This document shows, one piece after another, positions 1-45,929 of a stretch of DNA of 45,929 bases; the first letter of the stretch is position 1; the number at the start of each line of letters is the position of its first letter. The notes under the pieces were generated by a model, which was given only the letters and a program-made list of their open reading frames with translations, did no database searches and was not told the DNA's origin. Origin of the DNA: a virus (lineage: Duplodnaviria; Caudoviricetes); the IMG/VR virus record IMGVR_UViG_3300020042_002159, positions 1 to 45,929 of that record. The stretch is one strand, 5' to 3'. Made by a program: the position numbers and the translations under genes.

Positions 1-4
1 TTAC

Positions 5-28
5 CGAGCGGGCATAGTTCCGCTCTTT
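5..28 (+). terminator. Possible hairpin/terminator upstream of the primase-helicase
   Basis: GAGCGG-8 nt-CCGCTC followed by TTTT; short U-tract. Confidence 0.3.
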
Positions 29-44
29 TCAACTCTGGCGAGAC

Positions 45-2891
45 ATGTTAAAACAATTCTACGAGAAAGCATTGCCTACGCAGGGTGTCTATTGCATAAC
101 AAGCATTGGGACTGACAAAAAGGTTTCAAACAAATTTGCAGAGACACTTGACGACGTATTTGCACAGATAGAGACGTTCAAGAAAAAGGGAGCCAACACT
201 TTTGTTGCGCTTGGAACGTTTGAGGGTTACAGCAGGAAAGCAGACGACTGCCTCTTCGTGCGATCGTTCTTCATCGACTTAGATGTTGGTGCGGGAAAAG
301 ACTATCAGTCAAAGGGCGATGCACACACAGCGCTCTACAAACTGGTTGGCGAGACTGGGTTACCTGACCCAGTGGTGATTGACTCAGGCGGCGGGATACA
401 TGCTTACTGGATCATGGACGAGGATATCCCCAAAGATATTTGGAAGCCCGCCGCAGAGATATTTAAAACTATCTGCCTTGAGCACATTGCAATCGATCCA
501 GTAGTCACAGCAGATGCCGCTCGTATCATGCGCGCACCTGAGACGTTCAACCACAAGTTTGATCCGCCCGAGCCAACGTCAGTTGTCAGTGACGAGATTC
601 ATGTCTATAGCTGGATGGAGTTTAAATCGTTTCTTTACGGCGATATAGACGAGATCATACAAAGCCCACGATCACAAGAGTCAGAAGATATTCTTGCAAG
701 CGTATCCAAAGGTATTGACGAAGACACCAAAGCAATTCTGAAGCTAGACAACTTTGCAAAAACATTTGAGGTGTTAGCGCAAAAGAGTGTTGACGAGGAA
801 GGTGGCTGCGCTCAGATTAAATACATCTGCGAGAACGCCGCCTCTTTAGAAGAGCCGTTGTGGCGGGCAGGCCTATCCATCGCTAAGTTTTGTGATGATG
901 GCGCAACTGCTATCCATGAGTTATCCAACCCAGACCCAAGATACGATCATGCTAAAACAGAAGAAAAGGCAGATGCCATTCCTGCTCCACGAACCTGTGA
1001 GTGGTTCATCGACAACTACCCCAGTCGATGCGATGGATGTCAGTACAGAGGAAAGATCACAAGCCCAATTGTGTTGGGTAGGCAATTTAAACCAGCCCCC
1101 GCGACAAATAAAGAGGACGCAGTTTGGGAAGTCCCGAATACCCAAAAGGTTCCTGATTTCCCAGAGTACCTCTACCCCTACGTCCGAGGAGTGAACGGAG
1201 GCATCTACTTTGTTCCCCCCGCCAAAGTTGACAAGAAGGGTGTCAAGCACCAAGATGATCCTGTACTTATTCTCTCTAGCGATCTTTACCCGCTGACGCG
1301 CATGATCAGCCCACATGACGGCGAGTGCTTGCAGATGCGGTACGAGTTGCCGCACGACGGGTTCCGTGACTTCCTGCTTCCTATGAAAAGCGTCTACGCA
1401 AAGGAAGCGTTCAAAGCAATCACGACCAGCAACGGCGTATTGTTTGCATCAGTAAATGACCAACATCTTATGAACTACATCATCAAATGGGGGCAGTACC
1501 TCCAGACAACTGACAAGGCGTTGCAGATGCGCATGCAAATGGGATGGACGGAAGAGCGCACATCTGATAACTCCAACTGGGACAAGCGTAGCTTCGTTAT
1601 TGGCAAGAAAGAATACACGCTATCAGGTGAGATTCTTGATGCGCCATCGTCACCATTTGTTCGCGGCTTATCCAAGCACCTGACACAGGCTGGCACGTTT
1701 GCGCGTTGGCGTGAGTCGATGGACTATCTGAACAAGCCAGAGTTTGAACTGCATGCCTTTGCGTCTATGTGCGGGTTTGGCTCTCCATTGATGCCCTATA
1801 CGTCAACTTCCGGAGTGACTGTGAGCCTTACTGGGCGCTCTGGCAATGCCAAGACCGGCGCAATGTACGGCGGTCTGAGCATCTTTGGGCATCCTAAGGA
1901 CTTGAGCGTGGTGAAGGCTACAGACAACGGCTTAACAGGTCGATACCTTGGACTGCACAGTTTGATGTTTGGTCTTGATGAGGTGGGCGACAAAAAGCCA
2001 GAGGAGTTGGGGCAGTTGATTCACAACGTGTCTCACGGCAAGGCCAAGATTCGTATGCAAGGTTCGGTCAACGCTGAGCGTGAGTATGAGATGTCCGCGT
2101 CGCTGATTGCTATGTTAACTAACAATCACTCTGTCTACGGTAAGCTTGACTCTCTAAAGGCTAGCCCCGATGGTGAGGCGGCTCGTGTGATTGAGTTCTT
2201 AATCCACAGACCTAGCCTGCTCAATCAAGACGGCAAGATGGGCAAGTACATCTTTGATGCGTTCCGCTTCAACTACGGGCATGCGGGGCCAATGTACATC
2301 AAAGAGATTCTAAAAGGCGGCGACAACTATGTGCTTGACCACATAGCCAAATGGGATGAGAGGTTTGAGAAAGACTTTGGCATCTACGCTGAGTACCGCT
2401 TCTATCAGAACTTGGTTGGCTCAACGTTTGGCGGCGGCTCCATCGCTAATGAACACAACATCACGGGCTACGACCTTGAACGCATCTACCATCACACTGT
2501 GCTGGCAATGATTGAGATCAGGGATAAGGTTGTGAAGGTTAACCGCACAGACTACCCATCCCTGCTTGGCGACTTCATCAACAAGAATATGGGCAACATA
2601 CTTGTACTCAAAGACGGCAAGGTCACGATGGAGCCACGGGGCCAGCTTGTAGGGCGCATCGTCAGTGAAGAAGGTCTCTTGCAAGTGTCTAAGACTGAGT
2701 TCAAGAAGTTTCTTGCAGAGCGTCAAGTGAGCTTGCGTGAGTTTGAGTTTGATATGCGTGAGAAGAAGATTCTTGTAGACGACAAGAAGGGACGCCTCAC
2801 TACCGGGTGGAAGTCAGCTATCAGCGTCGACCCTGCATATCTCTATTGGTTCAAGACTGAGATTCCAAGCGAACTGTTTAATGAATCCTAG
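45..2891 (+). CDS. Primase-helicase fusion (RepB/AEP-like primase, Cys-rich domain, DUF927-type P-loop helicase)
   Basis: N-terminal FFIDLD and SGGGIHAYW primase motifs, RIMRAP; Cys cluster (CAQI, RTCEW, CDGC); MGW motif; Walker A-like GRSGNAKT and Walker B FGLDE. Confidence 0.85.
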   Translation: MLKQFYEKALPTQGVYCITSIGTDKKVSNKFAETLDDVFAQIETFKKKGANTFVALGTFEGYSRKADDCLFVRSFFIDLDVGAGKDYQSKGDAHTALYKLVGETGLPDPVVIDSGGGIHAYWIMDEDIPKDIWKPAAEIFKTICLEHIAIDPVVTADAARIMRAPETFNHKFDPPEPTSVVSDEIHVYSWMEFKSFLYGDIDEIIQSPRSQESEDILASVSKGIDEDTKAILKLDNFAKTFEVLAQKSVDEEGGCAQIKYICENAASLEEPLWRAGLSIAKFCDDGATAIHELSNPDPRYDHAKTEEKADAIPAPRTCEWFIDNYPSRCDGCQYRGKITSPIVLGRQFKPAPATNKEDAVWEVPNTQKVPDFPEYLYPYVRGVNGGIYFVPPAKVDKKGVKHQDDPVLILSSDLYPLTRMISPHDGECLQMRYELPHDGFRDFLLPMKSVYAKEAFKAITTSNGVLFASVNDQHLMNYIIKWGQYLQTTDKALQMRMQMGWTEERTSDNSNWDKRSFVIGKKEYTLSGEILDAPSSPFVRGLSKHLTQAGTFARWRESMDYLNKPEFELHAFASMCGFGSPLMPYTSTSGVTVSLTGRSGNAKTGAMYGGLSIFGHPKDLSVVKATDNGLTGRYLGLHSLMFGLDEVGDKKPEELGQLIHNVSHGKAKIRMQGSVNAEREYEMSASLIAMLTNNHSVYGKLDSLKASPDGEAARVIEFLIHRPSLLNQDGKMGKYIFDAFRFNYGHAGPMYIKEILKGGDNYVLDHIAKWDERFEKDFGIYAEYRFYQNLVGSTFGGGSIANEHNITGYDLERIYHHTVLAMIEIRDKVVKVNRTDYPSLLGDFINKNMGNILVLKDGKVTMEPRGQLVGRIVSEEGLLQVSKTEFKKFLAERQVSLREFEFDMREKKILVDDKKGRLTTGWKSAISVDPAYLYWFKTEIPSELFNES

Positions 2892-3087
2892 TGACATTAA
2901 AGAACCAGAGTGGATATTCCCGTTTGATGCAATGGAGGTGGGGGAGAGTTTTTTCATTCCCACCTTACGCCCTGCCGAAATAATCTACGCCCTAGAAAGC
3001 GGAGCCAAGCGCGCCGAGGTGAGAGTCAAGTGCTACATCACGCACAAAGACAATCACATCGGAGTCCGCGCTTGGCGCATCCGTTAG
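2881..3087 (+). CDS. Small phage protein, possibly DNA-binding
   Basis: 68 aa, overlaps the primase stop; FPFDAMEVGESFFIP resembles a common small phage protein family. Confidence 0.7.
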   Translation: MNPSDIKEPEWIFPFDAMEVGESFFIPTLRPAEIIYALESGAKRAEVRVKCYITHKDNHIGVRAWRIR

Positions 3088-6000
3088 TCTTCTAACCCAT
3101 ATGCTTTGAAGTCTTCTACCATCATGTGCTTCAATAAGTTTTGCTCCATGATGGTTATCTTCAATAAGCTGTCACGGTCTTTTGGACTGAGATATCTCAT
3201 ATTACGAATCTCAGTGGCTTTCTGACGTAACTCATTAAGCTCGCCTTGGCGTTCTTGGTAGATGTCTACAATCTTTGGCACAAGCGGATTTTTACTGATG
3301 TACTCACCATACAGCTCGGGACTATCTGCTTCTAGAGTAGTTAGTCGCTGATTCATCTCTTTAATCTTAACCTCCATCTTGCCATACTCACGAGAGTCAA
3401 CGTTGGTTTTAGCGCCAAAGAACGAACCAAACAACGGTACGTCTGTCTTGGGATTAAACGTTTTCTCGCCTTGAGCAAGGTCGGTAAGGCTGTACGGCAG
3501 TTCAAGGAACATCTTGGCTATGCCGTCCAAGTAACTGTTCGTAAAGAAATACAGAGTGTTGGGACTCATGTTAATCGCACCGAGACTTTGACGATATATG
3601 TCTTTTGAAAGCGCTTTGTACACCTCTGGAATACGATCCCCGCCAGTAAATGCTTCGCCAAGACGACGAGTGGTCGCACTGTTAATAGCCTGCCCCACGC
3701 CGTTTGTGTTCATCAAGTACTCAACAACAGGACGCAACACAGTTGGCATGATTGAGTCAACCGCCCACTTCATTGGGGATTCTGTTACTTCAATCTTAGA
3801 GATAGGCAGCGGCAAGAAAGAGTCAGCAAGAATGCTGGACACAATGTTACCCATACCTTCTTTGAACGTTGTATTGCCAAACCCAATACCGCAAATCTGC
3901 GCACCGATGGAAGCGAAAGCGCCAAGACCAAAGCCCCAAGGAATTTGGAACACAACATCTTTGCCTAGACCTAATTGCTCAGAAACTTCATTAGGGATGT
4001 GGAACCTAGCAAACCGGGTCCACTGCTGCATGTTGTCGCTCTTAGTAGAGTTACGCTCCCAATCATCGTCAGGAGACATCAACATTGACATTGTCCACAA
4101 GAACACGCCACCGCCAATTAAAGCAGTGATCATGCGCTGTGCGTTTTTACGCTCCTGCCTAAAATTCTTCATGTACTCTTCAACTGCCGCTTCGTCGTTA
4201 GCAATTTGTGGAGGTAGGTCTGCGCGTTCTTGCTTCTCAGTTGTAAATGCAGGAAGAACCGCTTCAATGGCACGCACCGCGCCCGTAGCAGAGGGACGGA
4301 TAAACATGTACGCTGCACCAAGTTCGCGCCCGTACTCACCAACTTTTTCAAAGTTAGCAAGGTTCTTAACAAACGCCGCCGCTTCAGTTGAAGCAGCTTC
4401 TTCCGCTGGAGACATTTGATCTTCTGGGCCACGTTTGTTAGACATGCCCTTAGCGATGTTTTTCTTTAGTGCCTCTTGCTTGTACATGCTATAGGCAACA
4501 GCACGACTGCTGAATTCAAACATGTTGTTCCAGCTATCAATCAGTCGTGTAAAGCCTTCATAGGTAGCAACAATACGCGATTGATTAAGTCCTTTATTCA
4601 ACGCTTGGAGGTTTGAGCTTAGTGAGAAGCCTTCCATGTACACAGTCTTACCACCAAAGCGCAAGTACTCTAGTAGGTCGCGTGTGTATGGATCGTTCTT
4701 TGCTCGTTGCTCCAAGATACGCATGCTTGTTGGGTCGCCCTTCTCATGCAGGAGGGCAACTTCCATTGCTTTGCCTAACCCGTTTTTTGCAACTTGAGTA
4801 GAGATGTTGGCAATGTATGCAAGCGATTTAGCTGGGCCGAGCTGGCGGCTAGTGCCGATGTTCCAAGCGTTGGTTAACGCATCGCGTACAAAGTTGAGGG
4901 GCGCAAAGTTGTAGTTGAAACGTGTGTGCGTTGCGCCAAAGAAACCAGTTACAGCGTTAGCCATCTCAAGCATAGGGCTTGCATCGCGGAACGAATAGCG
5001 CAGCGCTCGCAAGACGTTCAAGTCGTTAATTTTGATGATGTCAATTGAGCCATCTTCGTTGTAATGGAAAAGGTACGTGCTATTAGCGCCTTTGTACTTG
5101 GCCAAATTTGCTACGTTACGTTCTGCAAATTTAATATTGTCTACTACGTCGCCCGGTATTAGGCCAGCTTCAACAGCATTTTTAATTGCCTGCGTGTAGT
5201 CTTTTCTACCGGCCCGCGCCGCTGAGCGATACGCATCGTTGAGCAGTCTTAGGAAAGGATTGTCAGCAGCAGTGAAGCGACCATCCGCAGCGTGAGGAGT
5301 GTCTTGCATCTCAGCGCCGTTTACTTCGCTGTTCAGATCACTCATGTCATCTACAAGAGTTTTAGAGATACCTTTGAACGGCATGTAACTTTGATAGTTG
5401 TACATACCCACAAGATTAGACACAGGTGTTGACCAGTAGTTACCAATCTTATCCATCTTCATTGTGGCGTCGCTAATAATCTTAGCTTGAGCAAACATCT
5501 GCTCAATTAATTCGCGCTCTGCAACAGGTATGTTTGCGTAGTCTTTTAACCGTTGATCAATATCAACCTTATCTAAACCTAATGCGTTGTATATATAGCT
5601 GTCTTCCTCAATAGAATACCCTTTTGCATCCGCCCCCTGCGCGTCGTACTTTTTCTTAATCTTCTCGTAGCTTTCAGCGCGAGGTGTATCACCAAGTGGG
5701 TCGGCATGACCGCCATCTTTTGGTGCTTTAGCAAGGATTTCTAGTTCTTGAAACAGCGCTGTCTGTTGCGCCTTAGTCAGCTCAACTTTGTGTATCAACC
5801 CCTCTGCGCCGGTACGTGGGTCGCCCAATATATCAATACGGCGTTGCGCCGCACTGATTGGTTTGCCGTTATGAACTAAATCTTGTTTTGTACTCAGAGG
5901 TACACCAAGTACCCAGTTGACATGGCGGCGCTCTGGCTCATGCCTCATCTCTGAAATCTGTTGTAGCAGATTCATAGCCTGTTCAAACTTGTAGCCAGAC

Positions 6001-9000
6001 GCTTTTAAATATGCTTGAAACGTAGCCCGCATATCGTCCATAGGCTTTTGGAGTTCCGCAGTTACATAGTTCTTGGCCTTGCCAACAGACAGATCACGTT
6101 CTTCGTCCCAGTTTGTAGCGCCTTTGGTTTTGTCACGCTCAATATTTCCAGCCTTATCTTGTTTCATAAACAGACTACGCGAGAAGTAACCCCTGTCTTG
6201 AACGTTTTTAGCTACGGTTCTCCAACCTTGACGAGTTGTCAAAGTTTTGTACAGCGTGTGTGATCGCCTAGTTGGGTTTTCTTTTTCGCTTAATGCGGTT
6301 TCTTTTGCATTAGGGTCTAATCCTCTTGGCTCTACCTTGTCTGTAGCTTTTAATGGCGCTTTAGATGGTAACGCCGGAAGGTAGACTGGCTCAGTTGGTT
6401 TGACAAGGATGTCTTCAAACGCCGCTGAAATTTCCATCAAGTAGTTAGTGTCGGCGCTTCTATCCAGCTTGCCTTTAATCAAATACTCATCGCGCACTTT
6501 AAGAATGCGCGCGATTGCCAATTTAAATTTAGACCACTGAGACTTACTCTCAGGCAAAATCTTGCCAACAGTTTCTGTGATGGTGTTTTCTTTACCGTAA
6601 ACACCTTTAAGTAGGCGCTCTGCGCCAGCACCCGCAACAGACTCATCATGTAAGTCCTGTTGCAGTTGGGCACTAGTCAAAGCATAAGACACAAACTCAA
6701 ACAGATTCTTGTATGCCTCGGGATGGCTCTCAGCAAGTGACCCACGGGTATCTTCCATGATCCGCTCTAACTGCCTGACGCCAGCTAACTGCAACTGGGA
6801 CAGAGAGCCCTTGTTACCGTACAAGTACTCATTGATAACCTTGACCGTACCTGCGTGGATGATCTCGTGCAGGATAGTGTTGCTACTCAGACCTTCTCTG
6901 GTAATGTAGATAACATCTTTGACTGGGTCGTATTGCGCCAAGTCACCTTCAATTTTCTCAGACTCAACAATCTGTATCTTAGTGTTGAGCTTCATAGCGG
7001 CAAGAGCCTGCGCCACCGTCTTCATGATCCGTTTGGTAGGCGCTGACTTAGAGTCCAGCTTAACGTTGCTCATATAGTCCAGCACACCTTGCAAGTCTCC
7101 AGACACAATCATCTGGATGACACTGTTAGGTAGAGAATTAGCAAACGGTTTGTTACGCTCAAAAGCTTCACGCGTTTTGCGATCACGCTCTTGCTGTTCT
7201 TCGGACTTGAGGCGCACTTCTTCTTGGCGGTCAATGATGTTTTGCTTCTCGCGCTTTTCACCCTCAGACAATTTCTTACTATCTTGAACAAGTTGATTAG
7301 CAAGTTTTGCAAAGGCAATAGTCTGCTGCGCGCCAGCCAACGTAGGCAGGTTTTCCAAGAAAATATTTTTTTGCTCTTGAGTCAGCTTGGGCCAACTTGG
7401 GAATTCAACGCCAAACATCTTGCTGTAATCGCTACGACCTTCTTCGTATTGGTTGACAGCGCGTCGTTGCTCAGCAGTGAGCTTCTCTTTGTTACTGCCG
7501 CCTGTTTTTTGTAAATACGCCTGTAAAGCTGCGGCGGCTTTTTGATGTTCGCGCCTGCTACTACCAAACGTCCTTTTACCGTCCACCAGTGGGCCAGCCG
7601 ATATGTTGCCAAAGTAAACGTCTTTGTAGTCAGCCGAAAACTTCTTTGAATACTCAGGCAATTCACGCTGAACAGGTCCGTGTTTTTCTAGCGCATCTTC
7701 GGCGTCATTAACTGCTTTAAATGCAGCCTCTTCTTCTTGGCCTGCTTCCGCTTGATCGTATGCGGCTTCGGCGGCATCATACGCAGCAACAAGCTCGTTG
7801 CGCGTCTCGTTCGCAGTTCTAACCTGCGGGTTTATTTCGTCCCGCATCTCGTTGTACAGCTGCTGGTCTTCTTTACTAATGTCGTAGTCAGGAATAGTTC
7901 TAGGCTTGCCTTTTTCGTTAGTCAAAGACTCTTTGTAAGCCTGCACGCGTTCTTGGTCTTGTGCTACGCCAGTTGCTTCCTCGCCCTCCACTGCATATGG
8001 TAGTTCGCCTTCTTCCAAGAAATCTTTCTCAATGCTCTTAGTCTCGCGGCGTGCGGGTAGCGTACCTGTAACACCTTGCTTAGCTAGAAACTTATTAAGG
8101 TAGTCTTTTTCTTTAGTAGCATCTTTGCCAGCCGCTTCAAGCTCTGCAATAAGAACTTGACGACGAGCAACTTCCCCCTGCCCCTCAGGAGATAAATCTG
8201 AAATCCTTTTAGGCGTTACTGCTGTTCCGGCTGCTGATGTCGTTTGTCCTTGCGGCGCTGCTTGCTTGGCTTGAGAGGTCGTAGTGCCACTTGTTGTTCC
8301 TTGAGGTGGTAGAGATTTAATAAACGCGTCAATATTGGCGGCTACTTCTGGTGAGCCAGCATATTTAGTAATAAGTTCAGCGGGGGTTGCTCCAGCGTTA
8401 TATTCATCCGTAATGATGCGCTGCGATACAGGGCTTATTAATGAAGCGGGCTGCTGCTTTGTTCTATCCAGATCTGCCCCAACATTTGTTCCAGTAGATA
8501 CCATTCCACGGGGTTGAGATCCAATAGATCCTGCGGCGGTTTGAGATGCAGGGGCGAGTGCAGCCACATCAGGGCTTCCTCCACCTGCTTCGATGTTAAG
8601 TCCTGCAACATTTAGCGCTCCTTGTTCTGCAAGATGCTGTTTAATAATGTTTAGCTTAGCTACGTTGGATTTAATTTCAAACGGCAGCTTGACGCCTAAT
8701 TCTTTTGCAAGCAAATTAACTTCAAGTTGAGTCGGTTTTTCACCAGCTTCAATTTTTGCAACGTAGTCCTGCGCCTTCTGGATAGTCTCAGGCGTTACAT
8801 CTTCTGGTTTGACACGTTCAGCTTTTTTAGTTTTAGTTTTAGTCTCATCAGCAGGGGGAGGAATATCAGTAACGTCTGGGCGTGTTACGCCTTCAATCAA
8901 TGCCTTCCCTGCCGCATCAGAAGCTGGCATGAGTAGATCAGCAGCAGCTTGATCAAAACCTTTTCCTGCTTTACGCGCTAAGTCTTTTGCAGGGGTAAAC

Positions 9001-10169
9001 GTATCTTTTAACGCTTCGTCACTTATCTTCTGCTGTTCATCAGTTTGCCCCGGTGCTTTTTCACCAGCAAGTTCACGCGTAGCTGAAGCTGCTTCACGCC
9101 CGCCTGCGACTGCGCCCATACCTAAACCAGCAAGACCTTCTAGCGTCCCTTGTCCCGCCACACCACGCATAGTAGGAACGTCAAAACCTTCCCGTTGCAA
9201 TGCAATGTTCTGGGCTAACTGTTCTTGACCACCTTGAGCGCCCTCCATGAGGAACTCTTTACCGCCTGTAATAGCGCCTTGTTTAATTACGCCACGTTCA
9301 GCAGCAAGAGCAGTTTCTTTTGCGGAAGCTTGTTTGATTGCGGCTTTAGTAGCTTCTTTGGTAGCGATGCCTTTGGCAAGCTGGCGAGCAAGTGCTGGCT
9401 CAACTCCGGTTGAAGCACCAATAGTGCCCAAAGCAGTGCCCATTAAAATTTGATCTAAGTTTTCGCCACCATACTCCTGCGCAAGAATTGCACGAGCTTC
9501 AATCTCCTTAGGAGACATGTTGGTGTTTTCTGTAAGCGCTTGTTTAGTAGCGTCATAGATAGAGCTTTTGACAGTACCAGCACCCATCAATGCGCCTACG
9601 CCACTAGTAACTCCTAATGTAGCCAAAGCTGGAGCGCCACCTAATGTGGTTGCTAAACCCGCAGCAATTGCAGGCGCGGCAGTGCCTAAAGCATTGGCAA
9701 GCATATCCACAGGCGCAACTGAGAACGCCTTGGCTCCAGCTATAACTTGGTCAAGGACGCCTTTATCCTCCGCACTCTTCATGATGCGGCTAATCTCTTG
9801 GCTGTCTTTCTTAGACTGTGCGCTGTATAGATCAGCAATATAGTCTTCTACGCCGCGCAGGTTTTGACCTACGCTGCTGTCTGCGCCAAAGGCGTCAGCC
9901 ACCATACGGACACCAGTTACTATGCCAGCGCCAACTTTAAGTGGAACGTCAGCAACTTGCCGTAGAAACGGAATCGCCTCATCAGAAGGCGGCGCTACTG
10001 GGGCCGCAGCTTTAGGAGCCGCTTCCGGCGGGACGTACCCAATTCTTTTAGCAAACTCACCAAACTCTAACTTATCTGAGTAATGTTTTTTATAGAGCGC
10101 ATTTGCAAGTTGGGTGTCGTCATACTCGTTGTATTGAGGAAACTTCTGGCGAAATTCTTCGATATTCAT
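3084..10169 (-). CDS. Giant internal virion/ejection protein (polyvalent-type) with zincin metallopeptidase motif
   Basis: 2361 aa, last gene of the virion block; Ala/Gly-rich N-terminal region; YDP...ILHEIIHA zincin motif (nt 6855-6869); C-terminal IPWGFG...LRPVVE region resembling LPD38-type domains. Confidence 0.75.
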   Translation of the reverse strand: MNIEEFRQKFPQYNEYDDTQLANALYKKHYSDKLEFGEFAKRIGYVPPEAAPKAAAPVAPPSDEAIPFLRQVADVPLKVGAGIVTGVRMVADAFGADSSVGQNLRGVEDYIADLYSAQSKKDSQEISRIMKSAEDKGVLDQVIAGAKAFSVAPVDMLANALGTAAPAIAAGLATTLGGAPALATLGVTSGVGALMGAGTVKSSIYDATKQALTENTNMSPKEIEARAILAQEYGGENLDQILMGTALGTIGASTGVEPALARQLAKGIATKEATKAAIKQASAKETALAAERGVIKQGAITGGKEFLMEGAQGGQEQLAQNIALQREGFDVPTMRGVAGQGTLEGLAGLGMGAVAGGREAASATRELAGEKAPGQTDEQQKISDEALKDTFTPAKDLARKAGKGFDQAAADLLMPASDAAGKALIEGVTRPDVTDIPPPADETKTKTKKAERVKPEDVTPETIQKAQDYVAKIEAGEKPTQLEVNLLAKELGVKLPFEIKSNVAKLNIIKQHLAEQGALNVAGLNIEAGGGSPDVAALAPASQTAAGSIGSQPRGMVSTGTNVGADLDRTKQQPASLISPVSQRIITDEYNAGATPAELITKYAGSPEVAANIDAFIKSLPPQGTTSGTTTSQAKQAAPQGQTTSAAGTAVTPKRISDLSPEGQGEVARRQVLIAELEAAGKDATKEKDYLNKFLAKQGVTGTLPARRETKSIEKDFLEEGELPYAVEGEEATGVAQDQERVQAYKESLTNEKGKPRTIPDYDISKEDQQLYNEMRDEINPQVRTANETRNELVAAYDAAEAAYDQAEAGQEEEAAFKAVNDAEDALEKHGPVQRELPEYSKKFSADYKDVYFGNISAGPLVDGKRTFGSSRREHQKAAAALQAYLQKTGGSNKEKLTAEQRRAVNQYEEGRSDYSKMFGVEFPSWPKLTQEQKNIFLENLPTLAGAQQTIAFAKLANQLVQDSKKLSEGEKREKQNIIDRQEEVRLKSEEQQERDRKTREAFERNKPFANSLPNSVIQMIVSGDLQGVLDYMSNVKLDSKSAPTKRIMKTVAQALAAMKLNTKIQIVESEKIEGDLAQYDPVKDVIYITREGLSSNTILHEIIHAGTVKVINEYLYGNKGSLSQLQLAGVRQLERIMEDTRGSLAESHPEAYKNLFEFVSYALTSAQLQQDLHDESVAGAGAERLLKGVYGKENTITETVGKILPESKSQWSKFKLAIARILKVRDEYLIKGKLDRSADTNYLMEISAAFEDILVKPTEPVYLPALPSKAPLKATDKVEPRGLDPNAKETALSEKENPTRRSHTLYKTLTTRQGWRTVAKNVQDRGYFSRSLFMKQDKAGNIERDKTKGATNWDEERDLSVGKAKNYVTAELQKPMDDMRATFQAYLKASGYKFEQAMNLLQQISEMRHEPERRHVNWVLGVPLSTKQDLVHNGKPISAAQRRIDILGDPRTGAEGLIHKVELTKAQQTALFQELEILAKAPKDGGHADPLGDTPRAESYEKIKKKYDAQGADAKGYSIEEDSYIYNALGLDKVDIDQRLKDYANIPVAERELIEQMFAQAKIISDATMKMDKIGNYWSTPVSNLVGMYNYQSYMPFKGISKTLVDDMSDLNSEVNGAEMQDTPHAADGRFTAADNPFLRLLNDAYRSAARAGRKDYTQAIKNAVEAGLIPGDVVDNIKFAERNVANLAKYKGANSTYLFHYNEDGSIDIIKINDLNVLRALRYSFRDASPMLEMANAVTGFFGATHTRFNYNFAPLNFVRDALTNAWNIGTSRQLGPAKSLAYIANISTQVAKNGLGKAMEVALLHEKGDPTSMRILEQRAKNDPYTRDLLEYLRFGGKTVYMEGFSLSSNLQALNKGLNQSRIVATYEGFTRLIDSWNNMFEFSSRAVAYSMYKQEALKKNIAKGMSNKRGPEDQMSPAEEAASTEAAAFVKNLANFEKVGEYGRELGAAYMFIRPSATGAVRAIEAVLPAFTTEKQERADLPPQIANDEAAVEEYMKNFRQERKNAQRMITALIGGGVFLWTMSMLMSPDDDWERNSTKSDNMQQWTRFARFHIPNEVSEQLGLGKDVVFQIPWGFGLGAFASIGAQICGIGFGNTTFKEGMGNIVSSILADSFLPLPISKIEVTESPMKWAVDSIMPTVLRPVVEYLMNTNGVGQAINSATTRRLGEAFTGGDRIPEVYKALSKDIYRQSLGAINMSPNTLYFFTNSYLDGIAKMFLELPYSLTDLAQGEKTFNPKTDVPLFGSFFGAKTNVDSREYGKMEVKIKEMNQRLTTLEADSPELYGEYISKNPLVPKIVDIYQERQGELNELRQKATEIRNMRYLSPKDRDSLLKITIMEQNLLKHMMVEDFKAYGLED

Positions 10170-10184
10170 GACGAAAGCCTTTGT

Positions 10185-13100
10185 TTATAGCAGCCCAGCA
10201 CGCTGCGCTCTAACGCGATCAGTGGCGCTTAGCGTCTCTTTACGGTCAATTTTATCCTTTAAATAACGTAGTTCAGCGTTGTTTAATTTTTCATTCACCT
10301 TGTTCGCCGCGTCTTTAGCCATTCCGGGCGCTGCATCTACAAGTTGACTAGCTATAGAAGCCCCACCTCTTGGGGCATCAGGTTTTGCTTTGCCTTTTGT
10401 ATCAACATACGGGTTAACTTTGCTCCCATCTCCCGTGCGGCTTGTTGAAGTTTTATCGGAAGCACTTGCAGGTGCAGGTGCGTTTGCTGGCGCGGCTGAT
10501 GCGGGCGGCTCTTCTTTCAATATGCCCATGATGTCATACGGATCATCTTTAGACTTAGAAGTTTTTGCTCCAGCCTTAGCGCCACGACCTTGAGTAAGGT
10601 ACGTATCTTCGTACATTTGTACTTGGTCTCTAGCCTCTTGCAAACGACGAGTCGCACTATCTTCAAATCTTTTAACAACAGCCGCTCCTTGTTCTGCGTC
10701 TTTCCTAATAAAGTCATCTATTTTAGAAACGTCGCCTTTATTTTTCTCAAGTATGTTGTTGTACCGATTGACCGACTCCATAGCTTTAGCAAGAGGTGTA
10801 CCTTTTGGTGGTTTGTTTCTTGTATCGTCAATACTCTTTTCAGTTTCCGAAAGCCTCTTACGAGCGATCTCCAAAGACCTCTCAATGTTGTACATCCTAG
10901 TTTCTTCGGCTCGTTGTGCATTTACGCCGCCTTGAGTTTTTGCTCGCATCCTCTCAGCTTCAAGCTGCGCTGCTGTAGTCATAGTTGTTTGCTCAAGCGC
11001 TCTCTTATCGGTTTCACGCGCAGACTGATAGTCAACAAGCTTTATTTGCAGGGCCTTCATGTCTTCAGCAGCTTTGAGTTTTAGCGCCATAGCCGCATCA
11101 ACTTCACCGCGTTTCTCAAGACGTGTAGCGTTATCTAAATCAGCAATAGATTTGTCAATCTCGCGGCGCGCCTTCTTCTGTTCTTTTTCATCTGCAATGA
11201 TGCCGGGCACAGATTGCTTAAGTGCGTTCATACCAGCAACAAGTGTTGGGCCGGGGGTTGATCCCCATGCTGCAAAAAACTCAGCCATACGCAAATATTT
11301 CTGGCGTTGATTTTCCTCAGACATATTAGCTTTTTCAGCCATCATCTCAGCGCGTTGTTTCCGTTGACCTTCTGACACGTCGGCTACGCCAGCTTCTTGC
11401 ATTGCTGCTCTACGCTCTGCCATAAAGTCTGACAGAGGGGCGTTCATACGCTTATCCGTCTCTGCATACTGAGCTTTCATAAACTCAGGAATATTGGCCG
11501 CCCCCTGCATAGCGGCGTTAGCTTTAGAGACAGGAGCCGCCGCTGGCGGAGGCGTAGCACTCATAATGCCTACAGCATCGCCTTCGCCTGCTTCAGAAGA
11601 AGGGCCGCTATAAGGTCTTTGTTGTTTAGCCCTTTCTTCTGCAAGAGTGAGTCCATCAATGTTTCTACGGGCATCTCTTTGCTCTTGCGTCATTGCCCCA
11701 AATGGATCGGATCGATATTCTTCTTCTTTAACTTCATTGCCTGTCTGGAACGCAATGATGCCGCCACCACGCATAGTAGGCATTGGAGGTTGAGCAGCTT
11801 GGTACTGAACGCCCATAGGACCCGTACCTTGTGAAGGCCTGCTCATCTGACGCTCACGCAAAATACGTTGGGCCATCTTGCGGATAGACGGGCTAGAAGA
11901 TTCTTTAGCTTGCTCTGTCAATCCTTTTTCGTCCATGCTCTCAAGCTGAGACTCAACCTCACCGCCCATGTCGTAGGACATGATGCCGCCTTTGGCATAG
12001 CCTTTAACTTCACCACCCGCAGCAGCTTTAGGGGGGTTAAACGCGTTGAGCAGAGACGCGCCAGCGCCAGCCGCGCCCACAAATTGAGACACTGGGCTAG
12101 GCGCAGCTTGATACTGCTGAGTTGAAGACGCTTGCATTGGCAGGCCACGGAGCATGTTAGACATAGTGCCCAACTGCATAAGCGGGTACTGCTGCGCATT
12201 GGCATAGTCTTGGATAGCCTGATTTTTTATCTGCTGCTCCATAGCCTGCTGCTGTGCGCCAACAGTGTTCTGGGCATTGAGCATATTAAGCTGCGCCTGC
12301 TGTTGCTGACCAGCAATATTAGACATATTAGATGCCGCTTGATTAGCTAGACTATAGCCAGCTTGAGCACCGGACACACCTTGCAGACCCACTTGAGCGC
12401 CCTGCATACCTTGAGCCGTACCTGCCAATTGACGATCAACACCTTGCAGACCGGTCTGAGCACCCTGCATACCTTGAGCAGTGCCTGCTAACTGAGCATT
12501 AACACCTTGCAAGCCCATGCCTGCACCTTGAATGCCTGTTTGATAAGCTTGGTTAGCAGCACCAAGACCAGCCAGCGCACCTTGCTGACCTTGCAACGCA
12601 GTGCCAATACCAGACAGACCTAACTGACCGCCTTGAAGCGCTGTGCCCAGACCTTGTTGAGCGCCTTGAAGACCCTGAAGATTGAGGTTAGCACCAAACT
12701 GCTGTTGCGCTTGCGCCTGCTGATAGGCTTGATTAAGAGCTTGTGCCGTATTAGCAGTTTTCATCCCCGCCAAATTACGATTGGCTTCGGCGTTTTCAAT
12801 AGCCTGACGTGACCCACCAAACGCGCCTGCACGAGCGGCTTGTGCTCCACGTTGCGCACCAGCAATATTAGCTTGACGATCTAGTTCTCTGTTCTGAACA
12901 TCCAATACATTCTGCGTGTATGGGTTCATTAACGCTTGAGTTGCGCGGGGGTCAGTCACCATTTGCGCATATTGCGCACCAGCACCAGCAGCCTGTCGCG
13001 CATAATTTTCAGCTTGGCCAGAAACATTGCGACCATACTCTTCAGCGCGAAGGCCCATAGAGCCAATATCAGCGGCCTGCTTTCCATACGTTTGCGCTTG

Positions 13101-13730
13101 AGGAGCTAAACCTGCGGCCTGTCTACCATAATCAGCGCCTTGAGTGCCATAGGATTGACCGCCAGTAACGCCAAGATTTGCGCCTTGAGCGCCATAGCTA
13201 ACACCTAAATCGCCATATTTTTGGCCGCCAGCAATACCAAGACCTTGGCCCATTAAACCCGACCGCTGCCCTTGATCACCATAACCATAGGCTCTAGCAG
13301 CGCTGTCAATACCTCCTTGACCCGCTGCACTAGCCATATTTGAAGCACCAGCAAAACCGCCGGGCATTTGCATGCCCGTAATACCCTGCTGCGCGGCTAT
13401 TTGCGCAGGAGAGAACCCCGCTATAGATTTACTAGGGTCGTAAGAGAGTTGTTTGCCTTTGTCGTCGTATGTTCCGCCGTATGCTTGATACGGCTTAAAC
13501 GAATCAATCCTTGTGTACCCCGGCGTTTCACCCTCAGCCGCGACTTGTGTTGTATTAAATAACTGCTGTTGGGTAGCGCCCAGCATGGTCTCAACATACG
13601 GTTTTGCATACTCAGGTACGTTTGTATTTTGTACGTTTGTTTGTGTAGGGCCGCCACCGCCCCCGCCGCCACCAAGATGAAGAGTGAATTGATCAAGGAA
13701 GTAAGACTTCCAAAATTTAAACAAATTCAT
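10185..13730 (-). CDS. Internal virion/ejection (DNA transfer) protein
   Basis: 1181 aa; GGGGG-QT...PEYAKPY N-terminus, MNPY and AGAFGGSR motifs, Gln/Gly/Ala-rich then coiled-coil; lies between the GNAT-like gene and the giant protein. Confidence 0.7.
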   Translation of the reverse strand: MNLFKFWKSYFLDQFTLHLGGGGGGGGPTQTNVQNTNVPEYAKPYVETMLGATQQQLFNTTQVAAEGETPGYTRIDSFKPYQAYGGTYDDKGKQLSYDPSKSIAGFSPAQIAAQQGITGMQMPGGFAGASNMASAAGQGGIDSAARAYGYGDQGQRSGLMGQGLGIAGGQKYGDLGVSYGAQGANLGVTGGQSYGTQGADYGRQAAGLAPQAQTYGKQAADIGSMGLRAEEYGRNVSGQAENYARQAAGAGAQYAQMVTDPRATQALMNPYTQNVLDVQNRELDRQANIAGAQRGAQAARAGAFGGSRQAIENAEANRNLAGMKTANTAQALNQAYQQAQAQQQFGANLNLQGLQGAQQGLGTALQGGQLGLSGIGTALQGQQGALAGLGAANQAYQTGIQGAGMGLQGVNAQLAGTAQGMQGAQTGLQGVDRQLAGTAQGMQGAQVGLQGVSGAQAGYSLANQAASNMSNIAGQQQQAQLNMLNAQNTVGAQQQAMEQQIKNQAIQDYANAQQYPLMQLGTMSNMLRGLPMQASSTQQYQAAPSPVSQFVGAAGAGASLLNAFNPPKAAAGGEVKGYAKGGIMSYDMGGEVESQLESMDEKGLTEQAKESSSPSIRKMAQRILRERQMSRPSQGTGPMGVQYQAAQPPMPTMRGGGIIAFQTGNEVKEEEYRSDPFGAMTQEQRDARRNIDGLTLAEERAKQQRPYSGPSSEAGEGDAVGIMSATPPPAAAPVSKANAAMQGAANIPEFMKAQYAETDKRMNAPLSDFMAERRAAMQEAGVADVSEGQRKQRAEMMAEKANMSEENQRQKYLRMAEFFAAWGSTPGPTLVAGMNALKQSVPGIIADEKEQKKARREIDKSIADLDNATRLEKRGEVDAAMALKLKAAEDMKALQIKLVDYQSARETDKRALEQTTMTTAAQLEAERMRAKTQGGVNAQRAEETRMYNIERSLEIARKRLSETEKSIDDTRNKPPKGTPLAKAMESVNRYNNILEKNKGDVSKIDDFIRKDAEQGAAVVKRFEDSATRRLQEARDQVQMYEDTYLTQGRGAKAGAKTSKSKDDPYDIMGILKEEPPASAAPANAPAPASASDKTSTSRTGDGSKVNPYVDTKGKAKPDAPRGGASIASQLVDAAPGMAKDAANKVNEKLNNAELRYLKDKIDRKETLSATDRVRAQRAGLL
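12376..12515. repeat. 63-bp in-frame tandem repeat (~2.2 copies)
   Basis: ACACCTTGCA at 12376, 12439 and 12502; encodes GLQGVxxQLAGTAQGMQGAQx. Confidence 0.85.
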
Positions 13731-14134
13731 AATTTAATCCTCATCACTTGATGGGTAACTTCTAGCCCAAATTTTTCATACATATTAACTAGAGAACCTC
13801 TAGCCCACACTTGTGCTTGTGTGGCCCCATGAAGCTTCATCCATTTGTACATTTCTGCAATGACGTGTGGGCGCATAATTCCTTTGCCGCCCATTAAATT
13901 ACCGTGCCCAATTCTTTCCCGTGGGTAGTCAATGAAGTCTACCGCCGCCGCGCCTGTTATGCCTTCTCCCGGCTCTTCCCACACCACCAAATAAGTCCTG
14001 CCTGTACGCACCGCATATTCAACCTGCTCTATAGTTATTTCATTAGGGTCAAGATCAATTGCTTTTTGCAGGAGAGGCGCAGCAATAGGCCACACTTGCG
14101 GTAACTCATTAGGGCTGATTTGATAAAAGGGCAT
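13727..14134 (-). CDS. Putative GNAT-fold protein (position like T7 gp13/P22 gp14)
   Basis: 135 aa between ejection genes; ends in ...NMYEKFGLE, typical of GNAT folds. Confidence 0.55.
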   Translation of the reverse strand: MPFYQISPNELPQVWPIAAPLLQKAIDLDPNEITIEQVEYAVRTGRTYLVVWEEPGEGITGAAAVDFIDYPRERIGHGNLMGGKGIMRPHVIAEMYKWMKLHGATQAQVWARGSLVNMYEKFGLEVTHQVMRIKL

Positions 14135-14136
14135 AT

Positions 14137-15798
14137 TTAAGCGCGTGTTTTAGGCATGTATTTTTGTGGTTTGATATTCTTGCCCTGTTTAGGGTTGCCA
14201 GTACGCGCTTTGCGCACCTTGTCCATCATCGCATGAAGTTGCTTAGCGCCAGCTTCTGTAGAGCCGTTGCCCAGATGTGACACCACATCAGCAGGAATAA
14301 CAAACTCGCCATCAGCAAGTCGAGCAGGTTGACGTCCGCTAATAGTTGCAGGGATGTTGTCCGACATGCCATCACCGGGACCTCTGAGCAGTCGTGGATT
14401 TCCGCCAGCAGCATAACCACCCAAACTAGAGTGCATGATACCGCCGCTTGCTGCGTTTTCAGGGTCAAGGGAAGAACCGCTAGCTCCAGCTTTTACCCCA
14501 GCTGGGCGAAGATTTAATTGGCCCATAGGGGTTGGGCGTTTCATTCCGGGCAAATCCACGTTCGCACGTTTGTTAACTTTGGCTTGGCGAATCTGCGCCG
14601 CAGTCAACGCATCTTGATAGCGGGTATCAGGGTCTTGGTCGTAATAGATACCTACATCACGAGACACAGGAAGGGCTTCTCGTGGTTTACCGTCCAGCAT
14701 TTTTTGATACTGCTCAATAGAGTCAGAGAGACTGCCGCCTTTAGCATACTCAGGTACATCGCCGCCTTCATCGTAGCCTACAGGAATGTCGTATGCGCCG
14801 GAGCCCATGATGCCGCCGCCCATTGCATAGCGGGGTGTGTATTGAAAATTTGCGGGGTTAGCAGTAGAGCCTTGGAAGTTAGGAGACAGCTTGTAATTTT
14901 TTAGTGGGCCGTCGTATTCCTCGACGCTACCCCCATTACCAGAAGGTTTATTGAGCCCCAGCATGTTAGCGCCCATGTACGCGCCTGTTACTGCTTGGAA
15001 CTTATTAGCTTTTGCCCAATCTATAGCTGAATCCACACCCTTCATAAACGAAGAAGGTTCAGGAGGAGGAGGATTAAAGGGCCCAAGGGACGTAGGAGGG
15101 GGCAGGTTAGGGTTGACACTAAACCCACGCATCATTGCATCTGTTGGAGCCCTTGGAATTGAAGGATCAACACCAGCACGCATCATTGCATCTGATGGGG
15201 TAGGGCCACCTGCAAATGCAGGATCAATACCAGAACGCATCGCCGCATTTGATATGTCGCCGGGGGCGCCAGCAGTAACATTAGTAACAGTATTTGGGTC
15301 AATAAAATTAGGCGTCCCAGCAGTAACATTAGTAACAGTATTTGGGTTAATAAAGTTATTTGGCGCTGGAAGCGGATTTACCCCCGACACACCACCCGGA
15401 TTAATTGAAGCTGTAGAAGCCTCTAAATATGCTCGTTGAGCGGGAGACATAACATCAGGAACACCTTGAATCCCTCTACTAGCAACTTCAGGGGCAAGAT
15501 TTTGACCCGCCCCCTGCGCAGCGGTTTGAACTTCCGCCGCTGTAGTAAGAGGAGCGGGAGCGGCAGTGGCGGCGTTTGCGGTAGCCCCACCAACTTCCAT
15601 AATGCCTGTTTGCGCGGCAGTTTCAGCAGCGGCGGCAGCGGCGGCTTCAGTAGCAGCGGCGGTAGCGGCTTGTTCAGCAGCGGCAGTGGCAGCAGCTTCG
15701 GCGGCAGCAACGGCGGCGGCTTCGGCGGCAGCGGCAGCGGCAACTTCGGCAGCGGCAATCTCAGCGGCAGATAGCGCAAAAGCGGTAAAGATTGGCAT
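14137..15798 (-). CDS. Internal virion/ejection protein with Ala-rich N-terminus and C-terminal GPG-SD-IPA-GEFV domain
   Basis: 553 aa; poly-Ala/Glu N-terminus, Pro-rich repeats, multiple YxxGG motifs, LRGPGDGMSDNIPA...LADGEFVIPADVV. Confidence 0.7.
   Translation of the reverse strand: MPIFTAFALSAAEIAAAEVAAAAAAEAAAVAAAEAAATAAAEQAATAAATEAAAAAAAETAAQTGIMEVGGATANAATAAPAPLTTAAEVQTAAQGAGQNLAPEVASRGIQGVPDVMSPAQRAYLEASTASINPGGVSGVNPLPAPNNFINPNTVTNVTAGTPNFIDPNTVTNVTAGAPGDISNAAMRSGIDPAFAGGPTPSDAMMRAGVDPSIPRAPTDAMMRGFSVNPNLPPPTSLGPFNPPPPEPSSFMKGVDSAIDWAKANKFQAVTGAYMGANMLGLNKPSGNGGSVEEYDGPLKNYKLSPNFQGSTANPANFQYTPRYAMGGGIMGSGAYDIPVGYDEGGDVPEYAKGGSLSDSIEQYQKMLDGKPREALPVSRDVGIYYDQDPDTRYQDALTAAQIRQAKVNKRANVDLPGMKRPTPMGQLNLRPAGVKAGASGSSLDPENAASGGIMHSSLGGYAAGGNPRLLRGPGDGMSDNIPATISGRQPARLADGEFVIPADVVSHLGNGSTEAGAKQLHAMMDKVRKARTGNPKQGKNIKPQKYMPKTRA
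15126..15355. repeat. Two in-frame direct repeat pairs (51-bp and 48-bp periods)
   Basis: CACGCATCATTGCATCTG at 15126 and 15177; CCAGCAGTAACATTAGTAACAGTATTTGGGT at 15269 and 15317. Confidence 0.85.
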
Positions 15799-15799
15799 A

Positions 15800-16150
15800 T
15801 TAGAACTCCTTAATTTCTGGCGACTCTAGGCCTGTACCGCGAAGGTTATGTAAACAGCACAGCACCACATCATCAGTCAGCGCCATGAATGCGTGCTTCT
15901 TGCCCGCAGGAATCGTAATAACAGCGGGGGCATCAAAGCGCCCCATAGTCTCGCCGTCTTGCCAAGCTTCTACAGCGCCATGCGAGATCAACGTCACATG
16001 AGGATGAGTGTGGACGTGTTGAGCTAAAACAGTCTTAGACTTTGGAATAGTATAGGAGCGGACCCAGATGTCGTCTACCTCAACGAACTCCACATAGTCA
16101 AGATTAGTCTTCTCGTACTTAGGGTTTTTACTAATAGCGTCAATGTCCAT
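15800..16150 (-). CDS. Cupin-fold protein
   Basis: QHVHTHPH, G-x-V and IPAGKKHAF cupin motifs. Confidence 0.8.
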   Translation of the reverse strand: MDIDAISKNPKYEKTNLDYVEFVEVDDIWVRSYTIPKSKTVLAQHVHTHPHVTLISHGAVEAWQDGETMGRFDAPAVITIPAGKKHAFMALTDDVVLCCLHNLRGTGLESPEIKEF

Positions 16151-16183
16151 GTTTTTTGCTCTAGTTAAGGCTAGTTAATAATA

Positions 16184-16456
16184 TCACGTCGAGGTCTTTA
16201 TGCGAAGCATTTGACTACCATCTTGCACGCCATCTTGTGTATCTCTGTAGACATCGCCCAACCTCAAATTAGCAAAGTCTGCTTCAGTTGGTAGTGTGGC
16301 AAGATTTAAGTTAAGCGTAGCCCCGCCCATGTCGCCGGGATTAGACAACTGATTAAAGTACAGCCGCAAGATGTTGTTTAGCTGACTGAAATAGCGGCTC
16401 TCATACGCATCAGGAGGCAGCGGCAAGCTTGGTGTGGTTACGTTTAGTTCAGCCAT
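16184..16456 (-). CDS. Hypothetical virion protein
   Basis: 90 aa directly after the nozzle gene; LRLYFNQL helix. Confidence 0.65.
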   Translation of the reverse strand: MAELNVTTPSLPLPPDAYESRYFSQLNNILRLYFNQLSNPGDMGGATLNLNLATLPTEADFANLRLGDVYRDTQDGVQDGSQMLRIKTST

Positions 16457-18567
16457 TAGCGTCTACCGTCAGGACGTATGTCAATTCTAGGAGCGCCCAG
16501 TTGCCATGTTGTATTAATTTGGTTAGAGCTAATTTTAAAGATCATCTGGCGACCGCGCATACGCGTAAATATCTGGCCTGTAAACTCTTCGGTAATGACG
16601 TATGTGCTACCTTTAGCCACGGGCTGTGAAGCTGTGCTTGTAACCCCAGAGCCCGAATTGGTCAAACCATACAGCGTCATCGCCACCGACGGCGCAGCAC
16701 CAGCAGGGGTGTTCTCGGCATTTTCAAAAGTTAAATCGGGTAAGACGCGCCACACAAAACCAAAGTTGTGGCCGTCGCCAATATCAAACTCAGACGAGCT
16801 GATGTAAGCATCAATTGCAGTAGCAGTGCCGGTTGTGTTGTCGTTCAAGCCTGTCTCATGGTTAATCAAGTTACCCGTGAGCGTGGCAGTGACGTAGTTT
16901 GCCGCAATAGGAACAGTCTGCAACCCAGAATCTAACCACGCTGTACGTGACATAGTGCCGTAGTACCAGATTTTCTCAAGGTAATTGTAGATAACGTATC
17001 TGTCCACCACAGTGCTACCAGCTGAGCAATAGAACCACCAAACCTCATTGAAACCTTCGCTTGTCCCTGCAAACACTTGTAGCGCTTGCTCTTGATTAAT
17101 GTCCCCAAACACAAAACGGCGCAAATCGCAAGGTAAAGTATTTACTCGACCATCGTAAACATAAAACTTGTCTACGCCCATCCAGTACACAACGCCCGAA
17201 GCAATCACAGCCGATTCAGGACTCATGATAGAAATGTTGTCACCAAGAAGCTGCGGAACCCAAACGTAAGGAGGGCCAAGGTACTGAAGTGAATATATAG
17301 CTGAATCGGTAAACACCACAATCTCTTGACGAGTTTGTACAATACCTACGATCTCTGATCCATGAGATACCCGAATGCTACCCGCTTGATTTGTAATTGA
17401 CGGTGTCCAGTTAAAGATATCGTCTTGCGCTGACCAGCGAATTAACATGGGGTCTAGCACGTTTGAGCCGTAGTCATTACAACCAAACGTAATTACAAAA
17501 CGTAAAGTGTCGGACGCCGTAAGGTTGTTCTGAACTGTAGGCACATCCACAATTAGGGATACTATGCCTGTGCCTGAACTAGCTGTATTGATTACGTTAC
17601 CTGAGACATCTAATATGTTAAATGTAAGTCCACTAACTTGGAACACATAGTACGTAGTTGCCGCAGACACGCCAGTTGGCAGTGAGCCACCGGAGAACTG
17701 AAGCGCAGCACCTTCGTTATAGAGAACAGTTGAAGTAACAACTGTAGGAGAAGCGTTCGTAAAAGATACTGTACCGCCAAGCGTATTAAGTAATACGCCA
17801 CGGGTAGTAACGGTGTTGTTTGCTTCCCAATAGTAAATACCGCCGGTGCGTGGGCCATACACTAAATCTTGACCATAGTTAACTTGGTTCCACAAACGAA
17901 GTGCTGACGTAGATGTTCCGCCATTGCCCCATGTTGTACCCGACTCACCCCAACTACCAGCGCCCCAACCTACAAGGGGGGTAGGAATGGCAGGGCCAAC
18001 ACCAATTTGATATGTAGCTACAACAGAAGCACCGCCGCCGGGAGAACCAGAAGCATCCGTTGCGTTTGCCGTAGCTGTTGCTGTAAATGTGTATGTGTTT
18101 GCAGTAAGGACTGTTACTTGATACTGCGCATTTAATACCGTAGCCGTAATATTCCCGCCAAGGCTAACAGCGCCACTAAACGTAACAAAATCTCCTGTCA
18201 GTGCGCCATGATTTGTATCTGTTACTGTGATTGTGGTAGAGCCATTTGTAGCTACAAACGGATTGTTATTGATTGTGGAAGTTGCACGGATAGGCGTGAT
18301 GTCGTAGTAAAGACCGCCTTGGTTGATGTAGAACTTGAGGTTTGTGCCAACACCAATTAGATTATTGCCACCAAGCGTTACCCAGTTCCACAAAGACCGG
18401 CATACGCCTTGGAACGTAGCAGCGGAAAACGGCTGCCAGCCGCCAATAACTTCCGGACTGCCTTGACGAAAGCGCACTTTGTCGGCCTCGTACCACCCCC
18501 CTTCGGTGGTGTAGCGGGTATTTTCTTTATTTACCCCCGGCTTGAACAGAATTTTTTGTAGTGGCAT
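16456..18567 (-). CDS. Tail nozzle/head-closure protein (P22 gp10/T7 gp12-like) with inserted beta modules
   Basis: 703 aa beta-rich; PG.NKE..Y, VRF, IRWS, YWMG, C-terminal R.RGRQ...DGRR; sits upstream of the ejection genes. Confidence 0.7.
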   Translation of the reverse strand: MPLQKILFKPGVNKENTRYTTEGGWYEADKVRFRQGSPEVIGGWQPFSAATFQGVCRSLWNWVTLGGNNLIGVGTNLKFYINQGGLYYDITPIRATSTINNNPFVATNGSTTITVTDTNHGALTGDFVTFSGAVSLGGNITATVLNAQYQVTVLTANTYTFTATATANATDASGSPGGGASVVATYQIGVGPAIPTPLVGWGAGSWGESGTTWGNGGTSTSALRLWNQVNYGQDLVYGPRTGGIYYWEANNTVTTRGVLLNTLGGTVSFTNASPTVVTSTVLYNEGAALQFSGGSLPTGVSAATTYYVFQVSGLTFNILDVSGNVINTASSGTGIVSLIVDVPTVQNNLTASDTLRFVITFGCNDYGSNVLDPMLIRWSAQDDIFNWTPSITNQAGSIRVSHGSEIVGIVQTRQEIVVFTDSAIYSLQYLGPPYVWVPQLLGDNISIMSPESAVIASGVVYWMGVDKFYVYDGRVNTLPCDLRRFVFGDINQEQALQVFAGTSEGFNEVWWFYCSAGSTVVDRYVIYNYLEKIWYYGTMSRTAWLDSGLQTVPIAANYVTATLTGNLINHETGLNDNTTGTATAIDAYISSSEFDIGDGHNFGFVWRVLPDLTFENAENTPAGAAPSVAMTLYGLTNSGSGVTSTASQPVAKGSTYVITEEFTGQIFTRMRGRQMIFKISSNQINTTWQLGAPRIDIRPDGRR

Positions 18568-18585
18568 GTCTCATTTTCCCATGAA

Positions 18586-19014
18586 TCAGGCGAAAGGTCG
18601 AGTGCCTGCTTTGTCAATGATAAGCGCCTGCCTACGTGGGGTTCCGTCTGGGGTGTTTGTCACGCTGATATGCGTCCAAGAATCGAACTCGCGGATGATC
18701 TGGTCAAACGGCAAACCCGCAGCAATTACTGCTTTTACAACGGCATCAGGAGCCATGCCGGGAACACGAAAATCGCAAGCGGCCCCTATCCTATGTTGGC
18801 TAGAATCTCGACTTCCAACTGAATCATTTACGGCTTTTGACCTGAACCCAGAGTTCACCATGATCGGCTTGCCATCCAGCGCCGTCTTTACCTGTTCCAA
18901 GAACTCGGCCAACCGCAGAAGGTTTGCCAACTCTGAGTCGTTGGGTGTATTGTCAAACTGACGATGGCTGGTGGCAGTCAGTTCTTCTAGTGTAAAGTGT
19001 TCTGTGAGATTCAT
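18586..19014 (-). CDS. Endolysin, peptidase M15 family
   Basis: HFTLEEL, SGFR, SQHRIGAACD and WTHIS zinc-ligand motifs; adjacent to the holin. Confidence 0.9.
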   Translation of the reverse strand: MNLTEHFTLEELTATSHRQFDNTPNDSELANLLRLAEFLEQVKTALDGKPIMVNSGFRSKAVNDSVGSRDSSQHRIGAACDFRVPGMAPDAVVKAVIAAGLPFDQIIREFDSWTHISVTNTPDGTPRRQALIIDKAGTRPFA

Positions 19015-19496
19015 TTTTTACTCAACAGGTCTGTCTTGGCTTGAGAGCCAGCGGATGATCCAAAATAATACGCAATGATGCCTGTCCAAGCTGTGCCCAG
19101 TGAGCCAAGCATCATCAAGATAGCGGGGTTGCCGGAGTCAATCTTGTTGAAGAACATCATCACCATGATGCTGAAGAACCCAATCGTTACAAGACCAGCC
19201 AGCAAAGGCGGCATCATCGAGCGAGTAGTTGCCTGCATATCCCGTGCGGACTTGCGGTCTTCAACCTCCAGCTTTTCAAAGTTTAGGCCAAGCTCCTGCG
19301 CTTGTTTCTGCAACTCAATTTCAGCAATTTTGACCTGAGCAATCTGGTCTGCTGTCAACTTGTTGCTGGAGATAAGATCACCAACCTTTTCAGGGTCAAC
19401 GCCAATAGCCTTGGAGATAGCAGACACCGCCATCCCAGCCAAAGGGCCACCCATCGCGGTGGCAATTGTTGGCGCAATTTGTTTAAGCCAATCCAT
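19011..19496 (-). CDS. Putative holin
   Basis: Two to three hydrophobic segments; DRKSAR and YYFGSS motifs; ATGA overlap with the endolysin. Confidence 0.75.
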   Translation of the reverse strand: MDWLKQIAPTIATAMGGPLAGMAVSAISKAIGVDPEKVGDLISSNKLTADQIAQVKIAEIELQKQAQELGLNFEKLEVEDRKSARDMQATTRSMMPPLLAGLVTIGFFSIMVMMFFNKIDSGNPAILMMLGSLGTAWTGIIAYYFGSSAGSQAKTDLLSKK

Positions 19497-19813
19497 TATT
19501 TTTTCTCCATTTTGGTTTCAATGACTGCAATACTTTGGCGGTTGTGCATGATGTCATCCCTGTTCTTTTGGATTTCTTTTTCTAAATCCTGACGCAATTT
19601 TTCACGAGCCAGTTCAGCACCTGTGTTTGTTGCTTGTTTGTTGTCTGATGTGACCACCAGACTTATTTTGCTGTTAAGGATTGTGACCTCATGAGCTAAA
19701 TTTGACAGCGCCGACATAAGATACACCACGCAAGTAAACAGCAGTGGTAGTACGGCAAAGGTAAGTTTTTCAATCAACGCGCCTTTTGCGTTTTCTTTCT
19801 GTTCTTCAGCCAT
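19496..19813 (-). CDS. Membrane-anchored coiled-coil protein (lysis region)
   Basis: One TM segment followed by coiled coil. Confidence 0.65.
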   Translation of the reverse strand: MAEEQKENAKGALIEKLTFAVLPLLFTCVVYLMSALSNLAHEVTILNSKISLVVTSDNKQATNTGAELAREKLRQDLEKEIQKNRDDIMHNRQSIAVIETKMEKK

Positions 19814-19815
19814 AT

Positions 19816-20310
19816 TTATCTCCTTTGAAAATCACATTTGCCAGCACATTGCTCAAGAATCGTAAAAGACAGATAGACAACAAAGCCTATCAAGGCAAAG
19901 AAGACCAAGACCAGCATCACAATCTCAAGAGTTTCTTCAACTTCTTTTTTGTGCTTTGCCGCAGCTTCTTTTTCACGCCGCGCATCATGGGCAGCTTCAA
20001 CGTCTAGTTCTTCTGCTCTGGCCTTGATCTTGTTCCAAACATCTACCTTACCAGCCTGCATGAACAACAACTGCAACTCAGCCTCAAACCTTTTTGCTTG
20101 GTCAAGCGCCATCTCAATTTGGATGGCAGTCCCCATAGAGGACTTTGACTTTTTGGCCTGAGAAACAGCCTTGGTTGCCGTAGACTTTGCATCAAAATAC
20201 TTGCCCAATACGGGCCCGAGTGAAGATACGTCATCAACAGTCTTGCTGACCTTCTTGATTAGCGCAACCGCCGCCTGTATCCCAGCTAGGGCTGTTAGCG
20301 GATCAATCAT
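19816..20310 (-). CDS. Hypothetical membrane protein
   Basis: MIDP N-terminus, coiled coil, C-terminal TM segment. Confidence 0.7.
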   Translation of the reverse strand: MIDPLTALAGIQAAVALIKKVSKTVDDVSSLGPVLGKYFDAKSTATKAVSQAKKSKSSMGTAIQIEMALDQAKRFEAELQLLFMQAGKVDVWNKIKARAEELDVEAAHDARREKEAAAKHKKEVEETLEIVMLVLVFFALIGFVVYLSFTILEQCAGKCDFQRR

Positions 20311-20759
20311 TTCAATTCAAAATTTAAATTTGCATGGCGAGGATACTGCACAACGCGCTCCCCCTCAGGACATTTGTATTTGATGGTCGCTAACAATGTG
20401 GCTTTGCCGGGTGCAATCTTTTCTTTTCGCACCATTGTGAGTTGATACGTAAACGTGTCAATATCTGGCCCTGCTGGGCCACTGAACTTGCTCGCCGTGG
20501 TGGTTGCCTCATGCACCATGCCTGCCGCATCACGGATGTTTGGCGTAAAACTCTCAACAGAACAGTCGTCCCGTTTTTTTATTCTTGCAACCGTGACATT
20601 GATGGGCTGTCCAGCATCTGCCACAATTTTAAAATTCTCTGGCGACCACTCAATAATGGCTCTGTCAAACCAACCAAACTTATCAGCAAGGGTGTAACTG
20701 CCACCAAGTGCAGCAACACTAGCGGCGACTGCTCCAATTGCTTTAGTAAGATCAATCAT
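20307..20759 (-). CDS. Hypothetical protein with N-terminal hydrophobic anchor
   Basis: 150 aa; ATGA-coupled on both sides; two Cys; beta-rich. Confidence 0.7.
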   Translation of the reverse strand: MIDLTKAIGAVAASVAALGGSYTLADKFGWFDRAIIEWSPENFKIVADAGQPINVTVARIKKRDDCSVESFTPNIRDAAGMVHEATTTASKFSGPAGPDIDTFTYQLTMVRKEKIAPGKATLLATIKYKCPEGERVVQYPRHANLNFELK

Positions 20760-20911
20760 TTCCGTTCAACCTTTTCCCACTGTAGGCAAACAACTTTGCG
20801 GTTATAGACATCTCCCGTCCACGTCCACCGCACACAGCGGTATTCAGTCTTTCTGTCTTGGCTGGCTGCTCCCGGTAGAAACACCAAAAAGAGCACCAAC
20901 AGCCATTTCAT
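20756..20911 (-). CDS. Small exported peptide, 51 aa (not in the ORF track)
   Basis: Translated by hand: MKWLLVLFLVFLPGAASQDRKTEYRCVRWTWTGDVYNRKVVCLQWEKVERK; signal-peptide-like N-terminus; its TGA overlaps the next ATG. Confidence 0.7.
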   Translation of the reverse strand: MKWLLVLFLVFLPGAASQDRKTEYRCVRWTWTGDVYNRKVVCLQWEKVERK

Positions 20912-20923
20912 ACGGTACTTTTG

Positions 20924-21226
20924 TTATGGCATTGTTTTTGTATCGTTGCTTACACCACCAAACTTTTTAACGATGTTGAAAATTCTAGTGTTATCTTCTA
21001 AAGCCATGATCTCATGTGGCTCGTTGGGCCGAAAGTCAAGAACTTGACCCGCGCTGGCTTCAATTTCCCAGTCGTGCGAATAAGCTTTAATACGACCCCG
21101 AGCAACAATCGTAATGTGTACGTTGTTTTCATTGTGCGTATGTTTTAACAAAACGTCACCGACCTCTTCAAAATCAAAGATTACTCCGTTGATGTCGCCA
21201 AGACTTAGTTCTTTATTCAATAACAT
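20924..21226 (-). CDS. Cupin-fold protein
   Basis: KHTH...HITIVARG and PNEPHEIMAL; ATG at 21226 preferred over the longer track start. Confidence 0.75.
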   Translation of the reverse strand: MLLNKELSLGDINGVIFDFEEVGDVLLKHTHNENNVHITIVARGRIKAYSHDWEIEASAGQVLDFRPNEPHEIMALEDNTRIFNIVKKFGGVSNDTKTMP

Positions 21227-21542
21227 CTGGTGCACTTCCCGGTTGATCAAGGAGGTTAAAAGATGCTTCTTGTTGGGCGTAAAAATCTAGCTCTTCTTGC
21301 GTTAAAGGGGTAACTACCCAAGTCATTTGCCAAGCACCTTCAGCTTGCACCGGAGCGCCTTCTACGCATTTAGAAACAGATGGATTGAAAACCGGGCGCT
21401 GAGTAGGTGTGACCAACGCGTAAGTCGGCGGACACGGGAACGTGTCGCCTGTTTGAGACTCAAGAATCTCAGGATGGTCAAGGCGAATGTCACCCTCATG
21501 CCGAGGGTACTCAAGCGTTGTTAATTTTATGTAGGCGCTCAT
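21213..21542 (-). CDS. Putative tail fibre assembly/accessory protein
   Basis: YPR...EGAP...W.MTW.V pattern; follows the fibre genes. Confidence 0.55.
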   Translation of the reverse strand: MSAYIKLTTLEYPRHEGDIRLDHPEILESQTGDTFPCPPTYALVTPTQRPVFNPSVSKCVEGAPVQAEGAWQMTWVVTPLTQEELDFYAQQEASFNLLDQPGSAPDVIE

Positions 21543-22825
21543 AGTGTTGTAGTTCCTGTAGTCAGACTACCACTAGAAACGGTGTACGAAGGAGTAGAAG
21601 TGCTCAAACTGATACTAGAGTTTGATGGACCACCTGAACCCAATATGGCACCTGGAGTACTGATACTTGCAGAAGACGCTTCATAAGTCCAAGACAGTCC
21701 ACTCAAGGTATAAGTACCTGTTTTTGAGCCGTTAGAAGGGGGTTTAATGATAAACATTCTGTTATCAGCAGCATTGTTGAGCGTTGCTACAAAAATAGGG
21801 TTACCTTTTGAGTCAACGTGTGCGTCGTATCCGTAGCTCTTCCAACCACTTGTGTTGGCTGTTATCTGTCGCTGCCACTGCTCAGTTCCAGATGAGTTCA
21901 ATTTAATCATGTACATTTTGTAATCAAACAGATAATAGCCTGTCATGTATACATTACCTGATGTATCAACACCCACACCGTAACCATAACTAGTAGCTCC
22001 AAAAGATGCTTGTTTAATCCATTGATTAGTTCCTGAAGAGTTATATTTAGCTACAAAACTGTTGCCGCCTAAAAGTCCTGCCATGTACACGTTATCACTT
22101 GAATCAACAACTACGTCTTGACCATACGTGCTGGGGTAATTACAAGGCATGTCAACATATCTGTCCCAAATTGAAGTACCGTCACTGGAGTTTACTTTAA
22201 CAAGCGTACCTCTGTAGTATCCGCCGCCAGGAACTTTGCCTGTGGTGAGATAAACATTACCGGCGGAATCGGCGGCTAAAGCAGAATATTGGTAATTACG
22301 TATGTTGTTTGTAAACGTGCGCGACCATTGTTTAGTTCCTGAAGAATTAAATTTACTTAAGGTATAGCCATAAAGACACGAGTAGTAAACAGGACTACTA
22401 ATATACACGTTGCCGGAAGAGTCAAAACACACTGCTGCGCCGGATTCCACAGTAACCCCACCACACCCGCCCGGCCAACCGGATATGGACCGCTGCCAAG
22501 TTAACGCGCCGGTTGAATCATATACAAGTAGTCGTTGATCACTGTTACTAATAGTAGCGACAGCAAGGTTACCTGAACTGTCAATAGCCATTCTATTATA
22601 TCGAGCATTAGGTACATTGGTTACTTTTTGCCAAACTAACGTACCTGCGTTAGTATATTTGGCAATGTTCAGATATTGGCTAGAAGTGTCCCAACCCAAA
22701 ATGAAAATATTGTTACTTGAATCGGTAACAGTAGACTGAACATGACCCGGATAAAGGTTGGCCATGAACGCGGGTGCACCAAAAGACCTTTGGTTCTGAT
22801 ATACCGCTTGTAGTGCGCCGCTCAT
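21539..22825 (-). CDS. Beta-propeller repeat protein, probable receptor-binding tail component
   Basis: About seven repeats of DSSGNVY...KYNSSGT.QW; ATG at 22825 overlaps the upstream TGA. Confidence 0.75.
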   Translation of the reverse strand: MSGALQAVYQNQRSFGAPAFMANLYPGHVQSTVTDSSNNIFILGWDTSSQYLNIAKYTNAGTLVWQKVTNVPNARYNRMAIDSSGNLAVATISNSDQRLLVYDSTGALTWQRSISGWPGGCGGVTVESGAAVCFDSSGNVYISSPVYYSCLYGYTLSKFNSSGTKQWSRTFTNNIRNYQYSALAADSAGNVYLTTGKVPGGGYYRGTLVKVNSSDGTSIWDRYVDMPCNYPSTYGQDVVVDSSDNVYMAGLLGGNSFVAKYNSSGTNQWIKQASFGATSYGYGVGVDTSGNVYMTGYYLFDYKMYMIKLNSSGTEQWQRQITANTSGWKSYGYDAHVDSKGNPIFVATLNNAADNRMFIIKPPSNGSKTGTYTLSGLSWTYEASSASISTPGAILGSGGPSNSSISLSTSTPSYTVSSGSLTTGTTTL

Positions 22826-23940
22826 GTCAAACCACTCCCTGAGATAAGCCAAGTTGTTGATGTCATTTTGATTGCTGTGGCTGAACCATATTGAGCAAGA
22901 GTTCGTGATCCAGTTGTACCAGCATCACTTAAATACATTGTGTCAGTAGTAATCGCAATAGTCACCACTTGAGACGTCATGTTAATAAATGTAATTGCCG
23001 TGCCAAGTGGGTATGCGACAGAACCATTGTCGGGGATTGTAAAAGTCCTAGTATTAGCGTCACCTGATGGGTGAAAAATTACTTTTCCTGAGTCTGTCAA
23101 TGTTGTTGTGTACGCTGTACTCTGGCTATTAATTGGAATATTTCTAAATCCAACTGCATCTGTTCCATCAACTGTACAAGAACTTAATACGCCGCTTGCG
23201 GGAGTACCCAGTGCTGGTGCAACTAAAGTCTTGTTGGTCAGCGTGTCAGTTGTTGCTCTGCCAACTAATGTGTCTGTGCTTGTTGGTAACGTCAATGTAC
23301 CCGTGTTGCTAATACTTGAAATTATTGGCGTTGTCAGCGTCTTGTTGGTAAAAGTCTCTGTACCCGTCAAAGTCGCCAATGTTCCCGTTGTGGGGAAAGT
23401 GACGTTTGTGACTCCTGTCAAAGTACGTGTGTAGGCAAAATTACCAGAGCCTGTCACAGTCATAGCCGCATTATTTGCTACACCTGTACCACCACCAGTA
23501 GGGTCAAGAATACCTGTTACACCAATGCTAGTAATTTTTATATAGTCTGTGCCGTTGTAGTAAACAAAAGCTTTTTCACCAACAGCAATAGAAACACCTG
23601 ATTGACCGGCGGCTTTGAATGTTACTGCGCTGGTAGCGCCTGCGTGATCCACCATGTACAGTTTGCTGTAGCTAGGGCCTGTGATAACTTTGGTAACAGT
23701 TTGTGTGCCCGTAATGCGAATCACCATGTACTGGGCTGTTGTAGTAGTTATCGCGTTTCCTGACGAGCTACCTGTGGTGTTAGCCAAAGTAATAGCGCCA
23801 TCACCTGCAAAAGATAATGTGCCCGCAATGGCAATATCAAGGTAATCGGTAATACCGTAGTTGACTGTATCGCCCCACGTACCAGAGAGCGTTCCCTGTG
23901 TGGGGGTGACTAAGCCCAAAAGAGTTGTTGTCGCTGCCAT
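22822..23940 (-). CDS. Tail fibre protein
   Basis: Thr/Gly-rich; GTWG, GGTG and repeated TLTNKTL motifs; C-terminal W.ISG domain. Confidence 0.75.
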   Translation of the reverse strand: MAATTTLLGLVTPTQGTLSGTWGDTVNYGITDYLDIAIAGTLSFAGDGAITLANTTGSSSGNAITTTTAQYMVIRITGTQTVTKVITGPSYSKLYMVDHAGATSAVTFKAAGQSGVSIAVGEKAFVYYNGTDYIKITSIGVTGILDPTGGGTGVANNAAMTVTGSGNFAYTRTLTGVTNVTFPTTGTLATLTGTETFTNKTLTTPIISSISNTGTLTLPTSTDTLVGRATTDTLTNKTLVAPALGTPASGVLSSCTVDGTDAVGFRNIPINSQSTAYTTTLTDSGKVIFHPSGDANTRTFTIPDNGSVAYPLGTAITFINMTSQVVTIAITTDTMYLSDAGTTGSRTLAQYGSATAIKMTSTTWLISGSGLT

Positions 23941-23949
23941 GTTCGTTCC

Positions 23950-24756
23950 TTACGAAGTGTTTATATTTTGCCAAATTGTTGGCTGGTTGTCATCAATTAT
24001 TTTCCAGTAAACAGCTGTTACGTTACCAACGTTACCCGTCGCCAAATTACCTGTCACACTGTGTGTCCTAATCAAACCCATGGTCCCTACAGCACCCGAA
24101 GCAGATATGCCGGTCAATCCTACAGTTATTCCTTGGACTACGGTACCGACAAAGCCGTTAGCTTCATTAGAGTTTAACGGGACAATAACTTGATTTACTT
24201 GACCAAAAGCTAAAGTGCCCGTTAAACCAAGAGTATTTGCAGCCTCAACTGTACCTACACTGCCTGTACTCCCGACGCCTGTTAGCTCCATAGCGTATAG
24301 ACCAGCTACTGTACCCGCTACGCCAGAAGCGCTAACACCTGTTATGGCAATGACGCGCTCATCAACACCGACGCTACCTACAGCGCCAGTGGCGCTAACG
24401 CCCGCACCGCTGTATTCTTCAGCAAAACCTAAACTAGAGCCGCCCCACGGATTATCGCCCCAGGCCCCTTGGCCCCAGCCAAATCCAATTAACCCAACTG
24501 CGCTAACACCTGTTAAGGCAACCGTAACAGAGGCCCCAACCGTACCAACCGACGCAATTGCTAAATCACCAATCTCGGCAACGGATTTAGAAAAAGTAAC
24601 CGAATCTACACTGCCCGATGCTGAAATACCAGATAAAGCAACTAAAACTTCAAAGGCAGGGGTACCCACAGCTGCGGCGGCTTGATTACCTGAAACAGGA
24701 ATTGCGCCACCCCAACCGTAGTCACCCCACGTATTGTCGCCCCATCCAAGAGCCAT
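23950..24756 (-). CDS. Virion structural protein with WG motifs and Gly/Val/Ser repeats
   Basis: WGxxxWGxxxWGG twice; repeated (L/I)TGVSAxGxVG. Confidence 0.7.
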   Translation of the reverse strand: MALGWGDNTWGDYGWGGAIPVSGNQAAAAVGTPAFEVLVALSGISASGSVDSVTFSKSVAEIGDLAIASVGTVGASVTVALTGVSAVGLIGFGWGQGAWGDNPWGGSSLGFAEEYSGAGVSATGAVGSVGVDERVIAITGVSASGVAGTVAGLYAMELTGVGSTGSVGTVEAANTLGLTGTLAFGQVNQVIVPLNSNEANGFVGTVVQGITVGLTGISASGAVGTMGLIRTHSVTGNLATGNVGNVTAVYWKIIDDNQPTIWQNINTS

Positions 24757-24765
24757 AACCTACCT

Positions 24766-25242
24766 TTAGGTTGTGGCAATGCGCAACAACGCAGTAGACG
24801 TATTATTTGTAGGCATAGTCAATGTAAACGTACCAGCGGTAATTGTCTGTGAACCGAAGGTATGAACGCTGACAGCTTTATTACTCTGAGTAGAGTTATA
24901 AATCAAAACCGTGTCAAACGCGGTCGTCAAAGTCACAGTTGTGTATGTGATTGAAGCCGAAGGCGTAACAAATGCAACGCCCGCAGTGGTAGAGGAATTA
25001 GTGGCCGTAGGAGGAGTTCCATATGTAACCGTCACACCGCCAGCTACATAGTTTGTACCAGAAACTTCGTTAGAAGCGGAGTATGCCGTTGTAGAAGCAT
25101 TAACTGTCGCACTTGTTAAATACAACGCTGCTTTAAACGTATCAGCCGCGCTAGAGCCGCGAGTAGGCGCTACGCCAAAATTATGGGTTGCAGTGAGAAT
25201 TTCGCCCATAAACGAAGTGCACATTGCTTGAGTATTAGCCAT
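24766..25242 (-). CDS. Virion structural protein (paralog of 25456..25875)
   Basis: FKAALY...YSASNEV...YVAGG...LIYN...FG shared with the 139-aa ORF. Confidence 0.75.
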   Translation of the reverse strand: MANTQAMCTSFMGEILTATHNFGVAPTRGSSAADTFKAALYLTSATVNASTTAYSASNEVSGTNYVAGGVTVTYGTPPTATNSSTTAGVAFVTPSASITYTTVTLTTAFDTVLIYNSTQSNKAVSVHTFGSQTITAGTFTLTMPTNNTSTALLRIATT

Positions 25243-25251
25243 GATGTTTCC

Positions 25252-25446
25252 TTATATAAAAGATGCTGCTTCGGCAGACAGCGGAGGTGAAGTTTTTAAG
25301 CTGACATGGGCAGAACGATGAACAAGTTCACCATCTAGCCAATACTCAACCCAAGTTGTGTGTTCATTGTTATTATCAACTAAACCTTCGCGTTTTTCAA
25401 GCAAAGATTCATCCATTTCGCCTTTGGTTGTGCTTACAAGTGCCAT
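25252..25446 (-). CDS. Small hypothetical protein
   Basis: 64 aa; AAGGA RBS; VEYWLDGELVHRS. Confidence 0.75.
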   Translation of the reverse strand: MALVSTTKGEMDESLLEKREGLVDNNNEHTTWVEYWLDGELVHRSAHVSLKTSPPLSAEAASFI

Positions 25447-25455
25447 TTAGTTTCC

Positions 25456-25875
25456 TTAAGTTATGCGAATAATTGCGCTAGTGCTACTGGCAGTGGGGAA
25501 CTGCACAGTAAACGTAGTTGTAGAAGTTTTATCCGAACCAAAATCTAGTACACAAATAGTTGGGTTTGATCCGCCAACTTGATAGATCAAAGCTCCCCGA
25601 GCCGTCAATGCCGCAGTCCAAGTAACGTTAGAGAACGAAACATAAGATACATCATTAGCTGATGTAGGCGCAACAGATACCGTTAGAGCTTCACCTCCCG
25701 CCACATATCCTGTAGCTACAACCTCATTAGCTGATGTGTAAGCCACTGTATCAGGACCTAATGAGGCTGAACCAGTGTATAGCGCAATTTTAAATGCGCC
25801 AGTTGTGAAGTTATATACCCCATTCATCAGCCCAGTTGAGAACGTATTAGTTCCGCCTTGTTGGATAGCCATCAA
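25456..25875 (-). CDS. Virion structural protein (paralog of 24766..25242)
   Basis: FKIALY...YTSANEV...YVAGG...LIYQ...DFG. Confidence 0.75.
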   Translation of the reverse strand: MMAIQQGGTNTFSTGLMNGVYNFTTGAFKIALYTGSASLGPDTVAYTSANEVVATGYVAGGEALTVSVAPTSANDVSYVSFSNVTWTAALTARGALIYQVGGSNPTICVLDFGSDKTSTTTFTVQFPTASSTSAIIRIT

Positions 25876-26798
25876 GTCACCGCCTGTCTAAATTGACCAG
25901 AACGGTAAGCGTCCTGACGCTCCATACCATCGCCCAGACGTTTAGCCAACGCTAATGCTTCCATGAATTTCTGGTTGTACAGCGCCATCATGTCTTGCTC
26001 ACCCTTCATGTAGGTGTAAGCCTCAACCAGAGATGCGTACAACAACACTGTGTCAAAGTTGTCACCTAGCCATGAACGTCCGTCAGAGTTAGTTACAGTA
26101 TTAATTAACACTGAAAAACCAGAGCCTGTCCCACCAATATTTGTAGCGGAAGCTGACAAAGACCCACCAGCCGTATATTGCAGGCCACCATTTGTAATAG
26201 TTACAGCTGTTACCGCGCCGCCAGAAACAGTAACCGTTGCTAACGCCCCGCTACCTGTACCGCCAGTCAGAGGCACATTAAAATAAGTGCCCGCCGTATA
26301 TGCGCTGCCGCCAGTAATAGCGCCAAGCGTATTAATTACGCTTTGTACGATAGAGTCTGGGTAGTAGTAGTAATGCAGTTCTACGTTATAAGAGGCGTCA
26401 GATGTTGGACCAAAGAAAAAAGACAATTCATTTGTGATTGTCGTGACTATTACCGTTGGGCCAAACAATGCGTAGTACTTGGGAATGCCTGTATCTGTCG
26501 TTGGGTTGGGGTATGCCTGACGAATAAAATTAACGTCTTTGTTAAGCAAATATTCGTAGTTACCGCTACCGTCAATGACCGCTATGGAATACACGGCTAA
26601 AAAATCAAGCGGGCAGTCTAAATACTTTGCTCCAAGCACAATCGTACTAGTTACGTTTTTGCGAAGTGAAGGAAACTGCACCGAATTATAAATGCGTTGC
26701 TCAGCCTGCTCCACAAAGACAGGAATCTCCGCCACGAAGTTAGTCTCCGTGTTCTCTGTATACGCTTGAATAGCGTTACTGAGTTCGGTGTAATTCAT
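25872..26798 (-). CDS. Head-tail adaptor-like protein with inserted Gly/Thr-rich module
   Basis: MNYTEL...F..QAEQRI, P.DFL, G.PKYY, LLYASL.EA framework interrupted by GGTGSGA.ATVTV.GGAVTAVTITNGG. Confidence 0.65.
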   Translation of the reverse strand: MNYTELSNAIQAYTENTETNFVAEIPVFVEQAEQRIYNSVQFPSLRKNVTSTIVLGAKYLDCPLDFLAVYSIAVIDGSGNYEYLLNKDVNFIRQAYPNPTTDTGIPKYYALFGPTVIVTTITNELSFFFGPTSDASYNVELHYYYYPDSIVQSVINTLGAITGGSAYTAGTYFNVPLTGGTGSGALATVTVSGGAVTAVTITNGGLQYTAGGSLSASATNIGGTGSGFSVLINTVTNSDGRSWLGDNFDTVLLYASLVEAYTYMKGEQDMMALYNQKFMEALALAKRLGDGMERQDAYRSGQFRQAVT

Positions 26799-27058
26799 GC
26801 CATCGGGCCTCGTGCCATTACGCCTTTAATAGCGCATCCGTTGCCGCGAGTTTTGATACCAGTTGTCTTTACATCGGGGTTATAACCATCACGGTTAATG
26901 TTACCAACCGACATATTTACTCTGTCTGCGCGAGTAGGCTTAGCACCGCTGTAACCATTGCCAAGCTCAACTTTTTCACCAGTCATGGTATGTGGTTGTG
27001 CGTAGACTTCAGCACTGCCGACTTCTTTACCGCCTTGTTTCTGACTGAACTTAGCCAT
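26795..27058 (-). CDS. Small basic protein
   Basis: 87 aa from the ATG at 27058; C-terminal RGNGCAIKG. Confidence 0.7.
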   Translation of the reverse strand: MAKFSQKQGGKEVGSAEVYAQPHTMTGEKVELGNGYSGAKPTRADRVNMSVGNINRDGYNPDVKTTGIKTRGNGCAIKGVMARGPMA

Positions 27059-27059
27059 G

Positions 27060-27263
27060 TTAGCCACCTTTTTTGTATGTGAAGGAAGACTTCTTCTGGT
27101 TAGCTACTTTAGCCAAACCACGACCCAGAGATTTCATCTGAGCATTAGTCTTGCCGCCCTTGGCAAACTTAGTCATAGGCTGACCGGGATGCAGCTTTTT
27201 CTCGTGCTTATGCACGGCTCCAGCCGCCGTCTTCTTGTCTTGTGCCAAATCTTTCTTGTCCAT
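27060..27263 (-). CDS. Small basic protein with FAKGG/YKKGG motifs
   Basis: 67 aa; AAGGAG RBS before the ATG at 27263. Confidence 0.75.
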   Translation of the reverse strand: MDKKDLAQDKKTAAGAVHKHEKKLHPGQPMTKFAKGGKTNAQMKSLGRGLAKVANQKKSSFTYKKGG

Positions 27264-27273
27264 ATTAAGCTCC

Positions 27274-27702
27274 TTATGTTGTCGATATGGTGACTGTACC
27301 AATTTCTACGTTTAACATCAAATAATTTGGAGTTAAAACCGCATCAAAACCGCTTGCGCCGCCAACAGGGTTCCAACCCCATTGAAACACCCTGCTACCA
27401 CCCTCTGGATAACCAAACCCATTAGGGGCTGTACTGTTGGTCAATAGTATCTGTAAACCGCTAGTGCCGGAAGCTTGATAGCTAACATCAGGACGTGGCT
27501 CTCGTACAGCTTGTGGATCATCCACTGGATACATACCCAACTGCAACTGAGGCTGATCAGGATCCCAGCACTCAGGACACACCTTTAAATTAAACAGGCG
27601 TGTCTTGATAATCTCTTTTTTCAGGTCTTTAAGCATGTACCGCTCATCGCAGCGGTCACACTGAGCAATTGCATACTTGCCTGAAGCGTATCTACTAGGC
27701 AT
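27274..27702 (-). CDS. Protein with CxxC...CxxC zinc-binding motif
   Basis: CDRC...CPEC, DPDQPQL, PRPD. Confidence 0.75.
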   Translation of the reverse strand: MPSRYASGKYAIAQCDRCDERYMLKDLKKEIIKTRLFNLKVCPECWDPDQPQLQLGMYPVDDPQAVREPRPDVSYQASGTSGLQILLTNSTAPNGFGYPEGGSRVFQWGWNPVGGASGFDAVLTPNYLMLNVEIGTVTISTT

Positions 27703-27705
27703 ATA

Positions 27706-28644
27706 TCACCTATAGAACGACTGTCTTGGGACATAACGGTCAGGAGCCTTCTCGCGGTCTTCCTGCGACGCTAACGTCCATTGTTCTTCGTAGGCGGCTT
27801 TAAGCATCACAATACGCTCCATAGACACATCAGGGCGCTTAGAACCAACATAATAGGCTAGACCAGCCACCACGCATGGAATCAATCGGAACGGGATATC
27901 CTGCACGTTAACACCGTTACCAGCGTCTTGCATACGGCGCATGCGCCAGTAAACAAACACATATTGATCGCCGGGTGCATTAGGAGTAGGCCACACGTTT
28001 ACAGACGTGAGATTGTTTACTGTTACGGTAGCGCTAATTGCGTGAGTTGCGGCAGTTGTATTAGTGCTGCCGTTGTACTGACCACGATAACAATTAAGTA
28101 ATTGATTACCGCTGACGTTAGCGTAGTAGATTGTTTCTGAATCAATTGTAATAAATCCTGTAGCGGGTAGGCTTGTAGTAGAGCTAAGAGTAATAGTCGT
28201 ATCTGTTGCCGCTACCGTTGCTGCTACAGTCGCCGTAGACAAATAGCTTTGATTAGATTGCCGGTTAATCCACACTTGGATAGGACGACCTTGGGCCAAC
28301 TTGTTTGGCAACGTTGAGTATGTTGACTCAGAGATGCGGCTGATATTGATATCAATCTGATTAGGCGTAGTCGCCTGTGTACGGACAACTTGATCCAACA
28401 AATCAATTGTAGTACTAGGCAAAGCATAGACACCTTGCCCTGTATTCATTACAAATTGGCCTTGCTCAATAGTCCATAAATTGATGCCACGGTTAGCCCA
28501 TTCAATCGTAAGCATGTTGAAGGACCGGCGTGCGGTACGAAACTCATAGCCAGTACGAACCTCAATACCCGCCCGCTCATACGCCTCTTCAACGATGTCG
28601 TTAAAGTCTAGGTTAAACGTGGAGAGTCCTGAAGTGCTAGCCAT
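27706..28644 (-). CDS. Head-tail connector/adaptor-like protein with inserted beta module
   Basis: IVEEAYER, WANRGINLW, WPTP, P.R...GLAYY; Thr-rich insertion. Confidence 0.65.
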   Translation of the reverse strand: MASTSGLSTFNLDFNDIVEEAYERAGIEVRTGYEFRTARRSFNMLTIEWANRGINLWTIEQGQFVMNTGQGVYALPSTTIDLLDQVVRTQATTPNQIDINISRISESTYSTLPNKLAQGRPIQVWINRQSNQSYLSTATVAATVAATDTTITLSSTTSLPATGFITIDSETIYYANVSGNQLLNCYRGQYNGSTNTTAATHAISATVTVNNLTSVNVWPTPNAPGDQYVFVYWRMRRMQDAGNGVNVQDIPFRLIPCVVAGLAYYVGSKRPDVSMERIVMLKAAYEEQWTLASQEDREKAPDRYVPRQSFYR

Positions 28645-28877
28645 TATCTATACCCTGCCGTTTTCTTTGCAATCTTTTTTGGTTGGGCTACGAATTGTTT
28701 TCCGGCGGCTTTTCCTGCCCGCTTGGCTTTGGTCGTCGCAGCGTACTCAGCAGGGCTGAGACTTTTGATCGCAGCGCTTGGAAGGTATCTTTCACCAGTG
28801 TCAGAAGATTTTTTACCACTTTTGGTTCTCCATTTTTGGTCGCCCCAATCTTTCAATGATTTTTGAGGAGCTTTCAA
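28644..28877 (-). CDS. Small Lys-rich protein
   Basis: 77 aa; QKSLKDW..QKW, RYLP; very basic. Confidence 0.75.
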   Translation of the reverse strand: MKAPQKSLKDWGDQKWRTKSGKKSSDTGERYLPSAAIKSLSPAEYAATTKAKRAGKAAGKQFVAQPKKIAKKTAGYR

Positions 28878-29149
28878 TCTCGGTAACCCCCGCCTGCCGC
28901 CTTGTACTTCTTGGCAACAAGCTGAGCTTTACGTGCTGACCACTGACCTGCGCCAGTACCCTGCGTTGCTGCAGCTTTTACTTGACTTACGATACGCTTG
29001 CGCACACCGGGTTTTGTGTAATTGCCGGCAGCGTTTACCTTGCCACCTTTTTTGTACTGGGTAAAGTCAGTGTCATCCCGTCGGGCTGTTTTAACGCCTT
29101 TGGGCATTTTAGAGGCGCTAATGTCGCCCATACCACGGGATGCCATCAT
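28874..29149 (-). CDS. Small Lys-rich protein
   Basis: 91 aa; YKKGG, NYTKP, GQWSARKAQ, GGGY. Confidence 0.75.
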   Translation of the reverse strand: MMASRGMGDISASKMPKGVKTARRDDTDFTQYKKGGKVNAAGNYTKPGVRKRIVSQVKAAATQGTGAGQWSARKAQLVAKKYKAAGGGYRD

Positions 29150-29151
29150 AA

Positions 29152-29409
29152 TTACACCATCTTTCCGCGTGTCTTGCCTTTAACGGCACAGCCATCGGCG
29201 CGTGAGGAGGCAGAAGAAACCTTACCACCTTTTTTCATGGGTGCGCCAGCAGCTTGTTTTTTACGCTTCTCTTCTTCATCGGAGTACGCATCTTTGGCAA
29301 TAGCTCGGGGCAACAAACCCATAGCACCTTTTGCCGCCAGTTCGCCCATCAAACCTTTGCCCGAAATCATTCCCGCTAAAGGGGATACATCACCTATTTC
29401 GATTCCCAT
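29152..29409 (-). CDS. Small basic protein, RADG-KGKTRG family
   Basis: C-terminus MKKGGKVSSASSRADGCAVKGKTRGKMV. Confidence 0.75.
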   Translation of the reverse strand: MGIEIGDVSPLAGMISGKGLMGELAAKGAMGLLPRAIAKDAYSDEEEKRKKQAAGAPMKKGGKVSSASSRADGCAVKGKTRGKMV

Positions 29410-29411
29410 AG

Positions 29412-29648
29412 TTACACCATCTTTCCACGGGTCTTGCCTTTGGTACAGCAGCCATCAGCACGCTTAGAAGCCGAACCAACAGAGCCACCTTTAGCGTAAC
29501 CACGCTGACCACGAACTGCGTCACGCGGGTCTTTCTTTTCGGGAGCATATTCGGTATTACGCAAAGATTTTGTATACGCGGCTTCAGTAGCCGTATTCAT
29601 CTTGCGGTCAGCCATTTCTTCCCGTGCTTGTTTTTCTGCTGGACTCAT
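29412..29648 (-). CDS. Small basic protein, RADG-KGKTRG family
   Basis: C-terminus YAKGGSVGSASKRADGCCTKGKTRGKMV; GGAG RBS. Confidence 0.75.
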   Translation of the reverse strand: MSPAEKQAREEMADRKMNTATEAAYTKSLRNTEYAPEKKDPRDAVRGQRGYAKGGSVGSASKRADGCCTKGKTRGKMV

Positions 29649-29662
29649 TTGAAACTCCTAAA

Positions 29663-30064
29663 TTAGCACTTGCCACCGTTCTTCATGGTAATCATCTTGC
29701 CTTTGGTTTTACCTTTAGACTCAATGCCGCCACCTTTAGCCATGAAAATAGGCACTTTTTTGCCGTCTTTCATTTTCATAGGCATGCCGCCTTTTTTCAT
29801 ACCCATACCACCCATACCGCCCATAGATGTATCAGCCATAGGCGTAGGACGCTTCATGCCGTCTTTAGCAGTGCTCATACCTTTTTTCATCACGGGTTTA
29901 CCCATACTTGTAGCCATATCACCACCTCTTTTAAAAGATTTGCCTTTATCGGCATTGTTGAACTCTTTACCCACGGACTGTGGGACTCCCGCCTTCTTAG
30001 CAAACGATGGATTGTTGGCCACCGCTGCCATGAAATTGTGTTGTTTCTTGCTTACGCTTGGCAT
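29663..30064 (-). CDS. Met/Lys/Gly-rich small protein with four xxxGG motifs
   Basis: 133 aa from the ATG at 30064; FKRGG, MKKGG, MAKGG, MKNGG, KGKTKGKM. Confidence 0.75.
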   Translation of the reverse strand: MPSVSKKQHNFMAAVANNPSFAKKAGVPQSVGKEFNNADKGKSFKRGGDMATSMGKPVMKKGMSTAKDGMKRPTPMADTSMGGMGGMGMKKGGMPMKMKDGKKVPIFMAKGGGIESKGKTKGKMITMKNGGKC

Positions 30065-30065
30065 A

Positions 30066-30254
30066 TTAGACCTTAATGATCCAGCCTTTGCCAATCACAA
30101 AGCCAACAACCAACATACCAATCCAGATCAAAGCTTTTTCTATAACGGTTTTACCAACCTTTTTATAGAACTCACCAGACATTTCTTCAATGGCTAGTTT
30201 TGCCGCTCTTCTGGCAATAGCTTCTTCACGATCTGTTAATTCAATTTCGTTCAT
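30066..30254 (-). CDS. Small membrane protein
   Basis: 62 aa with a C-terminal TM segment. Confidence 0.7.
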   Translation of the reverse strand: MNEIELTDREEAIARRAAKLAIEEMSGEFYKKVGKTVIEKALIWIGMLVVGFVIGKGWIIKV

Positions 30255-30255
30255 G

Positions 30256-30501
30256 TTAGCAATTCCAAGCCCTAAGAGCTTTGTTGATGCGTGAGTCCGG
30301 ATCTTTTGCCGTCTTCTCGCTTGTCAACTTCTTTTTCATGCCGCTCATCCTCGCACAAAAAGAGTCTCGCCGGGAGCCTCCTTCTGGCTGGGGACGTTTC
30401 AAGTTCATGCCTTGCGCTTTCGCAGAGGCTCGCCCTTTGGCGTTCAAGCCGCCCTCTGGGTTCTTCCCTTCTTTCCTCTGCCATGCTGGTGACTTAGCCA
30501 T
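30256..30501 (-). CDS. Small basic conserved phage protein
   Basis: 81 aa; GGLNAKGR, SFCARM, LRAWNC. Confidence 0.75.
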   Translation of the reverse strand: MAKSPAWQRKEGKNPEGGLNAKGRASAKAQGMNLKRPQPEGGSRRDSFCARMSGMKKKLTSEKTAKDPDSRINKALRAWNC

Positions 30502-30976
30502 AATAAATCGTTGCCGTTACGCTTGTTCCAAGGCCAACGTAAATACCGTTGGGGCAATAAATACCTTCACCGGGAATCCTAACTGGCAAACCTACCGTGC
30601 TAAATGTATCCAATTCCAACAACAAAGTTGTGTACATAGTCACATTGCCAGTTGCACTTGCAGTTGTAGAAGTTACAGTAAACACGTTTGCGTTTGTTAC
30701 CGTAACTGCATAAACGGCGTCCCGGCTTGCGCCAGAGGTCATGTCTAAAAACACACGTTGCCCATTGACTAAACCGTGGCCCGCAATCGTGACTGTGATT
30801 GTGGTTGTTGTTTGGCTATACGTACCTGACTTTTTAACTGTTGGATCAGCAACAGCCATATTACGTATTGAAGATGTGCCAGAAGTTACAGTAATGCCTT
30901 TTAACCGCGTAGCGTAACTTACCGCTGTGCCCGAGGCGCTTTGATGGACTGCTTTAACGTCATACTGCATTGTCAT
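30494..30976 (-). CDS. Virion structural protein (paralog of 30987..31475)
   Basis: MTMQYDVK...TRLKG...IPGEG...GIYV...YG. Confidence 0.75.
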   Translation of the reverse strand: MTMQYDVKAVHQSASGTAVSYATRLKGITVTSGTSSIRNMAVADPTVKKSGTYSQTTTTITVTIAGHGLVNGQRVFLDMTSGASRDAVYAVTVTNANVFTVTSTTASATGNVTMYTTLLLELDTFSTVGLPVRIPGEGIYCPNGIYVGLGTSVTATIYYG

Positions 30977-30986
30977 GGCTTACCCC

Positions 30987-31475
30987 TTATCCATAAAAAA
31001 TGGTTGAGGTTACGACACTTGCTGCGGGTAATCCCACATAAATACCATCTAAAGCCAAGACGCCTTCGCCCGGAATGAACGTATAAAACGAAGTGGCAGT
31101 TGAGCAATCAAGCTCAACCAAAATTTGGTTGTACACAGTTACATCACCAGAGGTAGTTAACGTCCCTGTTGTCACCGTGAAGGTATCTATTGTTACCGCT
31201 GTTACCACATACATATTGCTAACGCCATCACCATCAGCAAACTGTAGCCACACACGTGAACCCGCAGCAACCCCATGGCCTGCAATAGTCACCGTACAAA
31301 CTGTAGTCCCGGGGATGTCATACGTCCCAGACTGGGGGACATTATTTGCTATGGCTATGTTGTATGTAGTAGACGTTGTAGGAGATATTACGACCCCCTT
31401 CAAGCGGGTGCGATAAGGCACAGCTACCCCTGAGACACTGTTGTGATACGACTTTACGTCATATTGCATCGTCAT
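30987..31475 (-). CDS. Virion structural protein (paralog of 30494..30976)
   Basis: Same framework, with the same TVTIAGHG insert. Confidence 0.75.
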   Translation of the reverse strand: MTMQYDVKSYHNSVSGVAVPYRTRLKGVVISPTTSTTYNIAIANNVPQSGTYDIPGTTVCTVTIAGHGVAAGSRVWLQFADGDGVSNMYVVTAVTIDTFTVTTGTLTTSGDVTVYNQILVELDCSTATSFYTFIPGEGVLALDGIYVGLPAASVVTSTIFYG

Positions 31476-31629
31476 GTTGTTGCTCCGGTTCTGGTGCTTC
31501 TAGCCTGTTAATCAACATCTTGTACGCTTGGATTGTGGCTTGAGCCTGAGTCAAAAAGGTTTGGGCCTTCTGTGCTTCAGTCTCAAGTTCACGAATCTCA
31601 GTCTCCAAGAATTCCTTGGTGATCTGCAT
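31459..31629 (-). CDS. Small coiled-coil protein, 56 aa (not in the ORF track)
   Basis: Translated by hand: MQITKEFLETEIRELETEAQKAQTFLTQAQATIQAYKMLINRLEAPEPEQQHDDAI; starts 1 nt after the upstream stop. Confidence 0.7.
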   Translation of the reverse strand: MQITKEFLETEIRELETEAQKAQTFLTQAQATIQAYKMLINRLEAPEPEQQHDDAI

Positions 31630-31630
31630 A

Positions 31631-32209
31631 TTAGCTGTTTGTTGTAGTCAACATGATGTAGTACGCAGTACCTGCGCTGTCCACAATCTTCAATGAGTTT
31701 GTAGCTGCGCCTTGAGTATTGGCCGTAATCATGCCAGATGGAACATTAAACAAGTTAGCTACTGTGCCAGTGCCGCTGTTTGTGAAGCGGATGAACGAAG
31801 CATTTGTCCAAGTGCCGCCAGAGGCAAAGTTAGAGTCAGCTTGAATAGCTGCGATCGTGCCACCGGGGTTTGTAGATGTACCGCCCAAAGTAGCGCGAAG
31901 AGCGTTACCTGCGCCAGAGATAGTGCCAGAACCGTTGATGCTCAAGCTGATGTGAGCGCCGTTAACAGTACCGCCAGTAGCTGCGCCAGCGCCTGTGACT
32001 TGAGTCAAAGCACGGTAAGTTTCGCCAGAGCCAGTTGATGTAAAAGCCAAACGCTGATAAGACAGACGTGTATCGCCGGTAGCAGCGGATGTGGTGACGT
32101 AAGACTCGGATACGTTAGTAGCGGTAGTCTCAACGATGGGGGAAGAAGCTGTTCCGGTGATAAAGCCATTGTTAGATATGACTGGGCCGGAAAACGTGGT
32201 ATTTGCCAT
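31631..32209 (-). CDS. Probable capsid decoration/head fibre protein
   Basis: MANTTFSGPV N-terminus; Thr/Gly-rich; first gene after the capsid. Confidence 0.6.
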   Translation of the reverse strand: MANTTFSGPVISNNGFITGTASSPIVETTATNVSESYVTTSAATGDTRLSYQRLAFTSTGSGETYRALTQVTGAGAATGGTVNGAHISLSINGSGTISGAGNALRATLGGTSTNPGGTIAAIQADSNFASGGTWTNASFIRFTNSGTGTVANLFNVPSGMITANTQGAATNSLKIVDSAGTAYYIMLTTTNS

Positions 32210-32220
32210 GATGTGTCCTT

Positions 32221-32276
32221 ACATACAAGTAGAGTGCATTAGTCTGTATGTCGTCAGCCGGGACTGTCTAATGCAC
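32221..32276 (-). ncRNA. Structured RNA downstream of the major capsid gene (Mu-gpT-DE-like motif)
   Basis: 9-bp stem GUGCAUUAG/CUAAUGCAC; loop ACAUACAG can pair with downstream UUGUAUGU (pseudoknot) next to the AAGGA RBS; location matches the described Mu-gpT downstream element (not checked against Rfam). Confidence 0.6.
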
Positions 32277-32298
32277 CGGATAACCCCGGGTTAAAAGC

Positions 32299-32327
32299 AA
32301 TATACAACAAAAGAAAAGGGGGCGCAA
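32299..32327 (-). promoter_or_regulatory. Sigma70-like promoter overlapping the capsid terminator
   Basis: TTGCGC-17 nt-TATATT on the minus strand. Confidence 0.5.
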
Positions 32328-32337
32328 GGCCCCCTTT
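32309..32337 (-). terminator. Intrinsic terminator after the major capsid gene
   Basis: AAAGGGGG-CCTTGCG-CCCCCTTTTCTTTT, ~20 nt after the stop. Confidence 0.8.
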
Positions 32338-32357
32338 CAAATATTTCCTAAGAAATA

Positions 32358-33266
32358 TTAAGCGCCGGCGGAACCGTACATGCCCAATGGATCGCTCCAG
32401 CCAAAGCTGTAACGCTCACGAGACTTGTAACGCACGTTGCCTGTATCGAAGTCACCGTCCATGCTGTTCTGCAAGGGGGTACGAACGAAATGCTTCATGC
32501 CGTTAGGCACGTCTGTAGTCAAGAACCAAGCATTGGTGTCGGTCAAGAAGTGGTTAATTGTGTAGCCACCGGGGATTGAACCGTTGTTCTTCAATGCATT
32601 GATATCGTTGTCAGCAGTAGCGACGCGGAGTTCAGTCTCAAGCAAACGAGTTGCCGTGAACTGTAATGCAGATGGAACCACCAACTTATTGGGCTTAGCA
32701 GCAATCAGCAAACCACGCTCATCAGTCCAAGCAGCGATCTGAATAACAGCGTTTTCCAACGATGTTTCATTCAAGTCAGCAGGAGTAGATGGGATGTTGC
32801 TGTTAGTACCGCCGGAGACCAAGGGGTGTGCGCTGGAGAACAGAGCAACACCGTCACCACCAGCGTAAGCATTGCTGAAGCCGTTATTCAAAACAGCAGC
32901 AGCTTTAACTTGCTTGGTGTAAGCCATAGCACGAGCCAAACCTTTGGTGTAGCGAGCAGACAAGCTGTCGTACAAGTTATCTTCGATAGCTTCTTCAGTC
33001 AAGCTGAAGCCCAAAGCAATGGTTTCGTGGTTGTAACGAGCAGTCCATGCTTCTTGTGCATTGTCATAAGCGATGGCAGAACCCTCGTTTTTGACAGGAG
33101 CAGCTGAGAAACCAGACAGCTTTGTTTCTTCTTCAAATGAACGCTCAGAAGTTTCTGTTTCGTACAGTTCTTTGTGCTCTTCGCCGTAGCGAGCGTACTC
33201 TAAACCGAACAATGCGTTCAGACCTGGGAGCAACTCTTTAAGTAGTTGTGCGCGTGAAATAGCCAT
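32358..33266 (-). CDS. Major capsid protein (Mu gpT-like family)
   Basis: MAISRAQLLKELLPGLNALFG, SERSFEE, GDGVALFS..HP, RERYSFGWSD; strong AAGGAG RBS; follows scaffold and is followed by a terminator. Confidence 0.9.
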   Translation of the reverse strand: MAISRAQLLKELLPGLNALFGLEYARYGEEHKELYETETSERSFEEETKLSGFSAAPVKNEGSAIAYDNAQEAWTARYNHETIALGFSLTEEAIEDNLYDSLSARYTKGLARAMAYTKQVKAAAVLNNGFSNAYAGGDGVALFSSAHPLVSGGTNSNIPSTPADLNETSLENAVIQIAAWTDERGLLIAAKPNKLVVPSALQFTATRLLETELRVATADNDINALKNNGSIPGGYTINHFLTDTNAWFLTTDVPNGMKHFVRTPLQNSMDGDFDTGNVRYKSRERYSFGWSDPLGMYGSAGA

Positions 33267-33281
33267 GGTTTATGCTCCTTA

Positions 33282-34112
33282 TTAAGCTGTAGCAGTAGCT
33301 GCGTAATACTCGTGTTGACCGAAGTTCAACTTAACGAGCAACTCAGGATACTGTGCAAACACGATTGTCGAACTAGCCGCAAAAGCGTCTACCGGCGCAG
33401 CGTTCAAAATAAACGAAGTTGCGCCCGCATTAGCTGCGGTATCAACAAACGAACCAGAAGGAATGTACTGACCATTTGCAGCAATCGAACCTACATCTGT
33501 ACCAACAGGCAATGCAAAAGGCAAAGCTGAGCAGGTAATAGTAGCGCCGGAAGCACTGACATAGGTAGCATTTCCCAATGTCACCACGGTATCAGGCACT
33601 AGGCCCAAAACACGAATTGGTAACGCATCGGTAGTAGCAGGCGTATTGGTAGGGGCCAACAGCGCATTAGCAGAATTACCAGTGTTCTCATTACCCGTGT
33701 TGTCAATCATGGCCAAGTTTTGACCAATCATAGCGCGAGCGCCAGAAGCCATAACAACGCCAGAAGAACAGACGGCAGCTTTAAAGACAGTGTCAGGATC
33801 ATCACAAACGATCGCAACACAATCACCAGCAGTAGTGCCACCGGGCCAGTACTGAGCAAATTGTTTTTGCTTAGTCGTAGGGTTGGTGTAAGAGCAGCCC
33901 AAGAAAACACCTGTAACAGTGCCGAGGGTACCGGTAGAAACAGACAAACGCCCAATATTGCCACGAGACAATCCAACAATGTCGCCGTAGAAAATATCAG
34001 TCGCATATCCGTAAGGGATCGCATATTCACGAGTAGAACCCGCAAATACTTGACCGCCGATCAGGTTGATCGGCTTTAGGCCGTAGGGGGCCGCAACGAC
34101 GGGATAAGCCAT
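33282..34112 (-). CDS. Capsid cement/decoration protein
   Basis: PYGLKP, IFYGD.V, GVFLGC.Y, DDPD..F; directly upstream of the capsid gene. Confidence 0.6.
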   Translation of the reverse strand: MAYPVVAAPYGLKPINLIGGQVFAGSTREYAIPYGYATDIFYGDIVGLSRGNIGRLSVSTGTLGTVTGVFLGCSYTNPTTKQKQFAQYWPGGTTAGDCVAIVCDDPDTVFKAAVCSSGVVMASGARAMIGQNLAMIDNTGNENTGNSANALLAPTNTPATTDALPIRVLGLVPDTVVTLGNATYVSASGATITCSALPFALPVGTDVGSIAANGQYIPSGSFVDTAANAGATSFILNAAPVDAFAASSTIVFAQYPELLVKLNFGQHEYYAATATA

Positions 34113-34131
34113 AAAAGACTCCTATTTAAAT

Positions 34132-34581
34132 TTAAGTACCTTTACCAAAGCTCGTCGAAGATTTCCGCTCATTGAAGATTGGCATCCGCGCATCGCTTTG
34201 ACGCATTAAATTGTTATCTACAGCATCCGCCTGTGCTTGCGTCATATCAGCAAAGTGTTTTGTTCGCTGATCAACAAACTCAGAAGGAGTCTTGCAAAGT
34301 AACAATCCGCCAATCTCAATGCTGTCTTTAAAACGGCTATTGGGATCAACTAGCAGTTGAAATTTAGGTTGCTCTTCGACATTAACTACCTCCCAACCTT
34401 CGCGCAATTTAGCGGAGAGGTTACGAGGATCGGCTGCATTCAAAGTAGAGACCCGAATCCATCTGTACGCGTAGCCCGGAGTCTTATCTGGCTCCGGTAG
34501 AAGTTCCGCCTGCTGCCACTGCTTGGGGCGCTCTTGGGTAGTTCTATTTGTAATCTCGCGTTGTAATCTGCTTTCAGCCAT
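34132..34581 (-). CDS. Conserved head-region protein
   Basis: GYAYRWIR, REGWE, IGGLLLCK. Confidence 0.75.
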   Translation of the reverse strand: MAESRLQREITNRTTQERPKQWQQAELLPEPDKTPGYAYRWIRVSTLNAADPRNLSAKLREGWEVVNVEEQPKFQLLVDPNSRFKDSIEIGGLLLCKTPSEFVDQRTKHFADMTQAQADAVDNNLMRQSDARMPIFNERKSSTSFGKGT

Positions 34582-35556
34582 TTAGGCCTCCAATTTCATA
34601 AGTTCACGAGCATATTGCTCGTTGGTTAATCCAAACTTCTTTGCCAAGCCCACCTGCGTCTTAGAAAGAACTACTTTTTTAGGAGCAGTACTCCTCTTAG
34701 CTGGTGCGACCACCGTGCTTGGTTTTGTACGTTGAGGTTTATCTTCCTCTTCGTTGTAAGTAGTGCCAAATTCTTCTGGGAACCGGCGCTGAACTTCTTT
34801 ATCTATCGTTGCATAGTACTCATTCGTACCAATGAAACCTCGACCATATTTAGACTCTAAATCCTCGTGGACACCTTCAGCATATCTGCGCATAGATCGT
34901 TTATTCTGGTCAACGAACCATGGATTTTTTGCCACCCATGACGCAACTTTCGGGTCCATTTGAGGGTTTTGAGACCTCTGTGGTGTGAGTTGTACATCAT
35001 TTTCTTCATTTTGTACAGTAGGTCTGAAATTTTTTGCTTTATCAAGTTTAAGCTGAGCACGGATCATTTCCTGCTGAGCTTCAAGTAACTTGTCAGAATC
35101 ACCTGAATCGTAGGCTTCTTTGTAGTTGCGGCTAGCTTTATCAACTTCCATCTCAGCGGAGTTCTGATATGTAGAAATAAGCTCTTTTTCGCCTGATTGC
35201 AGGACGTTTTTAAGCTTACGGTTCTCGTCAAGAATACGCTGTGCAACGGCTAAAGACTCTTGTTGCTCACGTATTGCAGCCTCTTTCTCCCTACGCTCGT
35301 CGTGCCAAGCTTTCTTGTATTGCTTAAATTTAAGCTTTACGTTATGGGAGTAATCTTCAGAGTCGTCGGCTTTCTCCAAGTCCTCTTTAATAGCCTCTGG
35401 AAGAGGTTCTACAAACCGGTCTTCAGGGGGAGTATCGTCTTTTACATCTACTTTAATTTCAATGTCGTCGCCCTCAATAGAGATATCGAGGGTATCTTCG
35501 GGTTTACCCTTATCTTCTTCGTCAGGAAACTTATAACTGTCGTTAAATTTAGGCAT
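34582..35556 (-). CDS. Putative scaffolding protein
   Basis: Acidic N-terminus, long coiled coil, W..KNPWF, C-terminal LAKKFGL..EQYA; lies between portal and capsid. Confidence 0.7.
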   Translation of the reverse strand: MPKFNDSYKFPDEEDKGKPEDTLDISIEGDDIEIKVDVKDDTPPEDRFVEPLPEAIKEDLEKADDSEDYSHNVKLKFKQYKKAWHDERREKEAAIREQQESLAVAQRILDENRKLKNVLQSGEKELISTYQNSAEMEVDKASRNYKEAYDSGDSDKLLEAQQEMIRAQLKLDKAKNFRPTVQNEENDVQLTPQRSQNPQMDPKVASWVAKNPWFVDQNKRSMRRYAEGVHEDLESKYGRGFIGTNEYYATIDKEVQRRFPEEFGTTYNEEEDKPQRTKPSTVVAPAKRSTAPKKVVLSKTQVGLAKKFGLTNEQYARELMKLEA

Positions 35557-35565
35557 GTGCGCTCC

Positions 35566-35985
35566 TTATTTGCGTTTTATGCCGCGTGGATCGTCAACAA
35601 TACCTTCTACAGTATCGTCGTTGATGATGCGGAACTCTCTACCGTGGATGACTAGTCGTGAGCCAGCGTAGGGCCGGACCAAAACAAAGTCGCCTTGTTT
35701 ACACCAAGGTCCCGTTGGGAACTTTGTTGTATCTTTGTAACAGTCTGGGCCAAGCTCAACTACAAACAAGACCGTTGTGAGGGTCTCTTCGTTGCGCATG
35801 GTTTCGTCTGCTTTCATCAAACCAATCTCGCTCTCTTCAAACTGCTTCTCCGCCTCAGGAATTGCGCACAGAATGCGGTAGCCTGATGGTTTAGGTAGCT
35901 GTTTTGCTTTCTCTTCCGCTTTTTTGTGCATTAGTGCTGATAGATCAACAACCTTGCTCAAATCTAGCGTAGGTAAATCACTCAT
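35566..35985 (-). CDS. groES: GroES/Cpn10-like co-chaperonin
   Basis: P.GYRIL, V.ELGP, GDFVL, YAG, G.EFRIINDD.V.GIV. Confidence 0.85.
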   Translation of the reverse strand: MSDLPTLDLSKVVDLSALMHKKAEEKAKQLPKPSGYRILCAIPEAEKQFEESEIGLMKADETMRNEETLTTVLFVVELGPDCYKDTTKFPTGPWCKQGDFVLVRPYAGSRLVIHGREFRIINDDTVEGIVDDPRGIKRK

Positions 35986-36178
35986 CCGAGTTCTCCAAGT
36001 TTTTTGTCAGGTCTGCAATGTTTCTGCGAGCTGTGAGTAGACCTGTGATAACCCCACATTTATTGCAGTACTCCTCGTAAGACTTAGCAGATTTGGCTCC
36101 TAAGTCTTCCTCGATTTGTTTGATGTTTGCATCAATTTGCTGGATCAAAAGATCCAACGCTTGCCTAGTTTGGTACAT
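35978..36178 (-). CDS. Small helical protein
   Basis: 66 aa; GGAGG RBS; SYEEY...G.I.GL. Confidence 0.75.
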   Translation of the reverse strand: MYQTRQALDLLIQQIDANIKQIEEDLGAKSAKSYEEYCNKCGVITGLLTARRNIADLTKNLENSDE

Positions 36179-38703
36179 CAGTCACCTCCCTTTGGTTTCT
36201 GTTGCTTTGATTTGCTTTCCGTTTGCATCCGAGCAATCTCTCTCTGGTTAGCCAGCATTGTTCGGTGCTTTTCTACATCCATACCTGTTGAAAAGCCGGC
36301 TTGCTCATGCGCGTGATCACGTTGTGCTTTATCAGCCTGCGCTTTCATTGCAATCTTCACGCCTTCAGTCTCCTGCTGCGCATTGATCCGCTCACGCTCA
36401 ATCTGTAGTTGAGCCTGTTTGAGCATGACATCAGCCTGATCTTTAGCCGCCTTACGCTGCTGCTCTTGGGCTTTAATTTGAAGTTCTTGCTGCTGCAACT
36501 GAATAAGCGGGTCCTGCTGCATCTGTTGATTCTTCTGCTGCTGAGCTTGTTGTTGAGCTTGCTGTAAGAGTTGCTGAGATGCCTGCGCAGCCATCTGAGA
36601 TATCTGAACCTCCATCTCTGGAGACATATCAACTTCATCTGCATCCTCGTTGTACGGAGGCAGAGTCTGACCCATAGCCTGCTCAATCTGTTTACGCATC
36701 TCCATACCCAAATGCTCAGCAACGTGCGCCGAACCTACAGCCATAAGTTTTTGCGCCAATTGAGGACTCTGACCCAACATTTGTTGGATACGAGGGTCTT
36801 GAGCCATGGCCATGTGAACAGCAATGTGGGCTTTATGATCTTGGTACAGGAACGCTTTAACAGGCTTGTTATTGAGCATGTTTTGGTTTTCTGTAACAGG
36901 ATCACGAGGCTTCATGTCATCGTTTATTGGCACAAGCTTCTGGTAGTTTTTGATACCCAACACATCTAACATCTGACGATGCAAGAGAGGTAAGTCGTAC
37001 AACTGAGGAGCTGTCTGCGCAAGCTGCAACGCAGCCTGATACTGAACAACCTTCTGAGCCATCGTCGCAGCATTGGGATCACTCACTGGGATGATATCGA
37101 CCATGTCGTAGTCAGACTGCTTTGCACGACGCCCGCCTTCTTCTGGCTCGTAACTGTACGTAGGCGGCGTATAGTCGCGGATGATTACTTTCAAGAGCTT
37201 AAACTCTTGTTTCATTGAGTAGTGGATGCGAGACTGAACAGCACTCATTGTCTTAAGCTGACGCTCAAGGATAGCCAACGTAGTGCCTACAGGAGCTTGC
37301 GCCGACATGTCTGATGTCTGCAACTCAACCGCGCCAGCAAACTTGCGTCCTTCATCAATGATCTGATTTAGGAGCGCTGCCAAGACCTGTGATGGCTCCT
37401 TGTATGGCAAAGGCATAATGTTGTCACGCATTGTGCCGCTAGGTACGTCTACATCACGGAACTCGCCCGGGGAGATTGGGGTGTCGTCACCTTTGGTACG
37501 TAGTCCTCGAGTTTTAAATCCCCCGGGTAGATTAGATAGAGTTCCAGCGTCCACCAACTGACGAAGAATAGAAGTACCAGATTTAGCAAAAGCACCAATA
37601 AGATGGACAAGGCCAAAATTATAAAAACCAAACCCGGGAATGTAACCGTAGTGGACGAAATGCGTGCGCTTTTGGCAGAGGTCGTCGTCCGGTTCCCAGT
37701 TGCGGCGGATTGCAAGGATGTTCGTTGTACCCTTTTCAATCGTGACGATGTATGGGAGCGCAATCCCCGTCTCTTTGCCTGTGTCTTCGTCTTTATGCTC
37801 ATAGCCTTTTAGGTCTAAATCGACCTGTATCTCCAAGAGTTTGAATCGATCATCTTGCGTTGCACGAAAACCCATCTTTTCTGCAATACGCTTCTCAACT
37901 TCGTCCATTGTCTGGGTAGGCTCACCCAAGTCAATATCACGGTAGAAACCTTCATGCTGAAGACGTTTTAAGTCGTTTTTGTTCTTACGCATAACGTGCG
38001 TGATACGTTCTGCATCAGCAAGACTTGAAGCACCGTAAGGCACAACCACATCTTCTGCTGGCGCATACATAGATACTTGACGACCAAGTGATGGGTCGTA
38101 GTACACCTTCTTAAACGCGTTACCAGCAAGGCCCAAGCCCCAGAGCATGCGCTCATGCTCAGGTCTGTACTCTTTCATTACGTCAGTAAGCTGGTAGTTC
38201 ATGTCTTCTTGAACTCGCTCTGCTGCGTCTTTCTTCTCGGGGGTTTCTTTGCCGATAATCTTAGTCTTGACGGGGCCAGATGCAGGGAATGTCTCCATCA
38301 TGGTCTCAGCTTGGAACTTCACAACTGCTTCAGTCAAGAGCGGGTGATACACGCCGCAAGCACCGGGCCAAGGCTCTGTTCTTTCCTCAATCTTCAAGCC
38401 TAATAGTTCTAGGCCATCTACATAAGTCTGTACCCAATCTTTACGGGCGGATACATCAGACTCAAAGTCCCCAATCAACTCGCTAGCAAGTGATGCAAGA
38501 ACATCATCAGAGATCTCTTCAGCTAAGTTTTTACTAAACTCATCATCGCCCTCTTCTGGCTCAATTTCAATTTCTACATCCCCTGCTTTGATACGTACTG
38601 CCTCAGGGTCTTCAATCTCAATCTCGATTGGCTCTTCCATCTCCCCTAACTGATCCAGTCCTTGGGGAGCCTCGTACAGAGCTTTGTCAATGTTAGTCGC
38701 CAT
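36178..38703 (-). CDS. Portal protein
   Basis: 841 aa after TerL; MNYQL, G.AFKKVYYD, GFYNFGL, LSNLPGG; Gln-rich C-terminal coiled coil like the P22-type barrel. Confidence 0.85.
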   Translation of the reverse strand: MATNIDKALYEAPQGLDQLGEMEEPIEIEIEDPEAVRIKAGDVEIEIEPEEGDDEFSKNLAEEISDDVLASLASELIGDFESDVSARKDWVQTYVDGLELLGLKIEERTEPWPGACGVYHPLLTEAVVKFQAETMMETFPASGPVKTKIIGKETPEKKDAAERVQEDMNYQLTDVMKEYRPEHERMLWGLGLAGNAFKKVYYDPSLGRQVSMYAPAEDVVVPYGASSLADAERITHVMRKNKNDLKRLQHEGFYRDIDLGEPTQTMDEVEKRIAEKMGFRATQDDRFKLLEIQVDLDLKGYEHKDEDTGKETGIALPYIVTIEKGTTNILAIRRNWEPDDDLCQKRTHFVHYGYIPGFGFYNFGLVHLIGAFAKSGTSILRQLVDAGTLSNLPGGFKTRGLRTKGDDTPISPGEFRDVDVPSGTMRDNIMPLPYKEPSQVLAALLNQIIDEGRKFAGAVELQTSDMSAQAPVGTTLAILERQLKTMSAVQSRIHYSMKQEFKLLKVIIRDYTPPTYSYEPEEGGRRAKQSDYDMVDIIPVSDPNAATMAQKVVQYQAALQLAQTAPQLYDLPLLHRQMLDVLGIKNYQKLVPINDDMKPRDPVTENQNMLNNKPVKAFLYQDHKAHIAVHMAMAQDPRIQQMLGQSPQLAQKLMAVGSAHVAEHLGMEMRKQIEQAMGQTLPPYNEDADEVDMSPEMEVQISQMAAQASQQLLQQAQQQAQQQKNQQMQQDPLIQLQQQELQIKAQEQQRKAAKDQADVMLKQAQLQIERERINAQQETEGVKIAMKAQADKAQRDHAHEQAGFSTGMDVEKHRTMLANQREIARMQTESKSKQQKPKGGD

Positions 38704-39193
38704 GATTATCCTTAAATACGTTACAAATATCCGTATAAGTTAAGCCTCGGTCTTTTCCAAGAAACTCAACGGTTAACAAGTACCGAGTCTCAGCAAAGTT
38801 AAGTACTGTATGCTGCCGCCTTGTATTAAAAACAAAATACTTGCTGGGTTTATACGCAAGCTCAATAACAGGGAACGAAACGCCCTCTGTGTTCTCTGCA
38901 AATAGACATTTACTGCCATTATCTTCTAATAACATGTTGATGCCAACTTGCCTGTCCGTGTCCGTATGCCACCTGTAGCAGGTGTTGGGCGGCAACTTTA
39001 AGATACCAACGTGAAAATCAAATTTATTGTGTGCCAACCACATGAACAGCGGCTCTTTAGTCGCAATCTCTACAGGTAGTTGCGCCGCAGTAAAGTTGTA
39101 ATAGAGATGCCAGACCTCATTGCTTTTGCTAAATGCTAGCGCTTCGTCTGCAATAGCCGACGGGACTGGGAGTTCGTAAAAGAATTGTTCCAT
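38693..39193 (-). CDS. Putative double-stranded beta-helix (2OG-Fe(II) oxygenase-like) protein
   Basis: WHTD...FNT..QHTV.N...R (HxD...H triad); overlaps both neighbours. Confidence 0.6.
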   Translation of the reverse strand: MEQFFYELPVPSAIADEALAFSKSNEVWHLYYNFTAAQLPVEIATKEPLFMWLAHNKFDFHVGILKLPPNTCYRWHTDTDRQVGINMLLEDNGSKCLFAENTEGVSFPVIELAYKPSKYFVFNTRRQHTVLNFAETRYLLTVEFLGKDRGLTYTDICNVFKDNHGD

Positions 39194-40710
39194 CAGTAAT
39201 ACGCTGCTTTTTTGCGATACGATTTTAAAAAATTATCTTCCGGCTCGTCCGTTGGAAGTCGTAAAAACCCACCCTGCCGGAATCTTAACAGCGCAAGCGT
39301 TGTAGAGTCCACCAAGTCATCGTTGGTGCCGGCTGGAAAGTCGTTGCACTCTTCTATTACTTCCTTAGCCCACCGGTGGTCAGGTGCGTACACGATGCCA
39401 GACGCAAATAAGTCAGACACTGCGTTCACACGAGCTATTTTGTCCTGTCCTTTGCCCGGAGTAAACTCCCCTACAGGCACGCCCATGCGTCTAAACTCCT
39501 GATACAGAGCCGATCCGTTGGATTTCTTCTCCACCATGAACGCATCTGGCTGCCACTCTCTGTACTCCTCAAGCACCAGCTTCTTAAGCTCTGGGTACTC
39601 CATCCTTTTCTTGATGGCATTAAGCAAAATGATGGCAAAGTTCTGTGTTTCCTCGTTATAAAACACACCCCACGTCGTCAACGCGTTATAGTCGGCTCTA
39701 TTAGTGGCTTCTTGCGCAGCATCGAGCGACATAATGATGAACTCGCATTCGGGAGGGTCTTCTTTTTCCCAAATTTTCCACCATTCACGTTTAATCAGCG
39801 CTCCTTCCTCAGAAGTGGGCTGCTGCATGTACTGCGCGTTCCAATAACGGATGTCCAGGGCCGCTTTTTTAGATAAAAGCTCCTCAACATCCCAAAATTC
39901 TGGCCAAAGTGCCTGTCCGTCATCTTTAATTGCAGGAAACTCAACCACTTCCCACGGATCTACGTCTTCATTTTGTTCAGTCTGCTTAACAATCATACCC
40001 GTCAGGTCTAATTTAGACCAACGAGTCATAACAATGATAATAGCGCCGCCTGGCATAAGACGCTGAAGAGGGCCAGACTGGAACCACTCCCAAGCAGGTA
40101 GAAAAACGTCAGGTCTACCTGTTTTGGCTTCCTGTTCAGAGTGTGGATCGTCAATAATAAAAAGGTCAGCACCCCTACCAGCAAGAGCGCCCCCAACACC
40201 AATAGCAAAATATTCGCCATTAAAGTTAGTCCCCCATCGTGAAGCAGATTTAGAGTCAGACTGAAGCTCTACTTGCGGAAATATGCCCTTATAAGCTTCC
40301 GATCCAACGAGGTTACGCACACGACGGCCAAAGTTAACAGCCAGATCTGCCGTATGGGAACCCATGATGATTTTTTTCTGTGGATACTTACCCAAAAACC
40401 AGGCCGGAGCGAGATAGGATATAAGTTCTGATTTACCATGTCTCGGAGCGATATTAACAATAACCCGTTTTTTCTTACCTGCAGCGATATCTTCAAAAAT
40501 TTGTATAAGTTTAAGGTGGTGAGGTCCCACTTTATAGCCCGGATAGACGTGGTTAATGAAGTCAAGGAAGCTCTCCTTACCCATACTCTGGGTCATCTGT
40601 GCATCATAAGTTTTTAACAACTCAAGAGTACGCCTTCTCTTTTTGTCAGGCATCCCCGGCAGCGCTTGTCGCAGCTTAAAAATAGCTTCAGGCGTTAGTG
40701 TTTGACTCAT
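39193..40710 (-). CDS. terL: Terminase large subunit
   Basis: APRHGKS Walker A, IIDDP Walker B, MTRW, YMQQP, SLDAA, DDLVDS nuclease motif. Confidence 0.95.
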   Translation of the reverse strand: MSQTLTPEAIFKLRQALPGMPDKKRRRTLELLKTYDAQMTQSMGKESFLDFINHVYPGYKVGPHHLKLIQIFEDIAAGKKKRVIVNIAPRHGKSELISYLAPAWFLGKYPQKKIIMGSHTADLAVNFGRRVRNLVGSEAYKGIFPQVELQSDSKSASRWGTNFNGEYFAIGVGGALAGRGADLFIIDDPHSEQEAKTGRPDVFLPAWEWFQSGPLQRLMPGGAIIIVMTRWSKLDLTGMIVKQTEQNEDVDPWEVVEFPAIKDDGQALWPEFWDVEELLSKKAALDIRYWNAQYMQQPTSEEGALIKREWWKIWEKEDPPECEFIIMSLDAAQEATNRADYNALTTWGVFYNEETQNFAIILLNAIKKRMEYPELKKLVLEEYREWQPDAFMVEKKSNGSALYQEFRRMGVPVGEFTPGKGQDKIARVNAVSDLFASGIVYAPDHRWAKEVIEECNDFPAGTNDDLVDSTTLALLRFRQGGFLRLPTDEPEDNFLKSYRKKAAYY

Positions 40711-41260
40711 GCTTTATTACTTCGCGTGCTTCAACGTCAATGACCTTACTTTCTAGGCTTTCTAGGGTCTCCAAAAGTTCTTTTTCTACCTCTTCGGCAG
40801 ATAAAATTCTGTGTGTAACTTCTGAGCGTTTCTTGAATGCGTCTACACCATCTACTTCACCTAAATTTCTTATGGCAGTAAGGCGTGCTTTGGGGTCGCG
40901 TGTATGTTCAATTTCATGCACAAGCTTATTTACTACATACAGTTTAAAGTCTGACAGTTCTTCAACAATAGATACGTTCATCTGAGCAACCATACCTGCA
41001 AGAAACGCTAGTGTTTCGTTAGGGTACTTAGCAAACTCGGGTCTATGTTTAGGATCAGGCGCCATCTGACGAGCTAACTCTGTAGCTTGTGCAGCGTTAT
41101 CTTTGGTAGGGGATATCTGCTGACCCGTAAGGTCAGACATTAACTTAATGACATTGGCCCGCATTTGCAATTCTTCAGCGGGCGATAGATCAGGGAACGC
41201 CTCTTTTGCGTTCTGTGGCAGAGGAATGTTCTCCTCTATATACGGCATTATTTGTTCCAT
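40688..41260 (-). CDS. Putative terminase small subunit
   Basis: 190 aa directly upstream of and overlapping terL; AAGGAG before the ATG at 41260; helical. Confidence 0.6.
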   Translation of the reverse strand: MEQIMPYIEENIPLPQNAKEAFPDLSPAEELQMRANVIKLMSDLTGQQISPTKDNAAQATELARQMAPDPKHRPEFAKYPNETLAFLAGMVAQMNVSIVEELSDFKLYVVNKLVHEIEHTRDPKARLTAIRNLGEVDGVDAFKKRSEVTHRILSAEEVEKELLETLESLESKVIDVEAREVIKHESNTNA

Positions 41261-41291
41261 GTCAGCGAAGGCTCCTTCGGCAGTTGTTGTA

Positions 41292-41321
41292 AATGTAACA
41301 GAAAAATATATCTTTGTGCAA
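41292..41321 (-). promoter_or_regulatory. Candidate promoter of the virion operon
   Basis: TTGCAC-18 nt-TACATT with extended TG, ~30 nt upstream of the terS start. Confidence 0.5.
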
Positions 41322-41812
41322 GGGGAGGTTAGGAATCCTACCGGGGGGGTGTTTCTGTGGAGAAAAAGCGGAGAAAAAGCGGAGAACTGAAGAGGGGGTG
41401 GGGGTACTTCAGATGGGGATCGTAATCGGCAATGGGGTGTGGCGGCGAGACGTACCTTATGGCTGGGAACCCGCATGGATACTGGGTTATACGAATTACA
41501 CTCAACAGTCAATTGTGCAATCTACTTTACTTATAAATATTTTTTGGAAGGACCGGGGTGTGTAATTGGAGGGGGGTGGTTGGACAGGTTGGACGGGATG
41601 TTTGCCATTTTGGGGTAATTGTTTGCGTGTAGCCGCCGTGTAATTCGTGAGCTGCGGATCAATGCCCCTGTGTAATTCGCAAAATTAGGGGTTTACTTTA
41701 CATAAGAATGGAGTGGATTTGGGAAAAATGTGGAGTTATTTGTGCGTGTTAGGGGGTATGGGGTACGAGGGGGGACCCATTGAGGGTCTTGGGGGGTGGG
41801 GGGGGGGGGTGT
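41322..41812. other. G-run-rich non-coding spacer between divergent blocks
   Basis: Many G4-G12 runs on the + strand, including GGGGGGTGGGGGGGGGGGG at 41791-41809; GTGTAATT repeats. Confidence 0.75.
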
Positions 41813-41825
41813 CCCCTTGCCAAAC

Positions 41826-41854
41826 TTTACTTATAGCCCCATATCCCACATACT
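41826..41854 (+). promoter_or_regulatory. Early sigma70-like promoter 1
   Basis: TTTACT-17 nt-CATACT; AACTTTACTT shared with promoters 2 and 3. Confidence 0.6.
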
Positions 41855-41905
41855 GACCTCAATGCAACACGGTTGTGGTTGCAGATTCTCTGAAGGGAGA
41901 CTGAC

Positions 41906-42067
41906 ATGTACACAGTAAATGTACGTTGGGGTGAGCTGACTAAGACTCACAAGGCTTGGACACTTAGCAGTGCCAAGGCATGGATGTACACATACCCTAA
42001 CAAGGATGTGTTTGCAAAGGTGACCAACCTGTTTGGTCGGACAGTTGCAGTGCGGTACAAACGCTAA
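41906..42067 (+). CDS. Small early protein, 53 aa (not in the ORF track)
   Basis: GGGAGA RBS; MYTVNVRWGELTKTHKAWTLSSAKAWMYTYPNKDVFAKVTNLFGRTVAVRYKR. Confidence 0.7.
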   Translation: MYTVNVRWGELTKTHKAWTLSSAKAWMYTYPNKDVFAKVTNLFGRTVAVRYKR

Positions 42068-42074
42068 GCAACAA

Positions 42075-42097
42075 GGGGGATGGTGACAGCATCCCCC
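42075..42097 (+). other. Intergenic hairpin without U-tract
   Basis: GGGGGATG-7 nt-CATCCCCC. Confidence 0.6.
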
Positions 42098-42113
42098 ATC
42101 TTAAGGAGATGGT

Positions 42114-42272
42114 ATGTATTACGGTTTAGCTTTGGTGGTTAGCACAATCACCTTTGCCTTGTCGTTAGCCATGTTGCTACCACAAGGTATGTGGCTCGGG
42201 TTAGTGGGCTTGGTAGTTAGCACGGCATTGATCACATTGATCTTGCCTAAGATCCAACACAAGGACGACTGA
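42114..42272 (+). CDS. Small two-TM membrane protein, 52 aa (not in the ORF track)
   Basis: AAGGAG RBS; MYYGLALVVSTITFALSLAMLLPQGMWLGLVGLVVSTALITLILPKIQHKDD; its stop is the UGA of the ribozyme core. Confidence 0.75.
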   Translation: MYYGLALVVSTITFALSLAMLLPQGMWLGLVGLVVSTALITLILPKIQHKDD

Positions 42273-42314
42273 TGAGGCTTTAGTAGCCGAAACCGCAGGG
42301 ATGCGGTCTCGTTC
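42263..42314 (+). ncRNA. Hammerhead ribozyme, type I (copy 1)
   Basis: Stem I GGACGA/UCGUUC; core CUGAUGA; stem II GGCU/AGCC; GAAA; stem III CCGCA/UGCGG with GGGA loop; GUC cleavage triplet, cut after 42308. Confidence 0.93.
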
Positions 42315-42332
42315 ATTAACAAAGGAGAGAAC

Positions 42333-42572
42333 ATGAAAACATTAGGTGAATTGCTTAGAGACAAGATCAACGCTTCGATTGAGAAGCGCCAGCAACTTGA
42401 ACTTCAATGGTGGGATGCATACAAAGAAGTGTACAACGTGCGCCCACGTTGGATAGACATCTCAGGATGGTCTGACGCTAAATTAGTAGAGGAGCTCGAT
42501 GCGCTCAGCAGACCCGCTGAACACGAACACTCAATGGCAAAATATGAAGAACAACTGATGAGGCTTAAGTAG
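42333..42572 (+). CDS. Small early protein bracketed by hammerheads
   Basis: 79 aa; AAGGAG RBS; WDAYKEVYNVRPRW motif. Confidence 0.8.
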   Translation: MKTLGELLRDKINASIEKRQQLELQWWDAYKEVYNVRPRWIDISGWSDAKLVEELDALSRPAEHEHSMAKYEEQLMRLK

Positions 42573-42600
42573 CCGAAACCGCAGGGATGCGGTCTTGTTC
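42549..42600 (+). ncRNA. Hammerhead ribozyme, type I (copy 2)
   Basis: Stem I GAACAA/UUGUUC (covarying with copy 1); same core and stems II/III; cut after 42594. Confidence 0.93.
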
Positions 42601-42619
42601 ATTAACACAGGAGAGAAAC

Positions 42620-42826
42620 ATGGTACAGCTTAGATTATTTGACACACTGGATGACATACAGTACGCAATGAGCTTGACTAGCGCCGAGCTACCAAAAATA
42701 AAGCAAGCAAATTATGATGCATATTGTTTTATCAAAGACATTCGTAGCATCGTACATAAACAAAAACACATGTATAAGAGGGCTGATATGGAATACAAAC
42801 AGGACATGGATCGTATTTATAGGTAA
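42620..42826 (+). CDS. Small early protein, 68 aa
   Basis: AGGAG RBS before the ATG at 42620; followed directly by a terminator. Confidence 0.7.
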   Translation: MVQLRLFDTLDDIQYAMSLTSAELPKIKQANYDAYCFIKDIRSIVHKQKHMYKRADMEYKQDMDRIYR

Positions 42827-42828
42827 CC

Positions 42829-42856
42829 AAGGGAGCTTCGGCTCCCTTTTCTTTTT
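42829..42856 (+). terminator. Intrinsic terminator
   Basis: GGGAGC-TTCG-GCTCCC-TTTTCTTTTT. Confidence 0.9.
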
Positions 42857-42897
42857 GCCGTCACATCGTGCCACCTATTGTAGTTAGAGCGCGTCTC

Positions 42898-42976
42898 TGA
42901 TACCAGTTATCTACGGCGAGAGCGAGAAGTGCGCGCGGGCGACAAGCGCGTTAAATAGAACCTCATCCCCGCGTGG
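42898..42976. repeat. Intergenic ~80-bp element, copy 1
   Basis: TGATACCAGTTAT...GC-rich...TTAAATAG-N3-CTCAT-N6-GTGG. Confidence 0.75.
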
Positions 42977-42979
42977 AAC

Positions 42980-43008
42980 TTTACTTAAAGGCTCCACTAG
43001 AGTACTGT
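42980..43008 (+). promoter_or_regulatory. Early sigma70-like promoter 2
   Basis: TTTACT-17 nt-TACTGT. Confidence 0.6.
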
Positions 43009-43076
43009 TACATCACTGGGAAGCAATTCAGCCCCCAGTGTTTTCTCAAACCGTTCATTCTTATGGAGATTTGAAC

Positions 43077-43736
43077 ATGGCAAAATCAGCCGCAAAAGTC
43101 GTGGAATCCGCCACGCAAGTATCTTTTAGTTCACTAAAAGACTCAGCCTACCAACAAGCGGGAGCCGCTAAGACTCTTGAAGACGTAGCCCGCTACGTTT
43201 TGGGCAAAGTCAAAGACTTCCCAAAAGAGATCCCAACCGAAGCCAAAGACGAACTTTATGACGGCTACCGCATGAAGTTTAATTTGCTCAAGCCTGAAAC
43301 CATGTATGCGGTCATCAATGACCACTACGTAGTTGCTACGCAAGAGCATAAAACCAACGACAAGGTTGAAAAGATCAACATTGGTATTCCATATGCTTAC
43401 AGTTACTCGGCTCAAGAGTTCGGTAAGTTGGCAAACACCAACCCAGCCCTTCACGCTCTTGTCAAAGAGATCAGGGATAAATGTGCTACTTATTGCTCAA
43501 ATCGACTGGGCGACTTAAAAAGAGCCGCTACGAAGATTCTTAAAGAGGGTCAAGAGGGTCGAGCAAGAACCGCTAATAAGAACTTTGGAGAGTTCATTGA
43601 AGATTGGTTCAAAGAAGCCGCGCCAACTAGGCTGATATCAGCCAAGAATCGTGGCGACAAAACCGCTGACGACAAGCGTTGGAATGAAGCCAAAGTGGCT
43701 TTCATGGTGAAGTGGAAGCACTCAGACGCTAAGTAA
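43077..43736 (+). CDS. Early hypothetical protein (paralog A)
   Basis: 219 aa from the ATG after GGAG; clearly homologous to 43965..44570. Confidence 0.85.
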   Translation: MAKSAAKVVESATQVSFSSLKDSAYQQAGAAKTLEDVARYVLGKVKDFPKEIPTEAKDELYDGYRMKFNLLKPETMYAVINDHYVVATQEHKTNDKVEKINIGIPYAYSYSAQEFGKLANTNPALHALVKEIRDKCATYCSNRLGDLKRAATKILKEGQEGRARTANKNFGEFIEDWFKEAAPTRLISAKNRGDKTADDKRWNEAKVAFMVKWKHSDAK

Positions 43737-43742
43737 TTAGCC

Positions 43743-43780
43743 AAAACCCCCCAAGCCGAACGGTTTGGGGGGTTTTTTTT
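43743..43780 (+). terminator. Intrinsic terminator
   Basis: CCCCCCAAGCC...GGTTTGGGGGG followed by T8. Confidence 0.9.
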
Positions 43781-43793
43781 CGCCTGTGCTTTT

Positions 43794-43874
43794 TGATACC
43801 AGTTATTTTCTGTCGCGCGCGGGAGTGCGTGTGTGGCGAGCGAAACCCTTAAATAGTACCCCACTCCCCTGTGG
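43794..43874. repeat. Intergenic ~80-bp element, copy 2
   Basis: TGATACCAGTTAT...CGCGCGCG...TTAAATAG-N3-CCCAC-N6-GTGG. Confidence 0.75.
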
Positions 43875-43877
43875 AAC

Positions 43878-43907
43878 TTTACTTTAGACCCCACACTATG
43901 CCAAGAT
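43878..43907 (+). promoter_or_regulatory. Early sigma70-like promoter 3
   Basis: TTTACT-18 nt-CAAGAT with extended TG. Confidence 0.5.
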
Positions 43908-43964
43908 ACATCATCACTTAGAAAACAACTAGGTGATGTTTCATTAACTTTTTAGGAGAGACAC

Positions 43965-44570
43965 ATGTCTACATTTTCATCATTGAAAGATCTTGGTTAT
44001 CAACAGGCAGGTACAGGAGACAGTTTAGATTCACAGGCAAGTTATGCCTTGGCTAACATCACAGGGTTTCCCAAGGAAATTTCTAGCGAAGCAAGGGAAA
44101 TGCTTTATGAGGGTTATAGATTACGCAACAGCGAGAAACATCCTGCCAAGGTCTATGCTGTGGTCAATGACCATTATGTTCTGGCATCACCTGAACAGGT
44201 CAAAAATGCCAAGGTAGAGAAAATTGAAATTGGTGTTGCGTATGCCTTTGCATATTCACAGCAGGAATTTGGCAAGCTCAAAAACACTAACCCTGCCTTG
44301 CATGGGATCATAAAAGAAATACGGGATGCTGTGGGTGACTACTGTTCTAATCGATTAGGTGATCTAAAACGTGCTTGCAATAAAATACTCGCCAAGCGAA
44401 ATGGCAAAACAGTATCACGCACTACATTGGATTTCGCACAATCCATGCACAAAGATTTCGAAGCTCAAGAGAAATCTGTAAAAGTGAAACAAGCCAAGGG
44501 TGACACAACAGCAAACAGCGCCAAGTATGCCCTTGCCGTAAAAGCGTTCTGGACGACATACAACAAGTAA
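43965..44570 (+). CDS. Early hypothetical protein (paralog B)
   Basis: 201 aa; AGGAG RBS; homologous to 43077..43736. Confidence 0.85.
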   Translation: MSTFSSLKDLGYQQAGTGDSLDSQASYALANITGFPKEISSEAREMLYEGYRLRNSEKHPAKVYAVVNDHYVLASPEQVKNAKVEKIEIGVAYAFAYSQQEFGKLKNTNPALHGIIKEIRDAVGDYCSNRLGDLKRACNKILAKRNGKTVSRTTLDFAQSMHKDFEAQEKSVKVKQAKGDTTANSAKYALAVKAFWTTYNK

Positions 44571-44584
44571 CATTGTTGTTAGCC

Positions 44585-44619
44585 AAGCCCACATGGTTTT
44601 CCATGTGGGCTTTTTTTTT
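44585..44619 (+). terminator. Intrinsic terminator
   Basis: GCCCACATGG-TTTT-CCATGTGGGC followed by T9. Confidence 0.9.
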
Positions 44620-44631
44620 GTCCGTGTTATT

Positions 44632-44713
44632 TGAAACCAGTTATTTTTCGACGCGCGCGAGAGGGCGCGCATGGCTGAACAAGGCTCTTAATTAGCATCC
44701 CACGCATACGTGG
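44632..44713. repeat. Intergenic ~80-bp element, copy 3
   Basis: TGAAACCAGTTAT...CGCGCGCG...TTAATTAG-N3-CCCAC-N6-GTGG. Confidence 0.75.
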
Positions 44714-44763
44714 TAATTGCTTTGCATCGCCTACCGTTTTCAGAACTGATAGGTTGCAAGGTT

Positions 44764-45113
44764 TGTTCTGGCATTTTGTAGAACATGTTCTACTTTTAAA
44801 AGCATAGTTAGAACAAGAAAAGTGAGGATCCATGCGGGTTGCGGAGGTTTTGTTCTAATGTTCTACGTTTTTTGGGCAGGATGGGGAAACTTGGCAAAAA
44901 GTGCAGAGATCAAGACCTTCTCAGCCAATGCAACGCAAAAAGCAAAAAAACCGAAAAAGGGAGGCATATACCAATTTTCCGTAGAACATTAGAACAACTA
45001 TATATTTTTTTATAAAATAATTAATAAAAACAACAACTTAGAGAACACGCACCCCCCAAAATCCGTTCTATAAGCATAGTACGAAAAGTAGAACAGACTA
45101 GAACATTAGAACA
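44764..45113. repeat. TAGAACA iteron-like array with AT-rich core (putative replication origin)
   Basis: Ten perfect TAGAACA/TGTTCTA copies and three one-mismatch copies in 350 bp of non-coding DNA; pure A/T tract at ~44999-45030. Confidence 0.7.
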
Positions 45114-45176
45114 AAACTCAGCACACAGTTCCCCTGCCTCCAACTGCCGTACAAAACTACTTTTTTTATTAACTGC

Positions 45177-45205
45177 TTGACTCATATGTCAAGTTATGTT
45201 ATACT
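45177..45205 (+). promoter_or_regulatory. Near-consensus sigma70 promoter 4
   Basis: TTGACT-17 nt-TATACT with extended TG and an AT-rich upstream element. Confidence 0.8.
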
Positions 45206-45315
45206 GGAGTCTGGGTCGGGAGGTAGATGCCAAGCGACCCTAATTAGCTTCCCACGCATGCGTGGGTTTTGTTTCCACCAATCGGTGTCCTTTGCAGGAA
45301 CCACAAGGAGAGATC

Positions 45316-45645
45316 ATGATAGTTTCGTTTATGACTGCATTACCTGTTAAGCAGGTAGAGAAAGCAACAGATTGGATGCAGGCTATGCCTCGTTCAGTCC
45401 GCAAGACTTTGCGTCTTACCAAGCCCCGTCAGCGCAATGTCAATACCCACGATGGCGTGGATGACTATTTGGCAGTTGATTGCCGTATCGACACATACCA
45501 CACACAGAACCTTGAGTTCCTTGATCGTGAGTATGGCTTCGATGAGTTCGGAGACATTGACGACGAGCATGAAGGCTTGACCATCACCGAGCCTATGAAC
45601 GAGGTCGAATCGTTCCAGTACTTGACTGGCTACGACATCATCTAA
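45316..45645 (+). CDS. Early protein with acidic C-terminal half
   Basis: 109 aa from the ATG after AAGGAG. Confidence 0.75.
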   Translation: MIVSFMTALPVKQVEKATDWMQAMPRSVRKTLRLTKPRQRNVNTHDGVDDYLAVDCRIDTYHTQNLEFLDREYGFDEFGDIDDEHEGLTITEPMNEVESFQYLTGYDII

Positions 45646-45700
45646 TCACATTTGCAACTAAGCACCCACGGAGACGTGGGTCATCAACTAGGAGATCATT

Positions 45701-45929
45701 ATGGGAAAAGTAAAAGTTCAATACGCACCGCTCGACTTCGCACCTGAGCAGGAACAACAACAGGAGACAGTAAGCCGTAGTATGTTTCTACTTCTGTGCA
45801 ACGGCAAACCCTTGGCGTTGTATGACCATCGGGACACTGCCGAGTACGAGATGCACATCTGCATCCAAGGCGATATGCACGAGGGATACGAGAACAAGTA
45901 CCGCATCAAGACCATGGGCGTAGTCACCC
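45701..45929 (+). CDS. Hypothetical protein, truncated by the window end
   Basis: AGGAG RBS; open frame MGKVKVQYAPLDFAPEQEQ... to the edge. Confidence 0.7.
   Translation, partial: MGKVKVQYAPLDFAPEQEQQQETVSRSMFLLLCNGKPLALYDHRDTAEYEMHICIQGDMHEGYENKYRIKTMGVVT

Follow-up and report, generated by a model that had tools for sequence, protein, structure and literature searches.

The window, meaning the whole stretch of DNA analyzed here (45,929 nt), is a 45.9-kb phage record with an estimated completeness of 72%. Genes for the large terminase and the portal protein lie on its minus strand, and the terminase shares 48–53% identity with those of HTVC023P-like phages. A small operon runs in the opposite direction, on the plus strand, and consists of a putative promoter, ORFs of 53, 52, 79 and 68 aa, and a terminator-like hairpin. 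The putative promoter (TTTACT-17 nt-CATACT, 41826–41854) was read by eye, scores too low to be called by the promoter scan, and is included in a 28-nt repeat (family D5) with further copies before 43077 and 43965. The first gene (53 aa, 41906–42067), which has eight members among related loci, is followed in gap 1 by a GC-rich intercistronic hairpin (42075–42097), an alternative junction module, and then by a hydrophobic 52-aa ORF (42114–42272). Gaps 2 and 3, on either side of the 79-aa ORF (42333–42572), each hold one type I hammerhead. The 68-aa ORF (42620–42826) is the last gene, and the operon ends in an intrinsic terminator-like hairpin with a U tract (42829–42856; hairpin 42829–42848).

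None of the small ORFs matched PHROG at E 0.01 or Pfam at curated cut-offs, and the Atlas gave no usable match for the 68-aa protein. The N-terminus of this protein (MVQLRLF) contains QLxLF, which occurs within the first ten residues in 17 of 17 family members, while the remainder of the sequence diverges. The motif resembles the consensus for binding the bacterial clamp, QL[SD]LF (PMC12867686), and the product is a candidate early phage protein that may bind the host sliding clamp. A hammerhead precedes the ORF in 15 of the 17 family members.

Other elements occur near the operon. Repeated upstream elements (41814–41841, 42951–42995, 43849–43893, 44688–44723 and 45241–45274) have the form TTAAATAG...CCC...GTGG followed by AACTTTACTT, with a 17–18-nt spacer, and look like operator and promoter units placed before each transcription unit. 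Just behind three terminators (42896–42909, 43795–43808 and 44634–44647), GA(T/A)ACCAGTTAT, possibly a protein-binding site, is followed by a CGCGCG-rich stretch. Two tandem paralogs of about 200–220 aa (43077–43736 and 43965–44570), both equipped with a separate promoter-like element and terminator, have 35 members among related loci and matched no PHROG or Pfam family. An AT-rich, non-coding region (44794–45120) carries direct and inverted copies of TAGAACATTAGAACAA and may serve as an origin of replication or in packaging.

Structure of the two hammerheads

Hammerhead 1 (42263–42315) has stem I at 42263–42268/42309–42314, the core at 42269–42275, stem-loop II at 42276–42288 and stem-loop III at 42292–42307, with a predicted cut after C42308 and A1.7 at 42315. 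Hammerhead 2 (42549–42601) is laid out in the same way, with stem I at 42549–42554/42595–42600, the core at 42555–42561, stem-loop II at 42562–42574, a predicted cut after C42594 and A1.7 at 42601. Both contain CUGAUGA, GAAA, a GUC triplet and three stems of 6, 4 and 5+1 bp, and both show the features that define a type I core, namely CUGANGA...GAAA, an A15.1–U16.1 pair and an NUH cleavage triplet. The topology is likewise that of type I, with stems II and III closed by loops and stem I open (99.4%, 99.2% and 98.3% of cells paired). A scan of the whole window returned these two motif matches and no others.

The core letters are invariant in an alignment of 30 sequences, most of them having been fixed by the search patterns. 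The stems are 98–99% paired in the 30 relatives, and in 12 of 16 pairs both partners vary. The two copies in the window, which are 93% alike over 71 nt, themselves differ by compensating changes in stem I (GGACGA/UCGUUC versus GAACAA/UUGUUC). Single-sequence folding gave only a modest gain over shuffles (z −1.5 to −2.2), and the case that both motifs would act as ribozymes is built on core consensus and covariation. Neither motif reached the Rfam gathering thresholds; the best hammerhead match for ribozyme 1 scored 22.1 bits against a cut-off of 56.3, and none was listed for ribozyme 2. The Rfam families Hammerhead_1 (RF00163) and RAGATH-1-hammerhead (RF03152) share the core and the type I topology with the window motifs, which differ from them in falling below threshold. 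Six public RNA runs contained 5–11% of the sampled words, and four RNA runs compared with the window supply contigs of relatives, one contig spanning cut site 1 (it could represent DNA or uncut RNA). As these data consist of contigs, they give no RNA ends, strand or level.

An initial annotation, made from the letters of the window, had suggested that loop II pairs with the downstream AUUAA as a tertiary contact. Of that helix, only the first pair survives comparison. The last base of loop II covaries with base 1.7, with U-A in 133 cases, A-U in 24, and no A-A or U-U; G occupies the last loop II position in 16 cases. This is the strongest non-helix covariation signal among the aligned ribozymes, and it constitutes the stem I–loop II tertiary contact expected of type I hammerheads, with a presumed pair geometry. 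The full 5-bp pseudoknot is interrupted by an A-A mismatch in ribozyme 2, whose loop reads UAAGU, and is 49% paired in the 30-relative alignment. A run of at least four pairs could form in 18 of 154 ribozymes, compared with 9.5 ± 2.1% in permutations. The covarying helix of four or more Watson–Crick pairs, joining loop II to the 3′ tail, that marks pseudoknot-stabilized hammerheads was thus not found in this set.

A minimal fast hammerhead with a single loop II/U1.7 Hoogsteen pair has been reported by O'Rourke et al. (described in PMC11875169). As far as it is described there, it resembles the motifs studied here in having one contact, from the last base of loop II to the seventh base after the cut, and in leaving that seventh base unpaired by stem I. 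The orientation differs, since the published pair is loop A/U1.7 and most copies here have loop U/A1.7, the published order being in the minority (24 versus 133). In the same source, U7 is reported to be non-essential in the authors' own constructs (PMC11875169). The occurrence of both U-A and A-U in nature supports a tertiary contact of one pair, as had been proposed on structural grounds. Separately, A is found at −7 in 191 of 203 aligned ribozymes and at +8 in 145 of 203, and loop II positions 1 (U) and 3 (A) are conserved besides the covarying pair. Judging from this conservation, further tertiary contacts are likely in this subtype.

Junction geometry among relatives

As noted in the initial annotation, the stop codon of the 52-aa ORF is the first UGA of the core of ribozyme 1 (42270–42272, position +1), and the 79-aa ORF continues through the core of ribozyme 2 and stops at a UAG (42570–42572, position +15) that spans loop II and stem II. 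Also as described there, the predicted cuts fall 24 and 25 nt ahead of ATG 42333 and ATG 42620, and the leaders that would result (42309–42332, 24 nt, GGAG at 42324–42327; 42595–42619, 25 nt, GGAG at 42610–42613) are near-identical, with the letters as quoted. A similar leader had been pointed out ahead of 43965. Its sequence TTCATTAAC does recur at 43940, but no ribozyme stands in front of it.

The near-exact search pattern returned 53 viral loci. With a looser pattern, 7 of the 64 parts of the collection yielded 136 loci, which extrapolates to about 1,200 stored viral stretches (a tool estimate). The descriptor set comprised 216 distinct ribozymes in 189 loci and the window, merged to 203 junctions; it left out L054, which is the window's own locus, and L022, which failed a four-pair stem I filter. 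Within this set, 162 of 201 junctions (those with enough upstream DNA, 14 of them without an ORF) have an upstream stop between −15 and +15 of the first C of the core, compared with 11.6% of random positions, and an ATG (ORF of at least 45 aa) lies 18–40 nt past the predicted cut in 152 of 197, compared with 13.0%; these counts carry the caveats that the search patterns prescribed some letters of the motif, that gene calling followed a simple ORF rule, and that the relatives are not independent of one another. The spacing from cut to start is therefore kept in relatives, as the initial annotation had asked of them, since most junctions fall in this range; four of the 197 have no start and 13 have one closer than 18 nt. 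When each protein family was reduced to one ORF, the upstream-stop rule held in 127 of 151. Among the 34 cases scored as having no abutting gene, 20 do have an ORF of at least 38 aa ending there and 14 have none, so the upstream-stop counts are conservative. A third pattern, in which the two A's before the core were not fixed, yielded 60 new ribozymes, and these followed the stop rule in 43 of 54 cases (one stop lying at +81) and the start rule in 38 of 56.

Leaders with a Shine-Dalgarno motif have a median length of 26 nt (n = 119) and those without one a median of 22 nt (n = 51), and leader length fits the initiation style of the host. The leaders lacking the motif resemble the A-rich leaders of Bacteroidota. 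One relative is a cultured phage, Cellulophaga phage phi19:3, which carries the same subtype with loop A and U1.7. Its GenBank gene calls place the stop of gp051 at −3 and the start of gp050 34 nt past the predicted cut. The ribozyme DNA of the window had no meaningful match in 50,697 GenBank phages, and the nearest cultured phages by terminase (HTVC023P, HTVC027P and DSL-LC04) contained no copy in stretches of 19–22 kb. Like the clustered hammerheads associated with mRNA processing in phages and prophages, the copies occur in tandem, on the coding strand, and around small variable genes, in arrays of up to seven (L070).

Some copies are placed differently. Daejeonella, Mucilaginibacter and Paraflavitalea records (L191, L196, L203, L206, L208 and L209) carry the same subtype, mostly without adjacent ORFs. 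In these six Bacteroidota genome records, which are among 19 loci, 6 of 7 copies have no abutting upstream ORF, none has a start within 40 nt, and all have UAA at −3. This suggests a second use, perhaps beside a non-coding RNA. In a further clade (L007, L016, L018, L020, L038 and L039) a conserved stretch follows the cut, no Shine-Dalgarno start is nearby, and a large gene lies about 115 nt from the upstream stop. The leader in this clade may be a separate element.

Stop codons, ribosomes and gene exchange

Stops cluster at −9, −8, −3, +1 and +11, where the motif supplies UAA, UAG or UGA. The initial annotation had treated translation through the core (EEQLMRLK) as a feature of the arrangement. 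Comparison speaks against this: frames passing +1 are found in 10 of 127 coding families and in 124 of 254 non-coding cases, and homologs of the 79-aa gene stop at +1 in three loci and at −9 in one. The +15 stop in the window follows a small indel beside stem I, and since the stop register varies among the homologs, we regard EEQLMRLK as incidental, a local accident. What relatives keep of the stop/core overlap is a stop on the 5′ half of the ribozyme; a fixed register is not kept. Frames passing +15 number 0 of 127 when coding and 50 of 254 when non-coding, 42 of the non-coding frames continuing beyond the cut, and no upstream gene goes past loop II (0 of 127 families). When the upstream gene is in the frame of −3 it stops there in 37 of 39 families, versus 44 of 88 otherwise. 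The selected trait is an early gene end, with no fixed register. A gene that crosses the cut would yield a message without a stop codon, and this is reason enough for the gene to end early.

Overlap with the stop is specific to the ribozymes, occurring in 71% of 133 ribozyme families, in 0 of 42 terminators (nine families) and in 0 of 9 intercistronic hairpins. As terminators and hairpins never overlap the stop, packing alone needs help from the stop-rich sequence of the ribozyme, to which the overlap may be attributed; a functional overlap is also possible. Such a function was proposed in the initial annotation, according to which cleavage is gated by translation: with the stop held on the 5′ half, terminating ribosomes would set when or whether the ribozyme folds, a reading that we consider unlikely. 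The tie that gating would make between release of the downstream mRNA and translation of the upstream gene is doubtful to the same degree. At all 162 close stops, a terminating ribosome of usual footprint would cover stem I, and the far greater frequency of stop overlap in ribozymes than in terminators or hairpins also fits gating. Upstream RNA lowers the predicted formation of stem I from 0.84 to 0.31 (n = 179), so a passing ribosome could matter. However, this effect is generic, as stem I formation with native upstream RNA (0.31) is close to that with shuffled RNA (0.28; p = 0.52, n = 132) and equals that with coding RNA from further upstream (0.31). A designed upstream competitor that the ribosome would clear is not supported, since native upstream RNA is no stronger than shuffled RNA against stem I.

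Further observations stand against gating. The stop register shifts inside one gene family (+15, +1 and −9), deeper read-through of the core is avoided rather than favored, and hairpin junctions likewise lie 6–13 nt from the stop, within reach of the ribosome. An upstream ORF of at least 38 aa is missing in 14 of 213 viral cases and in 6 of 7 Bacteroidota genome-record copies. The specific competitor and the fixed ribosome stop position of a leader-peptide-type switch were not found at these junctions. With stem I under the terminating ribosome, folding is probably perturbed temporarily by translation, and ribosome gating is physically plausible, with no specific support. There is a small chance that the compact subtype, which phages of several bacterial phyla carry, senses translation at the gene junction; under that improbable reading, stops in three frames would end any upstream gene on the 5′ half of the ribozyme. 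Gating, if real, would represent a new, protein-free coupling of translation to mRNA processing.

Unmasking of the ribosome-binding site was also considered and rejected. The Shine-Dalgarno sequence lies 15 nt past the cut, outside stem I, and is left unpaired by the uncut ribozyme. Predicted access to the start region changes from 0.62 to 0.68 on cutting (n = 169), with a gain above 0.15 in 24 of 169 cases, and because access barely shifts the element is not an unmasking switch.

The junctions are exchanged among genes. Across the 53 closest loci, three different families occur downstream of the ribozyme that follows the 52-aa family, and six occur directly ahead of the 68-aa family. A ribozyme comes before the 79-aa gene in 2 of 6 loci, and a single gene pair has a ribozyme at its junction in two loci and a plain hairpin there in four. 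Distinct junctions between family genes comprise 31 ribozymes, 9 hairpins, 24 tight or overlapping junctions and 3 of other kinds, and because the kinds vary between family genes, we regard the ribozyme as one of three interchangeable junction types. Shuffling of this sort could point to a role at the DNA level, in which the ribozyme would be a repeated 60–70-nt homology block for gene swapping and cutting would be neutral or secondary. Genes are indeed shuffled at ribozyme junctions, and the variable stem positions are more similar within a genome (0.60–0.73) than between genomes (0.34–0.38). However, as sequences diverge, compensating changes preserve the core, the three stems and the tertiary pair, even between neighbors in an array, which a recombination block would not need, and shuffling occurs at hairpin junctions too. 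A DNA-level role is therefore, in our estimate, quite improbable.

The RNA between two ribozymes (286 nt in the window) might instead be ligated into a circular mRNA, since by known chemistry the cuts would leave a 5′-OH and a cyclic phosphate on a fragment holding a whole gene. A full stem I could be re-formed in 24 of 56 adjacent pairs, with a null of 9%. Cross-pairing of the non-circular kind is equal or better in 33 of 56, and since this opposite pairing is as good or better, we put the circle-compatible pairing down to shared ancestry. The two ribozymes of the window would have an A-C mismatch in the stem I that closes the circle, and in the parts of their study consulted here Perreault et al. 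detected no circles and no spliced products (PMC3088659). Circular mRNA is accordingly the least probable reading, and we consider it highly unlikely.

Proposed role and relation to known systems

Structure, loop II/1.7 covariation, stop/start geometry, avoidance of read-through and gene/junction exchange were all established from the sequences. They probably reflect two copies of a widespread hammerhead cassette that, needing no protein, would divide the early operon transcript into mRNAs of one gene each. With an assumed transcript start, self-cleavage behind 42308 and 42594 would produce RNAs of about 450, 286 and 260 nt. Each upstream piece would be a complete gene with its 3′ end in stem-loops II and III and a terminal cyclic phosphate, and each downstream piece would begin with a 5′-OH and a short, context-free leader that is poor in G (8% G at leader positions +8 to +15). 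The cut would thereby allow each gene to be translated and degraded independently of its neighbors, and uncoupled, context-free genes would suit a region where genes are often exchanged. Tight packing onto a motif that bears stops (UAA/UAG at stem I, UGA in the core and UAA/UGA in loop II), together with selection for a gene end before the cut, is the most likely source of the stop overlap. Terminating ribosomes would unfold stem I briefly and may postpone the cut, which we read as a side effect.

The benefit of the cut is something that we infer. In hosts with an RNase E-type system a 5′-OH end protects mRNA from RNase E, and the stabilization of downstream mRNAs proposed in the initial annotation may operate in this way. 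Cleavage can also hasten decay, as described for glmS (PMC4033574). The part of the initial annotation that proposed protein-free processing of polycistronic phage RNA is supported, cleavage itself being predicted.

RNase III processing of T7 early RNA, with which this processing had been compared, likewise splits a long message, but it needs a host protein and leaves 5′-phosphate ends. Type I ribozymes of eukaryotic RNA viruses lie in short intergenic regions before ORFs and release subgenomic mRNAs, as proposed here. Those viruses use cap-independent initiation and their ribozymes have no conserved tertiary contact, whereas the present case is a DNA phage with bacterial initiation signals. 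RiboJ-type engineered insulators (Lou et al. 2012, cited in PMC4033574) are similar in that a cut just before the ribosome-binding site strips away upstream context; as described there, they differ in being synthetic and placed behind a promoter.

The closest precedent is that of Perreault et al. 2011 (PMC3088659), who described clustered hammerheads flanking single variable prophage genes and proposed that they produce single-gene mRNAs. The tandem copies that they studied in prophages cleave both in vitro and in E. coli (PMC3088659), and surround small, variable genes as in the window. In their halovirus example the motif lies 13 nt upstream of the start codon, and a 5′ end was mapped to the cut. 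That work stresses pseudoknots, whereas the subtype here has none, and the parts of it consulted contain no stop-codon geometry or cut-to-start statistics. We found no report of the stop/start geometry in the openly accessible literature, and the portions of PMC5737381 and PMC7761336 consulted add nothing further on geometry. A 2019 review, in the sections consulted, calls the question of why phages carry self-cleaving ribozymes open (PMC6765202). Cellulophaga phage phi19:3 on C. baltica offers a cultured pair in which the cut, its purpose and control by the ribosome could be tested. Clustered phage hammerheads have been known since 2011; what is new is a variant with measured junction rules, a large subtype missed by Rfam in which the gene ends before the core is passed and the next start lies about 20–38 nt past the cut.
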